Shown here: piece by piece, positions 1 through 64,000 of the stretch
How the letters are laid out: each line of letters starts with the position of its first letter
Position numbering within the stretch: position 1 is the stretch's first letter
Assembly (NCBI GenBank): GCA_030059665.1
Contig: JANVYR010000002.1
Span: 321,441-385,440, forward strand
From: Candidatus Calditenuis fumarioli
GTDB taxonomy: Archaea; Thermoproteota; Nitrososphaeria_A; Caldarchaeales; Calditenuaceae
Direction: 5' to 3'
Length of the DNA stretch: 64,000 nt
Translations under genes and position numbers: made by a program
Notes under the pieces: model-generated
Databases searched by the model: none
What the model was told of the DNA's origin: nothing
What the model saw: only the letters and a program-made list of their open reading frames with translations

Positions 1-1
1 G

Positions 2-1012
2 GTGGTTGTCGAGCCCAAGAAGGGAAGCTACCTCCTGGAAAAGCAGCTGGGGCGTGAGCCCGATATCAAGGTCTACCTGATACAGCACGAGGTATACGCG
101 AACGGCCGCGACTTCTACGACGGGAAACCCGCATACGTGATGTTCAACGGACGCGTGTTCCGTTACTTGACCGAGCCGATAAATGCAAGGCCTGGGGATT
201 ACATCCGCTTCTACTTCCTCAACGTCGGACCCAACCTCGTCTCGAGCTTCCACGCAGTGGGCGGCATATGGGAGTACGTTTACAAGGGCGGGAATCCGGC
301 GAACGTCGAGGTCGGTCTCCAAACCGTCAACGCCGCTCCTACCGAGTCCTACGTGATAGAGTGGCGCGTCCCCTCAGAGGGCAACTTCCTCATCGTGTCG
401 CACGCCTTCGGGACGCAGGCCATCAAAGGAGCAGTGGGGGTGATCGCTTCGTCGGCCAACTCCACGCGTACGCCGGTGGTCCTCCCCATCGGCCCGGTCG
501 AGAAACCCCCTGCTAGTCCGAAACGCGTAATCGCACCCTTCGAGCCAGGCATGCCAGAAGACAACAGGACCTTCTTCCCCGGGGAGAAACCGGTCATACA
601 GATCGTGGGTAACAGCTTTTACCCGAAAGTCGCACGCGTGCCTGTCGGTTCGACGGTAACTTGGGTCAACGAGGACGTCCTCAGCCTCGGCGCGGGTGAG
701 CTAACAGGACAGCACAACATAGCAGTAGTCACGGGCCCGGCGTCCTTCGCCTCACAAATCCTGAAGCACGCCGAGCAGTTCAGCCTCCAAATCGAGAAAG
801 AGGGCGAATACGATTACATCTGCGGCATACATCCGTACATGAAGGGGGCGCTCTTCGCATATACGGTTTCTTCCCTGCCAGCGTGGGGCAGGCAGGCCGC
901 CGGGTTCAGTTTAGATCTGACGGCATTAGTTGCCTTCCTAGTCGGACTCGGAGTGCTCATCTCGCTGCTTTACGTTGAGCGGAGGACCAAGAAGGGGCAT
1001 GAGGGCAGCTGA
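2..1012 (+). CDS. Cupredoxin-domain (type-1 copper, HxnC..H..M) protein, 5'-partial at window edge, C-terminal TM anchor
   Basis: ORF runs in from the window start. C-terminal HNIAVVTG...YDYICGIHPYMKG motif is a blue-copper ligand pattern, followed by a hydrophobic helix. Confidence 0.55.
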   Translation: MVVEPKKGSYLLEKQLGREPDIKVYLIQHEVYANGRDFYDGKPAYVMFNGRVFRYLTEPINARPGDYIRFYFLNVGPNLVSSFHAVGGIWEYVYKGGNPANVEVGLQTVNAAPTESYVIEWRVPSEGNFLIVSHAFGTQAIKGAVGVIASSANSTRTPVVLPIGPVEKPPASPKRVIAPFEPGMPEDNRTFFPGEKPVIQIVGNSFYPKVARVPVGSTVTWVNEDVLSLGAGELTGQHNIAVVTGPASFASQILKHAEQFSLQIEKEGEYDYICGIHPYMKGALFAYTVSSLPAWGRQAAGFSLDLTALVAFLVGLGVLISLLYVERRTKKGHEGS

Positions 1013-1607
1013 GCTGGCGCTCATTTTCTCGCTCATCGCCTCGCTGACGGCCTTTCTTCCCCTCTTCTTCTCGCTGCGCGGCTCACATGAGGCTCTGCAG
1101 GAGAACGCCGCACCTGCAAACTTCATAGCAGTCGGCAAACCTCTTCCCCGCTTCACCCTGAGAAACGTACACGGGGAAGAGATCGAGCTCGAATCCTTCC
1201 GTGGGAAAGTGGTACTGATTTTCTTCGGGTACACCAACTGCCCCGACTATTGTCCTCTCGCGCTGAGGAGATTCTCTGAGCTCATCCAGCTTCTCGGGCA
1301 GAAGTCCTCGGAGGTCGTCATGATCTTCGTAACCACTGACCCCGTCCGTGACTCGCCTGAGGCCCTCTCGCGCTTCGTCGGAAGATACAGCGACAGAATA
1401 GTTCCACTGACAGGCGATTGGGACGAGTTGGCGAAGGTATGGCGAGAATATCACGTCAGAGTCCCCGAGGACGGTGGCAAAGGAGGTTTCATATCGCACT
1501 CTGCAGTCATTTACGTCGCCGACAGAAACCTAGTTTTGCGGGAGATCCTAACACCGGAAATGACAGCCGAGAGCATGCTGGAGCGTATTATGCCACTTCT
1601 CTCTTAG
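975..1607 (+). CDS. SCO1/SenC family copper chaperone (thioredoxin fold, CPDYC motif); true start may be ATG at 999
   Basis: Motif FGYTNCPDYCP plus an N-terminal TM helix; overlaps the end of the upstream copper protein. Confidence 0.75.
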   Translation: MSGGPRRGMRAAELALIFSLIASLTAFLPLFFSLRGSHEALQENAAPANFIAVGKPLPRFTLRNVHGEEIELESFRGKVVLIFFGYTNCPDYCPLALRRFSELIQLLGQKSSEVVMIFVTTDPVRDSPEALSRFVGRYSDRIVPLTGDWDELAKVWREYHVRVPEDGGKGGFISHSAVIYVADRNLVLREILTPEMTAESMLERIMPLLS

Positions 1608-1880
1608 GGAACCGTGCCGGCCTCGAGGTCCGAAGATTACAGGTGCATCGGCATAGACGCTGTGGCCATGAACGTCGACGACGTCGTCTGCGTTGGCGCG
1701 TTGCCCGTAGCCTCCCTCGATTACGTTGCGATGTCCAGACTCGACACCTATACGGTCTCCGGCGTCCTGGAGGGAGTCTTGGAGTGATGCATGGCGTCTG
1801 GCGCGAGGCTGGTGGGAGGTGAGACCACCGTCCTACCGGACGTCTTCCCGGACGAGGGGGCGATGAGCTTAGAGTGCTGT
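1607..1880 (+). pseudogene. PurM-like (AIR synthase-related, HypE/ThiL/PurM superfamily) gene fragment, frameshifted and truncated
   Basis: Frame 2 reads IGIDAVAMNVDDVVCVGALP (PurM N-domain-like) and stops at a TGA. Frame 3 then continues GGETTVLPDVFPDEG. No intact ORF. Confidence 0.35.
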
Positions 1881-2233
1881 CATTTTCGTCCTTGCGAATG
1901 GTCCGCAAGCCCCGGTCTTCTGCCTACCTTCACCCAATACTTGGACCCCTCCCTAATCAGGGGACTGCCTTTTTCGAATTCCTTCGGTGTGAGAGCGATT
2001 ACGTCGAAGCAGAAATCTGGAGGCAGCATCCCTCTAACCAAAGCCACCCTGTCTACGTAGTTCAAGTTTTCGAACTTCTCGGAGACAACGATGACGTCGA
2101 CGTCGCTGTCGACCAAGTGGACGCCCCTAGCATAGCTCCCGAAGAGGAACACTTCGGCCCCGAGCTCTGACGAAAGGTCCTCGAGCGCCCTTATCACCCT
2201 CTCACGGATCTCGTACAGCCTTGGAGACCTCAT
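1880..2233 (-). CDS. Minimal nucleotidyltransferase (MNT, Pol-beta-like) antitoxin-type protein
   Basis: Motif GSYARGVHLVDSDVDVIVV is a GS..D.D nucleotidyltransferase signature. Protein is 117 aa. Confidence 0.8.
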   Translation of the reverse strand: MRSPRLYEIRERVIRALEDLSSELGAEVFLFGSYARGVHLVDSDVDVIVVSEKFENLNYVDRVALVRGMLPPDFCFDVIALTPKEFEKGSPLIREGSKYWVKVGRRPGLADHSQGRK

Positions 2234-2600
2234 TGATAACGACCTCCGAGGTGGACACGGCCTCTATGGCTTGCTCTTCCGTGATCTCCTCCGAGGGCCT
2301 CTCGATGCCCGCATTGGGGTACCTAGCTATTGTGTAGTAGACGGAAAGTCTCGACAGCGCGGCCTCGTTCAGGACCAGCCCTCCTTCCCTCACAGCTCTC
2401 TTATACAGCGCCACCAGGTCGTGACCCCTCGCGTACTCTCCCATTACGTGGAGCAGATATGCCTTAAGGGCCTCCTCCGCTGCCTGTTGCGCAGCGAAGC
2501 AGGCCCAGTTGTAATCTCCCATCTCCAGGCTCTTCTTAGCGTGTCTGAGATCAGCTCTGGCCTCGTGCAACCAACTCTCCACTTCATCCCTGACAGGCAT
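2202..2600 (-). CDS. HEPN domain protein (toxin-type partner of MNT)
   Basis: About 130 aa, alpha-helical. ATG at 2600 (MPVRDEVESWLHEA...). Overlaps the MNT gene by 32 nt. Confidence 0.7.
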   Translation of the reverse strand: MPVRDEVESWLHEARADLRHAKKSLEMGDYNWACFAAQQAAEEALKAYLLHVMGEYARGHDLVALYKRAVREGGLVLNEAALSRLSVYYTIARYPNAGIERPSEEITEEQAIEAVSTSEVVINEVSKAVRDP

Positions 2601-2687
2601 CCGACCGCTTACATCACATTGCGCTCCTTTATTTAAGCGGGGGCGGATTGCGCGGCACGATTTCACGGCTGTCGTGGAACACCCACT

Positions 2688-3050
2688 CTAATCCGATGGG
2701 ACTTCGATCTCGCATCCTTCCAGTAGAGTGGAAACCTCGCCGCAGTCTCTACCCACAACCAACTTTGCAACCCTTCTGTTCTTCGATAGGGCATCGTAGA
2801 ACCCTTCCATGAACAGGACGTCGACGTCTGATGCGGTGAGAAGTTTCAAGATCCCAGCCTCGCTGTAGTCGGTCTGACCCTTGCGTATGACGACCACCTC
2901 GTTAGGTGACACTGTGAGGACTGTCTGAGCCCCCGCCTCTGTGAAACGCCAGCTGTCCTTGCCCTTGGTGTCGATTGCGAGGTCAGCGCCACAATCGGCG
3001 CCAGTCGGAAACCCGAAAGACTCGGTCTGAAAGCATGATGTTGCTCGCAA
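2688..3050 (-). CDS. MobB-like domain protein lacking the N-terminal Walker-A P-loop (possible truncated remnant)
   Basis: DTKGKDSWRFTEAGAQTVLTVSPN and DVDVLFMEGF resemble the MobB core (DKPGKDS...LVLVEGFK). There is no GxxGxGKT. The reported start is TTG and a TAA stop lies 11 codons upstream. Confidence 0.4.
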   Translation of the reverse strand: MRATSCFQTESFGFPTGADCGADLAIDTKGKDSWRFTEAGAQTVLTVSPNEVVVIRKGQTDYSEAGILKLLTASDVDVLFMEGFYDALSKNRRVAKLVVGRDCGEVSTLLEGCEIEVPSD

Positions 3051-3118
3051 AGGGTTTGGAGACGCTATTCGCGCAGCTGAGATTTATCCGAGCGTTGCCT
3101 GGAGATGAAGCGGTCAGG

Positions 3119-3892
3119 ATGAGGAGCAGGGCCAAGAGGGGAACCCTGAGCGTCATCGCCAACAGGCGCAGCATCAGGCTCTTCTCCGATACACCGGTAC
3201 CCGACGAGGTGGTGGAGGTCCTGATAGACGCGGGGCAGAGGGCACCGTGCGTCTTCCAATCCTACACCGTCATCAGGATAACCGACCAGAACATGCGGAG
3301 CAGGATAAGGGAGATGGCTGACGACGACCCGGCGCTCTCGGCACCCGTCTGGCTGCTGCTGTGCCTCGACCTGAGGAGGACCAGGAGGCTGTTCGACCTG
3401 ATCAACGAGCGGAACGTCCTGAGAACCGACAGGCACCCGATCGAGACGGTGGAGATGCTGACAGAGCTCGCGATGTTCGCGGAGAACGTGATCATAGCCT
3501 CCGAGGCGATGGGGCTTGGAAGCGTCCTGCTGGACTGGCCCCTGAGGGACCCGGAGGGCTTCTCGAAGGCGCTGGGATTGCCGGAGGGGGTGATACCGCT
3601 GTACATCCTCTGCATCGGCCAGCCGAGGGAGAACCCGCCGCTGAGGCCCAGGTTCCCCAGGGAGCTGGTCTACAGCGTCGACCGGTACCGGGAGGCGACG
3701 GACGAGGAGCTCCTCAGCTACCTCAGGGAGGCGGACGCAGAGCTCAGGTCCGAGGGATACCTGCGGAAGTACGCAGACCTCGACGTGAGCCTCACCGAGT
3801 ACCTATCGCTGAAGGTGGCCAACACGAAGGAGACGGAGCGCGTCGAGTCGGCCGTCCAGCGGTTCCTGAAAAAGTCGGGATTGACAGTCTGA
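3119..3892 (+). CDS. Nitroreductase family protein
   Basis: N-terminal RRSIRLFSDTPVP motif; 258 aa; ATG at 3119. Confidence 0.8.
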   Translation: MRSRAKRGTLSVIANRRSIRLFSDTPVPDEVVEVLIDAGQRAPCVFQSYTVIRITDQNMRSRIREMADDDPALSAPVWLLLCLDLRRTRRLFDLINERNVLRTDRHPIETVEMLTELAMFAENVIIASEAMGLGSVLLDWPLRDPEGFSKALGLPEGVIPLYILCIGQPRENPPLRPRFPRELVYSVDRYREATDEELLSYLREADAELRSEGYLRKYADLDVSLTEYLSLKVANTKETERVESAVQRFLKKSGLTV

Positions 3893-3911
3893 GGGCCTTC
3901 CGGAGGCTCGC

Positions 3912-5072
3912 ATGCTGACCGGGCACGGAACGGATGTCCAGAGCAGGGCCTCACAGGTCGACCCTCTGAAGGGACCTGAGGTGAGGTTATCACCGAGCGT
4001 CACCGATCAACAAACGTTGGGAGCGCTCGACGAACTGATGCCCAGGTACATCGAGCTCGTCGAGGAGTCGATGAGGAGGCTGCTGCCCATGCGGATGACC
4101 GAGGAGTACCTGAGGGAGCTCACTGGGCTGAAGGGGTTCGACGTGGAAGCGCTGAACGCATCGCTCAGCGTCCCAGCCTGGGACCTCCTCGGCAGAGGGG
4201 GGAAGAGGTGGAGGCCGGTGATGACGATGATGGTGTACGAGGCCCTCGGCGGTAGGGCGGAGGAGGTGGCGGACCTGGCCGCGGTGACGGAGCTCGTCCA
4301 CAACGGTACCCTGGCGGTCGACGACGTCGAGGACCGGAGCGAGCTCAGGAGGGGAAGGCCCTGCGTCCACATACTTTACGGCGAGGACGTCGCGATAAAC
4401 ATGGGGAACGCGCTGTACTACCTGCCGCTGCTGGCGGCTATCAGGAGAGGTTCAGTCCCCGAGCGACTCGTGGGCAGAATCCTGACGGTGTACCTCGAGG
4501 AGATGACTAACCTGAGCCTCGGCCAGTCGCTGGACATCGCCTGGCACAGGTCCCTCTCGGAGCAGGTCGACGAGGAGAGGTACATGACGATGTGCAAGCT
4601 GAAGACCGGGTCCCTCGTCAGGATGGGGATCAGGTTCGCCTGCGCGCTGAGGGAGGTTGACGGCGGCGTCGAGCGGAGGCTTGTCGGGTTCGGCGACGCG
4701 GTCTCGGTGGCCTTCCAGATCCAGGACGACGTGCTCAACCTCGTGGGCTCCGAGGAGGAGTACGGCAAGGAGATCGGCGGCGACATCAAGGAGGGGAAGA
4801 GGACGCTGATGGTAGTCCACGCCCTCAGGGCCCTTCCGGAGGAGAAGTCGAGGAGGCTGCTGGAGATCCTGAGGATGCAGACATCTGACCGAGAGCTGAT
4901 CCGCGAGGCGATACGTCTCATCGTCGAGGCAGGGTCCGTCGAGTACAGCAAGAGGGTCGCGAGGGAGCTGGTGGAGCGGGCATGGGCCGAGGTGGAAGGC
5001 GTGCTTCCCGAGTCGAGGCAGAAGGAGGGGCTGAGGGAGCTGGCCAGGTTCCTCGTGGAGCGGAGCAGGTAG
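3912..5072 (+). CDS. idsA: Polyprenyl (geranylgeranyl) diphosphate synthase
   Basis: First DDxxD motif DDVEDRSELRRGRP and second motif QIQDDVLN. GGAGG sits 8 nt upstream of the ATG. Confidence 0.8.
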   Translation: MLTGHGTDVQSRASQVDPLKGPEVRLSPSVTDQQTLGALDELMPRYIELVEESMRRLLPMRMTEEYLRELTGLKGFDVEALNASLSVPAWDLLGRGGKRWRPVMTMMVYEALGGRAEEVADLAAVTELVHNGTLAVDDVEDRSELRRGRPCVHILYGEDVAINMGNALYYLPLLAAIRRGSVPERLVGRILTVYLEEMTNLSLGQSLDIAWHRSLSEQVDEERYMTMCKLKTGSLVRMGIRFACALREVDGGVERRLVGFGDAVSVAFQIQDDVLNLVGSEEEYGKEIGGDIKEGKRTLMVVHALRALPEEKSRRLLEILRMQTSDRELIREAIRLIVEAGSVEYSKRVARELVERAWAEVEGVLPESRQKEGLRELARFLVERSR

Positions 5073-5074
5073 CC

Positions 5075-6616
5075 TCAGATGGTCCTGGGCCTCCTGATCT
5101 TCCCCAAGCCAGCGGGCTCGAGGTTGAACACGATGGTCTTGATCACCATCATCTCCTCTATCGAGTACCCTATCCCCTCCCTGCCGAGGCCAGAGTCCTT
5201 CACGCCGCCGAACGGGAAGAAGCCGACGCCGTGCCTTGGGTAGTCGTTGATGGTGACCTCGCCCACCCGCAGCGCCTTCGCTACCCTCCACATCCGGTAG
5301 AAGTTGTTGGTGAAGACCGCGGCGTCGAGTCCGTACCTCGACCTCTCGGCGATCTGAAGCGCCTGGTCCTCGTCCCTTATCCGGAATATGGGGATGACGG
5401 GCCCGAACGTCTCCTCCCACAGGACTCTGGCGCTCTCGGGCACCTCGTCCAGCACCGTCGGCTGGTGGTAGGCACCCTCCCGCTGGCCCCCGTGGAGCAG
5501 CACCGCGCCCTTCTCCACCGCGTCCCTCACGAGACCGTTCACGCGCTCCGCCGCCTGCTCGTTTACCAGGGGGCCGATCCTCGTCGCCGGGTCCCTGGGG
5601 TCTCCGAGCTTCCAGTCCTCGACGCGCTTCAGGACCTCCTCGACGAACTCGTCGGCCACGCTTTCCTGCACCAGGACCGCGCTCACCGCATCGCACCTCT
5701 GTCCCGCGTTCCTGAGGGGCCCCTCGACGCACTTAGCGGCGCTCAGCCTCACGTCAGCGTCGTCCAGCACTATGGCGTACGCCTTCCCTCCCAGTTCGAG
5801 GTGGAGCATCTTCCCGACCGCGTGCCTCGCCACCTCCTTTCCCACCTCCGTGCTCCCGGTGAAGGAGATCATGCCGACGTCGGGGTGGGCCGCGAGGAGG
5901 CTGCCGAGGAAGCCGGGCCCCGTGACGACGTTGAGGACGCCGTCCGGCAGACCTGCCAGCTGAAAGGCCCTGGCCAGGAGCAGCATCGAGATCGGCGTCG
6001 AGCTGGATGGCTTGGCCACCACCGAGTTGGCCGCGAGTATGGCCGGTATCACCTTAGCTGAAGGTATGAAGAGCGGGTAGTTGAAGGGCCCGATGGCGCC
6101 CACAACGCCCACCGGCTCCCTCAGCACGATCGCGACCTTTCCCGCCGTGTCGGGCGACCAGTCACCGGGGATGTACTCGCCGCTGACCTTCCTGGAGTCC
6201 TCCATCGCGAGCCTGAGCCTCTCCGCGACGGCCCTCACCTCCCCCGGCGAATCGGATATCGGCCTCCCCATCTCTAGCGTTATCGTCCTGGCGAAGTCCT
6301 CCGCGTTGTCCCTTATTATTTTCGATACCTCCTCCATTATCTCGATCCTGTCTATAGCCGCGAGCGATCTGATCTTCCTCTGGTTCTCACGTGCCGACCT
6401 CACCGCCCGCTCGAGATCGGCCTCGTTGCACCTCGCAACTCGGGCGATAACCGAGCCGTCGATCGGAGTCCGCAGCTCGAAGGTCGACCCATCGGACGAA
6501 CCGGTCCAGGAACCGTCTATGAAGGTCTTGAAGACCGGAACGCCATCAGGCCCCTCCTCGTAGAGCTCCGAGAAGATCCTGCCGAGCTCGAGTCGGACGG
6601 ACGTCACCACGCGCAT
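5075..6616 (-). CDS. NAD(P)-dependent aldehyde dehydrogenase (GAPN-like)
   Basis: ELGGKAYAIV, FTGSTEVG and the catalytic Cys region are present; 513 aa. Confidence 0.85.
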   Translation of the reverse strand: MRVVTSVRLELGRIFSELYEEGPDGVPVFKTFIDGSWTGSSDGSTFELRTPIDGSVIARVARCNEADLERAVRSARENQRKIRSLAAIDRIEIMEEVSKIIRDNAEDFARTITLEMGRPISDSPGEVRAVAERLRLAMEDSRKVSGEYIPGDWSPDTAGKVAIVLREPVGVVGAIGPFNYPLFIPSAKVIPAILAANSVVAKPSSSTPISMLLLARAFQLAGLPDGVLNVVTGPGFLGSLLAAHPDVGMISFTGSTEVGKEVARHAVGKMLHLELGGKAYAIVLDDADVRLSAAKCVEGPLRNAGQRCDAVSAVLVQESVADEFVEEVLKRVEDWKLGDPRDPATRIGPLVNEQAAERVNGLVRDAVEKGAVLLHGGQREGAYHQPTVLDEVPESARVLWEETFGPVIPIFRIRDEDQALQIAERSRYGLDAAVFTNNFYRMWRVAKALRVGEVTINDYPRHGVGFFPFGGVKDSGLGREGIGYSIEEMMVIKTIVFNLEPAGLGKIRRPRTI

Positions 6617-7015
6617 TGCGACATACCATGATATAGTTGTGTTTCGTCCCAGCGGTCACAGGGTGCGCGTCACTGCCCACGTGAACATCGACATCGAATG
6701 AGCTTCCGACTGACGAGGAAAGGTATGTGACAGAGGATACATGGAATGCACTTGAGTCTATCTCGCAAGCCCAGCGATCACCTCGTATCAGGTAACGAGA
6801 AGCGGGATGATCCGTTGACCACCGGTGAACCGCTGAAAAGCCCGAAGGTCAGGATACGACGTCGAGCGGAACTACGAAAACCCACGATTCGCCCGTGGTG
6901 CAGGTGAAGAGTGTTGGACCAGCCAAAAGTGAGTTCGGCCCCTCCTCATTTGAAGGGCCGCTTCGCCGAATACGGTAACGTGTTTGATATACACGCTCGG
7001 CCGTTCAAGGTGTAG

Positions 7016-7453
7016 ATGTCTCCACGATTCGGATCGGATGCGAGACGGTGTGGGTTCCTCAGAAACCTCTACGTCCTGCTCGTTCTAACAGGCATTTCGT
7101 CCAACTCCCTCGCGTTCCTCTATTCCCACCATGTGGTCTCATCTGGCATGATAGCAGAGGCAAGTCCACACATGGGGGAGCTGATGGCGTACCCAATCGT
7201 TGCATGGCTGACCGGGTTCTTGGTTCACATCGCATTATACGCAATCTTATACTGGATGCCCGGGTTATCGAGCCACATCAGGCCTGTGCTAGCATCTTCG
7301 GTTACTGCGATGTCTATAGCAAACCTAACACACGACCTCACCGTGACGCAACAGTCCAACTACCTGCATATGCTGGCCACGCTCATCCCGGCAGTGTTCA
7401 CGGTGACGTTCACGGCAGTCCTGACCCTAGCTTACGCGTTGGGCGACGTCTAA
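7016..7453 (+). CDS. Hypothetical polytopic membrane protein
   Basis: Three or four hydrophobic helices and no recognisable motif. Lies next to a cupredoxin gene. Confidence 0.35.
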   Translation: MSPRFGSDARRCGFLRNLYVLLVLTGISSNSLAFLYSHHVVSSGMIAEASPHMGELMAYPIVAWLTGFLVHIALYAILYWMPGLSSHIRPVLASSVTAMSIANLTHDLTVTQQSNYLHMLATLIPAVFTVTFTAVLTLAYALGDV

Positions 7454-8025
7454 CCCTCGACGACAATGGTTCCGGACATTCCCCTGTCAGCGTGGGTTTC
7501 CGGGAACGTCAGGTCCAATTCAGCGCAGAGGTAGTGATAGGTCCCCGGACTGTCGAACCTCAGGGTTACCGTTTCCGTTTCACCCCTCTCCAACACCACG
7601 TCATGCTCCATCTTATCGCCGACCATCAGCATCGCGGCAGCGTAATGGTGATGCAATTCCTCCAGTTCCTCCGACTTCTCTATCTCGTCCTCGTCCATGC
7701 CCTTTGCCTTTAGCTCGCTGATCTTCTGGTGTAAAGCGTTGAGGAAACCGTCTTTGTCTCCGACCACCATGAACTCGTGCTCAGCCCCTCCTCTGTTGAC
7801 CAACACGATCCTGATGGTTTCCCCCACCTTAGCCCTGATCGCAGGACCACCGGTTGGACCGTTGAAACCGAACTCGTACATCTCGAGCCTGACCTCCCTC
7901 GGGCCAGATGGTGCGAGCAGGATGAAGACGGCCGCAACCACCGCAATCACGACGATCGCAAGCGCGGCCAGCAGCAACACCCTCCTTCCCGACGGTGCCC
8001 CTGCTTTCGCCCCGCTCGCTGCCAT
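7450..8025 (-). CDS. Membrane-anchored small blue copper protein (plastocyanin/halocyanin-like cupredoxin)
   Basis: N-terminal TM helix, then a cupredoxin domain with the H...C..H..M pattern (HYLCAELDLTFPETHADRGM). Confidence 0.7.
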   Translation of the reverse strand: MAASGAKAGAPSGRRVLLLAALAIVVIAVVAAVFILLAPSGPREVRLEMYEFGFNGPTGGPAIRAKVGETIRIVLVNRGGAEHEFMVVGDKDGFLNALHQKISELKAKGMDEDEIEKSEELEELHHHYAAAMLMVGDKMEHDVVLERGETETVTLRFDSPGTYHYLCAELDLTFPETHADRGMSGTIVVEG

Positions 8026-8203
8026 CGCAACAAGAGCACCGTCACTAGATACTTACGATTTCCTCGGAAACACGAAACCGCGTAAAGGACCTGTTAAGGC
8101 GACGATTAGCCAACAGCGCACCAGCGGTGACGGGAAGAGCGTTTCAACAGAAATGAGACGGTCGCCTGTGATGTTCTCGTCATCCTGCGGACGGCGTTTC
8201 GAT

Positions 8204-8292
8204 AGCCCCGGGAGGGATTCGAACCCTCGACCACCGGCTCTCCCGGCCAACTATCATACAAGGCCGGCGCTCTACCGCTGAGCTACCGGGGC
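8204..8292 (-). tRNA. tRNA-Thr (anticodon UGU) with ~17-nt intron after position 37
   Basis: Acceptor GCCCCGG/CCGGGGC, D-arm GCTCAGCGGTAGAGC, T-arm GAGGGTTCGAATCCCTC. Anticodon stem CCGGC/GCCGG encloses CTTGTA[TGATAGTTGGCCGGGAG]A. U33 and A37 are in the right places. Confidence 0.65.
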
Positions 8293-8316
8293 CCTGAAGA
8301 GCGTTCACCTCCGACC

Positions 8317-10113
8317 TTAACTACCCTCCTTCCGCTCCGGGCCGGATGTCCCCTGCTGGTAGGAGGCGTAGAGCAGCCTACCTATCTCCTGGGAGACGCG
8401 CTTCAGCTCCTCCATCTTCTCCTTTATCTTTCCGGTGTCCTCGCCCTTCATCACCTCCCTCAGTGCCTCTACGGCCTTCCCTACCCTCTCCTTGACGTCC
8501 GAGGGTATGCGGTCGCCGTACTCCCGGAGGGCCTTCTCGACCGAGTAGATCAGCGACTCGGCCTCGTTCCTGGTCTCGATCAGCTCCTTCCTCTTCCTGT
8601 CCTGCTCCGCGAACTCCTGCGCCTCCTTGATCATCCGCTCGATCTGATCCTTCGTGAGCCTGTGGGGAGCGACGATCTTAGCCTCGACCTGCTTGCCGGT
8701 TCCGAGGTCCTTGGCGATGACCGTCAGTATGCCGTCGGCGTTGATGTCAAAGGTCACCTCTATCCTCGGGACTCCCCTCGGTGCCGGAGGTATACCGTCG
8801 AGGATCAGCTGGCCGAGCGAGATGTTGTCCTTCGCCAAAGGCCGCTCGCCCTGAACGACGTGGACGACGACCGAGGTCTGGAAGTCTGCGGCTGTCGTGA
8901 AGACCTTGCTCCTCCTCACGGGTATCGTGGTGTTCCTCTCGATGATCGGCTCCACGAGCCCTCCGAGGACCTCGACGCCGAGCGTGAGGGGCGTGACGTC
9001 GAGCAGCACTATGTCCTTCCCCGTCATCTCTCCCGAGATTATCGCGGCCTGTATCGCCGCACCTATCGCGACCGCCTCCATCGGGTCCACCCCCCTCTCC
9101 GGCTCCTTCCCCAGGACCTCCTTCAGGAACTCCCTGACGATCGGCATCCTCGTGGGTCCACCGATCAGTATGATCTTGTCGATGTCCTCGGGCCTGAGCT
9201 TGGCGTCCTGGAGAGCCTGCATTATCGGACCCCTGCACCTCTCCACGATCGGCCTGACGAGCTCCTCGAGCTTTGCCCTGGTTATCGTCATCTGGAGGTG
9301 CTTCGGCCCTGAGGAGTCGAAGGCTATGAACGGCAAATTGATCTCCGTCTCGTAGACTGATGAGAGCTCTATCTTGGCCTTCTCGACCGCCTCCCTCAGC
9401 CTGTTCATCGCCTGCGGGTCCCTGGTCAGGTCTATCCCGGTCTGCTTCCTGAACTCCTCGACCACGTACCTGAGGAGGGCCTCGTCCATGTCCCTCCCTC
9501 CCAGCTGCGTGTCGCCCGACGTCGCCTTCACCTCGAAGACACCCTGACCCATCTCCATGATCGTGACGTCCAGCGTTCCCCCTCCGAGGTCGAATACCAG
9601 TATCCTCAACTCCTGCTCCAGCTTGTCGAGCCCGTATGCGAGGGCCGCGGCCGTCGGCTCGTTGATCAGCCTCACCACCTCGAGGCCCGCTATAGTCGCG
9701 GCGTCCTTCGTGGCCTGCCGCTGGTTGTCGTTGAAGTAAGCTGGCACCGTTATCACGGCCTTCTTCACCGGCTCTCCCAGGAAGGCCTCCGCGTCCCGCT
9801 TGATCTTCTGCAGCAGGAAGGCCGAGAGCTGCTGGGGCGTGAACTCTTTTCCGTGGAGGACGTACTTGTAATCGGTTCCCATCTTCCTCTTCCATCCCGT
9901 CACGGTGCCCTCCGGGTTCATCACCGCCTGCCTCCTCGCGGGCTCCCCCACCAGCAGCTGGCCGTCCTTGGTGAGTGCGACGTACGAGGGGAAGTACTTG
10001 CCGTAAGGCGTGAGGCCCTCGCTGCTAGGGATGATCACCGGCCTCCCTCCTATGACCACCGCTGCCGCCGAGCTCGTCGTCCCTAGGTCAATTCCTATTA
10101 TCTTCTCTGGCAT
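8317..10113 (-). CDS. dnaK: Molecular chaperone DnaK (Hsp70)
   Basis: [23 protein letters not shown] and full length of 598 aa. Confidence 0.95.
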
Positions 10114-10434
10114 ATACCACCACCCGTTCGTTCAGTTCCAGCCGAATTTAGGGTTAAACGCCCTCGGACCCCCATGACGGGTACTACATCAAGTAGTCGT
10201 GCGTCCGCTGGCGCCTCTGTTTGGACCGACTCGCTGAGAAGCCGTGCCAATCCTCTATTACGCCACGACTTTCTCAAATTGAGCGATTGTGGGCAGACCG
10301 TGTCATCAGGGTCGAAGGAGGGAAGGAACGGAGAAGGAAGGACCTTACCGATGATCGATAGAGTCCAACCCATTGTTCTACTGACTTGTCAGCTTACAAC
10401 AAAACCCTTCCACGACAAGCCAATGATTGGTATA

Positions 10435-10506
10435 TGCCCCGGGTGGGATTCGAACCCACGACCTACCGGTCTTCAGCCGGTCGCTCTCCCACTGAGCTAC
10501 CGGGGC
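10435..10506 (-). tRNA. tRNA-Phe (anticodon GAA)
   Basis: GCCCCGG TA GCTC AGTGGGA GAGC G ACCGG CTGAAGA CCGGT AGGTC GTGGG TTCGAAT CCCAC CCGGGGC A. Confidence 0.85.
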
Positions 10507-10529
10507 ACACCCACGACAGGGTACAGCGA

Positions 10530-10539
10530 ATTTAAAAAC
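10530..10539 (-). promoter_or_regulatory. TATA-like box (GTTTTTAAAT) ~25-30 nt upstream of tRNA-Phe
   Basis: AT-rich octamer at the archaeal promoter distance from the mature tRNA 5' end. Confidence 0.35.
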
Positions 10540-10707
10540 ATGGACCTGTGAGTCCTGTCCAGCGAAAGAACGGGTGTCACAGAGTCTAAAGCGGGTCCGC
10601 TGACCCATCGCGGAACGGAACGAAATCGCATCTGAACACGACCGTAACCGTCTTTTCCACATAACGCAATCAAGAGAAAATCGAGGCTCGTTGGGTCGGA
10701 GAACCGG

Positions 10708-11001
10708 TCACGACGTCAGGATGAAGAACGCGATCGCGATGCCGTAGATCGCGAGGGCCTCGGCGAACGCCGCGATGATGATGGCGACGGTGCGGAGCTC
10801 CGGCCTCTCGGCGGAAGCGGCGAGACCTGCAGAACCTGCCCTCGATATCGCGAAGCCTGACGCGGCAACGGCCACAGCGAAGGCTATCGCAGCCGAGAAC
10901 GACTTGTCCAACACCGCGGCACCTGCCTGCTCAACCGCGTATGCGAGCTGCAGCAGCCACGCCCCGAGCAGCAGTGCGGGAAGCAACCTCAGAGTCCTCA
11001 T
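10708..11001 (-). CDS. A/V-type ATP synthase proteolipid (c/K) subunit-like protein, solitary
   Basis: Two-helix hairpin. The Gly/Ala-rich helix 1 is followed by ERPEL and a helix-2 carboxylate (AFAEALAIYGIAIAF). No other atp genes are adjacent. Confidence 0.55.
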   Translation of the reverse strand: MRTLRLLPALLLGAWLLQLAYAVEQAGAAVLDKSFSAAIAFAVAVAASGFAISRAGSAGLAASAERPELRTVAIIIAAFAEALAIYGIAIAFFILTS

Positions 11002-11138
11002 GGGTTTTCGCGGATATCACATAAGGGCTATTCTTAAACCTCGTGACGTACGGAATTCCGGCGAAAGGCTCGGGCGATGGGGCTTTCGCAGGAAAGGGAT
11101 AATAGATCGCTGAGGGAGACATCTCGGGGTCGGGAGGA

Positions 11139-11456
11139 ATGGAGTACGTCTACGCGGCGCTTCTCCTGCACCGGCTCGGGAAGCCGATAGACGAGCAGAA
11201 CGTGAGGAAGGTGATCGAGGCCGCTGGAGGGACGGTTGACGAGGTCAGGCTGAAGTCGCTGGTGGCCGCGCTGCAGGGGATCAACATCGATGAGGTCCTG
11301 AAGAGCGCGACGGCTGCTCCGGTCGTTGCCGCACCTGTTGCTGCACCGGCGGCACATGCAGCCGCACCCGCTGCGGAGGCCGCACCCAAGGAGGAGAAGA
11401 AGGAGGAGAAGAAAGAGGAGGAGGCCCTCTCCGGGCTGGCGGCGCTCTTCGGCTGA
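11139..11456 (+). CDS. Ribosomal stalk protein P1 (aP1/L12e)
   Basis: Ala/Pro hinge then the acidic tail [21 protein letters not shown]. Confidence 0.9.
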
Positions 11457-11553
11457 GGCCGTTAACCCCAGGGGAACCGCGAGCCCACTTTTTCGCTCTG
11501 GTCCGGAGTTTCCTGGTAGGCTGCTTGATGAGTCCAGGACCGAAATAAGGGAT

Positions 11554-14370
11554 ATGTCCAACGAGAGCTCACAGGATAGCTTGGAGTTGGAGTTCGACGA
11601 GAGCCACTACGTGACCGGCTACCTCCGGGAGAGGGGGTTCGTCAGGAGGAGGTGCAGGGTGTGCGGCAAGCACTTCTGGACGCTCGATCCGGAGAGGGAC
11701 AACTGCAACGAGGCCCCCTGTGTTCCGTACGAGTTCATCGGCAACCCGCCGACCAGCAGGAGCTTCACGCTGGACGGGATGAGGGACGCCTTCATCGGCT
11801 TCTTCGAGGAGCACGGCCACACGCCGATAGACCCGTACCCGGTCGTTCCCAGGTGGAGGAGGGACCTCTTCCTGGTCTCGGCCAGCATAGTCGACTTCCA
11901 GCCCCACGTCACCTCGGGACTGATGGAGCCGCCCGCGAACCCTCTGGTGGTGAGCCAGCCCTGCATCAGGCTGGTGGACGTCGACAAGGTGGGCCTCACG
12001 CTCGGCAGGCACATGACGGTCTTCGAGATGGGAGGGGCCCACGCCTTCAACTTCCCGGGAAGGGAGGTCTACTGGAAGGACAGGACCGTCGAGCTCTGCT
12101 CGGAGTTCCTCGAGAGGCTGGGCGTCAGCGAGGAGGAGGTGGTTTACAAGGAGGGCGTGTGGAGCGGCGGCGGCAACGCTGGTCCCTGCTTCGAGGTGAA
12201 CGTCGGGGGACTTGAGGTGGCGACGCTGGTCTTCATGAGCTACAGGGTGGCCGACGGACGGCTCGAGGAGCTTCCTGTCAGGACCGTCGACACAGGCTAC
12301 GGCATAGAGCGGTTCACCTGGCTCAGCAACGGCACGCCAACGGCCTTCGAGGTCGTTTACGCCGACGTGATCCAGAGGGCCAAGGAGCTGCTCGGTAGGT
12401 ACGAGCTTGACAGGGATTTCCTGATGAGGTACGGCCGTTACTCCGCCTGGATCCAGCCTGGAGGCGAGGTGACGGTCTCGGAGGCCAGGAGGAGGGCCGC
12501 TGAGCTGGCAGGCGTTGACCTCGACTCGGTGCTCCCGCAGCTCGAGGCGCTCGAGAGGTTCTACGCGGCCCTGGACTACTCGAAGTCGATCGCGTTCATC
12601 CTCTCCGAGGGCGTCGTCCCCTCCAACACCAAGGTCGGTTACCTCGCCCGGCTGCTGATCAGGAGGCTTCACAGGACCCTCACCCACCTGAACGCGCAGG
12701 ACAGGATCCTCGACCTCCTGGACCTACAGCTGAACCATTGGGGGAGGAGGTTCAGGCAGCTGCTGGAGGCGAGGGACGACGTCCTTGAGTTGGTCGACTA
12801 CGAGGTCAGGAGGTTCGCCGAGACGCTGGAGAAGGGAAGGCAGCACCTCGAGAGGACCCTGAGGGAGCTGAAGGCGAGGGGAGGGGCCGTTACGACCGAG
12901 ACGATGATCAGGCTCTACGACGAGCGGGGCCTTCCGCCGGACCTCGTCAGGGAGGTGGCCGGGAAGCTCGGGGTGAGGGTGGAGGCGCCGGAGAACGTCC
13001 AAGAGATCGTCGCCAGCATGCACATGTCGGAGGCCCAGAGGGAGGAGGTCCAGGACCCGAGGGAGGCCAGGGCGAGGGAGCTGATCAGGGGGCTTCCCCA
13101 GACCGAGCGGCTCTACTACCTCGACCAGTACAGGACGGAGTTCGAGTCGAGGGTCCTCGCGGCAGCCGACGGCATGGTGGTCCTCGAGGCGACCTGCTTC
13201 TACCCGGAGGGCGGAGGGCAGGTGGCGGACACGGGCGTCATACGTCACGGGAGAGGGGAGTGCAGGGTCCTCGACGTCCAGTCCTACGACGGCGTAATCG
13301 TCCACTTCGTTGAGGGCGTCCTTCCTGAGCCAGGGGAGGTGGTGAGGGGAGAGGTCGACAGGGAGAGGCGGCTGAGCATCATGCGCCATCACACCGCCAC
13401 CCACATCCTGATCGGGACCGTGAGGAGGGTGTTGGGGAGACACGCTTGGCAGATGGGCGCGAGGAAGGAGGAGGGGAGGGCGAGGCTCGACGTCAGCCAC
13501 CACAGGCCCCTGACCCCGGAGGACGTCGCGAGGATAGAGCGCGTGGCGAACGAGGTGGTGGCGCGGAGGCTTCCGGTGGAGGTCAGGTGGTACGACAGGC
13601 ACGAGGCCGAGAGGCTCTTCGGCTTCACCCTCTACCAGGGTGGGGAGGCCCCTGCTGGACAGGTCAGGGTCGTGAACATCCCCGGGTGGGACGCTGAGGC
13701 CTGCGGCGGCACCCACTGCGCCAACACCTCCGAGGTCGGCTTCATCAAGATCATCGGAACCGAGAAGATCGCGGACGGCGTCGTCAGGCTCGAGTACGCC
13801 GCAGGTCCCGCAGCGCTCAGCTACGTCCAGTCGAGGATCTCCGAGCTCGAGGAGAGGGCCGAGCGGTCGGAGCGGTCGGAGCGGGAGGTCAGCACCTTCG
13901 CCGAGAAGCTCTTCAGGTCCATGGAGGCCGAGGACCCGTCGGATCCGTCAAGGCACGTTGAGTACCTCAGGGCACACTACGCAGCGGCCGCTAGATACTG
14001 GATGGCCTTCAGGAGGTACCAGAAGGAGGAGGACGTCGAGGGCGTGCGGGTGATCTTCGACTTCGTCCAGACGAGGAACCAGATGGTGGTGGAGGAGATG
14101 CTCCAGCAGGTCACGTCGGTCCAAGTGCCGGCCGCCGTGCTCCTGGTGAGGTCCTCCGGCCGCAAGCTCGAGTTCTGGCTCTCCCTTAACAGGCAGGCCC
14201 TCAGCTCGGGACTGTCCCCCCCGTCGCTCGTCGACGAGCTGAGGAGCTGGCGCCAGGACGTCCGGATCGAGGCCTCCGAGAGGACGCTGAGGGGAGAGGT
14301 GGAGAGCGCGAAGGTCGGGGACCTCTACGGAGCTGTCGTGGGGGCCATCAGGAAGGTCAGGAGCCGATGA
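11554..14370 (+). CDS. alaS: Alanyl-tRNA synthetase
   Basis: Archaeal-type N-terminus, HTATHIL editing motif and C-Ala domain; 939 aa from the ATG at 11554. Confidence 0.95.
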   Translation: MSNESSQDSLELEFDESHYVTGYLRERGFVRRRCRVCGKHFWTLDPERDNCNEAPCVPYEFIGNPPTSRSFTLDGMRDAFIGFFEEHGHTPIDPYPVVPRWRRDLFLVSASIVDFQPHVTSGLMEPPANPLVVSQPCIRLVDVDKVGLTLGRHMTVFEMGGAHAFNFPGREVYWKDRTVELCSEFLERLGVSEEEVVYKEGVWSGGGNAGPCFEVNVGGLEVATLVFMSYRVADGRLEELPVRTVDTGYGIERFTWLSNGTPTAFEVVYADVIQRAKELLGRYELDRDFLMRYGRYSAWIQPGGEVTVSEARRRAAELAGVDLDSVLPQLEALERFYAALDYSKSIAFILSEGVVPSNTKVGYLARLLIRRLHRTLTHLNAQDRILDLLDLQLNHWGRRFRQLLEARDDVLELVDYEVRRFAETLEKGRQHLERTLRELKARGGAVTTETMIRLYDERGLPPDLVREVAGKLGVRVEAPENVQEIVASMHMSEAQREEVQDPREARARELIRGLPQTERLYYLDQYRTEFESRVLAAADGMVVLEATCFYPEGGGQVADTGVIRHGRGECRVLDVQSYDGVIVHFVEGVLPEPGEVVRGEVDRERRLSIMRHHTATHILIGTVRRVLGRHAWQMGARKEEGRARLDVSHHRPLTPEDVARIERVANEVVARRLPVEVRWYDRHEAERLFGFTLYQGGEAPAGQVRVVNIPGWDAEACGGTHCANTSEVGFIKIIGTEKIADGVVRLEYAAGPAALSYVQSRISELEERAERSERSEREVSTFAEKLFRSMEAEDPSDPSRHVEYLRAHYAAAARYWMAFRRYQKEEDVEGVRVIFDFVQTRNQMVVEEMLQQVTSVQVPAAVLLVRSSGRKLEFWLSLNRQALSSGLSPPSLVDELRSWRQDVRIEASERTLRGEVESAKVGDLYGAVVGAIRKVRSR

Positions 14371-15217
14371 GCCTCGCGAGGGCCTGAGCCCTGGCCTCCG
14401 CTGTCCTAAGAACGTGCTCCACCGTCTCGCTGGTTACGTACCCTGCCTCCGTCGCGAGCGAGACGGCCCTCCTCTGGGCGAGCACCAGCAGGTCAGCAAT
14501 CACCTCCGGCTCGGGAACGCCCAGCTCTATCAGCAGCAGCCTGGCGCTGGCATGACACGAGGCCAGGTCCCTCCTTACGGAGTCCAGGTCCAGCACGAGG
14601 TCCTCGGCCCTGATCACCAGCTCGCCGTCGACGGCCGCGATCACGTTGAGACCCCTGTAGACCGCGGGGATGTCGAGCTTTGCCAGGAGGCTCGCGAGGG
14701 CCGGGCTGATTTCGTCGCCCTTCTTCGCCACCACCGTCTCCTTCGCTATCCATATCGTCCCTCCCTCGATCCTGGTAGGTATCCGAAGCTTCCCGAACTC
14801 CGATAGGATCGGGCCTGGCGGGATGCCCGTGTTCATCGGCGGCACAACCACGTCCACATCTGCTTTCTCGCCGGCCTTCGGCGGCGTCAGGATCCTGCCC
14901 TGATCGATCTCGATCTTCAGCCGGAACGGGTTCAGTTCGGTGACTATGAAGCCCACCGGCGTCTTGAGGCCCCTCAGTAGATCGGCCAGGGCCTTCCTCC
15001 CGGCCCTCTCGGCCGCGATCGCGGCCAGCGTCTTCTTCGCGACCCTGACCACCGCCCTGCCGCGGAGGGTGACCCTGAAGCGCTGGAGGACGTCGGTGCT
15101 CGTCCTGGTCAGGTCCAAAACCACCACTACCGGCTTCTCCCTGAAGAGCCTCTCCAGCAGCTCGATCTCCCTCGCCTTCCTCTCCCTCGGCCGCAGCAGA
15201 GTTCTCTGGACCGCCAT
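14357..15217 (-). CDS. Ribosomal stalk protein P0 (uL10), lacking C-terminal acidic tail
   Basis: Collinear with archaeal P0 through both domains. It ends at ...AQALARLIGS, convergently overlapping alaS. Confidence 0.8.
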   Translation of the reverse strand: MAVQRTLLRPRERKAREIELLERLFREKPVVVVLDLTRTSTDVLQRFRVTLRGRAVVRVAKKTLAAIAAERAGRKALADLLRGLKTPVGFIVTELNPFRLKIEIDQGRILTPPKAGEKADVDVVVPPMNTGIPPGPILSEFGKLRIPTRIEGGTIWIAKETVVAKKGDEISPALASLLAKLDIPAVYRGLNVIAAVDGELVIRAEDLVLDLDSVRRDLASCHASARLLLIELGVPEPEVIADLLVLAQRRAVSLATEAGYVTSETVEHVLRTAEARAQALARLIGS

Positions 15218-15363
15218 CCACGGGTGGGAGCTCCAGCCTCATTAAATAGCTAATGAGATCGGGCGCCGAAGGGTCAGACGGCCGTCGTGGAAGCTCAACG
15301 GTCAACCTCCGCAACGAAGAGAGCGTCATGTGAGCACCATCGGGTTCTAACGGACGGAACGAG

Positions 15364-16230
15364 TTGCGACCTGATCCCCGTTCCATCTTCACACGGTTAT
15401 ATAGCATCGGCCGGAGGTCGATTCGGGAACGTAGCTTGGCCGAGAAGCTGAAGAGGGAGTTCATAGAGCTGCTGGAGAAGGACGTCGAGTTCAGGTACAC
15501 CGTTGCAGGCTACCTCGGCCTGTCTGAGATTCTGAAGAGGCTTGACAGACACGAGTCCCACATACTCGAGATACTGAAGAGGCTCGACAGGCTGGAGGAG
15601 AATCAAAACAGGCTATGGGAGAACCAGAACAAGCTCTGGGAGGAGGTGAGGAACCTTCGCGAGGGTCAGAACAGACTGTGGGAGAATGTTAACAGGCTGT
15701 GGGAGGAGGTCAGAGCGCTTAGGGAGGGACAGGAGAGGCTGTGGGAGAGCGTGAGGCGACTCGAGGAGAACCAAAGCAGACTGTGGGAGGAGCACAGGCG
15801 TCTGAGGGAGTACGTCAAGGCAGGATTCAGGGACCTCTCGATGGCCCTGGGCGTGACCTTCGAGATGCACGCGTCGTCCTTCCTGGAACTGCTACTTGAG
15901 GAGATGGGATACCCTCAGGCGAGGGTCGAGAAGAAGTACCTGGTTGAAGACGGAGAGGTGATTGAGATAGACATGTTCTGCGAGGAACCTCTCGTAGTCG
16001 GTGAGGTCACTACTCACATAGCGACCGCAGAGGCAGCGAAGGCGGAGGTCGAGAAGCTGCTCAGGAGGGTGAGGCTGGTGGAGAGGAAGTACGGGAGGAA
16101 GGTCGATCTGATCGTTCTGACGGCTTCCACGGTGACCCCAGAGGCCCACGAGGAGCTGAGGAGGTCGTCGAAAGAGCACGGGATAAGGCTGGTCCTGGGA
16201 AGGGAGATAAAGGAGAGGTTGACGATCTGA
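15364..16230 (+). CDS. Coiled-coil heptad-repeat protein with C-terminal PD-(D/E)xK-like (restriction-endonuclease-fold) domain
   Basis: Ten consecutive heptads of the form xxxRLWE. The C-terminus VEDGEVIEIDMFCEEPLVVGEVTTHI...KVDLIVLTAS resembles archaeal DUF3782-type nuclease-fold proteins. Confidence 0.55.
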   Translation: MRPDPRSIFTRLYSIGRRSIRERSLAEKLKREFIELLEKDVEFRYTVAGYLGLSEILKRLDRHESHILEILKRLDRLEENQNRLWENQNKLWEEVRNLREGQNRLWENVNRLWEEVRALREGQERLWESVRRLEENQSRLWEEHRRLREYVKAGFRDLSMALGVTFEMHASSFLELLLEEMGYPQARVEKKYLVEDGEVIEIDMFCEEPLVVGEVTTHIATAEAAKAEVEKLLRRVRLVERKYGRKVDLIVLTASTVTPEAHEELRRSSKEHGIRLVLGREIKERLTI

Positions 16231-16253
16231 CAGCGCCTCCTCAAGTGCTTACG

Positions 16254-16263
16254 TTTAAATTAA
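16254..16263 (+). promoter_or_regulatory. TATA box (TTTAAATTAA) ~30 nt upstream of initiator tRNA
   Basis: AT-rich box at the canonical archaeal spacing. Confidence 0.4.
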
Positions 16264-16287
16264 GCGCTCGGAAATAGCTTGATGGAT

Positions 16288-16363
16288 AGCGGGGTAGGGT
16301 AGCCAGGTCTATCCCGCCGGGCTCATAACCCGGAGATCGGTGGTTCAAATCCACCCCCCGCTA
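16288..16363 (+). tRNA. Initiator tRNA-Met (anticodon CAU, A1:U72)
   Basis: Acceptor AGCGGGG...CCCCGCU, anticodon arm CCGGG CTCATAA CCCGG, T-arm GGTGGTTCAAATCCACC. Confidence 0.85.
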
Positions 16364-16725
16364 CACGAATGTTACCCCTCGTCGGGCCAAAGGGCACAAC
16401 GTCTTCACACGTCCTTGAAACACCAAAGGCTCGATCGCGCTCAAACCCCGCACCTCGTAGTCCTCCCTACTCGTTCGGGACGCTTACAGCTTGACCTCAG
16501 GGGACCCGTTACCCCCGAAACTACCCGAGGACAGCACGCTCCCGGTCTGGACGCTGTACGACACGCGATCAAGGTCCTTCGAGCTCCTCTACTATCACGG
16601 AGATGATGAAATAGCGGGTGGCAAACGTCGTTTCACAGCACAGCCCCACTCTGTACAGTAGCTGGAACCAGAACCAAGGGTTAGCTGGAGCAGCGGTGAT
16701 AAGGAGGTGCTACTAGGTCAAGGCG

Positions 16726-17178
16726 ATGGAAGGCTGGGCCATAAGGAGGGACCTGGTTCTGGTGGCGCTGCTGGAGGGACCGAAGACGTTGAGCGAGCTG
16801 TCCCGGGTCACGGGGCTGAGCAGGTCCGAGCTGGAGGCCACACTTCTCTCCCTGAAGGTCGCCGGGCTGGTGCTGGAGCAGGAGGCGAGGGGACTGATCA
16901 GGAGGAAAACGGTGTACTCGCTGACCGAGCAGGGGCGCAAAGAGGCCAAGGAGGCGAGGTCCAGGATCGAGCGGATAGCTCAGGAGGTGACGCAGAAGGT
17001 CGAGGAGGGAGACGATGAAGGCCTCGAGGAGTTGCTGACGGCCTACGTGCTCTTCCTCCCTCTTCTGATGCACCTCCACCTGCTCGATGTGGCTCTTCTG
17101 CAGCAGCTGGGGGATATCAACGACTGGGCGCCCGAGGGGGAGAAGTCAGGCGACGAGCTGGAGGACACTTGGATCTGA
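16726..17178 (+). CDS. Winged-helix (PadR/MarR-like) transcriptional regulator
   Basis: N-terminal wHTH (LLEGPKTLSELSRVTGLSRSELEATLLSLKVAGLV) and an acidic C-terminus. Confidence 0.6.
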   Translation: MEGWAIRRDLVLVALLEGPKTLSELSRVTGLSRSELEATLLSLKVAGLVLEQEARGLIRRKTVYSLTEQGRKEAKEARSRIERIAQEVTQKVEEGDDEGLEELLTAYVLFLPLLMHLHLLDVALLQQLGDINDWAPEGEKSGDELEDTWI

Positions 17179-17603
17179 CCGAGTCTCAGGGCCGTGCGGA
17201 GGCCCACCCAAGCGGATGCTGATTTGATGCGTCCGCGGGACACGAGCAGCGAGGTGGCTATGACCGCGGGCTGGGCTACCACGGCGACCACGTAACCGGG
17301 CAGGCTGAAGAGGTAGGCGGCGAACTCCAAATATGTGGTCCCGAACTCGGGTGCGGTCAGCACGTCTCCCAGGAACAGCGCGAGCTTGATGAGCGCCCAG
17401 AGCGCGAGCAGCCTCCTGCGCAGCTGAAACCTCGGCGAGAAGAGCGTGTAGGCGAGTAGGTCGACAACGGTGATGGCGATCAGCCCGTAGGCGTGACCGG
17501 GCGCGACCGTCCAGAGCTCAGCGTCCGTCAGCAGCAGCCAGACCTGACCCGCTATCGAGGCGGTGTGCGGTATCAGCGGCGCGATCTCCGCCTTAGAGCC
17601 CAT
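17043..17603 (-). CDS. Hypothetical membrane protein (C-terminal 45 aa low-complexity, overlaps convergent regulator gene)
   Basis: Four or five TM helices. The tail is Ser/Arg-rich. Confidence 0.35.
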   Translation of the reverse strand: MGSKAEIAPLIPHTASIAGQVWLLLTDAELWTVAPGHAYGLIAITVVDLLAYTLFSPRFQLRRRLLALWALIKLALFLGDVLTAPEFGTTYLEFAAYLFSLPGYVVAVVAQPAVIATSLLVSRGRIKSASAWVGLRTALRLGQIQVSSSSSPDFSPSGAQSLISPSCCRRATSSRWRCIRRGRKST

Positions 17604-18205
17604 GCGACGGAACCTCCGAGGGCCGCCACCAGGACCGCTGCGACAAGAATTATCAGTGTTGACGCATCACCCTGTTGCGCCGTAGTCGCCGTAACTCCCC
17701 CCATGGTTAACGCGATCGTCGTCGTTAGGGTTACGGTGTCCATCCGCTCGGTCCAGGTGACCGTCGAGGTCTCCTTAGGTCTGACGACGATGGTGGCCTC
17801 CTGGCCGCGCTCACGATGACTCTGCCCGAAGGGCGGAGCGACGCTGCAGTAGTACTTGAACTCGCCGGGGTAGTTGGCGACGAACTCGATCACCTGCTCC
17901 TGCCCCCTCGAGAGCCTCCTGCTCCTGACGTCGTACGGCGACGGCGAGTTGGCGTCGAGCGTGAAGTCGTGGACGATCGGGCCCGAGCCGTTTCCTATCA
18001 GCCTGATCCTGATCGTGTCGCCCTGGTCAACCACCAGCGTCGGCCCTCCCCTCGTGGCGTTGAAGCCGTAGTCGTTCAGGTAGAGCGTGAAGGTCCTGAC
18101 GGTCTGTGCGTGTGCGTCAGGTGCGAGGAGCAGCAACGACGTGAGGACGAGCACCAGCGCTCCGAAGCCGTAGATCACTCTCATCAACCACTGCACGCCC
18201 AGCAT
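17573..18205 (-). CDS. Cupredoxin-like copper protein with N-terminal signal/TM and C-terminal TM
   Basis: Ligand-like pattern HDFTLD...YYCSVAPPFGQSHRERGQ. ATG at 18205 is chosen so the gene does not overlap tRNA-Val. Confidence 0.5.
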   Translation of the reverse strand: MLGVQWLMRVIYGFGALVLVLTSLLLLAPDAHAQTVRTFTLYLNDYGFNATRGGPTLVVDQGDTIRIRLIGNGSGPIVHDFTLDANSPSPYDVRSRRLSRGQEQVIEFVANYPGEFKYYCSVAPPFGQSHRERGQEATIVVRPKETSTVTWTERMDTVTLTTTIALTMGGVTATTAQQGDASTLIILVAAVLVAALGGSVAWALRRRSRR

Positions 18206-18265
18206 CCGAGAGAAATACGTTGCGAACAAATCGTCTGGTGCGCTTTGTATCGAGAAAGGCATCCA

Positions 18266-18337
18266 TGGGGCCGGTGGGAATCGAACCCACGACCTCCGCC
18301 GCGTCAAGGCGGCGTCATACCACTAGACCACGGCCCC
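18266..18337 (-). tRNA. tRNA-Val (anticodon GAC)
   Basis: GGGGCCG TG GTCT AGTGGTA TGAC G CCGCC TTGACGC GGCGG AGGTC GTGGG TTCGATT CCCAC CGGCCCC A. Confidence 0.85.
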
Positions 18338-18360
18338 TGCAACACCGTTGGGCAGCTCCC

Positions 18361-18370
18361 ATTATTTATC
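18361..18370 (-). promoter_or_regulatory. TATA box (GATAAATAAT) upstream of tRNA-Val
   Basis: Lies 24-33 nt upstream of the tRNA 5' end. Confidence 0.35.
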
Positions 18371-18407
18371 GGTCATCGGGTGGCAGGGCTAACATACCGA
18401 AGGCGCG

Positions 18408-19250
18408 CTACTCCTCGGCCTCGATCCGGCCGCTCTCGTACGTCCCCAGCACCTTGAGGAACAGGGTCCTCGAAGCCAGCTCAGCCAGCGCCTCCCGTAC
18501 CCTCTCGTCCCGGGAATCGCCCTCGAAGTCGACGAAGAAGTAGTACTGCCAGGGCCTTGCCCTTGTGGGACGCGACTCGATCTTGGTCAGGTTGATCTCC
18601 CTCACCGCGAAGGGCTCGAGGGCCCTGAACAGCGCACCAGCCCTGTGCGGCACCGAGAAGATCACCGAGGTCTTCGGCCTCCTCGGCGTCCCCAAAGCCT
18701 CCCTGCCCATCACCAGGAATCTGGTGTAGTTCCTGCCGTAGTCCTCTATCCCTTTCGCGAGGACCTTCATCCCGTAGATTGTTGCGGCCCGCTCGCTCGC
18801 TATCGCCGCGTTGGACCTGTCGCCCATCTCCTTGACGAGCTTGACCGCGCCGGCCGTGTCGTACGTGCTGACGGGTTCGAAGCCCATCATCGTGATGTAA
18901 GCCCTGCACTGGGCCAGCGCCTGGGGGTGCGAGTAGACCCGCCTGATGTCGGAGAGCTCCGCGCCCTCCAGCCCTATCAGGCAGTGGACCACCCTCACGT
19001 AGACCTCACCGACGACCCTCAGCCCCGAGGAGAGGAGAAGGTCGTACGTCTCCCCCACGCCGCCCTCTATGCTGTTCTCGATGGGAACCACGCCGTAGTC
19101 GGCGGCACCGGCCTCGACCGCGGTGAAGACCGAGAGGAGCGACCTCATCGGCACCGGCTCGAAGCCCTGTCCGAAGAACTTCGCAGCCGCCTCCTCGCTG
19201 TACGATCCGAGCTCGCCCTGGAATGCGACCCTCAGCTTCGCGGAGCTCAC
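18408..19250 (-). CDS. pheA: Prephenate dehydratase with ACT domain
   Basis: PDT core and the ACT motif TKIESRPTR. A GTG start at 19250 overlaps the stop of the upstream gene, forming GTGA. Confidence 0.85.
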   Translation of the reverse strand: MSSAKLRVAFQGELGSYSEEAAAKFFGQGFEPVPMRSLLSVFTAVEAGAADYGVVPIENSIEGGVGETYDLLLSSGLRVVGEVYVRVVHCLIGLEGAELSDIRRVYSHPQALAQCRAYITMMGFEPVSTYDTAGAVKLVKEMGDRSNAAIASERAATIYGMKVLAKGIEDYGRNYTRFLVMGREALGTPRRPKTSVIFSVPHRAGALFRALEPFAVREINLTKIESRPTRARPWQYYFFVDFEGDSRDERVREALAELASRTLFLKVLGTYESGRIEAEE

Positions 19251-20158
19251 CGCCTGGCCTCCCTCAGCTTCCTCGTCAGAACCGGAAGGAACTGGTACAG
19301 ATCTGCCACGACCGAGTAGTCCGCCTCCTTGTGTATGGGAGCGTTGGGGTCGTTGTTGATCGCCACGATCACCTTTGACCTCCGGATCCCGACGACGTGC
19401 TGCATCTGACCCGATATCCCGATGGCCAGGTAGAGCTTGGGGCTGACCCACTTCCCCGAGAGCCCGATGTGCCTGTCCTCCGGGAGCCACTTCAGGTCTC
19501 CGGCGATCGGCCTGCTGCACCCAATCTCCGCTCCCAGCACCTGTGCCAGCTCCTCCGCCAACCTCAGGTCCTCCTTCTTCTTGAATCCGCGGCCGACGGA
19601 GACGATCACCTCGGCCTTCGTCAAATCCGCCGCGCTCCTCTCGATCGGCCTCACCTCCTTCAGCTCTCCGTTCACGGGCCCGTTCACCTCGACCTCCCTC
19701 ACCTCAATCCCGGCCCCGGATCCCACCTCCTGCGGCGCGACCCTTCCGGGCATCAGCGTGGCGAAGACCGGGAACGCGTCGGCCTCCACCGTCGCAGCGT
19801 ACCCGCCTCCCAGGACGAGCCTCGTGGCCCTGACAACCCCGCCCTCGACCTTCAGCTCGAGGCAGTCGGTGATGAACGGTGCACCGAGGGAATGCGCGGC
19901 CCTCGCGAAGGCCTCCCTGACGCTCTTCGACGCCATCGAGAGCACCAGCTCAGCACCCTCCTCCCTCGTGAGCGCAGCGATCGCACCCGCCAGCGCCCTC
20001 GGGTCCCTGGTCCTCCCCTTCAGGACTATTGCTCTGACGGCCCCGTACCTCGCGAGCTCGTCCACCTTCGCCCCCTCGTGGGCCACGACGGCGACGACCT
20101 CATCGGCTATCGACCTGGATGCGGTGATCAGCTCCGGCCCCTCCTGCTCGGACGTCAC
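19247..20158 (-). CDS. etfA: Electron transfer flavoprotein alpha subunit (EtfA/FixB), no EtfB adjacent
   Basis: C-terminal FAD domain YLAIGISGQMQHVVG. GTG start is preceded by GGGGGTGA. Confidence 0.85.
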   Translation of the reverse strand: MTSEQEGPELITASRSIADEVVAVVAHEGAKVDELARYGAVRAIVLKGRTRDPRALAGAIAALTREEGAELVLSMASKSVREAFARAAHSLGAPFITDCLELKVEGGVVRATRLVLGGGYAATVEADAFPVFATLMPGRVAPQEVGSGAGIEVREVEVNGPVNGELKEVRPIERSAADLTKAEVIVSVGRGFKKKEDLRLAEELAQVLGAEIGCSRPIAGDLKWLPEDRHIGLSGKWVSPKLYLAIGISGQMQHVVGIRRSKVIVAINNDPNAPIHKEADYSVVADLYQFLPVLTRKLREARR

Positions 20159-20182
20159 GACCGCCAGCGCCCTCAGAACCTT

Positions 20183-20992
20183 TCACCCCCTCGCCGGTGC
20201 GAGCGCGACCGGCCTTATCAGGGAACCGGTGGCACCGATGATCTTGAGGGGGGCGACTATCAGTATCGACTCGTACTGACGGTCCCTCGCCAGCTCCTCG
20301 AGGTAGAGGCTCTTCATCACGTGGATGCCGTGGTCGACGAGGAACATCAGGTGGACGTTGAAGGGCTTAGGAACCGCCATGGCCAGGTTGTCTATCCCGA
20401 AGAGCGAGGGGGACCTGCCGATGATCCAGGAGGCGCTGGACTCGTTGATCCCCGCGAAGTCGTGGAGGTACTTCTCCTTGTCCGTGGTGAAGAACTTGGA
20501 GTAACCGGTCCTCACCAGAATCGCATCTCCCGGCCTGATCTCGACGCCCTCCCACCTCGCTGCCCCCTCGAGGTCCTCCGGCGTGATCTCGTACCTCTCC
20601 GGCAGCGGGTCCTTGCCCTTGTAACCAGCCACGTCGAGCAGCACGGCCCTCCTCACGAAGATCGGTATCTCCTCGGCGCCGTACCTCTTGTAGCCGGTGT
20701 GGGAGGCGATCTCGGCCGCGTCCACGTCCCTGTAGAGCTTGCCGTTCCTCGCCATGTGGCACAACGCGTCGATGTGCGTGCCGGAGTGCATGCTGGTCAC
20801 CACGAGCTCCATCGAGTCCGAGAAGCCCGGTGCGACCTTCTCGAAGATCCTCCGGGTGAACGGATGGTACCGGTAGATCACCATGCTGAACGGCGGGTCC
20901 TCCGGGTGGACGGGCATGCCGTTGAAGTAGGGCTGGCCGAGGTCGTACACCTTCAGGGACGTCACTTGTCTGATCAGGTCTGCGAAGCTCAT
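20183..20992 (-). CDS. Cyclase family protein (kynurenine formamidase-like)
   Basis: HSGTHIDALCH motif; 269 aa. Confidence 0.75.
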   Translation of the reverse strand: MSFADLIRQVTSLKVYDLGQPYFNGMPVHPEDPPFSMVIYRYHPFTRRIFEKVAPGFSDSMELVVTSMHSGTHIDALCHMARNGKLYRDVDAAEIASHTGYKRYGAEEIPIFVRRAVLLDVAGYKGKDPLPERYEITPEDLEGAARWEGVEIRPGDAILVRTGYSKFFTTDKEKYLHDFAGINESSASWIIGRSPSLFGIDNLAMAVPKPFNVHLMFLVDHGIHVMKSLYLEELARDRQYESILIVAPLKIIGATGSLIRPVALAPARG

Positions 20993-21062
20993 GCGTCCTC
21001 TAAACGGTGGACTCTTCTAATAAATGACTCCCAGCGCTGGGAGGCGAGATGGGAAAGGGCAA

Positions 21063-22241
21063 TCAGGCAAAGGGTTGGTGCCGCTCGCTCACCCGCAGGC
21101 GGGCCAGCTGCCTCCTCAGCTCCTCCATCGATCTCAAAACCTCCCTCGTCGGCCTCGAGTAGACGTCCTCCAGAATCACCTCAGGCTCAATCTCCGGCTC
21201 CTTGAGGACCTGCTCGATCTCGGCGTTCAGCCGCTCCTCGACCTGAGCGACGTAGGCGCGCTCCTCGTCCTCGCTCCAGAGGCCTCGCTCCATCAGGTAG
21301 GCCCTCGTGCGCCGCAGGGGATCAAGCTCCCTCCACCTTTTCACCTCGTCCTCAGACCTGTAGACCCTGGGATTGTCTACGGTCGTGTGCGGCCCCAACC
21401 TGTACGTCAGCGCCTCCACCAGGAACGGGGTGTGCTCGCTCCTCGACCTCTCCACGAGAACCGACGTGACGTGTTTCACCGCCACGACGTCGTTACCGTC
21501 GACCCGGTACCAGTCGATGCCGTACGCGGCTCCCTTCTCGGCGATGGTGGGGGATGACGTCTGACGCTCCACTGGCAGCGATATGGCGTACCTGTTGTTC
21601 TGGCAGAAGAAGACCGCCGGGACGCCGAGCACCCCAGCCATGTTCAGCCCCTCGTGGAAGTCTCCCTTCGAGGTCGCGCCGTCGCCGAGGTACGTCAGGA
21701 CCACCTCCCCTGCCCCCCTCAGCTTGATGCCCCACGCTAGCCCCACCGCTACAGAGGTCATGATGCCCACCGCGCCAGCAGGCATGAGGATCCTGTACCT
21801 CCTGCTGCCGTAGAGGGTAAGCTCGTGACCCTTCACCGGGTCGCCCCTCCTCACCACGAGCCTCAGCAGCAGCTCCCGAACCGGAACGCCGCGTGCCAGG
21901 AAGACCGCGTACTCCCGGTACGTGGGCACGATCCAGTCGACGTCCCTCAGCGCCTTCGCGCTCCCGACCATGGAGGCCTCCTGCCCCTCGAAGGGAGCGT
22001 ACCTCGAGAAGGCCCCGAGGGGGTGGACCCGCTGGATCCAGCGGTCGAAGGTCCTGCAGAGGAGCATCAACCTGTGCAGCTCGAGTATCTCCTCGTCCCT
22101 AAGGGGAGGCTCAGCGACGGCCCTACCCGAGGGGTCGAGGAACCTGATGGGCTCCCGCTTCTCCCGGAGGGAACTCCTTCCGAAGAGGTCCGGAAGGGTC
22201 TCCGAGGGCCCACCGGGGGCCCTCCAGTCCGGATCGATCAC
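21063..22241 (-). CDS. 2-oxoacid dehydrogenase E1 component alpha subunit (TPP-dependent), no beta subunit adjacent
   Basis: TPP-binding motif YLGDGATSKGDFHEGLNMAG. A GTG start overlaps the FAH stop, forming GTGA. Confidence 0.85.
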   Translation of the reverse strand: MIDPDWRAPGGPSETLPDLFGRSSLREKREPIRFLDPSGRAVAEPPLRDEEILELHRLMLLCRTFDRWIQRVHPLGAFSRYAPFEGQEASMVGSAKALRDVDWIVPTYREYAVFLARGVPVRELLLRLVVRRGDPVKGHELTLYGSRRYRILMPAGAVGIMTSVAVGLAWGIKLRGAGEVVLTYLGDGATSKGDFHEGLNMAGVLGVPAVFFCQNNRYAISLPVERQTSSPTIAEKGAAYGIDWYRVDGNDVVAVKHVTSVLVERSRSEHTPFLVEALTYRLGPHTTVDNPRVYRSEDEVKRWRELDPLRRTRAYLMERGLWSEDEERAYVAQVEERLNAEIEQVLKEPEIEPEVILEDVYSRPTREVLRSMEELRRQLARLRVSERHQPFA

Positions 22242-23260
22242 CCCTCCTCCCTCACGACCGGGTTCCTCATCGTCCCGATCCGCTCCACGAAGGACTCCAC
22301 CACGTCTCCGGGCTTGAGGTAGTAAAGGTGCGGGTTCTCCCTGAAGGCAGCCACACCGCTGATCGTCCCTGTGGTTATGATGTCTCCCGGCTCGAGCGTC
22401 ACCCAGGAGTACCTGCTGATGATCTGCTCCATCCTCACCGAGAGCCTCGACGTGCTCCCCGACTGCCGGACCTCGCCGTTCACCCGCAGCTCCATCCTGA
22501 GGTTGTGCGGGTCCGGTATCTCGTCCTTCGTGACCAGGTATGGACCCATGGGAGCGAAGGTGTCAAGGTTCTTCCCGAAGTTGAGCAGGCCGTTCTTCAT
22601 CTCCTCCCGCTGTATGTCCCGCGCGGTCACGTCGTTGAAGACCATGAAGCCCGCAACGTGGTCGAATGCCTTCGACTCGCTGATGTACTTCCCCCTCTTG
22701 CCTATCACGATGGCCACCTCCAGCTCGTAGTCCAGCTCCTTCACGAACTTCGGGTAGACTATTGGGTCGAAGGGGCCTATCACGGAGCTCGGGCTCTTCA
22801 GGAAGGAGATCCACTGGGGTATCGGGAAGGGCCATCCGGCCTTCTCGGCCTCCTGCGCGTGCTCCCTGAAGTTCCCCGCGGTGTGGACGATCTTAGGCGG
22901 CCTCGGTATGGGAGCCTTGAGCCTCACCTCGCTCTGCCTGAAGGTCACCCTCGCACCCGAGATGCCCACCAGCGGCTCGTTGCTCCTCAGCCTCCTCCGG
23001 GCCTCCTCCAGCACCGACCTCGCAGCCTCCTCAGCCCTCCTCCCCCTCCTGAGATAGCCCAGGACCGTCGGCGGCAGCAGCGCGTCCGCGAGGATCTGCG
23101 GGTCCTCCTCTCCCTGCTCCTCGAGCATCCTCGCGAAGAACGCATTCGCGTCGAGGATCAGCGGGTCATCGCCATCTGCCAGCAACAGCCCCAACCGCTC
23201 TTCGCCCGTGAACGGGTTCACGAAGGTCGCCAGCTTCACGTACTCACACCGCAACCCCAT
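22238..23260 (-). CDS. Fumarylacetoacetate hydrolase (FAH) family protein
   Basis: FAH fold (GTISGV, metal-binding E/D). ATG at 23260 (MGLRCEYVKLATF). Confidence 0.8.
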   Translation of the reverse strand: MGLRCEYVKLATFVNPFTGEERLGLLLADGDDPLILDANAFFARMLEEQGEEDPQILADALLPPTVLGYLRRGRRAEEAARSVLEEARRRLRSNEPLVGISGARVTFRQSEVRLKAPIPRPPKIVHTAGNFREHAQEAEKAGWPFPIPQWISFLKSPSSVIGPFDPIVYPKFVKELDYELEVAIVIGKRGKYISESKAFDHVAGFMVFNDVTARDIQREEMKNGLLNFGKNLDTFAPMGPYLVTKDEIPDPHNLRMELRVNGEVRQSGSTSRLSVRMEQIISRYSWVTLEPGDIITTGTISGVAAFRENPHLYYLKPGDVVESFVERIGTMRNPVVREEG

Positions 23261-23512
23261 GAAATAAAAATTACCGCGAACGGCGGACTCCGAGCGCATG
23301 CGCAGGCCTGATCGTGATCGCACGCCCGAAGGCTCAGCTCGATCGGAAATTGGGCTCCATCACTCGTTCTACACACTTGAAACGATCATCAGGACTTGAC
23401 TTTTCAATTTGTGAAGGTTTCGTTACGGTCCTCAGAACGGGTCGTGAGCGGTGCCGAAAGCGCCGAGCTCCCCAATCAATTCTTTAGGTCGGACTCAGAA
23501 AGAAAACATGCG

Positions 23513-24319
23513 ATGCAGGCTGCAACTCAGTACAAGAACATCCTCTACGAGGAGAGGCCGGAGGACAAGGTGGCCGTCATCACCTTCAACAGGCCCGAGG
23601 CCAGGAACGCGATGAGCAGCGGCATGCTGATCGAGTTCTACGACGCGCTGAAGAGGGCCGCCGACAACCCCAACGTCTGGGTAATCATCGTGACCGGTGC
23701 TGGCGACAAGGCCTTCTGCTCCGGCGGCGACGCGAAGGAGTTCCTCGCCAACGTCGAGGCCCAGAGGTACTCCGAGATCGAGAAGTTCAACCGGCTCAAC
23801 CTCGACGTCTGGAGGTTCATGGAGAAGATGAGGAAGCCCATAATCGCCGCGGTGAACGGGTACTGCAACATCGAGACGATCCAGGCCGTGGACATCGTGA
23901 TCGCCAGCGAGAAGGCGATGTTCGGGTTGCCAGAGGTGACAATCGGTGTGAGCCCCGGCGCCGGCATAACCATCAGGCTCCCGAAAACCCTCAGCAAGTA
24001 CTGGGTGAAGTACCTCCTCTTCACCGGAGAGTGGATAAGCGCGCAGGAGGCCTACAGGCTCGGGCTCGTCAACAAGGTTGTGCCGCACGAGAAGCTGATG
24101 GAGGAGGCCCTCGCCCTCGCCAGGAAGATAGCGAAGAACGCTCCGCTCGCGGTGGGCGCCGCCAAGGCGTGCGTCAACGCCGGCTCCGAGATGCCGATCG
24201 ATGCGGGCATAGAGTTCCAGCTGCGCGAGTCTATGGCGATGTTCTACACGGAGGACCTGAAGGAGGGAATCAGGGCCAGACTGATCGAGAAGCGCGAGCC
24301 CGTCTTCAAGGGCAGGTAG
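23513..24319 (+). CDS. Enoyl-CoA hydratase/isomerase (crotonase) family
   Basis: GAGDKAFCSGGD motif, oxyanion hole. Confidence 0.85.
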   Translation: MQAATQYKNILYEERPEDKVAVITFNRPEARNAMSSGMLIEFYDALKRAADNPNVWVIIVTGAGDKAFCSGGDAKEFLANVEAQRYSEIEKFNRLNLDVWRFMEKMRKPIIAAVNGYCNIETIQAVDIVIASEKAMFGLPEVTIGVSPGAGITIRLPKTLSKYWVKYLLFTGEWISAQEAYRLGLVNKVVPHEKLMEEALALARKIAKNAPLAVGAAKACVNAGSEMPIDAGIEFQLRESMAMFYTEDLKEGIRARLIEKREPVFKGR

Positions 24320-24324
24320 CCCGC

Positions 24325-25110
24325 TCATTTTCCCCTGAAGTTCGGCCTCCTTTTTTCCAGGAACGCCCTCATCCCCTCGAGCCTGTCCTCCGTCGACCAG
24401 ACGAACTGGAACAGCTCCCTCTCGTAGGCGAGGCCCTGTGAGAGCGGGGTCTCGAGGGCTGCGTTGATGGCCAGCTTGGCGGCGTAGAGGTGAACTGGGC
24501 TACGCTCGAGCAGATCGCCGATGACGCCCCTCACCACCTCCTCGAGCTTCTCCGGCTCGTCCACAAGCTCCGCTACGACGCCGACCCTCCACGCCTCCTC
24601 CGCAGGGAAGAGCTTGCTCCTGAGGACCGCGTTCTTGGCGAAGTGGACGCCCGCTGCCCTGGTGAGGCGCTGGGTCCCACCACCTCCTGGGATGAGGCCA
24701 ACCCTGAGCTCCGGCAGACCGAAGACGGCCCTCCGCGTGGCAACTATGACGTCGCACGCCAGCGCCAGCTCGAACCCTCCACCGAGGCAGTAACCGTCGA
24801 CCGCGGCTATCACTATCTTGCTCAGGTTCTGGATCGTCCAGGCGATGACCTGGGTGCCCCACCTCCTGTTGTACTCCCTTATCCCTAAAGCGTCGAGCTC
24901 GACGAACTCGGAGAGGTCCGCACCAGCGCAGAAGTTCCCGCCGGCACCGCTGATGACCACGACCCGGACGTTCTGGTCCTCATCGGCCCTCCTCAGCTCC
25001 TCGAGCAGCCTCGACCTGAGCTCCCGGTTGAGGGCGTTCCTCCTGTCGGGCCGGTTCAGCGTAAGCCAGAGGACAGGCCCCTCGCTCCGGACCAGCAGGA
25101 CCTCGCTCAA
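24325..25110 (-). CDS. Enoyl-CoA hydratase/isomerase (crotonase) family
   Basis: GAGGNFCAGADL and GGGFELALACD motifs. Confidence 0.85.
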   Translation of the reverse strand: MSEVLLVRSEGPVLWLTLNRPDRRNALNRELRSRLLEELRRADEDQNVRVVVISGAGGNFCAGADLSEFVELDALGIREYNRRWGTQVIAWTIQNLSKIVIAAVDGYCLGGGFELALACDVIVATRRAVFGLPELRVGLIPGGGGTQRLTRAAGVHFAKNAVLRSKLFPAEEAWRVGVVAELVDEPEKLEEVVRGVIGDLLERSPVHLYAAKLAINAALETPLSQGLAYERELFQFVWSTEDRLEGMRAFLEKRRPNFRGK

Positions 25111-25124
25111 TCAGATCCTCTCCG

Positions 25125-25889
25125 TCAGGCGCCGGGCATGCTGAAGCCGCCGTCGCAGAAGATCGTGTTTCCCGTCATGTGGATCGCGTCGTCGGAGGCC
25201 ACGAAGAGAACCACTGGAACTATGTCCTCCGGCTTGGCTATCCTCCTCAGCGGCGTGTGCTCTATGACCCACCTCCTCCTCTCGGGGGTCCAGTCCTTCC
25301 TCTTCAGGAGCGACTCGGTCTCCATGTATCCGGGTGCGACCGCGTTCACCCTTACCCACGGAGCCAGTGCAAGGGCGTAGGACTTGGTTATGCCGAGGAC
25401 TCCGTACTTCGCGGCCGCGTACTGAGGTGCCCTCGGGCTTCCGGTGACGACCACGTTCGATATGATGTTCACTATGCTTCCGGTCCTCCTCTCGTACATC
25501 CTCTTCCCCACCTCGTGGGTCATGTAGAGGGTTCCCTTCAGATCGAGGTTTATCGTCTCCTCTATCCACTCCTCCCTCATCTCCCTCCAGGACATCTGCT
25601 GGGCCGCGGTCTCTCCGGCGTTGTTGATCAGAACGTCTATCGGTCCGAACTCCCTCCATACTTTCTCCACCATCTCCTGGACCTCAGACCACTTCGTTAT
25701 GTCGGCCCTCGCGACGTATGCCCTCCTCCCGAGGGCCCTTATCTCCTCGGCCGTCCTCTCCGCGCCCTCCCTGTTGGTGTTGTAGTGGACCACAACGTTA
25801 GCGCCCTCCTTCGCCAGCGCTATAGCTATCAGCCTGCCGAATCCCCTGCTCGATCCTGTGACGAGGGCGTTAAGCCCCCAGAACCTCAT
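25125..25889 (-). CDS. Short-chain dehydrogenase/reductase (SDR)
   Basis: TGSSRGFG, NNAG and YAAAK motifs. ATG at 25889. Confidence 0.85.
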   Translation of the reverse strand: MRFWGLNALVTGSSRGFGRLIAIALAKEGANVVVHYNTNREGAERTAEEIRALGRRAYVARADITKWSEVQEMVEKVWREFGPIDVLINNAGETAAQQMSWREMREEWIEETINLDLKGTLYMTHEVGKRMYERRTGSIVNIISNVVVTGSPRAPQYAAAKYGVLGITKSYALALAPWVRVNAVAPGYMETESLLKRKDWTPERRRWVIEHTPLRRIAKPEDIVPVVLFVASDDAIHMTGNTIFCDGGFSMPGA

Positions 25890-26096
25890 CCCCGGCGGCG
25901 TCTCCCTCCTCTTCCTCTCGACCTCACCGACCTCCGGTTCTCCAGGAAGCCTGCCCCAGGACATGACGCACCAGCACCCGAACACTTACGTCGCACGTGA
26001 TTACCTTTCGTCCGGAAGGGCCTCACGCCGGGAACGTCAGCTGCAGATCGACGACATCGCAAACTAATATCTTAGCTGCTCGGGATACCGGACGAG

Positions 26097-26924
26097 ATGG
26101 TGCTGACCCTACAGGTCGGTGTAGGCACGCTGATAGCAGGCATCCTCATCCTCATCGTGATCCTAGCCCTCCTCTCCTCGTCCATCAAAATCGTCAAGGA
26201 GTACGAGAGGCTCGTCGTCTTCAGGCTGGGCAGGCTGATCGGGTTCAAGGGACCTGGGCTGACGTTCATCATACCCATCATCGACTCGCCGAGGATCATC
26301 GACCTCCGGATTGTGTCGCTGGACGTCCCGAAGCAGAGGATCGTGACTAAGGACAACGTTACCGTCGACGTCGATGCGGTCGTTTTCATGAGGGTGGAGG
26401 ACCCGCAGGCGGCCGTGATGAGGGTGAAGGACTACGTCATGGCCTCTAGCCTCCTGGCGATGACCACCCTCAGGGACGTGATCGGTCAGGTCGAGCTCGA
26501 CGAGCTCCTCACAAAGCGGGACGAGCTGAACCTGAGGATACAGAAGCTGCTCGACGAGGCCACCGAGCCCTGGGGCGTGAAGATCACAGCCGTCGCGATA
26601 AGGGACGTGGTTCTGCCGGCGGAGATGCAGAGGGCGATCGCGAAGCAGGCTGAGGCCGAGAGGGAGAGGAGGAGCAGGATCATCATGGCTGAGGGAGAGT
26701 ACCTCGCAGCGCAGAAGATGGCGGAGGCGGCTCAGGCTTACGCTGCCAACCCGATAGCGCTCAGGCTCAGGGAGCTCCAGACATGGGCCGAGATAGCGCG
26801 CGAGAAGAACCTCATCATCGTCACCGAGGGAGGTGCGTACGGCGGGCTGCTGGCGACAACCCTCGGCGCGAGCCTCCAGACCACCGGCAGGGGGAGGGGG
26901 AAGGAGGCCAACGAGAAGAAGTAA
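26097..26924 (+). CDS. SPFH/band-7 (stomatin-like) protein
   Basis: N-terminal TM, band-7 core and a coiled-coil AEAERERR region. Confidence 0.85.
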   Translation: MVLTLQVGVGTLIAGILILIVILALLSSSIKIVKEYERLVVFRLGRLIGFKGPGLTFIIPIIDSPRIIDLRIVSLDVPKQRIVTKDNVTVDVDAVVFMRVEDPQAAVMRVKDYVMASSLLAMTTLRDVIGQVELDELLTKRDELNLRIQKLLDEATEPWGVKITAVAIRDVVLPAEMQRAIAKQAEAERERRSRIIMAEGEYLAAQKMAEAAQAYAANPIALRLRELQTWAEIAREKNLIIVTEGGAYGGLLATTLGASLQTTGRGRGKEANEKK

Positions 26925-26951
26925 CCCCGCGGAACGAGAAGGGAGCCGCAG

Positions 26952-28265
26952 TTGAGGCCCATTTGGCCGGCCCTATTCACGCTGACTGTCCTCCTCGCGT
27001 TGGGAGCGCTCCAGCTCGTCCCGGCCAGCGCCCAGCAGGCGTCGGTTCCCCGGGTGCTTCTCGTCGAGGTCTCCGGGCACATCTCCACCTCCACGGCCGA
27101 GTGGCTCGAGGACGTGCTGCTGCGGAGGTCGCTGGGCTACTCCGCGGTGCTGATAACGCTCGACACCTTCGGGGGCCTCGCCGACGCGACGCTCAGGATC
27201 ATGGAGGCCATCACCGCCTCACCCGTTCCGGTGATCGTCTACGTCTACCCTCCCGGCGGTCAGGCCCTCTCCGCTGGGACCTACATACTGATGTCCGCTG
27301 ATCTCGCCGCGATGGCGCCCTACACCATCATCGGGTCCGCCCAGCCTGTAGTTGGCGGCGTGCCGACGGAGGAGCCGAAGCTCGTGAACTTCCTGGTCGA
27401 GAAGATGAGGACCGTCGCCAGACTTCATGGTAGGAACGAGACCCAGGCCGCGAGGTTCGTCACGCACAACGACAACCTGGGACCGGAGGAGGCGCTGAGG
27501 AGGGGCGTGATCGAGGTGGTCGCCGATAACGTGGAGGACCTGCTCCAGAAGGCCCACGGTCGTACCGTTAAGAGGCTCGGAGGCGAGACCACACTGAACC
27601 TGAGGGGGGCTGTCGTCGAGAGAGCGCATGCCGACCTTAGGGTCGCGATCCTCGACGTGCTCAGCGACCCGCTAGTCTCCACGCTCCTGCTCTCGTTGGG
27701 CTTCCTGATACTGGTGGTGGGCCTCTCCCATCCCGGGCTCGGCGCAGAGCTGACGGGTGCTGTGCTGATTCTCCTCGGCCTCGTGGGCCAGGGCTTCAAC
27801 GTCAACTGGGTGGGTCTCGGCCTGATCGTGCTGGGCTCAGTGCTGATCCTGTACGAGTTCTACACGGGAGGGACCATGGTTGCGCTCGCCTTCGGCATAG
27901 CGATGATGGTGATTGGGTCGATCCTCATCATCAGGGCGCCGCCGGGTAACGTGCTGATCGCTCCCCAGTGGCTCGAGGAGGCGATGCTGGGCATCGCGGC
28001 CGCAGGCATCTTCGCTGGCTCGGTTGCTGGCTTCATCATCTACAAGGCGCTCAGGGCCACCAAGCGGAGGCCGGTGCCGATGGTGCCCGTCACCACGGGC
28101 CGCGCCGTCGAGGACATCCCCAAGGGCTCGGAGGGATACGCGGTGATCGGCGGCGAGTACAGGAGGGTCATCGCGGTGAAGGACGTCAAGCAGGGCCAGC
28201 GCCTCAGGGTCGTCGGGAAGCAGGACAACCTCTTCCTCGTCGAGCCGTTGGAGCAACAGCAGTGA
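26952..28265 (+). CDS. NfeD-like membrane serine protease (stomatin operon partner)
   Basis: ClpP-like domain with TM helices and a C-terminal OB/beta domain. Located immediately downstream of stomatin. Confidence 0.8.
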   Translation: MRPIWPALFTLTVLLALGALQLVPASAQQASVPRVLLVEVSGHISTSTAEWLEDVLLRRSLGYSAVLITLDTFGGLADATLRIMEAITASPVPVIVYVYPPGGQALSAGTYILMSADLAAMAPYTIIGSAQPVVGGVPTEEPKLVNFLVEKMRTVARLHGRNETQAARFVTHNDNLGPEEALRRGVIEVVADNVEDLLQKAHGRTVKRLGGETTLNLRGAVVERAHADLRVAILDVLSDPLVSTLLLSLGFLILVVGLSHPGLGAELTGAVLILLGLVGQGFNVNWVGLGLIVLGSVLILYEFYTGGTMVALAFGIAMMVIGSILIIRAPPGNVLIAPQWLEEAMLGIAAAGIFAGSVAGFIIYKALRATKRRPVPMVPVTTGRAVEDIPKGSEGYAVIGGEYRRVIAVKDVKQGQRLRVVGKQDNLFLVEPLEQQQ

Positions 28266-28325
28266 CCGTGGGGAAGGTTTGACGTGACAAAAAAGAGCTG
28301 ACTTGACCCGAGGAACCCGAACCCG

Positions 28326-28754
28326 CTAGAAGCCCGGTCTCCTGAACCTTCTCCTCTGGAACCTCTCCCTCGGCCCGGACCCGGAATAGCCGGAGGACGC
28401 CACGACGCGCTCGGAGAGGTTGTTCTCGGTGTTCACCTCCTCCAGGCTCACGTCGGCCGCCTCCACCTTCCCGTACCTTCCGAGGTTCAGCTGCATCCTG
28501 CCCTTGAAGACCTTGACGTAGGCGTTGGTGACCTTGATCGTGTCTCCCTCCTTAACCCTGTCCACGTCGTCGTCCCAGAGGACCATCGAGATCGCACCGC
28601 TCTCGTCCGCGATCAGGGCCGTCGAGAGCCTGTGCTCTGCGTTGTCGTACTGGCTCCCCACAACGCGCGGCTCCGTCTTCGAAACGACCTTCGCGATCAG
28701 GTTCACGCCCCTCGAGCTCGGGTTCAGGTCTCCTATCTTCACGAACTCACTCAA
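28326..28754 (-). CDS. ssb: Single-OB-fold ssDNA-binding protein (crenarchaeal SSB-type) with flexible C-terminal tail
   Basis: Collinear with the Sulfolobus-type SSB (KIGDLNP...ADESG...LWDD...EGD...V.N). The tail is Gly/Ser/Arg-rich. Confidence 0.7.
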   Translation of the reverse strand: MSEFVKIGDLNPSSRGVNLIAKVVSKTEPRVVGSQYDNAEHRLSTALIADESGAISMVLWDDDVDRVKEGDTIKVTNAYVKVFKGRMQLNLGRYGKVEAADVSLEEVNTENNLSERVVASSGYSGSGPRERFQRRRFRRPGF

Positions 28755-28797
28755 TCCCTTTCCTCACTCTTTTTGTGACCGTACTCCCTAAGACCAA

Positions 28798-28806
28798 CTT
28801 ATAAAG
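28798..28806 (-). promoter_or_regulatory. Consensus archaeal TATA box (TTTATAAG) ~45 nt upstream of ssb ATG
   Basis: On the + strand this reads cttataaagg. Confidence 0.4.
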
Positions 28807-28933
28807 GTTCCTGAACCCCCCATACGCGACACGATACCGAGCAGTTGTGGTCGTAGGCGGTCGAGGTCTCCTTCCCGACGCTAACGGCAGAACTTGGACG
28901 CGGGTTTATACGTTACAGAGGCTGAATTTCGGT

Positions 28934-29353
28934 ATGAGGCCACGCGATTTAGAGATGAACGATTTGGTTAACACATTGATCAAAGAACACCGTGAGATCA
29001 GGAATCTGCTCAAGGAGCTGTACTCGCTGATCGTTGAGGAAAGATATGCAGAGTTATCGCAGAAACTGGAAAATTTTCAGCCTTACCTCGATCAACACGT
29101 GATCGATGAGGAAGCGCGAATCCTTAAGGCCATACTCGAGAAGTACGGCCGCGAGGGGGCTGAGGGAGCCATAAGGGTCTTCCAGGAACACAGATTGATA
29201 CACGAACTGATAAGAGAGATGAAGGCCGTAGCATCGGACAAAAGCGAATTGGCTCGTAAGGGAGAGGAACTCAGAGCTCTTCTGGAGAGACATTTCAGAG
29301 CGGAGGAGGAAGAGGTCTTCCCGAAGGCCCTCGACGCGGGCAAAAAGAAGTGA
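28934..29353 (+). CDS. Hemerythrin-like (HHE cation-binding) domain protein; GC-poor relative to surroundings
   Basis: H..E...H...EE spacing within a helical bundle. GC is about 50% against about 65% for the flanks. Confidence 0.5.
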   Translation: MRPRDLEMNDLVNTLIKEHREIRNLLKELYSLIVEERYAELSQKLENFQPYLDQHVIDEEARILKAILEKYGREGAEGAIRVFQEHRLIHELIREMKAVASDKSELARKGEELRALLERHFRAEEEEVFPKALDAGKKK

Positions 29354-29447
29354 TCTGCTCGTGAACATGGAGGTTGGACGCGATCCTCACTAGCTGATGC
29401 GTAGCAGGTCTTCACACATAACGAGCATGAACTAACGCATGGTGATG

Positions 29448-29951
29448 CTACTTGGGATGGTGCTCAGCATAGCGATCGATCCTGGACAGCGCGATCGACC
29501 TGGCCGTCCCCTCTACCGGCTCACTGGTCAACTCTATCTCCTCCAACCACTTGATGCTCTGGTAGCACTGCTGACCGTAGAAGACCAGTCGGAAGGGGCC
29601 TCCGTGCTCCACCGGTATCTCCTTTCCCCTGTAGCGGTAGGCCACCACCATCTCCCTCGCTTCCCGTAGGGGGAAGCACTCGGTGTAGTCGCCCGACTTG
29701 AACACGGCATACCGCGCCTCCGGGAGGACCCCGGCCAGGTCCAGCAGTGTGGCGACCTTGACCCCCTCCCACTCGGTGTCGGGGACCGTCCACCCCTCCA
29801 GGCAACGGAAGTCGAAGGTCAGGGAGACGGAGGGAAGCCGCATCACCTCCTCGACCGTCAACTCGACCTCCCTCGCCACCTTTCCGCGGATGCGCAGGGA
29901 CCTAACGGCCCGCGGCCTGGAGGGGAACTCGGGGAGGTCCCTCAGCAGCAC
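29448..29951 (-). CDS. Sulfite-oxidase-family molybdopterin-binding domain protein (single domain)
   Basis: FRCLEGWTVPDTEWEGV and GKEIPVEHGGPFRLV motifs. Confidence 0.65.
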   Translation of the reverse strand: MLLRDLPEFPSRPRAVRSLRIRGKVAREVELTVEEVMRLPSVSLTFDFRCLEGWTVPDTEWEGVKVATLLDLAGVLPEARYAVFKSGDYTECFPLREAREMVVAYRYRGKEIPVEHGGPFRLVFYGQQCYQSIKWLEEIELTSEPVEGTARSIALSRIDRYAEHHPK

Positions 29952-30236
29952 ACGTGTAGAGTGGTCGTTGTTGATATAACGTTTTTCACCTTTGGCTCTG
30001 TGCGTGTCTCATTTCCGGGTGGTCCTCGCTGAGCGTAAGGTTGCCTTGGGTGCCCGCGAAACGCGCACCTCAGGGCCTGTCGCCTCGGACCCGCAATTCC
30101 TCCCTGTGCCTGAAACTACCTGAGATCCGATCCAGACACGTTCGATGTCGACGACGACCGGACGGTGCCTTTAAATGCCATCCCTCGTCAGCGCGCGCCA
30201 CGGGACACCGCAGGTGATGCGTCTAAAGGGAGGCGC

Positions 30237-31412
30237 ATGCGACGTCCTGCACAGGACTTGGACGCGTGGCTGAACCTGCTGGCCTTCGTGGCGTCGGTCG
30301 GGCTGGTGGCTGGTTTCGTCCTCACCAGACGGCTCAACGTCGGCTACTCGCTGGCGCTGGGCGTGGCCCTTTACGGCGTCCTCTCCTTCAGCCCGAAGGA
30401 TCTGGTCGATGTGACGCTGGCCTCCTTCGACCTTAGGATGCTGAACGTCACGACCACGCTGGTCCTGGCCATCACGCTCTCCTACCTCCTCCAGCGCGAC
30501 GGCTCTAGGATCTACTCGGGCATGGTCTCGCTGGGCCCGAGAGCAGCAGCATACGGCATCCCAGCGACCATCGGGCTCCTCCCGATGCCAGGTGGAGCGT
30601 ACGTCTCGGCGGTGATCGCGGACCCGCTCTACAGCAGGCTCGGCCTCGACGCCAAGCATAAGGTCTTCATCAACTACTGGTGGAGGCACATCTGGATACC
30701 GATCTGGCCGCTGTACCAGGGAGTGATCCTGGCAGCCGCTATACTCAACACCACGCCCGTGAACGTCATCCGCTGGACCTGGCCCGCATCGGTCGCGGCC
30801 ATCCTCTCGGGTCTGGTCACCCTCAACTCCGTCCCCAGGGTCTCCGAGAACGGCGTGCCCAGGGCGCTCGTCTCGCTCTGGCCGATCGCTCTGGTCGCGG
30901 TGCTGACGTTCGTTCTCCCGCTGCCGATCGCAGTGGCATCGGTCCTGATCCTTTACTCCCTGGTGGAGAGGGTGGGGATGAGGGAGCTGCTAAGGGCCTT
31001 CAAGCACGGCCTCAACCCGAACATCCTTCTGATCATCGTCGGATCGCTCGTCTTCTCGGAGTACATCGAGGCGACCGGGCTGAACCACCTCCTCTCGGAC
31101 ATCCTGGGCCCGTATGGTCCGGTGGCCGTGTTCTCCATCCCCCTGATCATCGGCTTCGCGACCGGTGTGGAGTTCTCGTTCGTCACGCTGACGTTCCCTC
31201 CGCTGCTCAACCTGCTCAACGGTTACATGCTCGCGCTGGCCTTCGCTGGCGGCCACATCGGCGTCATGCTCAGCCCCGCTCACAGCTGCTTCGTCCTATC
31301 CGCGGAGCACTTCAGGTGTGAGATGAGGAGCGTCTACGGGTACCTGTTCAAAGCGGTGGCGGTTGAAATCCCAATCGCAGCTGCACTGATATATCTTTTG
31401 ATGACTCTGTAG
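30237..31412 (+). CDS. Polytopic membrane protein (DUF401-like putative permease)
   Basis: About 10 TM helices. Start taken at MRRPAQDL. Confidence 0.45.
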   Translation: MRRPAQDLDAWLNLLAFVASVGLVAGFVLTRRLNVGYSLALGVALYGVLSFSPKDLVDVTLASFDLRMLNVTTTLVLAITLSYLLQRDGSRIYSGMVSLGPRAAAYGIPATIGLLPMPGGAYVSAVIADPLYSRLGLDAKHKVFINYWWRHIWIPIWPLYQGVILAAAILNTTPVNVIRWTWPASVAAILSGLVTLNSVPRVSENGVPRALVSLWPIALVAVLTFVLPLPIAVASVLILYSLVERVGMRELLRAFKHGLNPNILLIIVGSLVFSEYIEATGLNHLLSDILGPYGPVAVFSIPLIIGFATGVEFSFVTLTFPPLLNLLNGYMLALAFAGGHIGVMLSPAHSCFVLSAEHFRCEMRSVYGYLFKAVAVEIPIAAALIYLLMTL

Positions 31413-31425
31413 AAAATCCTGGACA

Positions 31426-33414
31426 TCAGAAGAGCTCGGAGATGTCCCTGACTTTCACCTTGCCCTCAAGACCCATCACCCGGGCCGCGTCCTCGAGCAT
31501 GGCGAGGCAGAACGGGCACTCGCTGACGACCACCTCTGCGCCGGTGGAGAGGGCCTCCTCGAGACGTTGGACGCTCTCCCTCTTCAACCGCTTGATCTCG
31601 TACCAGTAGTTCCCTCCACCGCCGCCGCAGCAGAACGTCTCCCTCCCCCTCCTTCTCATCTCCCTCAGGTCAAGCCCTGCAAGTGCCTGACGGGGCTCGC
31701 TAACGATCCCGTTGTGCCTGGCCAGGTAGCAGGAGTCGTGCAGCGTCACCGAGACCGCCTCCCTTGCCCTCAACTTCCCCTCGCTGACGAGCCTCCCCAG
31801 GAGGACCGAGTGGTGGAGCACCTCTATCTCCAACCCGAACTCCCTGTACTCGTTCCTAAGCGCCTGGAAGCAGTGCGGGCAGTGCGTAACCACCTTCTTC
31901 CCGTTAAGGGCCTTCAGGACCTCGACGTTCGCGTACGCCAGCTCCTGGAACCTCCCCTCCTCGCCGATCCGCCGGGCCTCAGCGCCTGTGCAGGACTCGG
32001 ACGGCCCCAGCAGCGCGAAGTTCAGGCCGCACCTGTTCATCACCTCGACCATTTTCTTCGCGATCTGTCTCGCCCTCGAGTCGAAGGTGGCCAGGCACCC
32101 GAGCCAGTAGACGTACTCGGCATCGGGGTTCTCATCGAGCGTCTTCGCACCCAAAGCCCTCAGCTCCTCGATCGCCTCTTCTCTTGCCGAAGGCGGGAGG
32201 CCGTACATGTTACCGGTTCTACCGAGCGACGTGAGGACCTCCACCGCCCTCTTCTCAAGCCGTCCCTCGAAGGTCAGGGCCCTCCTCGCCTCTATGATGT
32301 ACTCGAGCGGGCTGATCGTGACAGGGCAGGCCTCCACGCAGGCAGCGCAGGTGGTGCAGGCGAAGAGCTCGTCGTAGGTGAGGACCCCGGACTCGAAGAC
32401 GTCCCTCGGCCCGCGCCTCCTCGACTCCCAAAGCTCGACCCGGAGCTTCTGGACCACCATCCTCGGCGAGAGCGGAGTTCCGGCGGCGAACGCCGGACAG
32501 ACGGCCTCGCACCTGCCGCAGTCGGTGCAGGCGTCGAGCCCCATCCTCTGGTACCAGCTCAGCTCCGTAACTTTCCTGAAGCCCACCCTGATCTCGGCCG
32601 ACTCGTCGAGCTCCTGGAGCTTGAAGGGCGTGCCCGCAATCATGGGGAGCCTCGGTGCGGTGTGAGAGAGTCCAGCGTAGAAGACGGCCACGACCGAGTG
32701 GAGGAGGTTGGTGAAGGGGAGGGATGCGACGAGCCCGAAGGCCACCAGCGCGTGCGACCACCACACCCAGCCGTACAGCTGGGCCATCGCCTCACGCGGA
32801 GGTCCCAGGTAGGAGAGGGCAACAGAAACGGAGTTGCCGACGAACGAGTAACCAGACCAAGGGACCCGGGTGACGTAGAGCCTGACACCCTCGAGGAGGT
32901 AACCGGTGACGCCGATGTAAAGGAGGCCGTACAGGTAGGAGTAGTACTCGACCCTGTTCCTGAGCCTCCTGACGCCAGCGTAGTGCCTCCCCAGCGCCAC
33001 CAGAAGGCCGTAGAGAAGGAAGAGCCCGAAGAGGTCGAGCGTCGCCTCGAAGGCCAGGTAGAATGTGCCCTCGAGGAGCTTTCCTCCGAACCGCTCGAAG
33101 AGGTCGAAGTCGATGGCCACCAGCACGGTCCCTATGAAGAGCGCGAGGATGCCGTAGCTCAGGCCCAGGTGCATCAGCCCCGGTCCCATCTCCCTGAGGA
33201 TCCGCCTCTGGGCTACCGCGTACCGCACGACGTTCCTGAGCCAGCCCACCGGGTCCCTGGCGATGGCCCTGAGGGCCTCGAGTCCGTACTCGGAGAGCTT
33301 CAGGTAAAGTCCGTAGAGGAAGACCGCAGCGAACGGTATCAGAACGAGGTACATCATCAGCTCGGTACCGTGCGGGAGCAGCGCGAAGTTCTCCCTAGCC
33401 GGGAGCTCGCTCAC
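31426..33414 (-). CDS. Membrane-anchored Fe-S oxidoreductase: NarI/HdrE-like TM domain + 2x[4Fe-4S] + two CCG domains (HdrD/GlpC-like)
   Basis: N-terminal 5-6 TM helices. Ferredoxin-type Cys clusters CTDCGRCEAVCP and CTTCAACVEACP, plus a CCG-type cluster FCCGGGGG. Other Cys motifs include HCPHC and ECPFC. Confidence 0.75.
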   Translation of the reverse strand: MSELPARENFALLPHGTELMMYLVLIPFAAVFLYGLYLKLSEYGLEALRAIARDPVGWLRNVVRYAVAQRRILREMGPGLMHLGLSYGILALFIGTVLVAIDFDLFERFGGKLLEGTFYLAFEATLDLFGLFLLYGLLVALGRHYAGVRRLRNRVEYYSYLYGLLYIGVTGYLLEGVRLYVTRVPWSGYSFVGNSVSVALSYLGPPREAMAQLYGWVWWSHALVAFGLVASLPFTNLLHSVVAVFYAGLSHTAPRLPMIAGTPFKLQELDESAEIRVGFRKVTELSWYQRMGLDACTDCGRCEAVCPAFAAGTPLSPRMVVQKLRVELWESRRRGPRDVFESGVLTYDELFACTTCAACVEACPVTISPLEYIIEARRALTFEGRLEKRAVEVLTSLGRTGNMYGLPPSAREEAIEELRALGAKTLDENPDAEYVYWLGCLATFDSRARQIAKKMVEVMNRCGLNFALLGPSESCTGAEARRIGEEGRFQELAYANVEVLKALNGKKVVTHCPHCFQALRNEYREFGLEIEVLHHSVLLGRLVSEGKLRAREAVSVTLHDSCYLARHNGIVSEPRQALAGLDLREMRRRGRETFCCGGGGGNYWYEIKRLKRESVQRLEEALSTGAEVVVSECPFCLAMLEDAARVMGLEGKVKVRDISELF

Positions 33415-33475
33415 GCGATGATCGGGTGACCAGAAAGATAAGAACCTGCGGACGTCACAAGTGAGGTGTGCGCCT

Positions 33476-34747
33476 TCAGGTCCTCAGGTCCAGGACGCGC
33501 TTCGCCTTGCCAACCTCCTGCCTCGGCAGCGTCATCGGGTCCACCAGCTCCACCACCGGGTCCACCAGCAGGCTCTCCGCGATCTCCCGGCGCACCCTCT
33601 CCGCTAATTCCCTCCTCCTCTCCTGAGGCACGTCGGAAGAGGCGAGCTCGACCGTCAGCTTCATGACGTCCAGCCCCTTCTCCCGTGTCAGTGTGATCTG
33701 GTACTCCATCCCCAGCTCCGGGAACCTCATCAGCACCGCCTCTATAGCCGACGGCCAGATCGCGACGCCCCTCACCTTGACCATGTCGTCGATCCTTCCG
33801 GTGATCCGCTCGATCCTGAGGTGGGTCCTGCCGCAGTCGCAAGCCCTCGCGTCGTAGACCCTCGAGACGTCCCTGCTCCTGTACCTGATCAGTGGCATCG
33901 CCTCCTTCGTCAGCGTCGTGAAGACCAGCTCGCCCCTCTCCTCCGGCCCCACCGGCTCCCCGGTCTTGGGGTCTATCACCTCGACCAGGAAGTGGTCCTC
34001 CCAGAGGTGGAGGCCGTCGTGGAGGTAGCAGTCGTTGGCCACACCCGGCCCGCAGAGCTCGGTGAAGCCGTAGATGTCGTAGACGTCCATGTCCCAGGCC
34101 TTCGAGATCCTGCGCTTCATCTCTTCTGACCAAATCTCTGAACCGAAGACGCCCTTCCTGACCAGCGTGTCCCTCGCCGGGTCGACGCCCATCTCGTAGG
34201 CCGTCTCGGTCAGCCTCAGCACGTACGAGACCACAGCGCTGATCATGGTGGTGCCGAGATCGCGCATCAGCTGTATCTGCCTCCTGCTGTTGCCCGCACC
34301 CGTTGGCACGATGAAGGCGCCGATCTTCCGGGCGCCGTAGTAGAACCCGAAGCCGCCGGTGAAGAGGCCGAAGCTTGGGGTGATCTGGAAGACGTCCTCC
34401 TTCCTGAGGCCCGACATGTACAGGGACCTGGCCATAACCTCAGCCCAGACCTCGATGTCGTTCATCGTGTAGAGCCCGACGGTTGGCGTGCCGGTAGTGC
34501 CCGAGGTCATGTGGATCTCCACCAGCTCCGACTTGGGAACCGCGAGCAATCCGAAGGGATAGGTGGCCCTCAGCGTCTCCTTGTCGGTGAACGGGAGCTT
34601 CCTCAGGTCGTCGAGCGTCCTCACGTCGTCCGGCGTCAACCCCCTCTCCCTCATCGCCTCCCGGTAGAAGCGGACGTTCTCGTAGGAGTGCTTGACCGTC
34701 CACCTCAACCTCTCCAGCTTCAGCTTTTCCAGCTCCTCGCGGGGCAT
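33476..34747 (-). CDS. paaK: Phenylacetate-CoA ligase (PaaK family adenylate-forming enzyme)
   Basis: HMTSGTTGTPT, YGFTE and the PaaK-specific C-domain. ATG at 34747. Confidence 0.85.
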   Translation of the reverse strand: MPREELEKLKLERLRWTVKHSYENVRFYREAMRERGLTPDDVRTLDDLRKLPFTDKETLRATYPFGLLAVPKSELVEIHMTSGTTGTPTVGLYTMNDIEVWAEVMARSLYMSGLRKEDVFQITPSFGLFTGGFGFYYGARKIGAFIVPTGAGNSRRQIQLMRDLGTTMISAVVSYVLRLTETAYEMGVDPARDTLVRKGVFGSEIWSEEMKRRISKAWDMDVYDIYGFTELCGPGVANDCYLHDGLHLWEDHFLVEVIDPKTGEPVGPEERGELVFTTLTKEAMPLIRYRSRDVSRVYDARACDCGRTHLRIERITGRIDDMVKVRGVAIWPSAIEAVLMRFPELGMEYQITLTREKGLDVMKLTVELASSDVPQERRRELAERVRREIAESLLVDPVVELVDPMTLPRQEVGKAKRVLDLRT

Positions 34748-34862
34748 CGTCTCCGCGCGCCGGTTGTAGTAGCCCTCCGCCCTCACACCAGAGAACCGAC
34801 CGACGGTCTCATTAAAATCTGAAAGCGGAGGGTGGCACTGAGGCTTCACATGTGCTGAACCG

Positions 34863-36614
34863 TCACGTCTTCCCGCCTGAGGACCGACCTGCAAGGACGT
34901 CATCGATCGAGCCGACGTTCCTCTCCCTCCGCTCGACAAGCCCCCTGATCCACTCGACGAAGTCGCCCAGCGCGACGTTCCTCGCCACCTTCCCCTCGTG
35001 GTCCCTGACCGATACCGTGCCGGAGCCCTCCTCCGCCTCGCCCACTATCACCGCGAACGAGGCCCTCCGCCGGTGCGCCTCCCTGATCCTCTTCTCCAAG
35101 GTGCCCTCAGTCCACAGCTCGGCCCTTATGCCAGCTTCGAGAAGGGCCCTCAGCACCACCTCCGCGTAACCCGACTGGGCAGACCTCACCGGCAGCACCA
35201 CCGCCTGAAGCGGCGAGAGCCAGACGGGCAGCCTGCCGTTGTAGTGCTCCAGCAGCAGACCTGTGAAGCGCTCGAGGCTTCCGAGGATGGCCCTGTGGAT
35301 CATCACGGGCCTCTTCCTCGTGCCGTCCTGATCGACGTACTCGAGGCCCAGCCGCTCGGGCATGAAGAAGTCCAGCTGTATTGTGGAGCACTGCCACCGC
35401 CTCCCCATCGAGTCCTCCACGTCCACGTCGATCTTCGGTCCGTAGAACGCGCCCTCGCCGTGCTTGATCTCGTAGCGGATCCCGGTCGACTCGAGGGCCG
35501 CCTTCAGATCCGACTCGGCCAGGTCCCAGAGCTCCTTCGTCCCTATGTGCCTCTCGGGCCTCGTGGAGAGGTTGACGTGGACGGGTGCTCCTAGAACGCG
35601 ATCCAGCACCTCGAACGCCGCGAAGAGTATCTCCCTCACCACCTGCTCGACCTGATCGGGCCTGGCGAATACGTGGCCGTCGTCCTGAGTGATGCTCCTG
35701 ACCCTGAGGAGGCCCGTGAGCTCACCGGGCTGCTCGTTCCTGTAGACCGTGCCGAACTCCGAGAGCTTCACCGGAAGGTCCCGGTAGCTTCTGGTGGAGC
35801 TGGCGTAGATCATCGCGTGACCCGGGCAGTTCATCGGCTTCAGCACGTACTCCTCGTCGCCGATCCTGAAGAGGAACATCCTGTCCCTGAAGGTCTCGTA
35901 GTGGCCTGTCCTCTGCCAGAGCGTCGACCTGAAGAGGTGCGGCGTCCAGACCTCCCTGAACCCGAGCCTCCGGTTCACCTCGCGGATCAGCCTGATCAGC
36001 TCCTCCCTGATGATGGCGCCGTTGGGGTGGAACAGTATCAGCCCGGAACCCACGTTCTCGTTGACGCTGAAGACGTCCAGCTCCCTGCCGAGGCGTATGT
36101 GGAGCGGTTCGCGCTCGGCCCTCTCAGCCACATGCTCCGCCCTCTGGGCCCTCTCCTGCACCGCACCGACCTGGGCCCTCTCCTCCTTCCGCGCAACGAC
36201 GTCGTCCTTCGTCACGACCCTCAGCTGCTCCGCCAAGGGATGGCCCTTCACCGAGAGCGTGAAGCGCTTGTTCCAGCCGAAGGGCGCCCGGTAGACCTCA
36301 AGCCCCATCGATCGGGCCTCAGCCTCCATCCTCCTGAGGATCTCCAGCGCCTTCTCCGGTCTCGCCAGCTCCGGGCTCAGGTGGGCGTAGGGGTAGATCA
36401 GGAGACGCTTCACGCCGAGCCTCTCCATGAAGCTCGCCACCTGTCTGAGCATCTCCGCAGCGACCTCGGGCGTGTCATCGCGCTCGACGCTGGTGAAGAG
36501 CACCACCGCCTCCTCCACCCGGTACCTCCTCCTGTCCACCTCCTCGAACACCCTTCCCTCTACCTGAACCGGCTCGTACTCGATCGAGTCGACGTGGAGC
36601 TGCAGCGCCCTCAT
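34863..36614 (-). CDS. thrS: Threonyl-tRNA synthetase
   Basis: Class II motifs HGEGAFYGPKIDV and QCSTIQLDF plus the anticodon-binding domain. Start is at MRALQLHVDSIEYE. Confidence 0.9.
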   Translation of the reverse strand: MRALQLHVDSIEYEPVQVEGRVFEEVDRRRYRVEEAVVLFTSVERDDTPEVAAEMLRQVASFMERLGVKRLLIYPYAHLSPELARPEKALEILRRMEAEARSMGLEVYRAPFGWNKRFTLSVKGHPLAEQLRVVTKDDVVARKEERAQVGAVQERAQRAEHVAERAEREPLHIRLGRELDVFSVNENVGSGLILFHPNGAIIREELIRLIREVNRRLGFREVWTPHLFRSTLWQRTGHYETFRDRMFLFRIGDEEYVLKPMNCPGHAMIYASSTRSYRDLPVKLSEFGTVYRNEQPGELTGLLRVRSITQDDGHVFARPDQVEQVVREILFAAFEVLDRVLGAPVHVNLSTRPERHIGTKELWDLAESDLKAALESTGIRYEIKHGEGAFYGPKIDVDVEDSMGRRWQCSTIQLDFFMPERLGLEYVDQDGTRKRPVMIHRAILGSLERFTGLLLEHYNGRLPVWLSPLQAVVLPVRSAQSGYAEVVLRALLEAGIRAELWTEGTLEKRIREAHRRRASFAVIVGEAEEGSGTVSVRDHEGKVARNVALGDFVEWIRGLVERRERNVGSIDDVLAGRSSGGKT

Positions 36615-36732
36615 CCCGCGCTTCACTTCCCTCCGGACCTTGCTGTTATTGAGGGTGGTCCCCGGATATTCCCCAAGCTGGGGGGAGGGGAATACGTCAG
36701 GCTGCTGACCCGGTGCCGCAGGAGCCGAAGCT

Positions 36733-37413
36733 ATGACCGCGGTTCGCCTGAAGCCGCGCGTGAGGGGTACCTTCGCCGACGACGTGGCTGTCCTGAGGGA
36801 GGCCGTGAGGAGGAGGTACGGAGAGGGCGTTGCGAGGGCACTCGAGGATCCTGCCTCCAAGCTCCTCGAGCTCCACAGCAGGGGGATCGTCAAGACCAAC
36901 CACTCGGTCCTCGAGCTGATCTGCGCCGCGCACCTCATCTCGATGGGTTACGAGGTCGACGTCGAGCGGCAGCTGGAGGGTCCGCTGGTCTGCGACGTCT
37001 ACGGCGTCAAGGGCGGGGGAACGATCGTGGTCGAGATCGAGACGGGCTTCACGTCACCGGAGCACGCGCTCGACCCGCTCACCTACCTCAGGGCCCGGAT
37101 CGCCAGCAAGGTGGCCCGCTACAGCAGGTTCGCCGACCGGTTCTGCCTCGCCACGCCGAGGAACAACCTCCTCGAGATCCACAGCGCCCTCATCAAGCCT
37201 CCCGCAGCGAGGACCCGGACCGAGCTGGAGCGCCTAAAGGCCCTCTGCGACCTGTACTACACGAGCCCGCCGGTGACGATGGAGGAGCTGAGGAACTGCA
37301 GGCTCCACTCGGTGATGGTGATCGACGTGGACGACCTCACGGTCCAGGAGTTCTCACCGGAGGAGTACAGGGAGATGCTGACGCGCTGCGGCCTCTCCGA
37401 GTGGGACGATTAG
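36733..37413 (+). CDS. Hypothetical protein with possible PD-(D/E)xK nuclease-like core
   Basis: ELICAAHLISMGYEVDVE...CDVYGVKGGGTIVVEIETG has E...D...ExE spacing like an endonuclease fold. Assignment is weak. Confidence 0.45.
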   Translation: MTAVRLKPRVRGTFADDVAVLREAVRRRYGEGVARALEDPASKLLELHSRGIVKTNHSVLELICAAHLISMGYEVDVERQLEGPLVCDVYGVKGGGTIVVEIETGFTSPEHALDPLTYLRARIASKVARYSRFADRFCLATPRNNLLEIHSALIKPPAARTRTELERLKALCDLYYTSPPVTMEELRNCRLHSVMVIDVDDLTVQEFSPEEYREMLTRCGLSEWDD

Positions 37414-38939
37414 GGCTCCTGGAATTCTCGGAGGTACCTGGGGCCGGAGCTGGTGACGACCCGCCAGAGGAGAGCAGAGGCGGAGACTACGTAGACGCAG
37501 AGCCCAGCGAGCAGCACGGGGCTCACGACGTCGGGCGCGGGGTACAGCACCCTCACGACGACGACCGGGAGCGACAGCAGCGCGGAGCCCAGCATCGGGA
37601 AGAGGACGTACAGGAGCGAGCCGAGCGAGAGCGGCGACGTGGCCACCCTCGAGGAGACCGAGATCGCCACGGACAGTAGCGAACCGAAGGAGGACATCGC
37701 GAAGAGCAGCAGCGAGTCGACCAGCAGGAAGGGGACCTCCTCCGCTCCCAGAGAGATCAGGGCGTAGAGCAGGCCCGAGAAAACAACGGTGACCGTCAGG
37801 TAGGAGAGCGAGAGGGTGCCGACGTAGCTCCTGAGGGCGTCGCCCGTGACCGAGATGTACCACGTGTTCCTCCGCTCGGAGACGTTCCAGTTGATCGCCA
37901 GCAGCGCCGGCAATAGCGGCGTGTACATGGCCACCATCGAGAGCTCGGCCAGCCTGGGGAAGCTCCCGAAGCCCGTGAGCCTCGGTATCGCGGAGTTCAC
38001 CAGCGTCAGGAACGCCAGCACCATCGCCCCGGTCCAGAGGCTCCCCTCCCTGGAGATCCTGGTCAGGTGGAGCGCGTACATCGTCCACCATAGCCCTCCA
38101 CGACCGACCAGACCGATCGAGGCGCTTAGGACCCCGGGGATCCTGAGGTACCTCGGCATCCGACGGGGAGGCTCCATCAGCACCGTCATCAGCAGCGGCG
38201 AGACCGCGGTGTAGAACCTGGCCCTGGAGAGGACGGCGTATGCGGCCACCAGCAGCGCGAGGTAGAGCGAGACGACCGGCAACCTCGAGGCGTCACCGGC
38301 CAGCAGGAGGGCCAACGCCTGGACCGGGTGGTAGGCCATCCACGGAGGGGAGTCGATGCCGGCCGCAAGCAAAACCACCGGCAGCACCACCAGCCCCATC
38401 ACCGCCCAGCCCATTGCCCTCGACGCCCTCTCTCCGACGACGGCCCTCGAGACCCCGAGGAGGTGAGAGGTCATGGCAGCCATCAGGATGGCGGTCAGGT
38501 AGGTCAGGGCAGCGGTGGGGAGGTAGGCGAGGTGGCGGGGATAGGTCAGCACCGATATGGCGACGAGCGAGGAGGGTACCGAGTAGAGGCTCAGCAGCAT
38601 CACCTGGAACGCGAGGTCCGAGAGCAGGAAGACGTGGGGCCTGACCGGTGAGGTCAGCACGAACTCGACCTCGTAGGGGAAGGCCGTCACACCGCCCCTC
38701 GTTCCCAGAAAGGCTCCTATCCCGAGCATGGAGGTGACCGTGACCAGCGAGAGGACCTCGAGCGCTCCGGAGACCCCGCCCAGGGCCGAGGATCCGAGGA
38801 ACCTGAGGAAGAGGGCGAGAGCTCCCACCACGAAGGTCCAGAGGAGGTAGAACGTGACCAGCGAGAAAACCGACCTGGGAGAGCGCCTGACGTGGCCGAA
38901 GTACTGCTTCACCTTCGCCGATAGCAGCAACCGGATCAT
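37410..38939 (-). CDS. ABC-2-type transporter permease (12 TM)
   Basis: Polytopic membrane protein, 509 aa. ATGA overlap with the downstream ATPase gene. Confidence 0.6.
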   Translation of the reverse strand: MIRLLLSAKVKQYFGHVRRSPRSVFSLVTFYLLWTFVVGALALFLRFLGSSALGGVSGALEVLSLVTVTSMLGIGAFLGTRGGVTAFPYEVEFVLTSPVRPHVFLLSDLAFQVMLLSLYSVPSSLVAISVLTYPRHLAYLPTAALTYLTAILMAAMTSHLLGVSRAVVGERASRAMGWAVMGLVVLPVVLLAAGIDSPPWMAYHPVQALALLLAGDASRLPVVSLYLALLVAAYAVLSRARFYTAVSPLLMTVLMEPPRRMPRYLRIPGVLSASIGLVGRGGLWWTMYALHLTRISREGSLWTGAMVLAFLTLVNSAIPRLTGFGSFPRLAELSMVAMYTPLLPALLAINWNVSERRNTWYISVTGDALRSYVGTLSLSYLTVTVVFSGLLYALISLGAEEVPFLLVDSLLLFAMSSFGSLLSVAISVSSRVATSPLSLGSLLYVLFPMLGSALLSLPVVVVRVLYPAPDVVSPVLLAGLCVYVVSASALLWRVVTSSGPRYLREFQEP

Positions 38940-39679
38940 CCGGTCCTTCCCCGGGAGCCACGAACGATGTTGATGAACGCCTCCTCAAGCGTTGACCCCT
39001 CGTCGAGCCCGGCCCTCCTGAGGATCTCGGAGATGGTCCCCGAGGCCACCGCGCGGCCGGAGCTGAGGATGGTGGCCCTGTCGCAGAGCCTCTCGACCGA
39101 GTCCAGGAGGTGCGTGCTCACCAGCACAGCGCCCCCTGCCTTGGCGGTCTCGCGCATCAGCACCTTCGCGACCCGCTGGGCCTCCGGGTCCAGGCCGTTG
39201 AACGGCTCGTCGAGCACCAGTATCTTCGGGGAGTTGATCACGGCCGCCGCGAAGGCGACCCTCTGCCTCGTCCCCTTCGAGAGGTCGTGGATGAGCCTCT
39301 CCCAATGGGCCTCAACGCCGAAGAGCGCAGCCACCTCCTCCGCCCTGTCCCGGGCCTCCCTCGGCTCGAGACCCTTCAGCCTGCCCATCAGGAGCAGGAA
39401 CTCCCCCACCGTCAGGTACTCCGGGAGCGAGGGGTTCTCCGGGAGGTACCCGAGCAGCTCCTTGTAGGTCCAGTCGTCCGGGACCTCCCTCCCCGCCACC
39501 CTTATCGCGCCCCGGTCGGGCCTGAGCAGCCCCACCACGCACTTGACCGTCGTCGTCTTCCCGGCGCCGTTGGGGCCGAGCAGCCCGTGGACCTCACCCG
39601 CCTCGACGGTGAAGGAGAGGCCCCTCACGACCGGCCCCTCGCCGAAGTCCTTCCAGAGGTCCCTGACCTCGATGATCAA
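38936..39679 (-). CDS. ABC transporter ATP-binding protein
   Basis: Walker A GPNGAGKTT, signature LSKGTRQR, Walker B ILVLDEP. Confidence 0.9.
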   Translation of the reverse strand: MIIEVRDLWKDFGEGPVVRGLSFTVEAGEVHGLLGPNGAGKTTTVKCVVGLLRPDRGAIRVAGREVPDDWTYKELLGYLPENPSLPEYLTVGEFLLLMGRLKGLEPREARDRAEEVAALFGVEAHWERLIHDLSKGTRQRVAFAAAVINSPKILVLDEPFNGLDPEAQRVAKVLMRETAKAGGAVLVSTHLLDSVERLCDRATILSSGRAVASGTISEILRRAGLDEGSTLEEAFINIVRGSRGRTG

Positions 39680-39719
39680 CCCACGTCGACCAGCTTCTAC
39701 CCCCCCGAAAAGCCTTCGC

Positions 39720-40532
39720 TCATCCCGTCAGTAGGTAGACGACCGATGCCACGACTGCACCCGTCAGCGCGCAGACCGCGTTGACCGCCTGGTTGTCGAA
39801 GCCCCTGATCCCCCTGACGAGCTGCGCGGGCGCTCCGCAGTGTACTGGGACCTCCGTCAGGGCCCCGCAGACGCCGCACCGGTAAACGGCCTGGAGCAGC
39901 TGGCCCGAGACGCTGTCAACAGTGGTCCCGACGACGGACGAGAGGGTCACCGTTAGCAGCAGGCGCGAAGGCCCGAGAGGGTTCGTGAAGAACAGGACCG
40001 AGACGGCCCACGAGATGGCCGCCGCCGTCAGGGCTCCCACGTAGCCCAGCGCCGTCACGCCTCCCGGCTCGCCGGGCCTAGCCTCTCCGAAACCCAGTAT
40101 CCTCCTGACCTTCCCCCTGCTCAGGAGCCCCACCTCGGTCGCCATCGTGTCGGCGAAGACCGCCGCGACGGATCCGATGAAGGCGTGGACGAACAGGTGA
40201 TGGTTGGATGGGTAGAGCGCGCTGAGGAGAGCCGCGACGCCCGCGACGCCACCGTTCCCCACCACGTTCCTCCACCCCCTCATCCCTCCCTTCAGCTCTG
40301 CCGCGCCGACGGCCCTCTTCCTCTCGTAGCCGATGCGTGTGAAGGCCGCCGAGACCGCGAGGAACGTCACCAGCAGCACCGCCCCTCCACGGCCCACCGT
40401 GAGGTAGACGACCGCTCCCAGGACCACCGCCGCAGCTCCTCCTGCCGCGTCGAGGACCCTCGTCCTCCAGACGACGACGCTCACGGCTCCCAGGAAGGCC
40501 GCGGCCTCGAGCAGCAGCCAGAGGTCAACCAT
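39720..40532 (-). CDS. DUF92 (TMEM19-like) integral membrane protein
   Basis: Six or seven TM helices with Gly/Ala-rich segments. Confidence 0.55.
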   Translation of the reverse strand: MVDLWLLLEAAAFLGAVSVVVWRTRVLDAAGGAAAVVLGAVVYLTVGRGGAVLLVTFLAVSAAFTRIGYERKRAVGAAELKGGMRGWRNVVGNGGVAGVAALLSALYPSNHHLFVHAFIGSVAAVFADTMATEVGLLSRGKVRRILGFGEARPGEPGGVTALGYVGALTAAAISWAVSVLFFTNPLGPSRLLLTVTLSSVVGTTVDSVSGQLLQAVYRCGVCGALTEVPVHCGAPAQLVRGIRGFDNQAVNAVCALTGAVVASVVYLLTG

Positions 40533-41847
40533 GACCGAGCAACCTCTCCACCTCTTCGGCCACCCCCTCCCTCTGGACCTCCAGCTGCCTCCCCTCGCGC
40601 ATGTCCCTCACCAGCACCACGCCCCTCTCGCGCTCCCTCGCGCCGACGATCAGCACCAACCTCACGCCCCTCTCCGACGCGAGCCCCAGCTCGTCACCGA
40701 GCGACCTGCCGGGGAAGGCCGTCTCCACCGCTATCCCCCTCCGCCTCACGGAATCCGCCACCATCAGCGCGTACTCGCCGTCGCTCCTCGTCAGCGGCTT
40801 GACCAGCACCTTCGGCCCTCCCACATCGGCCCTGTAACCCATCCTGTCGACGAGGTACTGCATGACCCTCGTGATCCCTATGGCCACGCCGACTCCCGGG
40901 AAGTCCCGGCCTCCGAAGAGGCCGATCAGGCCGTCGTAACGCCCGCCACCGGCCAGCGCCACGCTCGCCCTCGGGCCGTAGACCTCGAGGATGACCCCTG
41001 TGTAGTAGCTCAACCCCCTCGCGAACCCCGGGACGTATCCTATCCGGTCGCGCCCCACCAGCGCCTCCAGGACCCTGAGGACCGCCTCCAGCTCCTCGAC
41101 CTGCTGCCGTGCCCCCTCGACCCGCGAGAGCAGCTCCCTCACCTCACCGACCTCCGCAGGGCCCTCGATCGAGACCAGCTCGAGGTAGGCCTCCTTCGCC
41201 GAGGGATCGCCCGGAGCCTCCCTCACGATCCCCATCGCCTCCTCCCTCCTGCCCCTGTCGATCAGCGAGAGGACCCTGTCCTGCGAGGACTCGTCCAGCC
41301 CGCACGCCGAGAGCACCGCCCTGTGGATCCCAACGTGCCCGAGCTTCACCCTGAAGTCCCTTATCCCCACCGACTCGAAGAAGTCCCTGCATATCAGCAC
41401 CTGCTCCGCGTCCGCCATCGGGTCCCTGACGCCGATCAGCTCGAACCCCGCGTGGTAGAACCTCCTCCTCCTGCCCCACTGCGGCTCGTCGAGCCTGTAG
41501 CAGTCGGCTACGTACCCGAGCCTAACCGGTAGCGGCCTCCTGCTCAGCCTCGCCGCGAAGAGCCTCGCGACCGGCGCGGTCATCTCCGGCCTCAGGACGA
41601 GCCTCCTGCCGTGGGCGTCCTCGAACCCGAACATGTGCGTCAGGATCTCCTCGCCGCTCTTGACCGCGAAGACCTCGTAGTGCTCCACCGCTGGGGTCTC
41701 GATCATCCTGTAGCCGTAGGCCTCCATCACCGCCCTCGCCTTCCTGACCAGCTCGTCCTGGACCGCGTACTCCTCCGGCGTGAGGTCGTCCATCCCCTTC
41801 GGCGGATCGAGGGGCGGCCTCAACCTGCGCCCTCTTCTCTCTTCCAT
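40525..41847 (-). CDS. hisS: Histidyl-tRNA synthetase
   Basis: PKGMDDLTPEE near the N-terminus; class II motifs including GGGRYDGL. Confidence 0.9.
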   Translation of the reverse strand: MEERRGRRLRPPLDPPKGMDDLTPEEYAVQDELVRKARAVMEAYGYRMIETPAVEHYEVFAVKSGEEILTHMFGFEDAHGRRLVLRPEMTAPVARLFAARLSRRPLPVRLGYVADCYRLDEPQWGRRRRFYHAGFELIGVRDPMADAEQVLICRDFFESVGIRDFRVKLGHVGIHRAVLSACGLDESSQDRVLSLIDRGRREEAMGIVREAPGDPSAKEAYLELVSIEGPAEVGEVRELLSRVEGARQQVEELEAVLRVLEALVGRDRIGYVPGFARGLSYYTGVILEVYGPRASVALAGGGRYDGLIGLFGGRDFPGVGVAIGITRVMQYLVDRMGYRADVGGPKVLVKPLTRSDGEYALMVADSVRRRGIAVETAFPGRSLGDELGLASERGVRLVLIVGARERERGVVLVRDMREGRQLEVQREGVAEEVERLLGHG

Positions 41848-42661
41848 CTAATTTAGGTGCCATGCGGACCCGATGGCCTCGGGTTGGGACGAGGAGAGCC
41901 CACGGGTCGAGCTGAAGGCAGAGAACAGGGTAGTCACGGAAAAGGCGTGAGGATCGGGAGGGTGGAGCGCTTTGGCATAGGGTGCGCGCCCGGACAGCTC
42001 GGGCGATTGGGAGTGGCGCGCTGAGGGCGTCCGGCTTACGCCTCCGCCCTTACACGCCCACCCCATCAACCCCCTCTTCTAGGGGAGCCCTCGTCGGGGC
42101 CCAAGGCCCGTTGCCGGGCCCTATAGGCCCCGATTGGCCGCCTATTTTTGGGAGGGGCTTCGGGCTTAGATGCTTTCAGCCCTTATCCCCAGGGGCGCGG
42201 CTGCCCGGCGTCGCCCTGTAGGACGACCGGCACACCGTTGGCCCCGGCCCTCCGTTCCTCTCGTACTAGGAGGACCTTGCCCTCAGGCGGCCCGCACCCC
42301 CAGCAGGTAGAATCCGACCTGGCTCACGCCGGTCTAAACCCAGCTCACGTTCCCCTTTGATAGGCGAGCAGCCTCACCCTTGGCCCCTGCTGCGAGGCCA
42401 GGATGGGAAGAGCCGACATCGAGGTACCAAGCCGCGGGGTCGATGGGGACTCTCGCCCGCGACGAGCCTGTTATCCCTGGGGTAACTTTTCTGTCACCAC
42501 CGGCCCCCACTGGTAGGGGCCGATGGATCGCTAGGCCCGGGTTTCCCCTCAGGACCCCTTGCGTTCGAGGGTCCTGTCAGGCCGGCTTTTGCCCTTGCAC
42601 TCTACAGCGGGTTTCTGTCCCGCCTGAGCCGACCTTTGGGCTCCCCCGATATCTTTTCGGG

Positions 42662-42692
<31 letters not shown>

Positions 42693-43534
42693 CCGTTGTC
42701 CCAGGGCACAGGCCCCGGTTAGCGGGACAGCCCCAGGTGGCCGGTGTTACATTGGCGCCTCCCCGGGCCCCCGGAGAGGCCCGGATCGACGGCTCCCGGC
42801 TACGCTATGCACCCAGAGCCATCCCGCAGCGACAGGCTGCAGTAAAGCTCCACAGGGTCTTCTCTCCCCGCTGGGGGTCCGTGGACTGTTCGTCCACGTT
42901 ATGTGGGTTCACGGGGCTCCGGGCCGGGACAGTGGGGCCCTCGTTGATCCATTCGTGCGCGTCGGAACTCACCCGACAAGGCATTTGGCTACCTTAAGAG
43001 GGTCAGGATTACCCCCGGCGCTAGCCGGCCCTTATCCCGGTTGGACCCGGGTTTCAGGTACCGGTGCTGGCCAGGATTGAGAAGCCGTTCAAAGCCTTTC
43101 GGCCTTGCGGCTTCCTATGTTTTTATTAAACAGTCGGGACCCCCTTGTCACTGCGACCTGCCAACCCCTCCTCGTCGGAGAGGAAGGCAGGCACCCCTTC
43201 TCCCGAGGTTACGGGGCCAATTTGCCGAGTTCCCTGGCCCGGAGTCACCCCAGACGCCTTGGCCTTCTCAGCCAGGGGCACCAGTGTCGGATCTAGGTAC
43301 GGTCTCCCGGGATCGTTCCGGACCCCCTTTTCACTGGCTCCAGGGATCGGCCGAAGCGGCATGCGCCGCCCCGTCACGCCTTCACCCGGTTCTCGCCATT
43401 ACGGCCCTCCCCGGGCTTCAGCGCTTGGCCGGAGCTACGGCCCCGGTCGGCCTACCCCGAAGCGTCAGGGGTCCGGCCTGCGTTGCCGCACCTACCCGGG
43501 AGGCGCCGGAATCTTAACCGGCTTCCCCTTCGGC

Positions 43535-44170
43535 CTACCCGGTTAAGGTCGGCCTTAGGACCGGCTTACTCCCGGCTGACGACGCATTGCCGGGAAACCC
43601 GTGCCCTTCCGGCGGAGGGGATTCGAGGAGAGGGAGAAGGGCCGTCCGTTCCCAAAAGGTGAACAAGTCAAGGAGGAAGGAATTGTAAACCCTAATTGAG
43701 AGAGTTCCAAAATTTGAGCGTGATGTTCGCGATCCACGCCTCACTACGGATTTGCGGAATTGCGACAAGGGTATATTCAGCAGATTTGACCAATATCTCT
43801 CCAATTTCTGTACGACCTCGTCACGTTCCCATTTAGCGAGTTTAATTTGCAATCGAGGTTTAATCGCACTTCTCGTCACCCCTAATATCTCCAAAAATTT
43901 GACCATGGCCAGAAGCTTATTAGGGTCGCTATTAACGAATTCGAACCTCGTCTTCACGGTTTTGGGCCTCTTGGTTCCTTCACCTGCGTAGAGGCCTATA
44001 GCGTACCCGAATAAGATCGCGGGGACGAATCGTCGGATAACGATGCTTCCCACCCGGCCGTTTCGGTACTTATATTGAATGATTATCCTGTCGTCCTCAA
44101 TTATCTTCCTAATCACTTTGCTAAAGTTCAAGGTTTCGGGAACCAATTCGGCAATATCTACACAAATCAT
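43535..44170 (-). CDS. LAGLIDADG homing endonuclease (intron-encoded); C-terminal ~30 codons read into 3' exon
   Basis: ILFGYAIGLYAGEGTK is a LAGLIDADG-type motif. ATG at 44170 is inside the intron. Confidence 0.7.
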   Translation of the reverse strand: MICVDIAELVPETLNFSKVIRKIIEDDRIIIQYKYRNGRVGSIVIRRFVPAILFGYAIGLYAGEGTKRPKTVKTRFEFVNSDPNKLLAMVKFLEILGVTRSAIKPRLQIKLAKWERDEVVQKLERYWSNLLNIPLSQFRKSVVRRGSRTSRSNFGTLSIRVYNSFLLDLFTFWERTALLPLLESPPPEGHGFPGNASSAGSKPVLRPTLTG

Positions 44171-44229
44171 GCCCTTTACTTCGTAGATTTGTTTAAGACT
44201 GGTTATTTAAAGATTATTGGACGGCCCTG
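43636..44229 (-). mobile_element. Archaeal rRNA intron (bulge-helix-bulge-like) in 23S domain III-equivalent hairpin
   Basis: A 0.6-kb AT-rich block. Its flanks GAGAGGG[UCA]GGGCCGUC and GACGGCCC[UUCUC]CCUCUC form a long bulged helix. Removing it restores an E. coli-like AAAG-CGGGUGAAAAGCCCG-CUCGCCGGAAG topology. Confidence 0.6.
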
Positions 44230-45911
44230 ACCCTCTCTTTCCCACCCCTCTTCGCTGTCTACTACCACCGGGATCTGCATTGGCGGCCGGTCCACGGGAC
44301 CTCACGGCCCCGCTTCTGCCCAGCCGCCACGCCCCCCTACCCCCACCCGTGCAAGGCACGGGTGAGCCCGGGTTTCGGCGGCCCGCTTAGACCCGTCAAT
44401 TTTCGGGGCCCCCGTCCTCGGCGGGTAAGCTGTTACGCACTTCTTAGCCGATGGCTGCTTCTAAGCCTACGGCCCCGCTGTCTCAGGACGGGGACGCCCT
44501 TCGGTTTGTCACTTAGCGGGCACTTAGGGGCCTTAACCCGAGGTCTGGGTTGTTCCCCTCTCGGTCCTGGAGCTTACCCCCAGTACCCCACTCCCGGGAT
44601 CTACGGCGCCCGCGGGTTCGTAGTTTGAAAGGAGAGCGGGGCCTCATCGGCCCCTTTCTCCCCTATCAGTGCCCTACCCCGCGGGCAACCTCCCCCGGGG
44701 CTGTCCTGCGAGACACTTCGGGGGGAACTAGCTATCACCGGGCTCGGTTAGCTTTTGACTCCTAGCCCCAGGTCAGGGGACCGAATTGCACGTCAGGACC
44801 CCTATTCGGGCCTCGACCGGGGTTTCCCCCGGCTTCACCCTGCCCAGGGCTAGATCGCCCGGTTTCTAGCCTCACGGGCGTGGCTACAGGCCCTTTCGGA
44901 CCCCGCCCCTCGCCGGGGCTAACCCCGGCTGCGGGCGCTCGGTTTCCCTACGCCTCCGGGCTTACAGCCCTTAGACTCGCCACACCCGTGAACTCCCCGG
45001 CCCGTGTTTCAAGACGGAGCGGACGACCCTGGGATTGTCCCCGCGCGGCCCCTTGCGGGGCCTTGACGGGGATTTCCCTTTCGGGCCGCCCTCGTCTGTT
45101 ACCGGCCGGTTTCAGGCGCTTTTCACCCCCCTCTCGGGGTACTTTTCACCTTTCGCTCACGCTACTGGTCCGCTATCGGTCTTGGGACGTATTTAGCCTT
45201 GGAGGCCAGTGGCCCCCAACTTCCCGCACCATATCCGAGGTGCGGTACTCTGGGATCCGGGGCATCACCCATCCGCCCTTCGCCTACGGGGCTGTCACCC
45301 TCTGTGGCCCCCCATTCCAGGGGAGTTCGGCTCGGGCTTCAGGGTGGACCCCCGGCCCTTAACCCCACATTCCCCCTGAGTTTCCCCAGGGGGTTCGGTT
45401 TGGGCTTCTCCCCGTTCGGTCGCCCCTACTAGGGGAATCTCGTTTGATTTCTTCTCCTCCCCCTACTTGGATGCTTCCGTTCGGGGGGTTCCCGATCCCG
45501 GCTCGAGGCCGGGACCGCGGCGAGCCGAAGCCCGCCGCAGGATGTCCCATTAGGAGATCCCCGGATCTACCCCTGCCTGCGGGTACCCGGGGCTTATCGC
45601 AGCTTGCCACGTCCTTCGTCGGCGCCCAAGCCGAGGCATCCACCGGCCGGCGTACCCCTGTCCGGGCCAAGGCGCACCCTATCTTGCCGCGCTCCACCCT
45701 CCCATGACGCGGTCACAGCATGAGCTCCCGCATCCCGCCGTGGGGCCTCCCCCGCGGCGTTCACGCCAACTGGGTATTGTGCAAAAGGACCCTATTAAAC
45801 CATCCGACGAATAAGGCAGTAAAGAGTGCCCAATCATACGGGTCCTGCCAGCCCGTCGCCCCGCTGCCCCTGCAAATGGCAACCCACGACGTCGGACTAA
45901 AATGAAACCCG

Positions 45912-46094
45912 GTGCCCGTTGGTTCAGGCATGCCGGAGGCATGGGAGGTAGTATCCGTCGTCGCGATCTTCCTGTTCGTGCTGCTCCTGGCGCTGCTGGT
46001 CGTCGGCCTCGCGGACTTCATGAGGGCCGTGGGCCAGCTCCTGAGGATAGCGCTTCCTCTCAGCGGCAACCCGTTCCAGCTGATCTTATCTTGA
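45912..46094 (+). CDS. Possible small single-TM protein (60 aa)
   Basis: Hydrophobic helix VVSVVAIFLFVLLLALLVVGLADF with high GC3. Convergent with the rhomboid gene. Confidence 0.25.
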   Translation: MPVGSGMPEAWEVVSVVAIFLFVLLLALLVVGLADFMRAVGQLLRIALPLSGNPFQLILS

Positions 46095-46098
46095 CAAT

Positions 46099-46752
46099 TC
46101 AATAATAGAACAGCACGTAGTACCTTCTGCGGATTAAAGCTCTGAACCACAGACCCATGAGCATGCCCACCACCAGACCGCCGACGTGTGCGGTGTAGGC
46201 GATGGAGCCGAACGGCAGCGCGAGGGCCAACAGCGTCTGAATTAGTCCCATGATCGCGATGGCCGCGAATGCCGGAGCCACTATCGGCAGGAAGTAGAGG
46301 AAGAACGCGACGGGTCTCCTCGGAAAGAGGACCGCGAACGAGCCCATCACCCCGAAGACCGCTCCGGACGCGCCTATCGCTGGAACGAAGGCGGCCCTTG
46401 GATCGAAAGCCGCAGCGTAGGTGAGCATGTAGAAGACGTAGGCGATTCCGCCCGCGATCCCGCTCAAAAAGTAGACCAGCGTGAAGCGCCCGCTGCCGAC
46501 AGTCGACTCGATGTCTCTGCCGAAGATGAAGAGGGCCCACATGTTGAACAGTATGTGGAGGAGGTCGGCGTGGAGGAACATGGACGTGATCAGCCTGTAG
46601 TACTCGTGTTCGAAGACGATCATCGCCGGAACGGCTCCGTATGCCAGGAAAACCCTCGGCAATCCCATCGCGAGCGACAGCAGGAAGACGAGGAAATTGA
46701 CCGCTATCAGCGCGTAGGTCACGACCGGCGTCCGATCGAACTCGCGCAACAC
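46099..46752 (-). CDS. Rhomboid family intramembrane serine protease
   Basis: GASGAVFG catalytic Ser motif and AHVGGLVVG catalytic His motif. Confidence 0.85.
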   Translation of the reverse strand: MLREFDRTPVVTYALIAVNFLVFLLSLAMGLPRVFLAYGAVPAMIVFEHEYYRLITSMFLHADLLHILFNMWALFIFGRDIESTVGSGRFTLVYFLSGIAGGIAYVFYMLTYAAAFDPRAAFVPAIGASGAVFGVMGSFAVLFPRRPVAFFLYFLPIVAPAFAAIAIMGLIQTLLALALPFGSIAYTAHVGGLVVGMLMGLWFRALIRRRYYVLFYY

Positions 46753-46920
46753 CGGATGTCACGACTTGAAGGACCATAAGTTGAAGTTATCGACGGCGCT
46801 GGGCTCCGATACGATTAAAGTGTTGTCAAGCCCTGCAATCCGCTCTAGAGTGGAACCGACCAGCCACCGGACCTGAGGGGACGGAGAACGGAGATAGGGA
46901 CGCCGTACCAGAAGAGGCCG

Positions 46921-48234
46921 ATGAGGCGACGTCGAGTCATCATAATGGGCGCTGCCGGAAGGGACTTCCACAACTTCAACGTCCGCTACAGGAGCGACCC
47001 GAGCTACGAGGTCGTGACCTTCACCGCAGCGCAGATCCCGGGCATCGCCAACAGGGTCTACCCCTACCCCCTCTCCGGAGAGCTTTACCCGAACGGGATA
47101 CCGATCCACGACGAATCGGAGCTTCCGAGGCTGATCGAGCGGTATGAGGTGGAGGAGGTGGTCCTGGCCTACTCGGACCTCTCCTTCCAGGAGGTGATGG
47201 AGAAGGCATCCCTCGTCATCTCGCGCGGCGCCGACTTCGTCCTCTTGGGGCCCAGATCCACGTGCCTCAGATCGAATGTCCCTGTGGTCGCCGTGACGGC
47301 CGTCAGGACGGGGGCCGGGAAGAGCACGGTGACCAGATACGTCGTCCGGCTCCTGAAGCGGTCGGGCAGAAGGGTCGTGGTGGTGAGGCACCCGATGCCC
47401 TACACGGACCTCAGACATCCCGTCCAGAGGTTCAGCAGCTACGAGGACCTGGACAGGTACAACTGCACCTTCGAGGAGAGGGAGGAGTACGAGCCCCACA
47501 TCCGCGAGGGGAACGTGGTCTACGCCGGCGTGGACTACGCCGAGGTCCTCAAGGCAGCCGAGCAGGAGGCGGACGTGATCGTCTGGGACGGAGGAAACAA
47601 CGACTTCCCCTTCTTCTGGCCCGACGTCCACATCGTCGTGGTCGACGCGCTCAGACCCGGTCACGAGCGGAGCTACCACCCAGGGATGGCCAACCTCCTG
47701 ATGGCCGACGTGGTTGTGGTCAACAAGGTGAACGCCGCTCAGAGGGAGAGCGTCGATGCGGTCGTCAGGTCCGTGAGGGAGCTGAACCCGAGGGCGCGGC
47801 TCCTCCTCGCTGGAGCGAAGGTCGTGCTGGAGGACGGCGAACGGCTCAGGTCGAAGAGGGTCGTGGTGATCGAGGACGCGCCGACGGTCACGCACGGAGG
47901 GATGCCGCACGCTGCAGGTTACGCGGCTGCGACCGAGGCCGGGGCCGTGATCTTGGACCCGAGGCCCTTCGCGGTGGGGAAGGTTGCAGAGGTCTACAGG
48001 GCCTACCCCCATATAGGTCCGGTCCTTCCGTCACTGGGCTACACCGATGAGCAGAGGAGGGACCTGGAGGAGACGCTGCGCAGGATCGACTGCGACCTCG
48101 TGGTGAACGCCTCACCCACCGACCTCTCGAGGGTCCTCCGGACGGGGAAGAGCTTCGTGAACGTGGGGTACGAGCTCGAGCTCCTCGGTCCCGACGCGAT
48201 CAGCGATGCGCTGAAGGAGAAGGGATTGCTGTGA
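46921..48234 (+). CDS. DUF1611/cyclic-2,3-diphosphoglycerate-synthetase-like P-loop protein
   Basis: N-terminal Rossmann-like segment (VIIMGAAGRDFHNF) and a central Walker A (RTGAGKSTV). Confidence 0.45.
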   Translation: MRRRRVIIMGAAGRDFHNFNVRYRSDPSYEVVTFTAAQIPGIANRVYPYPLSGELYPNGIPIHDESELPRLIERYEVEEVVLAYSDLSFQEVMEKASLVISRGADFVLLGPRSTCLRSNVPVVAVTAVRTGAGKSTVTRYVVRLLKRSGRRVVVVRHPMPYTDLRHPVQRFSSYEDLDRYNCTFEEREEYEPHIREGNVVYAGVDYAEVLKAAEQEADVIVWDGGNNDFPFFWPDVHIVVVDALRPGHERSYHPGMANLLMADVVVVNKVNAAQRESVDAVVRSVRELNPRARLLLAGAKVVLEDGERLRSKRVVVIEDAPTVTHGGMPHAAGYAAATEAGAVILDPRPFAVGKVAEVYRAYPHIGPVLPSLGYTDEQRRDLEETLRRIDCDLVVNASPTDLSRVLRTGKSFVNVGYELELLGPDAISDALKEKGLL

Positions 48235-48266
48235 CGTCCGCTCTGCGCCCCTTCCCTCGGGGAGAC

Positions 48267-48274
48267 TTTTTACG
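48267..48274 (+). promoter_or_regulatory. TATA-like element (CTTTTTAC) ~25 nt upstream of SRP RNA 5' end; may also act as T-stretch terminator for the upstream gene
   Basis: The only AT-rich element in a GC-rich spacer. Confidence 0.3.
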
Positions 48275-48295
48275 CGAGGCAATTACCCACCTGAT

Positions 48296-48630
48296 GGAGG
48301 CGGCGGGTAGGGCCAGGGGGCTAGCCCTCCCCTTCCCGTAGCGGACCCGAAACGGGCTCACGCGGGGGCCAGCAACCGGCGGCGTACGGCCGCGTTGCGG
48401 GGCTAGGGAAGGCAGGGGGCGGATGAGCGCGCGTCCCGGTGGAGGCGGGTAGGGCCCCACGCCCTCCGTAGGGAGGGCCTCTGGGGTCCGCGCGCGCCGA
48501 ACCGCGTCAGGCCCGGGAGGGAGCAGCGCTAAGGCGCGGCTCGCCTGCTGCCGGGAAAACGTGCGGGACGCTGCCGGCCTGACCGATCCCCGCACCGCGA
48601 CCGGAAACCGCCGGAGCCGCCGCCTCCTAA
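48296..48630 (+). ncRNA. Signal recognition particle RNA (7S/SRP RNA)
   Basis: Helix-8 motif GUCAGGCCCGGGAGGGAGCAGCGCUAAGGCGCGGC matches the 4.5S/7S consensus GGUCAGGUCCGGAAGGAAGCAGCCAAGGCAG. An 11-bp terminal helix pairs GGAGGCGGCGG (48296-306) with CCGCCGCCUCC (48617-627). GGGCUAGCCC-type Alu-domain hairpins are present. Confidence 0.7.
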
Positions 48631-49994
48631 CGCTCTCCCCTTCTCACCGGCCTCACCAGCTGACCCCTCCGCGCGTCCTCCACCACCTCCCCCCGCTCCA
48701 TGACCACCTCACCCCGGACCACCGTGTAGACCGGCTTCCCCCTCACCCTGAGACCCTCGAAGGGCGTGACCTTGCTCTTGCTGTGGAGGCGATCGGCCCT
48801 GATGACCCATTCGGCGTCTGGGTCCACCAGCGTCAGGTCTCCGTCCGAGCCTATCGTGATCGAGCCCTTCCTCGGGTAAAGGCCCCAGATCCGCGCCGGG
48901 TTCTCGGAGAGCAGGGCTGCAATTTTCTCGTAGCTGAGCCTGCCTTTGTGGACCTCGGTCAGCATCAGCGGAAGCATCGTCTCGACCCCGGGGAATCCGG
49001 ACGGCGCGGACCAGACGTCATCGACCATCTTCTCATGCGGAAGGTGAGGTGCATGGTCCGAACCGATCGCGTCCACCTCGCCCCTGGCTATTGCGTCCCA
49101 CAGGGCCTCCGCATCGGCCCTCCCCCTTATCGGCGGGTTGACCTTCGCGACGTTGCCGAGCCTACTCAGGGCATCCTCTCCGTCCAGCAGCAGGTAGTGG
49201 GGACAGGTCTCGACGGTGACATCGACGCCGAGCGGCCTGAGGGCCCTGATGACCTCGAGCGCGGCTGCCGAGGAGAGGTGGAAGACGTGAAGCCCGCAGC
49301 CGGCGAGCCTCGCCGCTAGCAGAGCCCTTCCCACCGCCAGGACCTCCGCCTCGACCGGCCTAGCCCTCATGTGGAGCAACGGGTTCCTCTGACCGGTGGC
49401 CCTCAGCTCCTCCCTCAGCCTCGAGATCGTCCTGCCGTCCTCCGCGTGGACCCCGACCCTCAGCCCCAGCGATGAAGCAACGCGCATGGTCCTGATCAGG
49501 TCCAGGTCGTCGACCGGCTCCCTGATGCCAGTGGTCTCGGACATGTAGACCTTGACGCCGACGACGCCCAGCTCCGCCAGCTCCCTGAGCTCCTCAACCC
49601 TCCCCGGGACCACGCCGGCGTAGAAGCCGAAGTCCACCAGGGACTTCCTCGATGCCGCCTCGAGCTTCGCCCTGAAGCCATCGGCGTCAACCGTTGGGGG
49701 ATCCGTGTTGGGCATGTCCAGGACCGTCGTGACCCCTCCCGCAGCGGCTGCCATCGAACCCGTCCTGAAGTCCTCCTTCCACTCGAGGCCCGGATCCCTG
49801 AAGTGGACGTGCTCGTCTATTATCCCTGGAAAAACCAGAAGACCGGACGCATCTATCGTCCTCTCTGCCATCGGCATCGATGCGCTGCTCCCGATCGCAA
49901 TTATGACGCCGTCCTCTACCCCTATCGAGGCCCTGAAGGTCCCTTTCGGCGTGACCACGAGGCCGTCCCGAACGAGGAGGTCGAGCGCCGTCAA
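48627..49994 (-). CDS. pyrC: Dihydroorotase-like cyclic amidohydrolase
   Basis: Metal ligands DEHVHF and HAED, the carboxylated-Lys region and GSDHAPH. Sits in an operon after pyrFE. Confidence 0.7.
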   Translation of the reverse strand: MTALDLLVRDGLVVTPKGTFRASIGVEDGVIIAIGSSASMPMAERTIDASGLLVFPGIIDEHVHFRDPGLEWKEDFRTGSMAAAAGGVTTVLDMPNTDPPTVDADGFRAKLEAASRKSLVDFGFYAGVVPGRVEELRELAELGVVGVKVYMSETTGIREPVDDLDLIRTMRVASSLGLRVGVHAEDGRTISRLREELRATGQRNPLLHMRARPVEAEVLAVGRALLAARLAGCGLHVFHLSSAAALEVIRALRPLGVDVTVETCPHYLLLDGEDALSRLGNVAKVNPPIRGRADAEALWDAIARGEVDAIGSDHAPHLPHEKMVDDVWSAPSGFPGVETMLPLMLTEVHKGRLSYEKIAALLSENPARIWGLYPRKGSITIGSDGDLTLVDPDAEWVIRADRLHSKSKVTPFEGLRVRGKPVYTVVRGEVVMERGEVVEDARRGQLVRPVRRGER

Positions 49995-51319
49995 GCCTCA
50001 CCCTTCGCCACGAGCTCGATGAAGCTCCAGAATTCGTCCGAGACGGTGCAGAGGGCGTGGAGCCTGACCCCCTCCGAGGCCAGAAGCTCCGAGGCACCCT
50101 CGTTCCTGTCCAGGACGACGAAGTAGTGCTCGATCGAGCCGCCGAGCTCCCGGATGGCCCTGACGCACGCCAGAGCCGTCGAGCCCGTGGTCGTGAGGTC
50201 GTCCACGCCAACGAACCTCTCGCCGGGCCTGACGACGCCCTCCACGCCCTTCCCGAGCCCGTGGTCCTTAGACCCCGACCTGTAGTAGACGAGGCCGGTC
50301 CTGAACCTGTCGGCCACGAGCGACGCTATGGGGATCCCTGCGGTCGCCGTGGTGGCGACCTTGAAGCCCCCGGTTCCCAGGACCCTCCTGATCCTCGAGA
50401 CCATCGCCCGAACTACCCTTTCCCGGTTCGTCGGGTCCGAGTAGAGCGCCCTGATGTCGAAGTAGTAGTGAGAGAGCCTGCCGCTGGAGAGCCTGATCGG
50501 CTCGCTGGACCTCACCACGACACCCTCCGCCGACGCGAGGGCCCTCGCAGCGGTGTAGAACTCCCTCATCGAACCGAGGGATTCGGCTACCTCCCTCGAC
50601 GCCTCAGCGGGATCCGGTGCCGACGTGACGCTCCTGCCGTAGACCGGCAGAACCCTCTCGCCTCCGTACATCGACGCGACCCTCGGGTCCCCGCCCTGCG
50701 CCCCCAACCCCGGTATCATGATCACCGCCTCCTCGCCCGCCCTCCTCCTGACGCGCCTGAGGACTGAGCCGTCGTCGCCCCTGCCGAGACCCACCACGTA
50801 GCCCTCGACGCCAGCGGAAACGGAGAGCTCGAGCATCACCTCATAGAGGAAGCGGCCGTCCTCGGTTCTGGTCCTGTAGACCGCCGCTGAGGACTCGGAG
50901 GACGGATGGACGAGCGCGAATGCGTGAAGCCCGGCCGACCTCGCCTCCCTCATTACGTGACCTGCGTTGCCGATGACCGGGTTGAAGGTGAACGCCTCGT
51001 ACCCGAGCTCGCGGATTGTCCTGATCCCGGCAGAGACCGTGTGGTCGACGTCGTTGAGCTTGCAGTCGTAGATCGCCATCATCTCCCTGGACCTGATCTC
51101 CTCAGTCAGAGATCTGTGCGCGCCCTCCGGAAGGCCCCTGACGAAGTTCTCGTTCACCTTGACCGCGACCGCGTGGCGCCAGACCTTCCTCACCGCATCT
51201 ATGCAGAAACCGTACCGGTCCTCGACTGTCCTGAACCTATCCGGTGGTGGGTCGAGCGCGACGCAGAGCGGAGAACCCTTCCTCGCCAGGAGGTCGTCGT
51301 AGACCTCGTGAAGCCTCAT
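49991..51319 (-). CDS. Bifunctional orotidine-5'-phosphate decarboxylase / orotate phosphoribosyltransferase (pyrF-pyrE fusion)
   Basis: ODCase motifs in the N-terminal half: VALDPP, DCKLNDV, IMIPGLGAQGG. OPRTase PRPP motif in the C-terminal half: VGVDDLTTTGST. Confidence 0.85.
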   Translation of the reverse strand: MRLHEVYDDLLARKGSPLCVALDPPPDRFRTVEDRYGFCIDAVRKVWRHAVAVKVNENFVRGLPEGAHRSLTEEIRSREMMAIYDCKLNDVDHTVSAGIRTIRELGYEAFTFNPVIGNAGHVMREARSAGLHAFALVHPSSESSAAVYRTRTEDGRFLYEVMLELSVSAGVEGYVVGLGRGDDGSVLRRVRRRAGEEAVIMIPGLGAQGGDPRVASMYGGERVLPVYGRSVTSAPDPAEASREVAESLGSMREFYTAARALASAEGVVVRSSEPIRLSSGRLSHYYFDIRALYSDPTNRERVVRAMVSRIRRVLGTGGFKVATTATAGIPIASLVADRFRTGLVYYRSGSKDHGLGKGVEGVVRPGERFVGVDDLTTTGSTALACVRAIRELGGSIEHYFVVLDRNEGASELLASEGVRLHALCTVSDEFWSFIELVAKGEA

Positions 51320-51399
51320 CCGATGGGCACCTTAGCAACGATCCAAAAAAGATGTGTGGGCGCGGAGGTGCGGCTGGAGATTGGCCCTGAACGGTCGTC

Positions 51400-51696
51400 T
51401 CAGACGCCGAGGACCTGGCGTATGATGGCCCTGTAGTCGACCTTCGCCACCTTCGATCCAGGAGCGGGCAGCTGGTAGATGATGGGAACGGTGACCGACC
51501 TCGCGAGCTCCGCGAGCCTCCTGGAGAACTCGGGACCGTACTCGTCGCTCACCAGCACGAGCCCCACGTCGCCCCTCCCGATCAGCGAGTTGACCGCCCT
51601 CATCGCCTCCTCCGGCGTCTCCGCGATGACCGCGCCAGCACCGGCCAGCTTCATCGCCGAGGTGAAGGCCCTCCCGCCTACAGCCACCACCCTCAT
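51400..51696 (-). CDS. A/V-type ATP synthase subunit F-like protein, fused onto liv operon
   Basis: MRVVAVGG..F..AMKLAGA...ETPEEA...PIIYQLP is collinear with archaeal AtpF. ATGA-type 4-nt overlap with the livM end. Confidence 0.6.
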   Translation of the reverse strand: MRVVAVGGRAFTSAMKLAGAGAVIAETPEEAMRAVNSLIGRGDVGLVLVSDEYGPEFSRRLAELARSVTVPIIYQLPAPGSKVAKVDYRAIIRQVLGV

Positions 51697-52766
51697 CCCT
51701 TCCCCTCAACCCGCTCGCTCGCGGTTCTTGAGGCTTTTCTGTCCTCCGAGAGGACGTCGTAGAGCGGCGTCTTGACGGGCCTCTCCTCGATCAGGCCCCT
51801 AGGCCTGTAAAGCAGGAAGAGGACTATCAGCGCGCCGGTTACCGCGTAGCGGACGTAAGAGATGTCGAACGGCACGTGGATCCCGAAGAGCGCGAGGGTG
51901 CTGGCCTGGGAGAGGCGTTCTATGACCGACATCAGGAGGGCCCCCACCACGACGCCCAAGTTGTTGGCGACGCCGCCGACGATCACCATCGTCAGCACGA
52001 AGAAGGTCAGCGAGGGTATGAAGTCGTCCGGGAAGATCGCCTGCGAGTAGAACGTGTAGAGCGATCCCGCGATGCCCGCCAACCCGGATCCTATGAACAA
52101 TACCCGGCCCCTAACGGCAGCGACGTCCTTGCCCAGCGAGTAGGCCGCGAGCTCGTCGTCCCTGACCGCCTTCATCACCCTCCCGAAGGGGGAGTTGGAG
52201 AGCCGCTCCACTAGGATCAGCACGAGGAGCGTGATCAGCGCCACCGTAACGAGGTAAGCAGCCGTGGTCGCCATGGGGTCCCGAAGGAAGACGAACGGGT
52301 TGGCTATGCCGGAGATCCCGAAGACCCCCCCGACGAGGGGCTCGTAGGTCCTGACGAAGACCCTAGCGGCCTCGCCGAATATCAGGAGGGCTATCGAGAG
52401 GGTGGGGCCCTTCAGGGCCAGTGCGGGATAGCTCGCAAGGTATCCGAGGAGGCCCGCTACGAGGCCGCTGGCAACCAGAGCAGCTGCGAAGAGGCCTAAC
52501 GCGAGGGCCGGATCCGAGGCCGCGAGCTCAACCCTCCTAGCGGCGGAGACCGCCGACAGGGGGTCCTCTATCCCGAGGACGGCGTCGTACGTCCGTGTAA
52601 CGAGGACCGCCGTCACGATGCCTCCCACGAAGTAGAACAGGACCTTTCCCAGGTTGGGTATCCCCGTGTAACCGTACTCCAGGTTCGTGCTGAGGGCGAG
52701 AATAGCGTAGATCATCAGGTAGAAGAGGAAGCTCGTCGCGAGGACGAAACCGCCCTCCGGGATCAC
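51693..52766 (-). CDS. livM: Branched-chain amino acid ABC transporter permease LivM
   Basis: LivM core. GTG start at 52766 overlaps the livH stop, forming GTGA. Confidence 0.85.
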   Translation of the reverse strand: MIPEGGFVLATSFLFYLMIYAILALSTNLEYGYTGIPNLGKVLFYFVGGIVTAVLVTRTYDAVLGIEDPLSAVSAARRVELAASDPALALGLFAAALVASGLVAGLLGYLASYPALALKGPTLSIALLIFGEAARVFVRTYEPLVGGVFGISGIANPFVFLRDPMATTAAYLVTVALITLLVLILVERLSNSPFGRVMKAVRDDELAAYSLGKDVAAVRGRVLFIGSGLAGIAGSLYTFYSQAIFPDDFIPSLTFFVLTMVIVGGVANNLGVVVGALLMSVIERLSQASTLALFGIHVPFDISYVRYAVTGALIVLFLLYRPRGLIEERPVKTPLYDVLSEDRKASRTASERVEGKG

Positions 52767-53662
52767 GCCTCGACCACCGCCCTGAGCCTCGTCCTGTTGC
52801 GGTACAGCAATGCGACCACGATGGCCAGGTACGGTATCAGGGGTTTGTATGCGGTCGGGACCGACAGGCCCCTCGATAGGGCCCACATCCCAAGGTTCTC
52901 CGAGAAGCCGATGACGAAACCGCCGATCAGGGTGAGGGGGAAGCTGGTGAAGTTCCCGATGATGGAGGCGCTGAAGACCCATAGAAGGAGCCTCCAGCCG
53001 GACTCGGGGTTGATGCTGGTGTAGTAGGCCCAGAGGGCTCCCGAGATGCCCGCGAAGAGCCCGACCAGGACCCGCGTGAACCTCCGTATCCTCCACACGG
53101 GTATGCCGGTGGAGACGGCCAGGTCCCTGTTGCTCGCTATCGCCCGCATCCCCTTACCGATCTTGGTCCTGAGGGTGAGGTAGGTGAGGGCGGCCACGCT
53201 CGCCGAGAGGGAGGCGATCGCGATCAGGTGGAGGTTCGTGAGGGGCCTGTTACCGACGTAGACGATGGGGATTAGCCGGAAGCCCGACGAGAGGAAGAGG
53301 AGGTCCCTTACGTCGGCCGCGATCGAGAGCAGGTACCTGATCAAGAGCGTCAAGCCAATTGTGGCTATGAAGACCTGGAGCTCCGTGGCCCCTCTCCGCT
53401 CGAGGGGTTTGATGGCCAGCTCATCGGTCAGGAGCGTCAAGGCGGCACCGGAAAGCCCAGCGGCCAGCATCGACGTGATGGGGTCGAGGCCGCTCAGCGT
53501 CAGCAGCGCAGCCACGTAGCACCCAACCGTGATGTACTCGCCGATCGCGAAGTCCGCGTACCTCAAAACAAGGTAGTTCAGGGTCAGGCCCGTGGCCGCG
53601 ATGGCGTAAAGCGAAGAAGCGAGCAGCGATATCGGTATCTGCCCCAGCGCCTCCTCTATCAC
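52763..53662 (-). CDS. livH: Branched-chain amino acid ABC transporter permease LivH
   Basis: LivH family, 299 aa. Confidence 0.85.
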   Translation of the reverse strand: MIEEALGQIPISLLASSLYAIAATGLTLNYLVLRYADFAIGEYITVGCYVAALLTLSGLDPITSMLAAGLSGAALTLLTDELAIKPLERRGATELQVFIATIGLTLLIRYLLSIAADVRDLLFLSSGFRLIPIVYVGNRPLTNLHLIAIASLSASVAALTYLTLRTKIGKGMRAIASNRDLAVSTGIPVWRIRRFTRVLVGLFAGISGALWAYYTSINPESGWRLLLWVFSASIIGNFTSFPLTLIGGFVIGFSENLGMWALSRGLSVPTAYKPLIPYLAIVVALLYRNRTRLRAVVEA

Positions 53663-53692
53663 GGGATCCGTAACGCTGAGCTGCAGATAATT

Positions 53693-54406
53693 CTAACGTT
53701 GCGAAGTCTGGAAGAAAACGGAACGTAGGTCTGCCCTCGAGATTTCGGGGCTCGGGCCGCTCAGGGCTATTCTGCCTCCCACCATGACCACCGTCCGGTC
53801 GGAGTGTTTGAGCGCCTTCACCGCGTGCTGCTCGATCAGGACGATCGTCAGCCCCATCGCCCTCATCGCATCGATCTTCTGGTAGACCCGCTCGACGAGC
53901 TTTGGCGCGAGACCCGCTGAGGGCTCATCGAGGATCACGAGCTTCGGCGACATCATGAGGAGCCTGGCCATGGCGACCATCTGGCGCTCGCCGCCGCTCA
54001 TCGTGCCGGCCCTCTGGGAGAGGCGCCCCCTGATCTCCGGGAACAGCTCCAGCACCTCCTTCATCCTCACCTGAAGCTCGTGACGCCCGAGGTGGTAGCC
54101 GCCCATCTCCAGGTTCTCCTGCACCGTCAGGTCCGGGAAGACGTTTCTAGTCTGGGGGAGGTAGCCGATCCCCAGCAGGGCCCTGCGCTCCGGCGGCAGC
54201 CCGGTGACCTCGATGCCGTCGAACCTGATGGACCCAGAGAAGAGGGTCGTGAGGCCGACGACGGTCTTGGCAAGGGTGCTCTTGCCCGATCCGTTGGGGC
54301 CGATGACCGCCAGCGTCTCCCCCTTCTCCACCCTCAGGTCCACGTCCCTGATGATCGGTATCTTGCCGTAGCCCGCGACCACCCCGGAGACCTCGAGGAC
54401 GCTCAA
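53693..54406 (-). CDS. livF: Branched-chain amino acid ABC transporter ATPase LivF
   Basis: Walker A GPNGSGKST, signature LSGGERQ. Confidence 0.9.
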   Translation of the reverse strand: MSVLEVSGVVAGYGKIPIIRDVDLRVEKGETLAVIGPNGSGKSTLAKTVVGLTTLFSGSIRFDGIEVTGLPPERRALLGIGYLPQTRNVFPDLTVQENLEMGGYHLGRHELQVRMKEVLELFPEIRGRLSQRAGTMSGGERQMVAMARLLMMSPKLVILDEPSAGLAPKLVERVYQKIDAMRAMGLTIVLIEQHAVKALKHSDRTVVMVGGRIALSGPSPEISRADLRSVFFQTSQR

Positions 54407-55164
54407 CCCACCTCACCACCCAGGTACGCCTCAACTACCCTTCTGTCCTTGGTCACTCCGTCAGGGTCACCGTCGTAGATCAGGCGGCCTTCATGCATGA
54501 CCATCACCCGCTGGACGTATTCGAAGAGGATGTCGAGCCGGTGCTCGATGACGATGAAGGTGGTTCCCAGCTCCCGGTTGATCCTGACCAGCGTGCTGAA
54601 TATGTCGTGCGCCAGAGGCACCGCCACTCCAGCCGCAGGCTCGTCGAGCAACACCAGCTTACCGCCTCCCATGATGGCCCTGCCGATCTCGGTCAGCTTC
54701 ATCTGACCTCCCGAGACCTCCGAGCCCCAGCTCCTGGACACCTGGGAGAGCTTCAGGAACCCCAGCAGATCTCTGACCTTGCCCGCGAGCTCCAGCTCCT
54801 GCCCGACCCAGAGCCTCCGGAAGGGCGCTACGTGCGGCCTCTCCCCCCTCTGACCCTTGGCGGCCAGCATCAGGTTCTCCGCCACCGTGACCCTGTCGAA
54901 GGTCCTCGGGATCTGGAAGCTCCTGACGATGCCCTTCCGGTAGATTTCGTGCGGCGGCAGGCCGTCGATCCGCTCGTCCTCGAAGAGGATTTCGCCCGCG
55001 TCGGGCCTCAGGACACCGGAGATGAGGTTGAACAGCGTCGTCTTGCCGGAACCGTTCGGTCCTATGAGACCGACTACCTCGCCGCGCCGGACGGAAAAAG
55101 AGACGTCGTTTACCGCGACCAGTCCCCCGAACCTCTTCGTCAGCCCCCTGACCTCGAGGGACAA
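54403..55164 (-). CDS. livG: Branched-chain amino acid ABC transporter ATPase LivG
   Basis: Walker A GPNGSGKTT, signature VSGGQMK. Confidence 0.9.
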   Translation of the reverse strand: MSLEVRGLTKRFGGLVAVNDVSFSVRRGEVVGLIGPNGSGKTTLFNLISGVLRPDAGEILFEDERIDGLPPHEIYRKGIVRSFQIPRTFDRVTVAENLMLAAKGQRGERPHVAPFRRLWVGQELELAGKVRDLLGFLKLSQVSRSWGSEVSGGQMKLTEIGRAIMGGGKLVLLDEPAAGVAVPLAHDIFSTLVRINRELGTTFIVIEHRLDILFEYVQRVMVMHEGRLIYDGDPDGVTKDRRVVEAYLGGEVG

Positions 55165-55169
55165 GGACG

Positions 55170-56546
55170 CTAACCCGTCAGCTCGATTACCTCTGCCGGG
55201 TACCTCCAGACGCCTATGTCCGCGAAGGCGTACTTGCCTCCCACCTGTCTGTACTGCCAGATGACGTAGTCGGATCCCCTCGCGTCGCCGAACTGGTCGA
55301 AGGCCTTGTAACCCGTAACGCCGACGAACCGCTCCGCTACCACGGGCAGCGCTGCCCTTATCGCCTCACCGTCGTACTTGCCTGCATAGAGTATGGCCAT
55401 CGCCGCAAGCCAGACGGCGTCGTAGGTGAAGTAAGCGTAGGGCGAGGGGTCGCGGCCGAACTTGGCCCTGTAATCCTGCTCGAACTTCGTCACCAGCGGT
55501 CCTCCCCTCGGCGAGGCGAAGACGCCGGTGAGCTTCACCTGCCTCAGGAACTCGGCGATCTCGGGCGTGGCTTTCCCGTCTGGCGCCGGAAGGTACGCGG
55601 CCGGCCTCCTGAGCGTCTCCGACCCGAACCACCTGACGCCAGCGAGCGTTCTGTCGAGCCTTGCGTGACCCAGTATGTTGAGGCCGTCGTCCTCGAATGC
55701 GATGATCAGCACGGCCGTGTCAGCTCCTCCGCCGAGCTCGGAGACGATGGAGCTGAGCTGGGAGACCTCGGAGGCGTAGTCCGGCTGACCGACGGTGTAC
55801 AGGAGCTTCCTTACGGTTCCTCCGAACCTGTTGACGAAGGCCTTCTCGAAGGCGTCGGCGAGGCCCTTTCCGTAGTCGTCGTTCCTCGCTATGACGGCCA
55901 CCTTCTTGATCCCCTCCTTGGCCATGAGCTGGGCCAGCACGTTCCCCTGGAAGAGGTCCGTCGGGACCACCCTGAAGACGTAGTCGTCAGCGGCCAGCGC
56001 CGGGCTCGTGGAGGAAGGACTGATGATCACGACCTTGTTGGTATTCGCGAAGTCCATCACCCCCCTGACCTCGCCCGATGAGAAGGGACCCACGATGACC
56101 CTGATGCCAGCGGCGTACATTGACTGAACGACCTTCAGCGCGTCGGCTGCGGTCCCCTTCGTGTCGTCGTGGACGAACTTGAACCTGACCGGAGACCCGA
56201 TTGACTGGAGGTAGGCGTTGATGTGCTCGATCGCGAGCACGCCGCCATCCCTCCTCACGGGACCGTCCACCGCGTAGGGGCCGCTCACGGCCATCGCGAA
56301 TCCTATCGTGTACTCGATCGCGGAGGGCGCTGCTGTGACCGTGACTACTTGTGTGACCAGCTGGGTCTGGACGGCCGTTACGGTCCTGACAACGGTCGCG
56401 CCTCCGACCTCACGGGTAACGGTAACCGTCGAGGCGGCTGGAGAGGTAGTTGCGACGTATCCCAGGAGCGCCGCGAGAACGAGGATGACCACGATCAGAC
56501 CTGCGACCAGCGGCGTTATCCTTCCCGACCTAGAGGTCTTTCCCAT
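55170..56546 (-). CDS. livK: Leu/Ile/Val-binding protein family substrate-binding protein with N-terminal TM anchor
   Basis: Type-I periplasmic binding fold. ATG at 56546 (MGKTSRSGRITPLVAGLIVV). Confidence 0.8.
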   Translation of the reverse strand: MGKTSRSGRITPLVAGLIVVILVLAALLGYVATTSPAASTVTVTREVGGATVVRTVTAVQTQLVTQVVTVTAAPSAIEYTIGFAMAVSGPYAVDGPVRRDGGVLAIEHINAYLQSIGSPVRFKFVHDDTKGTAADALKVVQSMYAAGIRVIVGPFSSGEVRGVMDFANTNKVVIISPSSTSPALAADDYVFRVVPTDLFQGNVLAQLMAKEGIKKVAVIARNDDYGKGLADAFEKAFVNRFGGTVRKLLYTVGQPDYASEVSQLSSIVSELGGGADTAVLIIAFEDDGLNILGHARLDRTLAGVRWFGSETLRRPAAYLPAPDGKATPEIAEFLRQVKLTGVFASPRGGPLVTKFEQDYRAKFGRDPSPYAYFTYDAVWLAAMAILYAGKYDGEAIRAALPVVAERFVGVTGYKAFDQFGDARGSDYVIWQYRQVGGKYAFADIGVWRYPAEVIELTG

Positions 56547-56653
56547 CGCGATCGGTAATGGTGCGATGCCCGTTATAAAAGTTCCATGAGAAACTTGATG
56601 ACAGCCGTTACTACAACAAACCCTAAAATCACTTAGGCTGCTTTGAGCACTCC

Positions 56654-57373
56654 GTGGGCGTCGGGAGGAGGCTGGAGGCAAGCGAGCTGGCTGCGAGGAT
56701 AGACCACACCAACCTGAACCCGGACGCGACGGTGAGGGACATCGAGCGGCTCTGCGCCGAGGCGAGGGATCACGGCTTCAGGGCGGTCGTGGTGAACCCG
56801 ATCTGGGTGCCTCACGCGGTCAAATTCCTGAAGGGGACGGAGATCAGGGTCTGTGCAACAATCAACGTCCCGATGGGAGGGTCCACGACGCTGGCCAAGG
56901 TCGTGGAGATCAGGAACCTGAAGGCGATGGGGTGCGACGAGGTCGACTTCATGGTGAACGTCGGCTACCTGAAGTCGGGGATGCTCGAGGAGTTCAGGCG
57001 GGACGTCGAGGAGCAGGTGCGAGCGGCCGAAGGGATGGTGACCAAGGCCATCCTCGAGACCGCGGTGTTGACCGAGCAGGAGGTGGTACTGGGGGCCAGG
57101 CTCTGCGAGGAGGCCGGTGTTGACTACGTCAAGAACTCCACCGGATGGGGGAAGGGCGGGCCTGCAACGGTCGAGATCATCAGGCTCCTCCGCAGCTCCG
57201 TCAGCCCGAAGGTCCGGGTCAAGGCGTCAGGAGGGATAAGGGACGCGGCCACCGCGCTGGCGCTGATCGAGGCCGGCGCCGACCTGATAGGCACGAGCAG
57301 GGGCGTTGAAATCGTCAAGGGACTCGCTTCGATGACCGCAGAGCGGAACGCCTCAAGCGCTCGCCCCAAATGA
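56654..57373 (+). CDS. deoC: Deoxyribose-phosphate aldolase
   Basis: IDHTNLNPDAT and Schiff-base Lys region VKASGGIR. Confidence 0.85.
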   Translation: MGVGRRLEASELAARIDHTNLNPDATVRDIERLCAEARDHGFRAVVVNPIWVPHAVKFLKGTEIRVCATINVPMGGSTTLAKVVEIRNLKAMGCDEVDFMVNVGYLKSGMLEEFRRDVEEQVRAAEGMVTKAILETAVLTEQEVVLGARLCEEAGVDYVKNSTGWGKGGPATVEIIRLLRSSVSPKVRVKASGGIRDAATALALIEAGADLIGTSRGVEIVKGLASMTAERNASSARPK

Positions 57374-57455
57374 CCAGGGCCCGCAGACCGTCCACCTGAC
57401 CGCTGGTCCTCGCGTCCTTTCCCTCGAGGAAAAGCCCATAAGCGCCGGCGGCTCT

Positions 57456-59045
57456 GTGAGCGCGATGCCGTCCCCGGGACAGAAGGTGACCTACGTCACC
57501 CTCTTCGCCGACCCGAGCATCCACCCGAAGTACGAGGAGGCCCTCCAGCGCGTCAGGGATGAGTACCTCGGCAGGAGCTACCCGATGCACATAGGGGAGA
57601 GGGAGGTCAGGACCGGCGAGGAGTTCGAGGACAGGAGCCCCATAGACACGTCGGTCCTGGTGGCGAGGTTCCAGAAGGCGAGGCGCGAGCACGTCCGGCA
57701 GGCCATCGAGGAGGCGAACAGGGCCTTCGAGGAGTGGTCGGGAATGGACTGGAGGGAGAGGGTGAAGGTGATGGAGCGCGCGGCCCAGCTGATCGACGAG
57801 AGGAAGTTCGAGATCGCCGCTGTGATAACGTACGAGGTGGGGAAGAACAGGCTGGAGGCCCTCGCCGAGTGCTGGGAGGCGATCGACGCCATCAGGTACT
57901 ACTGCAGGGTCATGCAGGAGAACAACGGGTACGAGAAGGAGATGGGCCCGGGAGGGCCCGGGGAGAGGTGCAAGATGGTGGCGAAGCCCTACGGCGCCTG
58001 GGTCGTGATATCGCCCTTCAACTTCCCCTTCATGCTCGCGAACGGCATGATCCAGGGAGCCCTAATCACTGGCAACACGGTCGTCTTCAAGCCCACCAGC
58101 GAGGCCCCCCTTGCGGGCTACATGCTGTACAGGGTCTTCAGGGACGCCGGCGTGCCTCCGGGAGCGATCAACTTCCTCACCGGACCCGGAGACCTCTTCG
58201 AGGAGGAGGTCACCACCAACCCCGGGGTCGCGGGCATCGCCTTCACCGGATCGAGGGACGTGGGCATGAGGCTCTACCGGAGGTTCCTCACATCCCAGCC
58301 ATACCCGAAGCCCGTCGTGCTCGAGATGGGGAGCAAGAACCCGACGATCGTGACGGAGAAGGCCGACATCGGCAAGGCGGTCACCGGCGTGATCAGGGCG
58401 GCGTTCGGCTACGGAGGGCAGAAGTGCTCCGCCACGTCGAGGCTCTACGTTCAGGAGACGATCTACGAGAGCTTCGTCGACCAGCTCGTCCGCGAGACGT
58501 CCAAGCTGAAGATCGGCGACCCGAGGGAGCGCGACGTCTTCATGGGTCCCGTGATAAACCGGAGGGCCTTCGAGAACTTCAAAAGGTACGTGGCCGAGGC
58601 CAAGGAGGCCGGAGGCCAGGTCCTTTACGGCGGCGAGGTCCTCTCCGGAGAACCGTTCGACAGGGGCTTCTACGTCCAGCCCACGATAATCGCCGACCTG
58701 CCCCACGACCACAGGCTCTGGAAGGAGGAGCTCTTCCTACCGATACTGCTCGTCGCCAAGTTCAGGACGCTCGAGGAGGCCCTCAGGATGGCCAACGACA
58801 CGGACTACGGGCTGACCGCGGGGATCTTCTCGGAGGACCCGAAGGAGGTCGAGTACTTCTTCAGGAAGATCCAGTTCGGCGTCTGCTACGCCAACAGGAG
58901 GGGAGGCGCGACGACAGGTGCGTGGCCCGGGGCCCAGACCTTCGTGGGCTGGAAGGCGAGCGGCGCGACCGGAAAGGGCGTGGGAGGCCCGCACTACCTC
59001 CTGACGTTCCTGAGGGAGCAGGCCCAGACCGTCGTGGTCGAGTGA
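57456..59045 (+). CDS. Aldehyde dehydrogenase family, 1-pyrroline-5-carboxylate dehydrogenase-like
   Basis: EMGSKNP, FGYGGQKCSA; 529 aa, RocA-type length. Confidence 0.8.
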   Translation: MSAMPSPGQKVTYVTLFADPSIHPKYEEALQRVRDEYLGRSYPMHIGEREVRTGEEFEDRSPIDTSVLVARFQKARREHVRQAIEEANRAFEEWSGMDWRERVKVMERAAQLIDERKFEIAAVITYEVGKNRLEALAECWEAIDAIRYYCRVMQENNGYEKEMGPGGPGERCKMVAKPYGAWVVISPFNFPFMLANGMIQGALITGNTVVFKPTSEAPLAGYMLYRVFRDAGVPPGAINFLTGPGDLFEEEVTTNPGVAGIAFTGSRDVGMRLYRRFLTSQPYPKPVVLEMGSKNPTIVTEKADIGKAVTGVIRAAFGYGGQKCSATSRLYVQETIYESFVDQLVRETSKLKIGDPRERDVFMGPVINRRAFENFKRYVAEAKEAGGQVLYGGEVLSGEPFDRGFYVQPTIIADLPHDHRLWKEELFLPILLVAKFRTLEEALRMANDTDYGLTAGIFSEDPKEVEYFFRKIQFGVCYANRRGGATTGAWPGAQTFVGWKASGATGKGVGGPHYLLTFLREQAQTVVVE

Positions 59046-59102
59046 GCGGAGCCTTCTACGCGACCCCGCGACGTCTCGTTCTAATTCTTCGTCACGCGAC
59101 GG

Positions 59103-59720
59103 ATGAGCGGGATGGGGAAGCGCGAGACCGAGCGGATGCTGTTGATGAAGCTGGCCGAACCGGTGGTGGGGTTCGCGGTGAGGAAAGGGCTGTCGCCCTT
59201 CGCTCTCACCTACTCGGCGTTCGCGCTGGCTCTGGTCGCGGCCGCCCTCTACGGCCTCAACGGTTTCTCCGCTTTCCTCGTTCCGCTCGCGGGAACGGTC
59301 TACTTGGTCTCGGCGTTCCTCGACGCGATCGACGGCGAGGTCGCGAGGAGGCAGGGGAGGGCGAGCGAAAGGGGGGCATTCCTCGACTCGGTCCTGGACA
59401 AGGCGTCCGAGGTAGCCGTCTCGGTGGGGCTGGCGTTCGCGGTGGAGCCGCTCGCGGCGATCCTCTTCGCCTCCGGTTCGCTGCTGGTCAGCTACGCTAG
59501 GGCCAGGGCCGAGGCGCTCGGGGTCGAGCTGGCGGGCGTCGGCATAGCCGAGAGGGCCGAGCGGACCATCATCCTCTTCGTCGGCTCCCTGATGCGTCCC
59601 GTGCTCGGTGCTGAGGCCCTGCTGGCTGCGCTTTTGCTGGCGGCCCTCCTCTCGTTCCTCACGGTAGCCCAGAGGGTTCTCGTGACGGTCAGACGCCTCA
59701 GCGCCTCCTCCCCTCCCTGA
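59103..59720 (+). CDS. CDP-alcohol phosphatidyltransferase family protein
   Basis: Motif DAIDGEVARRQGRASERGAFLDSVLDKASE has the D-x2-DG-x2-AR...G-x3-D-x3-D pattern. Confidence 0.75.
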   Translation: MSGMGKRETERMLLMKLAEPVVGFAVRKGLSPFALTYSAFALALVAAALYGLNGFSAFLVPLAGTVYLVSAFLDAIDGEVARRQGRASERGAFLDSVLDKASEVAVSVGLAFAVEPLAAILFASGSLLVSYARARAEALGVELAGVGIAERAERTIILFVGSLMRPVLGAEALLAALLLAALLSFLTVAQRVLVTVRRLSASSPP

Positions 59721-60849
59721 CCTCCTCGAGGGCAGACCTGAGTGCCCGGAGGAACCTCTCGTTCTCCCTCCTCGAGCAGACGGTCACCCTGATGCAGTCG
59801 CCGAGCCTCGGGTTGCCGGGGAAGGTCCTGACCACGATGCCCCTCCTGAGGAGCGCGTCCTTCACCGCAGAGGCCTCTGACTCGCTCCTGAGCCTGACCA
59901 GCAAAAAGTTGGCGCTCGAAGGGAAGACGGTCAGGCCGTCGATGCGCGTGAGCTCGAGGGCCATCCTCTCCCGCTCCCTGACAATCTCTTTCACCACCCT
60001 CTCCACGTACCCCCGGTTCCTGAGGGCGATCACCGCGCCGGCGACGTTGACGGTCCCGAGGCTGTTGGGAGGTCTGGCCTTGTTCAGCTCCCTCACCACC
60101 TCCTCCGTGCAGAGGACGTAGCCGATCCTCAGGCCCGCGAGGCCGAAGGCCTTGGAGAGCGTCCTGACCACGCAGACGTTCGGGTAGTCCCTGAGAAGGC
60201 GGAGCGAGGTCCTGCCGGAGAACTCGAAGTAGGCCTCGTCGATCACGACCAGTGCCTCCGTCTCCTCGCAGAGCCTCCTGAGCGCTCCCTCGTCGGTGAG
60301 GTTGCCCGTGGGGTTGTTGGGGTCGCAGATCCAGAAGACGGCCGTGCTCTTGTCGTACCTCTCCAGCAAATCGTCCGCGCTGAAACCGAAGTCCTGACCC
60401 CTCTCGACCGGGACGAACCTCGCGCCCTGGAGCTCCGTCGAGACCCTGAAGTACGAATAGGTCGGAACCGGTGCGACGGCGCTGAGCCCGCTCCTCAGGA
60501 AGGCGCTGGAGATTACGTCGATCCCCTCGTCGGCTCCGTTCGTGGGCACTATGAGGTCTTGGTCCCAGTCGGCGTAGTCGGAGAGCAGCTCCCTCAGCTC
60601 CCTGTAGCTCGTGTCGGGGTAGTGGTTGACCCTCAGCCTCGGAAGACGCCCCGCCAGCCGCTTCAGGACCTCGACCGGCGCGTAGGGGGAGACGTTGGTG
60701 TCCATCCTGACGACCCTGCCGGGACTGATCCCGACGCTCCGTGCGATCTCCTCCGTCGAAGGCTCCCAGGAGTAGGGCTCGAAAGAGGTGAGGTCCTCCC
60801 GCTTCCTCAGGGATTTGCCGCCAGAACCGTTCCGCTCGAACCCCTCCAT
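59698..60849 (-). CDS. hisC: Histidinol-phosphate aminotransferase
   Basis: PLP Lys motif TLSKAFGLAGLRIGY. ATG at 60849. The upstream 300-codon ORF extension is discarded. Confidence 0.9.
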   Translation of the reverse strand: MEGFERNGSGGKSLRKREDLTSFEPYSWEPSTEEIARSVGISPGRVVRMDTNVSPYAPVEVLKRLAGRLPRLRVNHYPDTSYRELRELLSDYADWDQDLIVPTNGADEGIDVISSAFLRSGLSAVAPVPTYSYFRVSTELQGARFVPVERGQDFGFSADDLLERYDKSTAVFWICDPNNPTGNLTDEGALRRLCEETEALVVIDEAYFEFSGRTSLRLLRDYPNVCVVRTLSKAFGLAGLRIGYVLCTEEVVRELNKARPPNSLGTVNVAGAVIALRNRGYVERVVKEIVRERERMALELTRIDGLTVFPSSANFLLVRLRSESEASAVKDALLRRGIVVRTFPGNPRLGDCIRVTVCSRRENERFLRALRSALEEVREGRRR

Positions 60850-61011
60850 CCCGCCCACCAGCGGAACCACCAGCCTCCACACCAGGCTCGTAAAAACGCT
60901 CGCGGGCTGAAGGACGACCGCCGTGACCCGGTTGATGAAGCCGCATCGCCTCACGACGTCGGAGACCCCGAAACCGACGCAGCGGGGAAGGATGATAACG
61001 GCCCTTGGGGC

Positions 61012-61788
61012 ATGGGATGCGGGTTGAAGCTCGCAGCGGTCCTCGAGGAGCTGGGGCTCGGGAGGCTCGCGGAGACGGCGCATCTGGTCTCGGGCAGCGA
61101 CCGGAACGGGGCCGCTCAGGAGCTCCACGTGAGTGGGCCGCTCGCGCAGCACCTCAGGGCGCTTCTCGGAAGGGCGGGATCGGTCGAGCTGATCGGTGCG
61201 ATTCTGGCGGACTCGCTCGGGCTGAGGGAGGTCTGCGAGAACGACCTGCGGAACGCCGGCGCGCTGCTCTCCGCATCGGATCCTGAGCTGGAGCCTCTGA
61301 GGGAGGCGGTGGGGGAAGTCCTGAGCGCATCGGAGGAGGCCAGGGCAGTGCTCCTGATCTCGTCGGAGCTCGGCTCGCTTCTCGCCCTCTCCGTTCTCGA
61401 GGAGGCAGGGATGGGTGGCGAACAGCTGAGGGCCCTGAGAGGATCGGAGGAGGAGGCGCTCGGGTACTCGATAGACCGCGCATCGGCTCTGCTCTCGGGT
61501 CGTCCGGGAGCGATGGAGGCGTTGGCGGGTGAGCTGGAGCGGAAAAGCGACCTGCTGAGGTACCTCTCCCTGAGCGACGACCGGATGAGGCCGGAGCTGG
61601 AGGCCCTTCTCGGAGGCGGGACGTCTGAGGGCGAGCTCTCGCTCGGGGCCACGAGGTTGACCATGCTCCACGAGGAGTTCCACGTCAGGCGCGTCAACGC
61701 TTTCAGGAGGGCCGGCATGGGCCTCGCGCTGGCCCAGAGGATCGCGGAGCTTCACGGCGGTTCCGTCAGGGCCGGATGGGGATGCTGA
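61012..61788 (+). CDS. Hypothetical alpha-helical protein ending in a histidine-kinase-like G2-box (GMGLALAQRIAELHGG) but lacking N/G1 boxes
   Basis: ATG at 61012. The C-terminus resembles an HATPase_c G2 motif. The rest is helical Leu/Ala/Glu-rich. Confidence 0.4.
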   Translation: MGCGLKLAAVLEELGLGRLAETAHLVSGSDRNGAAQELHVSGPLAQHLRALLGRAGSVELIGAILADSLGLREVCENDLRNAGALLSASDPELEPLREAVGEVLSASEEARAVLLISSELGSLLALSVLEEAGMGGEQLRALRGSEEEALGYSIDRASALLSGRPGAMEALAGELERKSDLLRYLSLSDDRMRPELEALLGGGTSEGELSLGATRLTMLHEEFHVRRVNAFRRAGMGLALAQRIAELHGGSVRAGWGC

Positions 61789-61825
61789 AGGACGGAGAAG
61801 GTTCTTAGTCGGGAGGTGCTGGGCG

Positions 61826-62587
61826 TTGGCGATGGCCTCTCAGCGTCCGGACCCGAGAACCGTTGCGGACCAAATGATCGTGACGATAGCGGAGCACCTG
61901 AGGGAAGGTGAGGCCGTCGCCACCGGACTCAACTCGCACGTGCCGATCCTCGCTGTGGCGGTCGCCAAGGTCATCCACGGTAGGAGGATCAGGCTTCTGA
62001 CGGTGGCGGAGGCCCACGACCCAGAGCTGGAGAGGATCGAGCTGACCTACTCGACCGGTGACCCCTCATGGGCCGGTTTGGGAACGGTCCTTCCCATGAT
62101 AGAGGCCTTCGACCTAGTCCAGCAGGGGAAGGTCGACGTGATGTTCCTCGGGCCGCTCCAGATCGACTCGGAGACCAACTTCAACCTCTCCGTCATAGGG
62201 CCCTACGAGAGGCCCAAGGTGAGGCTGACGGGCGGTGCGGCCTCGGCCTTCATAGCGCCGCTGGTGAGAAGGCTCTTCCTCTGGAAGACGAAGCACACCA
62301 AGAGGGACTTGGTGGAGCGCGTGGACTTCGTCACCGCGACCGCGAGGAACTCGACGAACGAGGTCTACCTCTTCACCGACCTGTGCGTCTTCCGGTTCGA
62401 CCGCTCAGCAAGGGCCTGGACGCTCGAGGCTCTGCACCCCTGGGCCGACGTGGAGACGGTGAGGGAGAACACCGGCTTCAGGTTCCAGGTGAGTTCCCCG
62501 GTCAGGACGAGGCCTCCCTCTGAGGAGGAGAGGGCGCTGATCGACCGGATGGATCCCCAGGGCCTCAGGCTCAGGGCATTCTACTGA
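61826..62587 (+). CDS. Family I CoA-transferase beta subunit (glutaconate CoA-transferase GctB-like), no alpha subunit adjacent
   Basis: Collinear with GctB: QMIVTIAEHLREGEAVATG, VDVMFLGPLQIDSETNFN and VRENTGF. Confidence 0.7.
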   Translation: MAMASQRPDPRTVADQMIVTIAEHLREGEAVATGLNSHVPILAVAVAKVIHGRRIRLLTVAEAHDPELERIELTYSTGDPSWAGLGTVLPMIEAFDLVQQGKVDVMFLGPLQIDSETNFNLSVIGPYERPKVRLTGGAASAFIAPLVRRLFLWKTKHTKRDLVERVDFVTATARNSTNEVYLFTDLCVFRFDRSARAWTLEALHPWADVETVRENTGFRFQVSSPVRTRPPSEEERALIDRMDPQGLRLRAFY

Positions 62588-62680
62588 CGTTCGATCAAGA
62601 GAAATTGCGCTGCAACAGGGAAGCAAGTGAAACACGCGCTGCGGAGGTCCTCGAAAGACCTCGCGAACGATGACCGCTCC

Positions 62681-62845
62681 TCAGCTGTAGACCTTGAAGC
62701 CCATCAGAGGTGCGACCTCGTTGATGCACCTGCGGCAGATGTAGAGCCTGTACTTCCGGATCACGCCGACGGTGGTCCCGCACCTCCTGCACTTGGCGAC
62801 GCCCTTCCCGAACTTCCTCACCTTCGGAGGCTTCTGCTTCGCCAT
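62681..62845 (-). CDS. Ribosomal protein uS14 (zinc-binding, type Z), solitary
   Basis: MAKQKPPKVRKFGKGVAKCRRCG...ICRRC has four Cys. 54 aa from the ATG at 62845. Confidence 0.8.
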   Translation of the reverse strand: MAKQKPPKVRKFGKGVAKCRRCGTTVGVIRKYRLYICRRCINEVAPLMGFKVYS

Positions 62846-63329
62846 TCCCGTGAGGCTCCGCGAGAACCAGAATAATAACTTCAGACCGCGAACCCCCAGA
62901 AGGTCCTGATGCGGAGGTCGGATCGGTCCCGTCATCGTTGGACCCGAGGACGAGCTCCTCGCCGGAGTCCTCGATGGGTGCCCGCAGGCGGACAGGGGCT
63001 ACTTCGTACGTTGCGGCTGCTGGACGGCTACCCTGAGCCGCTGAGCGAAGGACAGATAATTTGCGCGAGAATGGGCACTGAAGCTTCGCCATCGGAATAC
63101 CAAAAATCACCTCGGTAATACCATTTTTCAGCAACTGATAAGTGCTCTGAATTGAGTTGATATTGAGATTCAATTTTTCGCGCACCGAGCAGCATATATA
63201 AATCACCTATATGAATTTTGCTGAAGATGACCACCGTTATCTTAAAATAGAGGTCAAAAAATTCATTCGTGCGAGGGGGTGGCGCGGCGGGAAGCCGCGC
63301 AGAGCCCGAAAATCCCGGAATAGGGAACG

Positions 63330-63499
63330 GTGATCCTGAGAGAGGGAGTTGAAAGACGAACACCAGGAACATCGCGCCGAGGAGCATGAACCCCTGCTTC
63401 AGTGATCCCGAGAGAGGGAGTCGAAGGTCAAAACTCATTGTTCCCCACCTCCTCTACACCGAAAATCCGCCCTTGATCCGGTGAAAGGGATAGGGAAGG
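63330..63499 (+). CRISPR. CRISPR-like mini-array: 3 units at exact 72-nt period (26-nt repeat, 46-nt spacers), repeats degenerate left-to-right; AT-rich putative leader upstream
   Basis: R1 GTGATCCTGAGAGAGGGAGTTGAAAG (63330-55). R2 GTGATCCCGAGAGAGGGAGTCGAAGG (63402-27) is 23/26 identical. R3 at 63474 is about 17/26 identical. R1 ends in GTTGAAAG, typical of an archaeal crRNA handle. Confidence 0.35.
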
Positions 63500-63604
63500 A
63501 AACTCGGGAAGAGGTGGTGGTCCGGACTGAGGCAGGGGCGATCAGGGGGCGTCAAAACTTTAAGATCGTCTTCCGGTGGTCGACGGAGGTGCGGATGGGG
63601 AAGC

Positions 63605-64000
63605 TTGGTTGAGGTCGAGCTGCTCTACGACTACCCGAGGCTCGAGGAGCGGCTGATCATCGAGCGGCTGAGGGCTAGGGGGGCCGAGGTGACGCTGACG
63701 AACGTCAACGACGTACCGCTGGTGATGGGGGAGCGCGTCGCCGACGTTGCGGTCGTCAGGCCAATCTCGATGTTCAAGGCCATCTACGCCGCGGCCGCGA
63801 GGGAGTCGGCGGGCACGTGGGCCGTCAACAACGCCTCTGCCATCTCCGTCTGCGGCGACAAGGTCCTCTGCCTCTCGCGCATGGCCGCAAGCGGCATACG
63901 CATCCCGAGGACGGTGATCGCGGTCGACAGCAGGTCAGCGGAGCAGGCCTTCAAGGCGTCGCCGAAGCCGGTGGTGGACAAGCCGCCCATCGGGAGCTGG
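63605..64000 (+). CDS. RimK/LysX-family ATP-grasp ligase, 3'-partial at window edge (TTG start inferred)
   Basis: LVEVELLYDYPRLEERLIIERLRARGAEV is a LysX/RimK-like N-terminus. The ORF runs off the window so it is not in the supplied ORF track. Confidence 0.5.
   Translation, partial: MVEVELLYDYPRLEERLIIERLRARGAEVTLTNVNDVPLVMGERVADVAVVRPISMFKAIYAAAARESAGTWAVNNASAISVCGDKVLCLSRMAASGIRIPRTVIAVDSRSAEQAFKASPKPVVDKPPIGSW

What the first reader, a model, noticed from the sequence alone, without database searches (positions are those of the whole stretch)
15364..16230. Ten-heptad RLWE coiled-coil fused to a PD-(D/E)xK-like fold, adjacent to initiator tRNA
Residues ~70-140 are ten uninterrupted heptads with an invariant R-L-W-E at positions 4-7 (NQNRLWE NQNKLWE EVRNLRE GQNRLWE ...). 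A repeat this regular, with Trp at a fixed heptad position, is striking. The C-terminal 130 aa (EVIEIDMFCEEPLVVGEVTTHI...RKVDLIVLTAS...GIRLV) has the strand-D / strand-ExK-like spacing of restriction-endonuclease-fold proteins. That resembles the archaeal coiled-coil plus DUF3782-type family, whose function is unknown. The gene sits between the P0 gene and tRNA-iMet, and tRNA-flanking positions are common landing sites for defence or mobile cargo. The 360-bp gene-free stretch after the tRNA may be a footprint.
Basis: partly seen in the sequence, partly recalled or inferred. Interest (0 to 1): 0.6.

Follow-up and report, generated by a model that had tools for sequence, protein, structure and literature searches.

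The report
Coiled-coil-stalked nuclease-fold protein, variable stalk
This is a real gene for an uncharacterised protein of hot-spring archaea: a long Trp-studded heptad stalk whose length changes in whole heptads between strains, carrying a restriction-endonuclease-like domain. It is a native, stand-alone gene, not cargo dropped beside the tRNA.

Summary
The ORF is real, but its true start is TTG 15436 (264 aa), not 15364. It contains 14 in-register heptads. Leu and Glu are fixed, and Trp occupies one heptad position in 6 of them, so "invariant RLWE" is overstated. [quoted passage not shown] Foldseek hits are dominated by PD-(D/E)xK nucleases such as Card1, Cdn1 and EndoMS. Across 293 homologues the motif E…E-x-(D/N)…E-x-T…K is nearly invariant, with Thr replacing the canonical Lys, as described for DUF1626. 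The family is confined mainly to thermophilic TACK-type archaea (Thermoproteota and Aigarchaeota), with a few Asgard and Archaeoglobi MAGs. It has no Pfam model and no solved relative. It matches only the PADLOC model C3a181, a borderline type III CRISPR "accessory" cluster.

Two findings are new here. Stalk length varies only in whole heptads (7–29), even among proteins with ≥93% identical C-domains. Genomes carry 2–4 paralogues, and in this lineage homology between loci begins at the start codon and ends at the stop codon.

The defence or mobile-cargo reading is not supported. tRNA adjacency recurs in 1 of 60 loci scanned. Neighbours are unrelated housekeeping genes. No integrase or att repeat is present, and GC3 is native. 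The function is still unknown; a metal-dependent nuclease held on an oligomeric stalk is most likely.

The parts
15397..15403 (+). TATA-like box (TTATATA), about 35 nt upstream of the TTG start
   Evidence: Read from the sequence. Comparable A/T boxes lie 27-45 nt upstream of the start codons at the paralogous and orthologous loci. Promoter function is inferred, not shown.
15436..16230 (+). Revised coding sequence: 264 aa, TTG start, TGA stop
   Evidence: Homologues start here. P0001 is 264 aa and 97% identical. Homology between loci begins at 15436-15442 and ends at 16228.
15436..15543 (+). N-terminal 'head' (residues 1-36, AEKLKREFIELLEKDVEFRYTVAGYLGLSEILKRLD). It is the most conserved part of the protein and is predicted to be a short helix (2-15) folding back onto the start of the stalk.
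   Evidence: L13, D16, F19, Y21 and G28 are invariant in 40 sequences. AF2 gives H2-15, a break at 16, then H17-138. N-domain identity exceeds C-domain identity in every paralogue pair tested.
15529..15822 (+). Heptad coiled-coil stalk: 14 heptads, with Leu at d, Val/Gln/Asn at a, Trp/Arg/Glu at e and an invariant Glu next
   Evidence: Heptad listing, shuffle test, and one continuous 122-residue helix in AF2 at pLDDT 92-98. The spacing from the N-domain to the C-domain is 5 mod 7 in 129 of 131 family members.
15603..15748 (+). DNA-level tandem repeat (63-bp period, 2.3 copies) encoding the LWE heptads. This is the substrate for heptad gain and loss.
   Evidence: TRF score 164, 77% matches. The 229-aa variants lack exactly 105 bp (5 heptads) here.
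15826..16227 (+). C-terminal restriction-endonuclease-like (PD-(D/E)xK-fold) domain
   Evidence: AF2 pLDDT 86.6 with a-bbb-a-b-a-b topology. Foldseek against PDB: Card1 6wxw/6xl1 at probability 1.0 and TMq 0.47-0.52, plus Cdn1, Avs4, EndoMS, FokI and N.BspD6I. Foldseek against BFVD: restriction endonucleases, Cas4-like and HJR-family nucleases.
15862..15864 (+). Glu (motif I, first helix of the domain)
   Evidence: E in 276 of 293 homologous C-domains.
15964..15972 (+). E-I-D on strand beta2 (motif II region): a near-invariant Glu, then Asp or Asn
   Evidence: E in 272 of 293. D in 177 and N in 115 of 293; the window has D.
16003..16011 (+). E-V-T on strand beta3 (motif III, with Thr in place of the canonical Lys)
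   Evidence: E in 292 of 293. T in 281 of 293, K in only 4. The same substitution is described for DUF1626 in PMC1913061.
16054..16056 (+). Lys in the helix after beta3, a candidate 'migrated' catalytic Lys
   Evidence: K in 270 and R in 9 of 293. The role is inferred by analogy with PMC1913061.
16254..16262 (+). TATA-like box (TTTAAATTA) about 30 nt upstream of the tRNA. It implies the tRNA is a separate transcription unit.
   Evidence: Read from the sequence. A similar box (TTTATATTC) is conserved upstream of the same tRNA in L043. Function is inferred.
16288..16364 (+). Initiator tRNA-Met (CAT): a neighbour, not part of the protein's system
   Evidence: ARAGORN and Rfam. A1:U72 and GGG/CCC anticodon stem read from the sequence. 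No partial copy elsewhere in the window.
16365..16725 (.). Gene-free spacer before the HxlR/ArsR-type HTH gene (16726-17178). No feature was found in it.
   Evidence: No Rfam hit at E<=1. Fold z-scores are +1.5 and +1.15. The spacer lies within an alignment that is 95.7% identical overall to L009. The HTH gene is annotated from Pfam.

Best explanation
The gene (15436-16230) is a native, independently transcribed chromosomal gene. It encodes a member of an uncharacterised protein family found mainly in thermophilic TACK-type archaea. The protein has three parts.
- A 36-residue, very highly conserved N-terminal helical hairpin.
- One uninterrupted heptad coiled-coil stalk, 14 heptads here, about 18 nm if fully helical.
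- A C-terminal restriction-endonuclease-fold domain with the near-invariant constellation Glu (helix 1), Glu-x-Asp/Asn (strand 2), Glu-x-Thr (strand 3) and Lys (following helix).

The most likely mechanism is as follows. The stalks associate in parallel into a dimer or trimer. This places two or three nuclease-fold domains at one end and the conserved N-terminal caps at the other. The C-domain binds divalent metal through the acidic cluster and cuts, or at least grips, nucleic acid. The stalk acts as a rigid spacer whose length is reset in whole heptads by slippage or recombination in its 21/42/63-bp DNA repeats, which preserves the angular register between head and nuclease.

What is shown: the fold, the motif conservation, the heptad quantisation, the multi-copy state and the lack of a conserved genomic partner. 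What is inferred: oligomerisation, metal binding, nuclease activity, the substrate and the biological role. The position next to tRNA-iMet is ordinary gene order, shared with one Caldarchaeum relative, not an integration scar.
For: Fold:
- AF2 gives pLDDT 86.6 for the C-domain and 87.2 for the full length, with the canonical a-bbb-a-b core.
- Foldseek hits are enriched for PD-(D/E)xK nucleases in both PDB and BFVD.
- Sub-threshold Pfam hits are Mrr_cat (19.6 bits, covering profile positions 12-113 of 115) and PDDEXK_10.

Active-site-like conservation over 293 C-domains: E24 94%, E58 93%, E71 99.7%, T73 96%, K88 92%. This matches the DUF1626 description of Thr in motif III with a Lys in the next helix (PMC1913061).

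Stalk:
- The head-to-domain distance is 5 mod 7 in 129 of 131 members, spanning 54-208 residues.
- Ten of 11 clusters with >=93% identical C-domains contain several stalk lengths, up to 15 heptads apart.
- The 264-aa and 229-aa variants differ by an exact 105-bp deletion.

Native and solitary:
- GC3 is 0.80 against 0.78-0.87 in neighbours.
- Each locus has its own TATA-like box.
- 118 immediate neighbours fall into 104 Pfam families.
- The P0 | gene | tRNA-iMet | HTH arrangement recurs in relatives L094, L097 and L100.

Family size and spread: 228 representatives at E<=1e-3 among 1.84 billion proteins, and 118 loci mainly in TACK-type archaeal genomes, plus a few Asgard and Archaeoglobi MAGs.
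Against: - No sequence method places the domain in a characterised nuclease family above threshold. Pfam scores are below the gathering cut-offs, PDB profile searches are empty, and hhalign against EcoKMrr gives probability 0.07.
- No Foldseek E-value is <=1e-3.
- The canonical motif III Lys is absent.
- The motif II Asp is Asn in 39% of members, including close orthologues. In classical PD-(D/E)xK enzymes that change inactivates the enzyme.
- The oligomeric state was not modelled; only monomer AF2 was available.
- No conserved partner or context hints at a substrate.
- Some stalk-length variants come from short-read metagenome assemblies, where repeat mis-assembly cannot be fully excluded.
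Confidence: 0.55

Rival explanations
1. The restriction-endonuclease-fold domain is catalytically dead. The protein would then be a structural or tethering factor: a rigid oligomeric rod that uses the degenerate nuclease fold only to bind nucleic acid or another ligand, with the N-terminal cap docking to a common partner.
For: - The canonical Lys is replaced by Thr in 96% of members, and the motif II Asp is Asn in 39%. D-to-N is the standard inactivating mutation, as in the deposited Card1 D294N structure (6xl1).
- Inactive nuclease-like folds such as the ERCC1 central domain appear among the Foldseek hits.
- The N-terminal cap is more conserved than the C-domain in all paralogue pairs. That fits a shared docking function with diversified binding modules.
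Against: - Four charged positions (E24, E58, E71, K88) remain 92-99.7% conserved across a family whose C-domains otherwise fall to 25-45% identity. That level of conservation is more typical of a catalytic site.
- E58 lies two residues before D/N60 on the same strand, cross-strand from T73. It could replace the missing acid (inference from the hairpin register).
Confidence: 0.25
2. This is the first reader's reading: a defence or otherwise mobile cargo gene that landed beside the initiator tRNA, with the 361-bp spacer as an integration footprint.
For: - The family is multi-copy, patchy and fast-changing in stalk length.
- It matches a PADLOC model (C3a181, E = 5e-16).
- A near-identical copy in relatives sits next to an integrase-like gene (phrog_1, E = 3e-7) and tRNA-Lys.
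- HEPN-MNT pairs lie within 0.1-2.5 kb in 4-6 of 84 loci, and a CRISPR array lies near L070.
- Homology between loci is confined to the ORF, and hybrid flank combinations exist.
Against: - tRNA adjacency occurs in 1 of 60 other loci.
- The window has no tRNA-fragment duplication; no integrase-like ORF was noticed near the gene, though the window was not systematically screened.
- The L008 copy has no att-like repeat.
- GC3 is native.
- None of the recurring immediate-neighbour families is a cas, R-M or integrase family; the highest recurrence is 3, for MoeA.
- The frequency of HEPN-MNT pairs is no higher than I would expect by chance in thermophilic archaea; that background rate is my own estimate and was not tested.
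- The spacer has no detectable feature and falls within a 95.7%-identical alignment to L009.
Confidence: 0.12
3. An accessory effector of type III CRISPR-Cas, as implied by its match to cluster C3a181 and by the Card1/Cdn1-like fold of its nuclease domain.
For: - PADLOC PDLC01085 (C3a181) matches at E = 5.4e-16 for the window protein and 1.6e-19 for the Metallosphaera homologue.
- The best credible Foldseek hits are the nuclease domains of the cOA-activated effectors Card1 and Cdn1.
Against: - C3a181 was defined from 3 genes with an association score of 25.55, just above the cut-off of 24. Its label 'diadenylate cyclase' does not fit this protein (PMC6546367).
- There is no CARF or other sensor domain.
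- Only 1 of about 84 loci has a CRISPR array within 8 kb, and the window has none.
- No cas family appears among the recurring immediate-neighbour families.
Confidence: 0.05
4. A selfish, gene-sized unit resembling a free-standing homing endonuclease, which copies itself between chromosomal sites.
For: - Three loci in this lineage share about 96-100% identical coding DNA while their flanks are unrelated right up to the start and stop codons.
- Flank combinations A-C, A-D, B-C, B-D and E-C are all observed.
- PD-(D/E)xK homing endonucleases exist (my own background knowledge, not checked here).
Against: - The repeated unit lacks its own promoter and any terminal repeats.
- The pattern is equally well explained by gene conversion between old paralogues, or by assembly chimeras at a repeated gene. 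Several contigs end inside the gene.
- The paralogue P0090 shares only its 5' 330 nt, which indicates a conversion tract rather than transposition.
- No empty site was seen.
Confidence: 0.03

Closest known systems
DUF1626 / PDDEXK_10 (PF07788, COG5493) with the DUF3782 (PF12644) coiled coil: predicted prokaryotic 'endonucleases' of unknown function (PMC1913061; PMC3424549; PMC4786415)
   Same: - The architecture is the same: N-terminal coiled coil followed by a C-terminal a-bbb-a-b-a-b restriction-endonuclease fold.
- The motif peculiarity is the same: Thr replaces the motif III Lys, with a conserved Lys/Arg in the following helix (one search compared).
- A C-domain profile of this family reaches proteins that carry DUF3782 above threshold (P0322) or the MATK beta-layer motif (P0332), at E = 3e-9 and 2e-7 against 1.84 billion proteins.
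   Different: - This protein and its close relatives fall below both Pfam thresholds.
- The stalk is made of pure heptads with a Trp ladder, not the nonads/beta-layers described for the crenarchaeal members (one search compared).
- It has a distinct, highly conserved N-terminal cap (EFRYxVAGYLG).
C3a181 (cluster 181 of Shah et al. 2018, example Tpen_1359; PADLOC PDLC01085)
   Same: Direct sequence-profile match over nearly the whole protein, at E = 5.4e-16.
   Different: - The cluster was proposed as a type III CRISPR accessory from 3 genes at a borderline score, and was labelled 'diadenylate cyclase'.
- Here there is no CRISPR or cas association and no cyclase-like domain.
Card1 / Can2 / Cdn1 nuclease domains (PDB 6wxw, 6xl1, 9u49)
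   Same: Best credible structural matches to the C-domain: Foldseek probability 0.99-1.0, TMq 0.47-0.52. They share the restriction-endonuclease fold.
   Different: - Those enzymes are CARF-domain dimers activated by cyclic oligoadenylate. This protein has no CARF domain, and a coiled coil sits in its place.
- Sequence identity is 13-20%, and the E-values (>=0.01) are not significant on their own.
CoCoNuTs (coiled-coil nuclease tandems; Type IV restriction branch, PMC11090510)
   Same: Conceptual resemblance only: long coiled coils combined with nuclease domains.
   Different: - According to the paper's abstract and my own recollection, CoCoNuTs are a branch of multi-gene McrBC-type systems; their taxonomic range was not checked here.
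- This is a solitary archaeal gene with no GTPase or helicase partner among its neighbours.

Membership tests
PD-(D/E)xK (restriction-endonuclease-like) superfamily | [quoted passage not shown] | tested here: met
   AF2 model at pLDDT 86.6 with elements H23-37, E46-52, E55-63, E68-76, H79-100, E106-114. Foldseek hits include Card1, Cdn1, EndoMS, FokI and viral restriction endonucleases, although no E-value is <=1e-3.
PD-(D/E)xK (restriction-endonuclease-like) superfamily | Acidic residue on strand 2 (the 'D' of PD) | tested here: inconclusive
   The window has Asp (EID). Across the family it is D in 60% and N in 39%. A near-invariant Glu (93%) lies two residues upstream on the same strand.
PD-(D/E)xK (restriction-endonuclease-like) superfamily | (D/E)-x-K on strand 3 | tested here: not met
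   The motif is E-V-T: Glu in 99.7%, Thr in 96% and Lys in only 4 of 293. A Lys conserved at 92% in the next helix may substitute, as proposed for DUF1626. That substitution is untested.
PD-(D/E)xK (restriction-endonuclease-like) superfamily | Metal-dependent phosphodiesterase activity | not testable with these tools
   This requires biochemistry.
Pfam PDDEXK_10 (PF07788, formerly DUF1626) | Score at or above the gathering cut-off of 21.2 bits | tested here: not met
   17.8 bits for the full ORF and 19.1 bits for the C-domain. Only 2 of 13 members match at E<=0.1. None of 20 more distant members matches at E<=0.01. No hit in the third homologue search carries PF07788.
Pfam DUF3782 (PF12644) | Score at or above the gathering cut-off of 24.4 bits | tested here: not met
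   No hit at E<=1 for the window protein. The distant C-domain relative P0322 passes at 32 bits, and P0313 scores 20.5 bits.
Crenarchaeal DUF3782 'alpha/beta coiled coil' endonucleases (Hartmann et al. 2016) | Nonads or beta-layers ([aliphatic]-A-T-K-[polar]-[D/E]) interrupting the heptads | tested here: not met
   Fourteen uninterrupted heptads and no ATK motif. The spacing is 5 mod 7 in 129 of 131 relatives. The motif does occur in the distant relative P0332.
C3a181 type III CRISPR accessory cluster | Match to the cluster HMM (PADLOC PDLC01085) | tested here: met
   E = 5.4e-16, 57 bits, residues 4-228 matching profile positions 2-208 of 226.
C3a181 type III CRISPR accessory cluster | Encoded next to type III cas modules | tested here: not met
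   The window has no CRISPR-like array, and only 1 of about 84 family loci has one within 8 kb. No cas family appears among the recurring (listed) families of 118 immediate neighbours. The full +/-8 kb regions were not scanned with cas HMMs.
tRNA-integrated mobile element cargo | Integrase near the tRNA and a direct repeat of part of the tRNA (att) bounding the element | tested here: not met
   No second copy of the tRNA-iMet 3' half with up to 3 mismatches in 64 kb. The neighbours are P0, AlaRS, an HTH gene, a cupredoxin gene and a PDT gene. GC3 is native.
Mrr_cat (PF04471) | Score at or above 21 bits, or profile similarity to EcoKMrr | tested here: not met
   16.7-19.6 bits. hhalign of the family profile against EcoKMrr gives probability 0.07.

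The most novel reading that the evidence does not exclude
The family could be a 'ruler nuclease' system. The heptad-quantised stalk would set the distance and the fixed angular phase between a conserved N-terminal docking cap and diversified nuclease heads. Strain-level gain and loss of heptads would retune that distance. Gene conversion would keep the cap and stalk of the 2-4 paralogues in a genome identical, so that they can co-assemble into mixed oligomers carrying different nuclease heads. That would be a combinatorial, length-tunable nucleic-acid-cutting device with no described counterpart in archaea.
Probability: 0.1. Interest if true: 0.75.

Novelty: new variant of a known kind. Interest (0 to 1): 0.4.

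Why it matters
Coiled-coil-plus-PD-(D/E)xK proteins have been catalogued since 2007, yet no member has a known function. This branch is common in hot-spring Aigarchaeota, Bathyarchaeia and Thermoproteota, and it is not covered by Pfam. The protein database used here holds more than 1,400 homologues.

The analysis supplies concrete handles for experiments:
- a confident domain model;
- a six-residue candidate active site, with a natural D/N polymorphism to compare;
- natural series of proteins that differ only in the number of heptads.

If the stalk length does set function, the family would be a naturally tunable molecular spacer. The all-heptad, Trp-laddered, thermostable stalk is also of interest to coiled-coil engineers.

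For genome annotators there are three practical messages. The gene start should be moved to 15436. The JGI names for homologues ('TOPRIM nuclease', 'YoxC', 'DUF342') are coiled-coil artefacts. The gene is a repeat that breaks or mis-joins metagenome contigs.

Tried and rejected
- **Sequence searches of the PDB.** The full protein and two family profiles gave only coiled-coil or chance hits.
- **NCBIfam.** Only coiled-coil noise.
- **hhalign of the family profile against E. coli Mrr.** Probability 0.07.
- **PF28175.** It appears in the precomputed annotations of homologues but turned out to be T4SS_LegC2C7, a coiled-coil family with faint hits. It was rejected as noise.
- **CRISPR link via C3a181.** It was followed into the source paper and then tested on the loci. 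It is rejected as a family trait.
- **Integrated-element idea for the relatives' B-D locus.** An integrase-like gene and tRNA-Lys are present, but no att repeat lies within 16.7 kb. This is left open as a side note.
- **HEPN-MNT association.** It is seen in 4-6 of 84 loci. I judged this no higher than chance expectation, based on my own estimate of the background, which was not formally tested.
- **Archease association.** It lies 35 bp downstream in two Desulfurococcaceae loci and about 940 bp away in two Geocrenenecus loci. This is suggestive, but too few independent events to build on.
- **A structured RNA or footprint in 16365-16725.** Nothing was found.
- **Low G+C of the gene as a sign of foreign origin.** The dip lies in codon position 2, reflecting amino-acid composition, not in GC3. 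My AlaRS frame was mis-set, so that row should be ignored.
Full report
**1. What is in the sequence**

An ORF runs from 15364 to 16230 on the + strand. It lies between the divergently oriented P0/uL10 gene (14357-15217; Pfam Ribosomal_L10 plus RL10P_insert) and a tRNA-Met(CAT) at 16288-16364. The tRNA has the A1:U72 pair and the GGG/CCC anticodon stem of an initiator tRNA (read).

The annotated start is too far upstream, for four reasons:
- Homologues cover only 92% of the ORF and begin with M-(A/S)-EKLKREF.
- The closest homologue, P0001, is 264 aa.
- A TTATATA box sits at 15397-15403, inside the long ORF.
- DNA homology to paralogous loci begins at 15436-15442.

I therefore take TTG 15436 as the start, giving 264 aa.

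**2. The repeat**

In 288-aa numbering, residues 56-153 form 14 heptads in one register:

ILKRLDR HESHILE ILKRLDR LEENQNR LWENQNK LWEEVRN LREGQNR LWENVNR LWEEVRA LREGQER LWESVRR LEENQSR LWEEHRR LREYVKA.

- Leu at the first listed position and Glu at the third are essentially fixed.
- Trp occupies the second position in 6 heptads, Arg in 3 and Glu in 2 of the eleven L-x-E heptads.
- All six Trp of the protein share one heptad phase (3 of 100,000 shuffles).
- Six LWE triplets never arose in 100,000 shuffles.
- At the DNA level TRF finds a 63-bp period at 15603-15748.

With Leu assigned to position d, position a alternates Val and Gln/Asn, and Trp sits at e. This is my reading of the pattern. The oligomeric state was not tested.

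**3. The C-terminal domain**

Sequence methods alone are inconclusive.
- Pfam gives only sub-threshold hits: PDDEXK_10 (17.8-19.1 bits against a cut-off of 21.2) and Mrr_cat (16.7-19.6 bits against 21).
- Profile searches of the PDB are empty.
- hhalign against EcoKMrr gives probability 0.07.

Structure prediction is clearer.
- With a 63-sequence alignment, AF2 gives pLDDT 86.6, with the core above 90.
- The elements are helix 23-37, strands 46-52, 55-63 and 68-76, helix 79-100, strand 106-114, helix 116-129 and strand 131-135.
[quoted passage not shown] It is also the a-bbb-a-b-a-b topology predicted for DUF1626 by Knizewski et al. (PMC1913061).

Foldseek results agree.
- Against the PDB it returns the nuclease domains of Card1 (6wxw, 6xl1; probability 1.0, TMq 0.47-0.52) and Cdn1. 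It also returns Avs4, EndoMS, FokI, EcoO109I, N.BspD6I and SPARDA.
- Against BFVD it returns "restriction endonuclease", Cas4-like, exonuclease VIII-like and HJR-family proteins.
- No single E-value is <=1e-3, so the evidence lies in the consistency of the hits together with the topology.

Motif conservation was measured across 293 homologous C-domains (residue numbers refer to the 145-residue translation of window 15793-16227, where H1 is the first residue):

| Position | Conservation |
|---|---|
| E24 (helix 1) | E in 94% |
| E58 | E in 93% |
| D60 | D in 60%, N in 39% |
| P66 | 100% |
| E71 | 99.7% |
| T73 | 96% (K in only 4 sequences) |
| K88 (helix after strand 3) | 92% |

D60 and E71 face each other across the beta2-beta3 hairpin. 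This is inferred from the hairpin register. A Thr in place of the motif III Lys, with a basic residue in the following helix, is exactly what was described for DUF1626.

That test is not triggered. The D/N polymorphism and the missing Lys do leave real doubt about catalysis.

**4. The family**

- The word-indexed search found 1,477 homologues at E<=1e-3, though part of that count may be driven by the coiled coil.
- A C-domain-only profile found 228 cluster representatives among 1.84 billion proteins.
- A scan of one genome per species found 118 loci. They lie in Calditenuaceae, Caldarchaeum and Geocrenenecus (Aigarchaeota), Bathyarchaeia, Brockarchaeota, Thermofilaceae, Desulfurococcaceae, Sulfolobales (including Metallosphaera yellowstonensis MK1), Korarchaeum and Nezhaarchaeales. 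A few loci come from Jordarchaeia, Promethearchaeati and Archaeoglobi MAGs.
- The contigs closest to the window are labelled "Nitrososphaerota archaeon" MAGs.
- All names given by sources are "hypothetical" or coiled-coil artefacts. None of the listed hits carries PF07788 or PF12644.

The distant end of the C-domain search does connect to the published family.
- P0322 passes DUF3782 at 32 bits.
- P0332 carries KMATKxD beta-layer motifs.
- Hartmann et al. described such stalks in "crenarchaeal endonucleases" and solved a trimeric stalk fragment (PMC4786415).

The only library model that recognises the window protein outright is PADLOC PDLC01085, "C3a181" (E = 5.4e-16). This is cluster 181 of Shah et al.: three genes, association score 25.55 against a cut-off of 24, example Tpen_1359, labelled "diadenylate cyclase" (PMC6546367).

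**5. New observations on the stalk**

The distance from the N-terminal FRY motif to the GFRxL motif at the start of the C-domain is 5 mod 7 in 129 of 131 members. It takes almost every heptad step from 54 to 208 residues.

Proteins were then grouped by C-domains that are >=93% identical. Ten of 11 groups with at least 3 members contain several stalk lengths, up to 15 heptads apart and always differing by multiples of seven. In this lineage, the 264-aa and 229-aa forms differ by a clean 105-bp deletion inside the repeat array.

Stalk length is therefore hypervariable at strain level, while the heptad phase between head and nuclease domain is strictly kept.

The full-length AF2 model (pLDDT 87.2) shows a short helix 2-15, a break at residue 16 and one continuous helix 17-138. 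A lower-confidence hinge follows before the domain. The 36-residue N-terminal cap is the best-conserved part of the protein. It is more conserved than the C-domain in every paralogue pair examined.

**6. Genomic context**

There is no paralogue in the 64-kb window, but genomes commonly hold 2-4 copies. One example is the four loci of assembly JAWBRA01. Tandem pairs occur in L067 and L088.

In the window's own lineage I found three kinds of locus:
- **A-C:** P0 | gene | tRNA-iMet, HTH. Seen in the window and in L094, L097 and L100.
- **B-D:** small hypothetical ORFs | 229-aa gene | protease-like gene, 124-aa ORF, integrase-like gene (phrog_1, E = 3e-7), tRNA-Lys. Seen in L001-L003 and L008.
- **E-F:** GatD | 236-aa paralogue P0090 | aminotransferase. 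Seen in L011 and L012.

The alignments show that homology between these loci starts at the start codon and stops at the stop codon. P0090 shares its first 330 nt or so almost exactly with the window gene, but its C-domain DNA is only about 70% identical. That pattern is the signature of a gene-conversion tract.

Hybrid contigs also exist: A-264-D (L010), B-229-C (L009) and E-264-C (L099, on a 24.8-kb contig). Several contigs end inside the gene. These hybrids are either real recombinants between paralogues or assembly chimeras at a repeated gene. I cannot tell which.

**7. Test of the defence or mobile-cargo idea**

- Of 60 genome loci scanned for tRNAs, only L043 (a Caldarchaeum MAG, 49% identical protein) has the same, nearly identical initiator tRNA about 125 bp downstream. 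One other locus has a tRNA 7 kb away. This looks like conserved local gene order in one clade, not a recurrent landing site.
- None of the 80 genome loci has P0, AlaRS or the HTH gene nearby.
- Clustering all ORFs within +/-8 kb of 84 loci found no conserved neighbour.
- The 118 ORFs lying within 700 bp hit 104 different Pfam families. The maximum recurrence is 3 (MoeA). None of the recurring families is a cas, integrase, transposase or R-M family.
- Minor recurrences are as follows:
  - HEPN-MNT pairs (4-6 loci) and PaREP1 (2 loci);
  - archease (35 bp downstream in two Desulfurococcaceae loci, about 940 bp away in two Geocrenenecus loci);
  - TRM5/TYW2 and TrmO (2 loci each).

  They are too few to support either a defence link or a tRNA-processing link.
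- Only L070 has a CRISPR array within 8 kb.
- In the window there is no partial tRNA copy, and no integrase-like ORF was noticed near the gene, although the window was not systematically screened.
- The spacer 16365-16725 has no Rfam hit and no excess structure. It falls within an alignment that is 95.7% identical overall to L009.
- The G+C dip over the gene (0.57 against 0.64-0.68) lies in codon position 2. GC3 is 0.80, like the neighbours at 0.78-0.87.
- The gene and the tRNA each have their own TATA-like box.

**8. Interpretation**

Shown:
- The gene is real and native.
- It has a perfect heptad stalk with a Trp ladder.
- It has a restriction-endonuclease-fold C-domain with a strongly conserved charged cluster.
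- Stalk length is quantised in heptads and varies between strains.
- The gene is multi-copy, with conversion of the 5' half between copies.
- It has no conserved genomic partner.

Inferred:
- The stalks form a parallel oligomer. The only structural precedent in the wider family is trimeric.
- The C-domain binds metal and cleaves nucleic acid.
- The stalk acts as a spacer.

Main rival: the fold has lost catalysis and serves as a binding module on a structural rod. The defence-cargo, CRISPR-accessory and selfish-gene readings are each weakly supported and are ranked low.

**9. Novelty and score**

The general kind of protein, a coiled coil fused to a predicted PD-(D/E)xK domain in archaea with unknown function, has been in the literature since 2007. 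This branch differs in three ways:
- an all-heptad Trp-laddered stalk instead of nonads/beta-layers;
- its own N-terminal cap;
- no Pfam coverage.

The heptad-quantised strain-level length polymorphism and the concerted evolution of cap and stalk were not mentioned in any of the papers I searched or read. I class it as a new variant of a known kind, with moderate interest of 0.4. It is a tidy and experimentally approachable puzzle, not a surprise that overturns anything.

Noticed in passing
window 41987-45668 (-), ORF 43535-44170 (-): The archaeal LSU rRNA match spans 3,682 nt against a 2,987-position model, which implies about 700 nt of insertion. On the same strand, inside the match, lies a 211-aa ORF with a LAGLIDADG-like 'GLYAGEG' motif. 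This is probably an rRNA intron with a homing endonuclease. Pfam gave no hit at E<=1e-3. No SSU or 5S rRNA was reported in the window.
   Followed up: partly
window 8203-8293 (-): tRNA-Thr(TGT) is 91 nt long, which suggests an intron-containing tRNA gene.
   Followed up: no
window 48476-48562 (+): A marginal Rfam hit to Bacteria_small_SRP (42 bits, gathering score 40) in what is otherwise an archaeal window. It may be part of an archaeal SRP RNA, or chance.
   Followed up: no
L001 7043-10573; L008 9043-12573; L010 2521-5553: In close relatives, a near-identical copy of the gene is followed by four features. These are a protease-like gene (phrog_20754), a 124-aa ORF, a 440-aa integrase-like gene (phrog_1, E = 3e-7, HxxR...H...Y motifs) and tRNA-Lys(CTT). 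Together they look like an integrated element. No att-like repeat of the tRNA was found within 16.7 kb.
   Followed up: partly
L099 3711-4505; L010 1374-2168; L009 1564-2253: Some contigs join the flanks of different paralogous loci through the gene: GatD|264|HTH, P0|264|protease and B-flank|229|tRNA-iMet. Several other contigs end inside the gene (L093, L096). Either the paralogues recombine in nature, or the gene is a repeat that produces chimeric or broken metagenome contigs.
   Followed up: partly
L041 2696-3454 (-); also L004 2022-2639, L015, L031, L074, L082: An acylphosphatase domain (PF00708, E = 6e-21) is fused to a second kind of perfect repeat (EFRDYRQ/EFRDYWS heptads). It lies 1.6-5 kb from the family gene in 6 loci of different lineages. 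This is another heptad-repeat protein of unknown role, and the co-location is unexplained.
   Followed up: partly
L049 6225-8162; L050 2962-4941; L026 7623-9806: In two Desulfurococcaceae MAGs the homologue is followed, 35 bp downstream and on the same strand, by archease and an overlapping DUF123 gene. This looks like an operon. In Geocrenenecus the homologue is divergent from ribosomal protein uL2, and archease lies about 940 bp away. It could hint at an RNA-processing link, but the independent cases are too few.
   Followed up: partly
L070 5069-5727: A genuine CRISPR-like array (9 copies of a repeat containing GTTGCAATAAGGCCCTTGAA) lies about 1.8 kb upstream of the family gene in a Crenarchaeota MAG. 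It is the only such case among about 84 loci.
   Followed up: no
L067 5565-6521 and 7425-8384 (CP117708.1, complete genome); L088 704-1450 and 1758-2597: These are tandem pairs of family genes on the same strand. Their N-terminal caps are 78% identical, but their C-domains are only about 38% identical. The paralogues have diversified nuclease-fold domains behind a shared cap.
   Followed up: partly
window 17573-18337: The ORF-list coordinates of the cupredoxin-like gene (17573-18307, -) overlap tRNA-Val (18266-18337, -). The ORF's real start is therefore probably further downstream than the first start codon listed.
   Followed up: no

Follow-up and report, generated by a model that had tools for sequence, protein, structure and literature searches.

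A predicted BHB-type intron with a divergent LAGLIDADG reading frame in the 23S rRNA gene of a Calditenuaceae archaeon

The 23S rRNA gene in the 64,000-nucleotide stretch of DNA analysed here (the window) is interrupted by a protein-coding block of 617 nt, which is very probably an archaeal intron excised by bulge-helix-bulge (BHB) splicing. With a canonical splice motif at its ends, the element appears to belong to the classical archaeal rRNA intron type, like the introns that carry I-DmoI and I-Vdi141I. It is quite likely that the complete scheme applies, in which the BHB intron also acts as a mobile (homing) element. The main reading of the preliminary description of this DNA therefore holds, while two of the features that it regarded as unusual, a relaxed BHB and a euryarchaeal host, fall.

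The interrupted gene occupies 41987..45668 on the minus strand, on which all features described below also lie, and matches the Rfam model RF02540 (LSU_rRNA_archaea) with 2638 bits over model positions 1-2987. Including the intron it measures 3682 nt, against 2987 positions in the model. In the local Rfam alignment, 618 nt stand opposite a single consensus nucleotide, in the loop of the hairpin at model positions ~1404-1422, for which the consensus is GugggGUGAGAAuCcccaC. By alignment, this hairpin is E. coli rrlH 1277-1293 (GCGGG-UGAAAAG-CCCGC), which in standard numbering is helix 47, where domain III begins. Alignment of the exons to a 23S model, a check proposed in the preliminary description, places the insert in the loop that caps this hairpin, between positions 1287 and 1288 when E. 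coli rrlH is the reference. The AT-rich block noted earlier in the minus-strand 23S gene is real: the GC content, first put at about 40% against 68%, was measured as 45.2% for the intron and 66.4% for the 23S exons (63.2% for the window), and along the sequence it amounts to 0.43-0.50 within the block versus 0.65-0.72 in the flanks. The limits first assigned to the element, 44250..43535, were wrong, and have to be replaced by 44238..43622.

Both ends of the block fold together. The order of motifs is GAGGGG-UGGG-[AAA]-GAGAGGG ... CCCUCUC-CUCG-[AAU]-CCCCUC. The outer helix is the 6-bp stem of helix 47 itself, formed by GAGGGG in the 5' exon (44245..44250) and CCCCUC in the 3' exon (43615..43620), as placed by the Rfam alignment and covariation. 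The central 4-bp helix pairs UGGG (44241..44244), which belongs to the 5' exon and provides the first four nucleotides of the mature loop, with CUCG (43624..43627), the last paired nucleotides of the intron, identified by covariation. Two 3-nt bulges, delimited by comparison with relatives, hold the splice sites: AAA (44238..44240) the 5' site, and AAU (43621..43623), which is UAU or UGU in relatives, the 3' site. The inner helix C is formed by GAGAGGG (44231..44237) and CCCUCUC (43628..43634), according to the MFE fold and covariation. Further inside the intron, the MFE fold contains helix D, with the 5' strand GGGCCGUCC (44219..44227) and the 3' strand GGACGGCCC (43639..43647), the latter also encoding the C-terminus of the intron ORF. 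The arrangement is a canonical 3-4-3 BHB, with the bulges AAA and AAU on opposite strands and the helix UGGG:CUCG between them, as in the published definition, a 4-bp helix with a 3-nt bulge at either end, one on each strand (PMC7714728). Flanking helices are present on both sides (hBHBh'), namely the 6-bp helix 47 stem and helix C with 7-8 bp. The fold of the intron ends has an MFE of -47.1 kcal/mol (z = -3.8 against shuffles). The complementary segments reported in the preliminary description, which are the strands of helices C and D, exist and pair, but the relaxed BHB with bulges of 3 and 5 nt is not borne out, and the canonical one lies 10 nt further out. UCA and UUCUC, previously considered as the splice bulges, lie opposite one another as an internal loop (UCA/UUCU) between helices C and D.

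In canonical tRNA introns at position 37/38, cleavage occurs after the second nucleotide of the bulge. The intron limits given here follow from applying this rule to both bulges, in agreement with the Rfam insert and the relatives, and put the 5' splice site at 44239/44238 and the 3' splice site at 43622/43621. A cut one nucleotide earlier in both bulges would give an identical ligated product in the window copy. The predicted 5' exon ends at 44239 and the predicted 3' exon begins at 43621 (with UCCCCUCCGCC), so that the ligated junction is expected to read ...GGGGUGGGAA/UCCCCUC, and the junction of a circular intron would join ...CCUCUCCUCGAA to AGAGAGGGUCAGG. Excision yields GAGGGG-UGGGAAU-CCCCUC, with U43621 as nucleotide 7 of the mature loop, and this product has the loop length (7 nt) and sequence pattern of the Rfam consensus. 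The earlier observation that the exons restore a hairpin without the block is thus confirmed, the hairpin aligning to E. coli 1277-1293. The relatives align colinearly with the spliced gene as far as position 1430. Their spliced loop, UGAGAAU, is exactly the Rfam consensus and also the loop of an intron-less relative (L075). The canonical motif and the consensus loop left on excision support the interpretation of the block as an archaeal BHB-type intron.

Inserts at the same site were found through the protein database (L004-L008), in GTDB genomes (L011-L012) and in JGI metagenomes (L063-L069), and covariation was assessed on 11 distinct same-site introns for four helices with 27 pairs. In the four helices, 95.6% of the cells are paired, compared with 45-64% when the partners are slid; compensatory changes occur in 14 pairs, and none of 500 shuffles performed equally well. 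For the BHB alone, the paired fraction is 98.1%, and its geometry is kept in all 11 distinct copies, as is the sequence of the 5' bulge AAA. The central helix is paired in 44 of 44 cells, while its pairs vary among A-U, G-C and G-U (UGAG/CUCA in relatives, UGGG/CCCA in HR02, UGGG/CUCG in the window). The helix 47 outer stem is paired in 100% of the cells and has two compensatory pairs; for helices C and D, compensatory changes were found in 5 of 8 and 6 of 9 pairs, respectively.

The host belongs to the Calditenuaceae (Caldarchaeales, "Aigarchaeota"; Nitrososphaerota). The nearest named genomes by 23S identity are Ca. Calditenuaceae archaeon HR02 (90-95%) and Ca. Wolframiiraptor (gerlachensis) (84-86%), both Nitrososphaerota, and the previous assignment to a euryarchaeal, Thermoplasmata-like lineage is rejected. 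Two assemblies, GCA_042137355.1 and GCA_038741315.1, are nearly identical to the one studied here. Published work on this group, formerly called Aigarchaeota, already describes 16S rRNA introns that encode homing endonucleases (PMC3082918, PMC4496867) and a group I intron at LSU/1923 (PMC6125680). The intron described here is carried by HR02, by the Wolframiiraptor/L006 group (84-86%) and by L004 (76-78%). It is absent from L075, which has the uninterrupted sequence GAGGGGTGAGAATCCCCTC and shares 91.7% identity with the spliced 23S across 2.9 kb, and also from L076 (88%) and L077 (86%). Among the carriers, L012, L066, L067 and L069 have broken or truncated ORFs, and in L011 the N-terminus is affected. 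The decayed ORFs and the intron-less relatives fit the cycle in which homing endonuclease genes are gained, decay and are lost. The amino acid identity of the ORFs scales with that of the rRNA (78% at 90-95%, 55% at ~85% and 41% at ~77% rRNA identity). Much of this pattern is accounted for by vertical inheritance with occasional losses, which fits it no less well than active homing.

The intron ORF comprises 183 codons, from the ATG at 44170 to the last intron base (43622..44170), as delineated by homologues, dN/dS and an AlphaFold model with a pLDDT of 89.7. It leaves only 68 nt of the intron outside, all upstream of the start codon. The 211-aa ORF of the preliminary description exists as a genomic frame at 44170..43535, but its last 28 codons are read-through into the 3' exon. 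Homologues with 41-78% identity are found at this position of the 23S gene, and the tails of the close ones enter the same exon. The dN/dS ratio of 0.10-0.19 (unsaturated pairs) indicates that the ORF is a maintained gene. A LAGLIDADG-like motif, ILFGYAIGLYAGEG, spans residues 52-65 (43976..44017), as recognized by comparison of the family profile with I-DmoI. In this comparison, a 67-member profile (E=1.7e-5) aligns ...GLaLYwgEGtK... with ...GLYVAEGDK... of I-DmoI over the second of its LAGLIDADG motifs, the strand after it and a helix. The corresponding residues in the window protein are GLYAGEG, and Glu64 falls on the catalytic Glu117 of I-DmoI. E64 and G65 are kept in at least 90% of the 67 family members, and Glu64 is presumed to be the metal-binding catalytic residue. 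The presence of a LAGLIDADG ORF in the block had been proposed earlier, with a comparison to the I-DmoI/I-PorI enzymes as a check. Motif and profile match bear this out, yet the protein is not of their two-motif type: it has one LAGLIDADG motif only, and residues 1-50 form beta strands that lack a second one.

Recognition of the protein required the large family. A profile of 7 sequences found no match among PDB sequences, and I-DmoI was reached only with the profile of 67. By itself, the window protein has no Pfam match at E<=1 and no NCBIfam match at E<=0.01, and Foldseek returned no match at E<=0.001 in PDB and BFVD. Pfam LAGLIDADG_3 is matched by 8 of the 67 relatives (best E=6.9e-5), and an hhalign comparison of the family with an ORF of LAGLIDADG_3 type from a neighbouring intron was not significant. 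At E<=0.001, the family has 3,575 cluster representatives. The N-terminal beta-rich domain is present in the intron copies, while free-standing bacterial relatives have a helix-turn-helix in its place. We conclude that the protein is a divergent single-motif LAGLIDADG protein, with membership supported by profile homology and the putative catalytic residue and not by curated models. The window copy probably encodes an active homing endonuclease.

It seems very unlikely that the insertion is not spliced, and either persists as an expansion segment in the mature 23S rRNA or is excised without ligation, leaving a fragmented rRNA. A terminal hairpin loop is a typical place for expansion segments and for bacterial intervening sequences, but here a canonical, covarying 3-4-3 BHB frames the block exactly, the block is AT-rich and protein-coding in a GC-rich rRNA, and relatives at 86-92% rRNA identity lack precisely this block and retain the consensus loop. 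Moreover, cleavage at an archaeal BHB is followed by ligation (PMC7714728). An expansion segment common to the lineage was rejected, with the block absent from L075, L076 and L077 and present in others at 77-95%. It appears extremely improbable that the block is a self-splicing intron, of group I or group II, with a homing endonuclease gene. Such group I introns do occur in archaeal 23S genes, as at LSU/1923 in Ca. Caldiarchaeum (PMC6125680), and some bacterial relatives of the protein adjoin group I introns (L043, L055). Against this, the 68 nt outside the ORF are too little for a ribozyme core, and the ends of the block form a BHB. A search of 43520-44340 (Rfam, E<=0.01, permissive filters) gave no match to group I, group II or other RNA families, and the whole window has no Intron_gpI match at the gathering score.

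It is also conceivable, though unlikely, that the intron is spliced while its protein no longer homes. The ORF would then encode a LAGLIDADG derivative, either domesticated or in decay, such as a helper that binds RNA or DNA, or a plainly inactive protein, and the element would be kept by vertical descent. However, intact copies are maintained at the low dN/dS given above, the residue aligned with Glu117 of I-DmoI is conserved across the family, and the intron is patchily distributed among similarly distant relatives. A BHB intron with a homing function remains the preferred reading.

According to this reading, the intron would be transcribed within the pre-23S rRNA. The helix 47 stem, the 4-bp helix and helices C and D would then fold and expose the two 3-nt bulges 4 bp apart, a folding established by the comparative analysis. 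By analogy with the established pathway, the tRNA/rRNA splicing endonuclease would cut in both bulges, an RNA ligase would join the exons to give the 7-nt loop UGGGAAU, and the excised intron would probably be circularised. A heterotetrameric splicing endonuclease is encoded by the related Ca. Caldiarchaeum (PMC3082918). The window itself contains a tRNA-Thr gene with a 17-nt intron at 37/38, which shows that the genome needs a BHB splicing pathway, and nothing beyond that. Translation of the ORF would yield a protein of ~183 aa in which a beta-rich N-terminal domain is joined to a single LAGLIDADG domain. With only one such domain, the enzyme is expected to work as a homodimer. Its target would be intron-less 23S rDNA, cut at the pseudo-palindromic sequence of the helix 47 hairpin, and repair would copy the intron into this DNA. 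This last step is suggested by the purifying selection, by the presence and absence of the intron among relatives and by the decayed copies. The predicted target DNA (...GAAGAGGGGTGGGAATCCCCTCCGCC... / GACAGCGAAGAGGGGTGGGAATCCCCTCCGCCGGAAGG in intron-less form) encodes an rRNA hairpin and is thus inherently palindromic, a form well matched to an enzyme that works as a homodimer. With the insertion point as its centre, the empty site shows symmetry at 7 of 12 positions, but several neighbouring centres also reach 7/12, from G-runs, and the symmetry is weak evidence.

The reading frame of the intron does not end within it. An in-intron stop codon is absent from every copy of the ORF, the window copy included; the intron always ends on a third codon position, and the frame through the 3' end of the intron is open even in decayed copies. 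The missing stop sits uneasily with the idea of a self-contained gene for a homing endonuclease. Since no stop lies within the intron, translation would have to terminate on the circular junction or on the precursor. On the circular junction, an in-frame stop follows 9-27 codons on across the copies. In the window, where the frame reads GAA/AGA GAG GGU CAG GGC CGU CCA AUA AUC UUU AAA UAA (slash at the junction), it would be the UAA at 44203..44205, after 11 codons. On the unspliced precursor, the stop comes after 4-28 codons (28 in the window). With both continuations stopping within 4-28 codons in every copy, the comparison does not discriminate between the templates. The predicted C-terminal peptides differ, being ...LLPLLEREGQGRPIIFK for the circular template and ...LLPLLESPPPEGHGF... 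for the precursor. That the endonuclease ORF is properly terminated only on the circularised intron, which would then be an obligatory circular mRNA, is a tentative idea that we consider rather doubtful. If it were true, a circular intron serving as an archaeal mRNA would couple endonuclease production to splicing. The stop-less ORF provides a concrete case for asking whether archaeal circular introns act as messengers. A literature search for intron ORFs completed by circularisation found none, an absence that does not prove novelty.

Among the closest known systems is the I-DmoI intron of Desulfurococcus mobilis, which is likewise ~0.6 kb long, lies in an archaeal 23S gene, is framed by a BHB and contains an ORF homologous to that of the window. 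Its insertion site is in domain IV, as opposed to 1287/1288. I-DmoI has two motifs and is a monomer, whereas the window protein has one motif and an unrelated N-terminal beta-rich domain, and its ORF lacks an in-intron stop, unlike the D. mobilis intron ORF. The 586-bp 23S intron Vdi141.L1927 of Vulcanisaeta distributa encodes, like the window intron, a single-motif LAGLIDADG enzyme, the homodimeric I-Vdi141I. The target of I-Vdi141I is a pseudo-palindrome with 7/12 symmetry, the same degree as at the empty site here (PMC2602781). The 16S introns of Ca. Caldiarchaeum subterraneum and the Thermoproteales, from the same group or neighbours, are also BHB-type and encode homing endonucleases, and intron-plus and intron-minus alleles coexist there, but they reside in 16S rather than 23S genes (PMC3082918, PMC4496867). 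The rRNA insertions of CPR bacteria, including that of I-ShaI, share single-domain homodimeric LAGLIDADG enzymes and a frequent location at the tops of stem-loops, and their sites also hold ORF-less and degenerate copies (PMC11270868). However, they are mostly group I, bacterial and located at 23S 1917-2657, in contrast to the archaeal BHB intron of the window, and their enzymes, unlike the window protein, are recognised by Pfam models (LAGLIDADG_1, _2 or _3; PMC11270868). Bacterial 23S intervening sequences (in the helix 25 and helix 45 loops) likewise add sequence to a hairpin loop above a long closing stem. They are short and non-coding, and are excised by RNase III without ligation, which leaves fragmented rRNA, whereas the window insert is framed by a BHB, carries an ORF under selection and resides in an archaeon.

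The preliminary description had considered a domain III site to lie outside the usual sites in domains IV and V, and this is borne out by the absence of 1287/1288 from the site lists of three publications. Published 23S intron sites are L1927 (PMC2602781), LSU/1923, 1931, 2500 and 2593 (PMC6125680), and 1917-2657 (PMC11270868). In the literature searched, which gives sites at 1917-1952 and 2500-2657, 1287/1288 does not occur. The enzyme lineage was not found described there either, and such an absence does not prove novelty. The intron would add the helix 47 loop to the known archaeal 23S sites, which cluster in domains IV and V, and would extend protein-coding 23S introns to the Caldarchaeales. 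Because Pfam and NCBIfam lack a model for the family, surveys that look for homing endonucleases and rRNA introns by protein domain miss it. Introns of this kind, when unrecognised, make rRNA genes longer and can interfere with primers, binning and phylogeny based on rRNA in hot-spring archaea. In sibling assemblies, the same ORF is annotated as an unnamed 198-aa protein that overlaps the rRNA.

The classical L1927 homing site is unoccupied in the 23S gene of the window, where it lies at ~42998 on the minus strand, between CCTGACCCTC and TTAAGGTAGCCAAA, and the sequence present there is the I-Vdi141I target. In both sibling assemblies, GCA_042137355.1 and GCA_038741315.1 (loci L002 and L003), this site is occupied by an intron that is 854 nt long and contains a LAGLIDADG_3 ORF. 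The 23S genes of the siblings are 99.96-100% identical to that of the window 5' of the site, and ~99% identical 3' of it. The occupied and empty states of the L1927 site amount to a direct intron-plus/intron-minus polymorphism inside one species-level population. The named relative HR02 has an intron of 831 nt at this site. The L1927-site intron extends over 4135-4988 in L002 and over 5176-6006 in relative locus L011, and is also present in L003.

Further 23S introns are found in relatives. L006 carries an additional one near E. coli ~1785 (1178-1745), the LAGLIDADG_3 ORF of which (1210-1779) extends ~34 nt beyond the 3' boundary into the exon. As this ORF also overruns its intron, ORFs that lack a stop codon within their intron may be frequent in this lineage. 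L077 (JGI Ga0599197_41903), with 84-94% 23S identity to the window depending on the segment, is devoid of the 1287 intron (the BHB intron at E. coli 1287/1288), and bears three further inserts, which measure 273 nt at spliced-window position ~2082, 643 nt at 2580 (with an ORF that has a faint LAGLIDADG_3 match) and 309 nt at 2717.

The ORF of the 1287 intron is annotated in the sibling assemblies as a nameless 198-aa protein (P0001; window 43535-44131, minus strand), for which an internal TTG was taken as the start codon and which extends 86 nt into the 3' exon. This gene call overlaps the rRNA and masks the intron. The family of the intron protein comprises 3,575 cluster representatives, and neither Pfam nor NCBIfam has a model for it. 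Most bacterial members have an N-terminal helix-turn-helix (HTH) domain. At 8 of the 10 non-rRNA loci scanned, a tRNA gene is located ~50-400 nt from the free-standing relative (loci listed for these relatives: L014, L017, L018, L019, L025, L027, L030, L060). At two Microgenomates loci (L043, L055), a group I intron adjoins it.

The 23S gene of the window is solitary and followed by a histidyl-tRNA synthetase gene; no 16S or 5S rRNA gene was found in the 64 kb (1-64000). This arrangement may account for the Thermoplasmata-like affinity proposed in the preliminary description. The tRNA-Thr(UGU) gene (8203-8293, minus strand, 91 nt) has a 17-nt intron after position 37, as judged by eye, and the genome therefore requires BHB splicing. 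An SRP RNA is encoded at 48301-48622 on the plus strand. Its Archaea_SRP score is 81.6 bits, against a gathering score of 96.5 for that family; with default settings, Rfam therefore shows just an 87-nt 'Bacteria_small_SRP' match at this locus (48476-48562).

Follow-up and report, generated by a model that had tools for sequence, protein, structure and literature searches.

A CRISPR mini-array with a conserved leader, probably an eroded remnant, beside the uS14 gene of Candidatus Calditenuis fumarioli

The window analysed here is a 64,000-nt stretch of Candidatus Calditenuis fumarioli DNA. Near its end, the interval between the gene for ribosomal protein uS14 and the start of a gene for a LysX/RimK-type ATP-grasp protein holds a leader, three repeats and two spacers. 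Both flanking genes are as the initial annotation described them, with rpS14 upstream and the start of a lysX-like gene downstream; the product of the latter is 281 aa long in contigs that contain it in full. Proteins identical to those encoded here, uS14 among them, bear the species name C. fumarioli. The features of the locus are:

62681..62845, minus strand: gene for ribosomal protein uS14, 54 aa (Pfam Ribosomal_S14)
63114..63329, plus strand: CRISPR leader, 216 nt, aligned with the leaders of true arrays
63195..63202, plus strand: distal TATA-like box, TATATAAA, at a position conserved across leader types
63242..63249, plus strand: proximal TATA-like box, TTAAAATA, overlapping AAATAG; predicted array promoter
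63269..63274, plus strand: GTGCGA motif, invariant or almost so in the leader alignment; predicted transcription start region
63282..63300, plus strand: GC-rich inverted repeat, GCGCGGC-GGGAA-GCCGCGC, with a 7-bp stem
63309..63329, plus strand: leader-repeat junction element, AAAATCCCGGAATAGGGAACG, the most conserved part of the leader
63330..63355, plus strand: repeat R1, GTGATCCTGAGAGAGGGAGTTGAAAG, one mismatch to the consensus (C8T)
63356..63401, plus strand: spacer 1, 46 nt, unique
63402..63427, plus strand: repeat R2, GTGATCCCGAGAGAGGGAGTCGAAGG, two mismatches to the consensus (T21C, A25G)
63428..63472, plus strand: spacer 2, 45 nt, unique
63473..63498, plus strand: degenerate terminal repeat R3, TTGATCCGGTGAAAGGGATAGGGAAG, 18/26 to the consensus
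63605..64000, plus strand: start of the LysX/RimK-type ATP-grasp gene (LysX_preATP_grasp, RimK)

R1 and R2 lie 72 nt apart and differ at three of 26 positions, each difference being a transition, which reproduces the positions and the mismatch count originally given; two matches of this kind appeared in none of 100 shuffles of the window. The proposed exact period of 72 nt holds for this pair only. R3 was rightly described as strongly degenerate, and its best fit lies at 63473 rather than 63474, giving a period of 71 nt from R2; at least 18 of 26 matches at an allowed spacing were obtained in six of 20000 shuffles of the downstream sequence. A fourth repeat was looked for beyond R3 and not found. 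The two spacers are unrelated to each other, as had been noted, and the length of 46 nt assigned to both is correct for spacer 1, spacer 2 being one nucleotide shorter. Across the repeat family spacers measure 32-59 nt, with a mode of 42 nt, and both lengths fall within that range. Spacer 2 and the leader share 10 nt, which raised the idea that R3 is a leader-like fragment; the match is not significant, and the idea was dropped. Three 26-nt repeats separated by unrelated spacers form the architecture of an array; this feature is weak on its own, since the usual array statistics have little force with two to three units. Tandem Repeats Finder called no array here, and an Rfam scan returned only a sub-threshold match to CRISPR-DR17 (E = 2.9); it needed a 24-nt insertion and lay on the wrong strand, for which reasons the assignment was dropped. 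Standard scanners would therefore overlook the mini-array.

Small "CRISPR-like" candidates include many false positives. Unlike many of these, the mini-array is validated by a family-wide repeat and by leader homology. A survey of Calditenuaceae/Caldarchaeales genomes and hot-spring metagenomes (L011-L137) covered 124 arrays of up to 60 repeats each; of their 2309 repeats, 2126 match the family consensus, GTGATCCCGAGAGAGGGAGTTGAAAG (26 nt), exactly. R1 departs from this multi-unit-array consensus by one base, R2 by two and R3 by eight, in agreement with the claim that degeneracy rises away from the leader. A genome scan recovered 12, 31 and 15 exact copies, arranged as arrays, from three Caldarchaeales genomes, and no match from any C. 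fumarioli record. The initial annotation had allowed that the repeat might have no other copy; with 124 arrays, that objection fails decisively. The same repeat (0-2 mismatches), in the same orientation, is carried by Ca. Calditenuaceae OTU-1, Ca. Calditenuis sp. PSP.bin.8, Caldarchaeales PSS.bin.6 and the metagenome arrays; it is restricted to Calditenuaceae/Caldarchaeales, and is unmatched by any Rfam CRISPR-DR model. Its 3′ end, GTTGAAAG, is well conserved across the family, and by analogy the repeat probably contains a Cas6 cleavage site.

The substitutions in R1 and R2 differ in kind. In R1, C8T converts a C-G pair of a 4-bp hairpin into U-G, with a predicted hairpin energy of -3.6 kcal/mol versus -6.2 kcal/mol for the consensus repeat; the 8-nt handle GTTGAAAG is unchanged, and the same variant is found three times elsewhere among the 2309 family repeats. 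In R2, both T21C and A25G fall within the 8-nt 3′ handle, and this variant does not occur among the 2309 repeats surveyed.

The leader was initially drawn as an AT-rich tract of about 270 bp (63060-63329). Its 3′ boundary stands, whereas the homologous segment begins at 63114, and low GC (33-47%) is found only over about 63050-63270, the last 60 nt of the leader being GC-rich. The segment 63114-63329 was aligned with 55 distinct leaders of the repeat family and fits them, and the degenerate repeats lie at the opposite end of the array. The proximal ~155 nt (from ~63175) are common to all family leaders; the distal part, 63114-63175, is found only in a second leader of the same species and in L121, and identity from 63114 onward is 93% to the former (L110) and 87% to the latter. 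A search of IMG/VR for this W-type distal leader found it absent. Three independent Logan contigs stop at 63143, 30 nt inside the shared leader segment, possibly because k = 31 unitigs ran into multi-copy sequence there.

Several leader elements may relate to transcription. The distal TATA-like box aligns with TTTTAAAT, ATATAAAT or TTATAAAG in other leaders and is a candidate promoter element. AAATAG (63245-63250) is invariant or almost so across the 55 leaders, and the proximal box that overlaps it precedes GTGCGA by about 20-25 nt, the usual archaeal distance between TATA box and transcription start. Transcription may begin in the GTGCGA region, which opens a highly conserved, GC-rich proximal leader of ~60 nt. 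Together with the conserved proximal leader, the TATA-like boxes are at most suggestive of transcription. The inverted repeat folds within the predicted transcript, and 98.4% of its alignment cells are paired across the 55 leaders. A single compensatory change (C-G to G-C) is seen, and because only three related leaders, all from this lineage, have it, it counts as one event; this is too little covariation for an RNA structure call, which was rejected, and the element may be either an RNA hairpin or a DNA palindrome. The junction element itself resembles the repeat (TCCC..GGGA), with 14/26 matches to the consensus in the 26 nt from 63309, which run 5 nt into R1, and the pattern AAAATCCCGGAATNGGGNNCNGTGATCC recovers at least 120 leader-array junctions in metagenomes.

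The large arrays of the family share with the mini-array a homologous leader, the same junction motif and degenerate terminal repeats (e.g. L015, L018). They differ from it in reaching 60 repeats where the mini-array has two spacers, in turning over their spacers between samples where it shows no turnover, and in having spacers that match a virus. About 45 family spacers match the IMG/VR virus contig L156 at 88-100%; 5′ of the protospacers there is a C at -3 in 30 of 35 cases and at -2 in 29 of 35, with no motif signal on the 3′ side, which gives a 5′-CCN protospacer-adjacent motif at the level of the family. These data show that the repeat family is actively used against viruses and that its 5′-CCN motif is like that of type I-A. 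The initial annotation had proposed searching viral and plasmid databases with the two mini-array spacers, and no source emerged for either: neither matches INPHARED phages or PLSDB plasmids (best E = 0.3), IMG/VR as exact 22-23-mers (halves), the window and the retrieved family loci, or the target virus contig L156.

The nearest known counterparts of the family are the type I-A arrays of thermophilic Thermoproteota, such as those of Saccharolobus/Sulfolobus and Thermoproteus tenax, where type III systems are co-resident. Common to both are short repeats (24-26 nt) that have little secondary structure and end in (A/G)TTGAAAG, spacer lengths of about 37-46 nt, several scattered chromosomal arrays with one conserved leader, and a 5′-CCN target motif, observed for the family on L156. 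The Csa1-Cas1-Cas2-Cas4 adaptation cassette of those systems likewise occurs in Caldarchaeales relatives. The predicted handle of the family is GUUGAAAG, versus AUUGAAAG in the thermophilic Thermoproteota, and the mini-array is unlike their arrays in having only three repeats, two of these mutated.

No cas genes were found in the 64-kb window or in the 8 kb past its end, in line with the earlier observation that none lies nearby. The array had been called an orphan; it is indeed isolated from cas genes, but this is normal rather than unusual for the repeat family, whose arrays normally sit far from cas genes. Where such genes do occur, Csa1 adjoins the leader of an array with the canonical repeat (L015), and in L140-L142 (GC 49%) arrays whose repeat is a 3-mismatch variant have Csa1 and Cas4 at their flanks, so that arrays with the family repeat or its 3-mismatch variant adjoin type I-A adaptation genes. 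Full I-A operons are present in the more distant relatives L138, L139, L153 and L154; L138 and L139 (GC 46-51%) have a different repeat with only the ...GGAATTGAAAG end in common with the family, and a complete I-A operon beside a canonical repeat was found at none of the loci examined. Searches with Csa1 homologues (L138-L142, L153) returned only other species and no C. fumarioli locus, Csa1 was not found within the C. fumarioli protein-accession blocks, and among 888 matches to a Cas7 profile none was identifiable as C. fumarioli, P0230 coming from another genome. For the C. fumarioli type genome, one complete I-A locus, one III-D locus and seven arrays of larger size are reported (PMC10547907, Supplementary Tables 8 and 9), and the table for the type MAG includes Cas6 genes (PMC10547907). 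Three of the seven arrays begin at 240,782, 264,665 and 276,955 of NODE_5, and four at 117,897, 307,403, 362,136 and 490,331 of NODE_2. The published survey of the species covered only high-evidence arrays with at least four spacers, and in a comparison of the type MAG with two hot-spring MAGs of the species, the gene clusters that only the type MAG contains include CRISPR-Cas proteins (PMC10547907).

The initial CRISPR reading is supported in each of its structural parts, and the choice that it offered between a vestigial and a trans-served array is only partly settled: the array looks eroded and static, and cas loci are reported in the type genome. Orphan or degenerate arrays, reportedly discussed by Zhang and Ye in 2017 (cited in PMC10547907), are isolated, lack adjacent cas genes and fall in CRISPRCasFinder evidence level 1. 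The mini-array is like them in its few repeats, in mutations that build up towards the trailer and in having no cas genes for tens of kilobases around it; it differs from typical orphan candidates in that its host species is reported to have cas loci elsewhere.

Comparison among strains and relatives indicates how the locus has behaved. The mini-array is identical in seven other assemblies, with no spacer gained or lost, and only three SNPs (63322, 63494 and 63514) were found among the assemblies in 1400 nt. Hot-spring MAGs in which this window is present include GCA_038841625.1 and GCA_038868555.1. Strain-variable spacer content was thus not observed, a result that bears on activity and not on identity. 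Ten contigs retrieved via the uS14 protein all belong to the same species at 99.8% identity, and such close contigs therefore inform on stasis only. In the sister lineage OTU-1, the arrays next to uS14 comprise 4, at least 5 and 16 repeats, and their spacer sets are unrelated. A gap of only about 100 nt, without the element, separates uS14 from lysX in that lineage, where the array lies on the other side of uS14.

A second leader locus in the same genome (L110, L143-L152), flanked by genes for a CoA-transferase paralogue and an amidohydrolase, combines the lineage-specific leader with a minimal array, as the mini-array does; in this case there is one canonical repeat and no spacer. At the amidohydrolase site the arrays of relatives run to 20-27 repeats versus the one of C. 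fumarioli. The leader identity between the two loci and the identity across strains fit continued use, and also fit a recent duplication. Selection could have kept the minimal loci on stand-by for integration, or as small-RNA genes under the control of the leader, which would account for a 216-nt leader that is conserved (93%) and strain-invariant despite collapsed arrays; we regard this as a speculative idea, and an unlikely one.

If the array is expressed, the steps can be borrowed from established type I-A/III systems. Transcription would proceed from the TATA-like box at 63242-63249 and start about 60 nt upstream of R1. Cas6 would cleave every repeat 8 nt before the 3′ end to release crRNAs with a 5′ GUUGAAAG handle (derived from R1, from 63348), while the product of R2 cleavage would have a 5′ GUCGAAGG end from 63420. 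The crRNAs would then join effector complexes whose genes lie at other genomic sites. Since R1 is almost canonical, a working spacer-1 crRNA may be produced; the handle that precedes spacer 2 is mutated in R2, and hence no crRNA but that of spacer 1 could be canonical.

The segment 63114-63498, with its leader, three 26-nt repeats and two spacers, is a genuine CRISPR locus, and we consider it likely that this copy persists as an eroded, static remnant. The main competing possibility is full function in trans, with both spacers giving rise to active crRNAs for I-A and/or III-D complexes and with a small size that reflects no more than rare spacer uptake. Such a reading would suit the intact and highly conserved leader, the single wobble-compatible mismatch of R1 (a variant also present in other arrays), the normal distance from cas genes for this family, and the I-A and III-D loci and Cas6 genes reported in the type genome (PMC10547907). 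It fits poorly with the two handle changes of R2, seen in 0 of 2309 family repeats, with the heavy degeneracy of R3, with spacers that are fixed in seven other assemblies while the sister lineage shows complete turnover, and with the lack of any spacer match by the approach that yields ~45 protospacers for other family spacers. We judge full function to be improbable, although it is the alternative to be taken most seriously.

Explanations outside CRISPR biology fare much worse. A minus-strand ORF at 63028-63438 is open for 136 aa in the window (114-136 aa by start codon), and is annotated, at 114 or 119 aa, in five of seven public contigs; the period could then come from an internal LPLSGS repeat in its protein. 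The other two gene calls leave the ORF out, the product matches no Pfam family, LPLSGS is no more than what the CRISPR repeat yields when its reverse complement is translated, and the ORF crosses a non-coding leader that is conserved as DNA before >120 arrays in unrelated contexts. The ORF was accordingly rejected as a gene, and a degraded protein-coding repeat, named at the outset as a way in which the CRISPR reading could fail, is effectively ruled out. Still less credible is a chance or regulatory direct repeat, for example transcription factor sites for lysX, or a local tandem duplication. Only two copies are good, they lie 180-280 nt upstream of lysX, and Tandem Repeats Finder and Rfam gave no significant result; yet the same 26-mer family and a homologous leader occur in hundreds of arrays, the OTU-1 uS14-lysX spacer lacks the element, so that lysX does not need the repeats, and the unrelated spacers rule out simple tandem duplication. 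The comparative data refute this reading.

For CRISPR specialists there is nothing surprising in these results, and their value is mainly for annotation: a true CRISPR array was overlooked by standard tools, and a spurious protein of 114-119 aa has been annotated across it in several public MAGs. The locus that we take to be an eroded remnant also illustrates, cleanly and on a small scale, how arrays erode at conserved chromosomal sites, with 4-16 repeats at the uS14 site in the sister lineage versus three in C. fumarioli. As by-products, a Calditenuaceae repeat family, its leader anatomy, a CCN motif and one target virus contig have been defined. We suggest that these could help to tie hot-spring viruses to their Caldarchaeales hosts.

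The roughly 760 nt that separate the uS14 gene from a LysX-type ATP-grasp gene contain a leader, three repeats (R1 to R3) and two spacers, arranged as follows in window coordinates:

62681-62845, minus strand: uS14 gene
63114-63329: leader, with the five elements below
63195-63202: distal TATA-like element
63242-63249: proximal TATA-like element, within a near-invariant AAATAG
63269-63274: GTGCGA
63282-63300: GC-rich inverted repeat
63309-63329: junction element, resembling the repeat itself
63330-63355: R1, GTGATCCTGAGAGAGGGAGTTGAAAG
63356-63401: spacer 1, 46 nt
63402-63427: R2, GTGATCCCGAGAGAGGGAGTCGAAGG
63428-63472: spacer 2, 45 nt
63473-63498: R3, TTGATCCGGTGAAAGGGATAGGGAAG
63605: start of the LysX-type ATP-grasp gene

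The flanking genes are those named in the initial annotation, which had put rpS14 upstream and a lysX-like gene near the window end. Its placement of R1 and R2, with three mismatches, was also correct: the two lie 72 nt apart, all three differences are transitions, and two matches as good as this pair occurred in no shuffle of the window. The exact 72-nt period proposed for all three units holds for R1 and R2 only, because the optimum for R3 is at 63473 (a period of 71 nt) rather than 63474. R3 is indeed strongly degenerate, with eight mismatches to the family consensus; when the sequence downstream was shuffled 20000 times, a match of this level (18 of 26 positions) at an allowed spacing arose only 6 times. 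No fourth repeat was found downstream. The two spacer sequences are unrelated, as had been noted, and the proposed length of 46 nt applies to spacer 1 but not to spacer 2. Tandem Repeats Finder gave no report for the locus, and Rfam gave a CRISPR-DR17 match alone, which was insignificant and on the wrong strand.

The reading of these units as a CRISPR mini-array is supported by both a family repeat and a homologous leader. A scan with GATCCNGAGAGAGGGAGTNGAANG of one genome per species found arrays of the exact repeat, with 2 to 31 copies each, in Candidatus Calditenuaceae archaeon JGI OTU-1 (a sister lineage, here OTU-1), Candidatus Calditenuis sp. PSP.bin.8 and Caldarchaeales PSS.bin.6, with no C. 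fumarioli record among the matches. One array (L015) has 33 repeats, two degenerate terminal repeats included. Copies of the repeat are abundant: together with metagenome loci, the three genomes give a family of 124 arrays and 2309 repeats, 2126 of them canonical. R1 differs from the consensus, GTGATCCCGAGAGAGGGAGTTGAAAG, at one position (C8T) and R2 at two (T21C and A25G); among the 2309 repeats the R1 variant has three further occurrences and the R2 variant none. The consensus hairpin (4 bp, UCCC/GGGA, -6.2 kcal/mol at 37 °C) is retained in R1 through a U-G wobble pair. Family spacers are 32-59 nt long (mode 42), and 107 of 2185 have 46 nt. We conclude that the window repeats are real CRISPR repeats.

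In three family arrays (L012, L014 and L015), the stretch 5′ of the first repeat can be aligned to the window sequence. When metagenomes were scanned with AAAATCCCGGAATNGGGNNCNGTGATCC, the leader-repeat junction, at least 120 loci were found; among the matches listed, arrays follow nearly all, the longest with 60 repeats. The leader elements given in the list are conserved across 55 distinct aligned leaders. Within the inverted repeat, 98% of cells are paired and only one compensatory event is seen; the element may be either an RNA hairpin or a DNA palindrome. Homology across the whole family starts near 63175, and from 63114 on the leader is 93% identical to that of L110, a second locus of the same species, and 87% identical to that of L121, another family array. 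Judged by such alignments, the upstream tract is a real CRISPR leader. The initial annotation had described it as AT-rich and ~270 bp long; this is right in part, GC being low (33-47%) over ~63050-63270 and the shared part beginning at 63114. The uS14 start is separated from the leader by 268 nt (62846-63113) with a GC-rich mid-part, in which no feature was identified and whose counterpart is absent from the sister lineage's uS14-lysX spacer. Three independent Logan assemblies (L008-L010) break at 63143, 30 nt into the multi-copy leader, as would be expected of k = 31 unitigs that stop on entering a multi-copy segment starting at 63114.

The repeat family serves a functional immune system that resembles type I-A. 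A Csa1 gene adjoins the leader of L015 (Pfam E = 2.9e-61), and arrays of a 3-mismatch variant of the repeat in other Caldarchaeales (L140-L142) have Csa1 and Cas4 as flanking genes. Complete type I-A operons (Csa5, Cas7, Cas5, Cas3′, Cas3″, Cas6, Csa3, Csa1, Cas1, Cas2 and Cas4) occur in other, more distant Caldarchaeales; the repeats there differ from the family repeat and have only the ...GGAATTGAAAG end in common with it. Approximately 45 family-array spacers match, on both strands and at 88-100% identity, the 14.6-kb IMG/VR sequence IMGVR_UViG_3300025067_000009 (47% GC). The protospacers have C at -3 in 30 of 35 5′ flanks and at -2 in 29 of 35, that is, CCN, the known motif of type I-A systems; the 3′ flanks give no motif signal. 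The position of CCN on the 5′ side independently confirms the repeat orientation. The viral sequence terminates in a single canonical repeat, without a leader, right after a methylase-like ORF; this looks like an assembly jump from protospacer into array, a virus/array chimera. Many family arrays adjoin housekeeping genes (for example, a molybdopterin oxidoreductase operon, replication factor C, topoisomerase and ERCC4), so that remoteness from cas genes is normal for the family.

Two side observations concern these contigs. In the L140-L142 species (49% GC), a degenerate three-unit mini-array of a related repeat lies directly beside Csa1 (L140 ~1945-2113; also in L141 and L142) and an 18-repeat array adjoins Cas4. 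In L015, an IS605 OrfB/TnpB-type transposase gene (882-2129, minus strand) lies ~2 kb past the point where the 33-repeat array ends on its trailer side.

Some gene callers annotate a minus-strand ORF of 114-136 aa at the locus, and a degraded protein-coding repeat had been raised as a source of the periodicity. Taken as a gene, this ORF is artefactual: no protein family matches it, it crosses a leader whose DNA sequence is conserved in unrelated surroundings, and its LPLSGS repeat is what the CRISPR repeat gives when translated in reverse complement. A spurious protein of 114 or 119 aa is called in five of seven public contigs (63028-63438, minus strand; L001 9474-9818, L005 7546-7905). A simple duplication or a lysX regulatory repeat is excluded, the family-wide homology arguing against both and the element being missing from the OTU-1 uS14-lysX spacer. 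The window locus is almost certainly a true CRISPR locus.

The uS14 and slipin proteins of the window have identical copies, named Candidatus Calditenuis fumarioli, on a 575,520-bp contig. The type MAG of this species (146_bin.25, GCA_030059665.1; Balbay et al. 2023, PMC10547907) has a complete subtype I-A locus, cas6 included (NODE_5 266,324-276,877; Supplementary Tables 8 and 9), with arrays of 19 and 14 spacers either side, and a subtype III-D locus on NODE_2 (PMC10547907). Its seven published arrays each have at least four spacers; the list is restricted to high-evidence arrays (PMC10547907), and the two-spacer locus is missing from it for that reason. The gene clusters that the type MAG has and two conspecific hot-spring MAGs lack include CRISPR-Cas proteins (PMC10547907). 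Near the mini-array itself no cas gene had been noticed, and indeed only housekeeping genes were found within the window and over the next 8 kb.

By analogy with established type I-A/III biology, the proximal TATA-like box (63242-63249) would drive a transcript starting near 63271 with a ~60-nt structured leader, and Cas6 would cleave each repeat between A18 and G19. In the spacer-1 crRNA, both the GUUGAAAG handle and the 3′ repeat remnant would be canonical; that of spacer 2 would have a GUCGAAGG handle, both R2 changes being within these 8 nt, and degenerate R3 at its end. A resident Cas6, if it recognises the family repeat, would yield one normal crRNA at most. It is unlikely that the mini-array is fully functional in trans.

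Consensus mismatches rise from 1 in R1 to 2 in R2 and 8 in R3, which bears out the proposed increase in degeneracy away from the leader. The three repeats and two spacers are exactly alike in seven other assemblies, and over 1400 nt the assemblies differ only at 63322 (a variable leader position), 63494 (within R3) and 63514. Neither spacer matched anything searched, viral and plasmid sequences included, and no sign of current spacer uptake was seen at the mini-array. In OTU-1 the array lies on the opposite side of uS14, between an upstream gene and the uS14 3′ end, so that the order of uS14 and array is swapped relative to the window, and the uS14-lysX spacer is only ~100 nt. Arrays of this type from three samples (L018 1-900; L014 6171-6478; L109) have 4, at least 5 or 16 repeats and wholly different spacer sets. 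The second C. fumarioli locus (L110 1266-1507; L143 ~10792-11047), present in the assemblies that also carry the window locus, has a CoA-transferase paralogue on one side and an amidohydrolase_2 gene on the other. It consists of the same lineage-specific leader and one canonical repeat with no spacer; across ten assemblies, its intergenic region of 813 nt shows one base difference at most. The corresponding site of relatives has 20-27 repeats (L064, L106 and L085; amidohydrolase 84-86% identical). Given the relatives' larger arrays at both sites, each seems to be the position of an ancestral array that collapsed in C. fumarioli. A tRNA-like sequence was seen by eye in the stretch that separates the second leader from the amidohydrolase gene (GGGCCGGTAGATCAGCGG...TTCGAGTCCCGCCCGGTCCAC on one strand, L143 ~11400-11480).

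Elsewhere in the window, the 23S rRNA gene (41987-45668, minus strand) exceeds the Rfam archaeal LSU model by ~700 nt and contains a low-GC block (43535-44250; 43-50% GC versus ~65% around it). A 211-aa ORF within the block (43535-44170, minus strand) matched no sequence in Pfam or PDB; the block is probably an intron of the rRNA gene that carries an endonuclease-like ORF. In this archaeal genome, the model for bacterial small SRP RNA also scores just over its gathering threshold (48476-48562, plus strand; 42 versus 40 bits), which may reflect only the conserved core of archaeal SRP RNA.

Finally, we suggest that an eroded and static remnant is probably the best description of the window locus. 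It is new and so far unlisted, of a kind already known that will not surprise the specialist, and it is useful for annotation and as a small case of array erosion.
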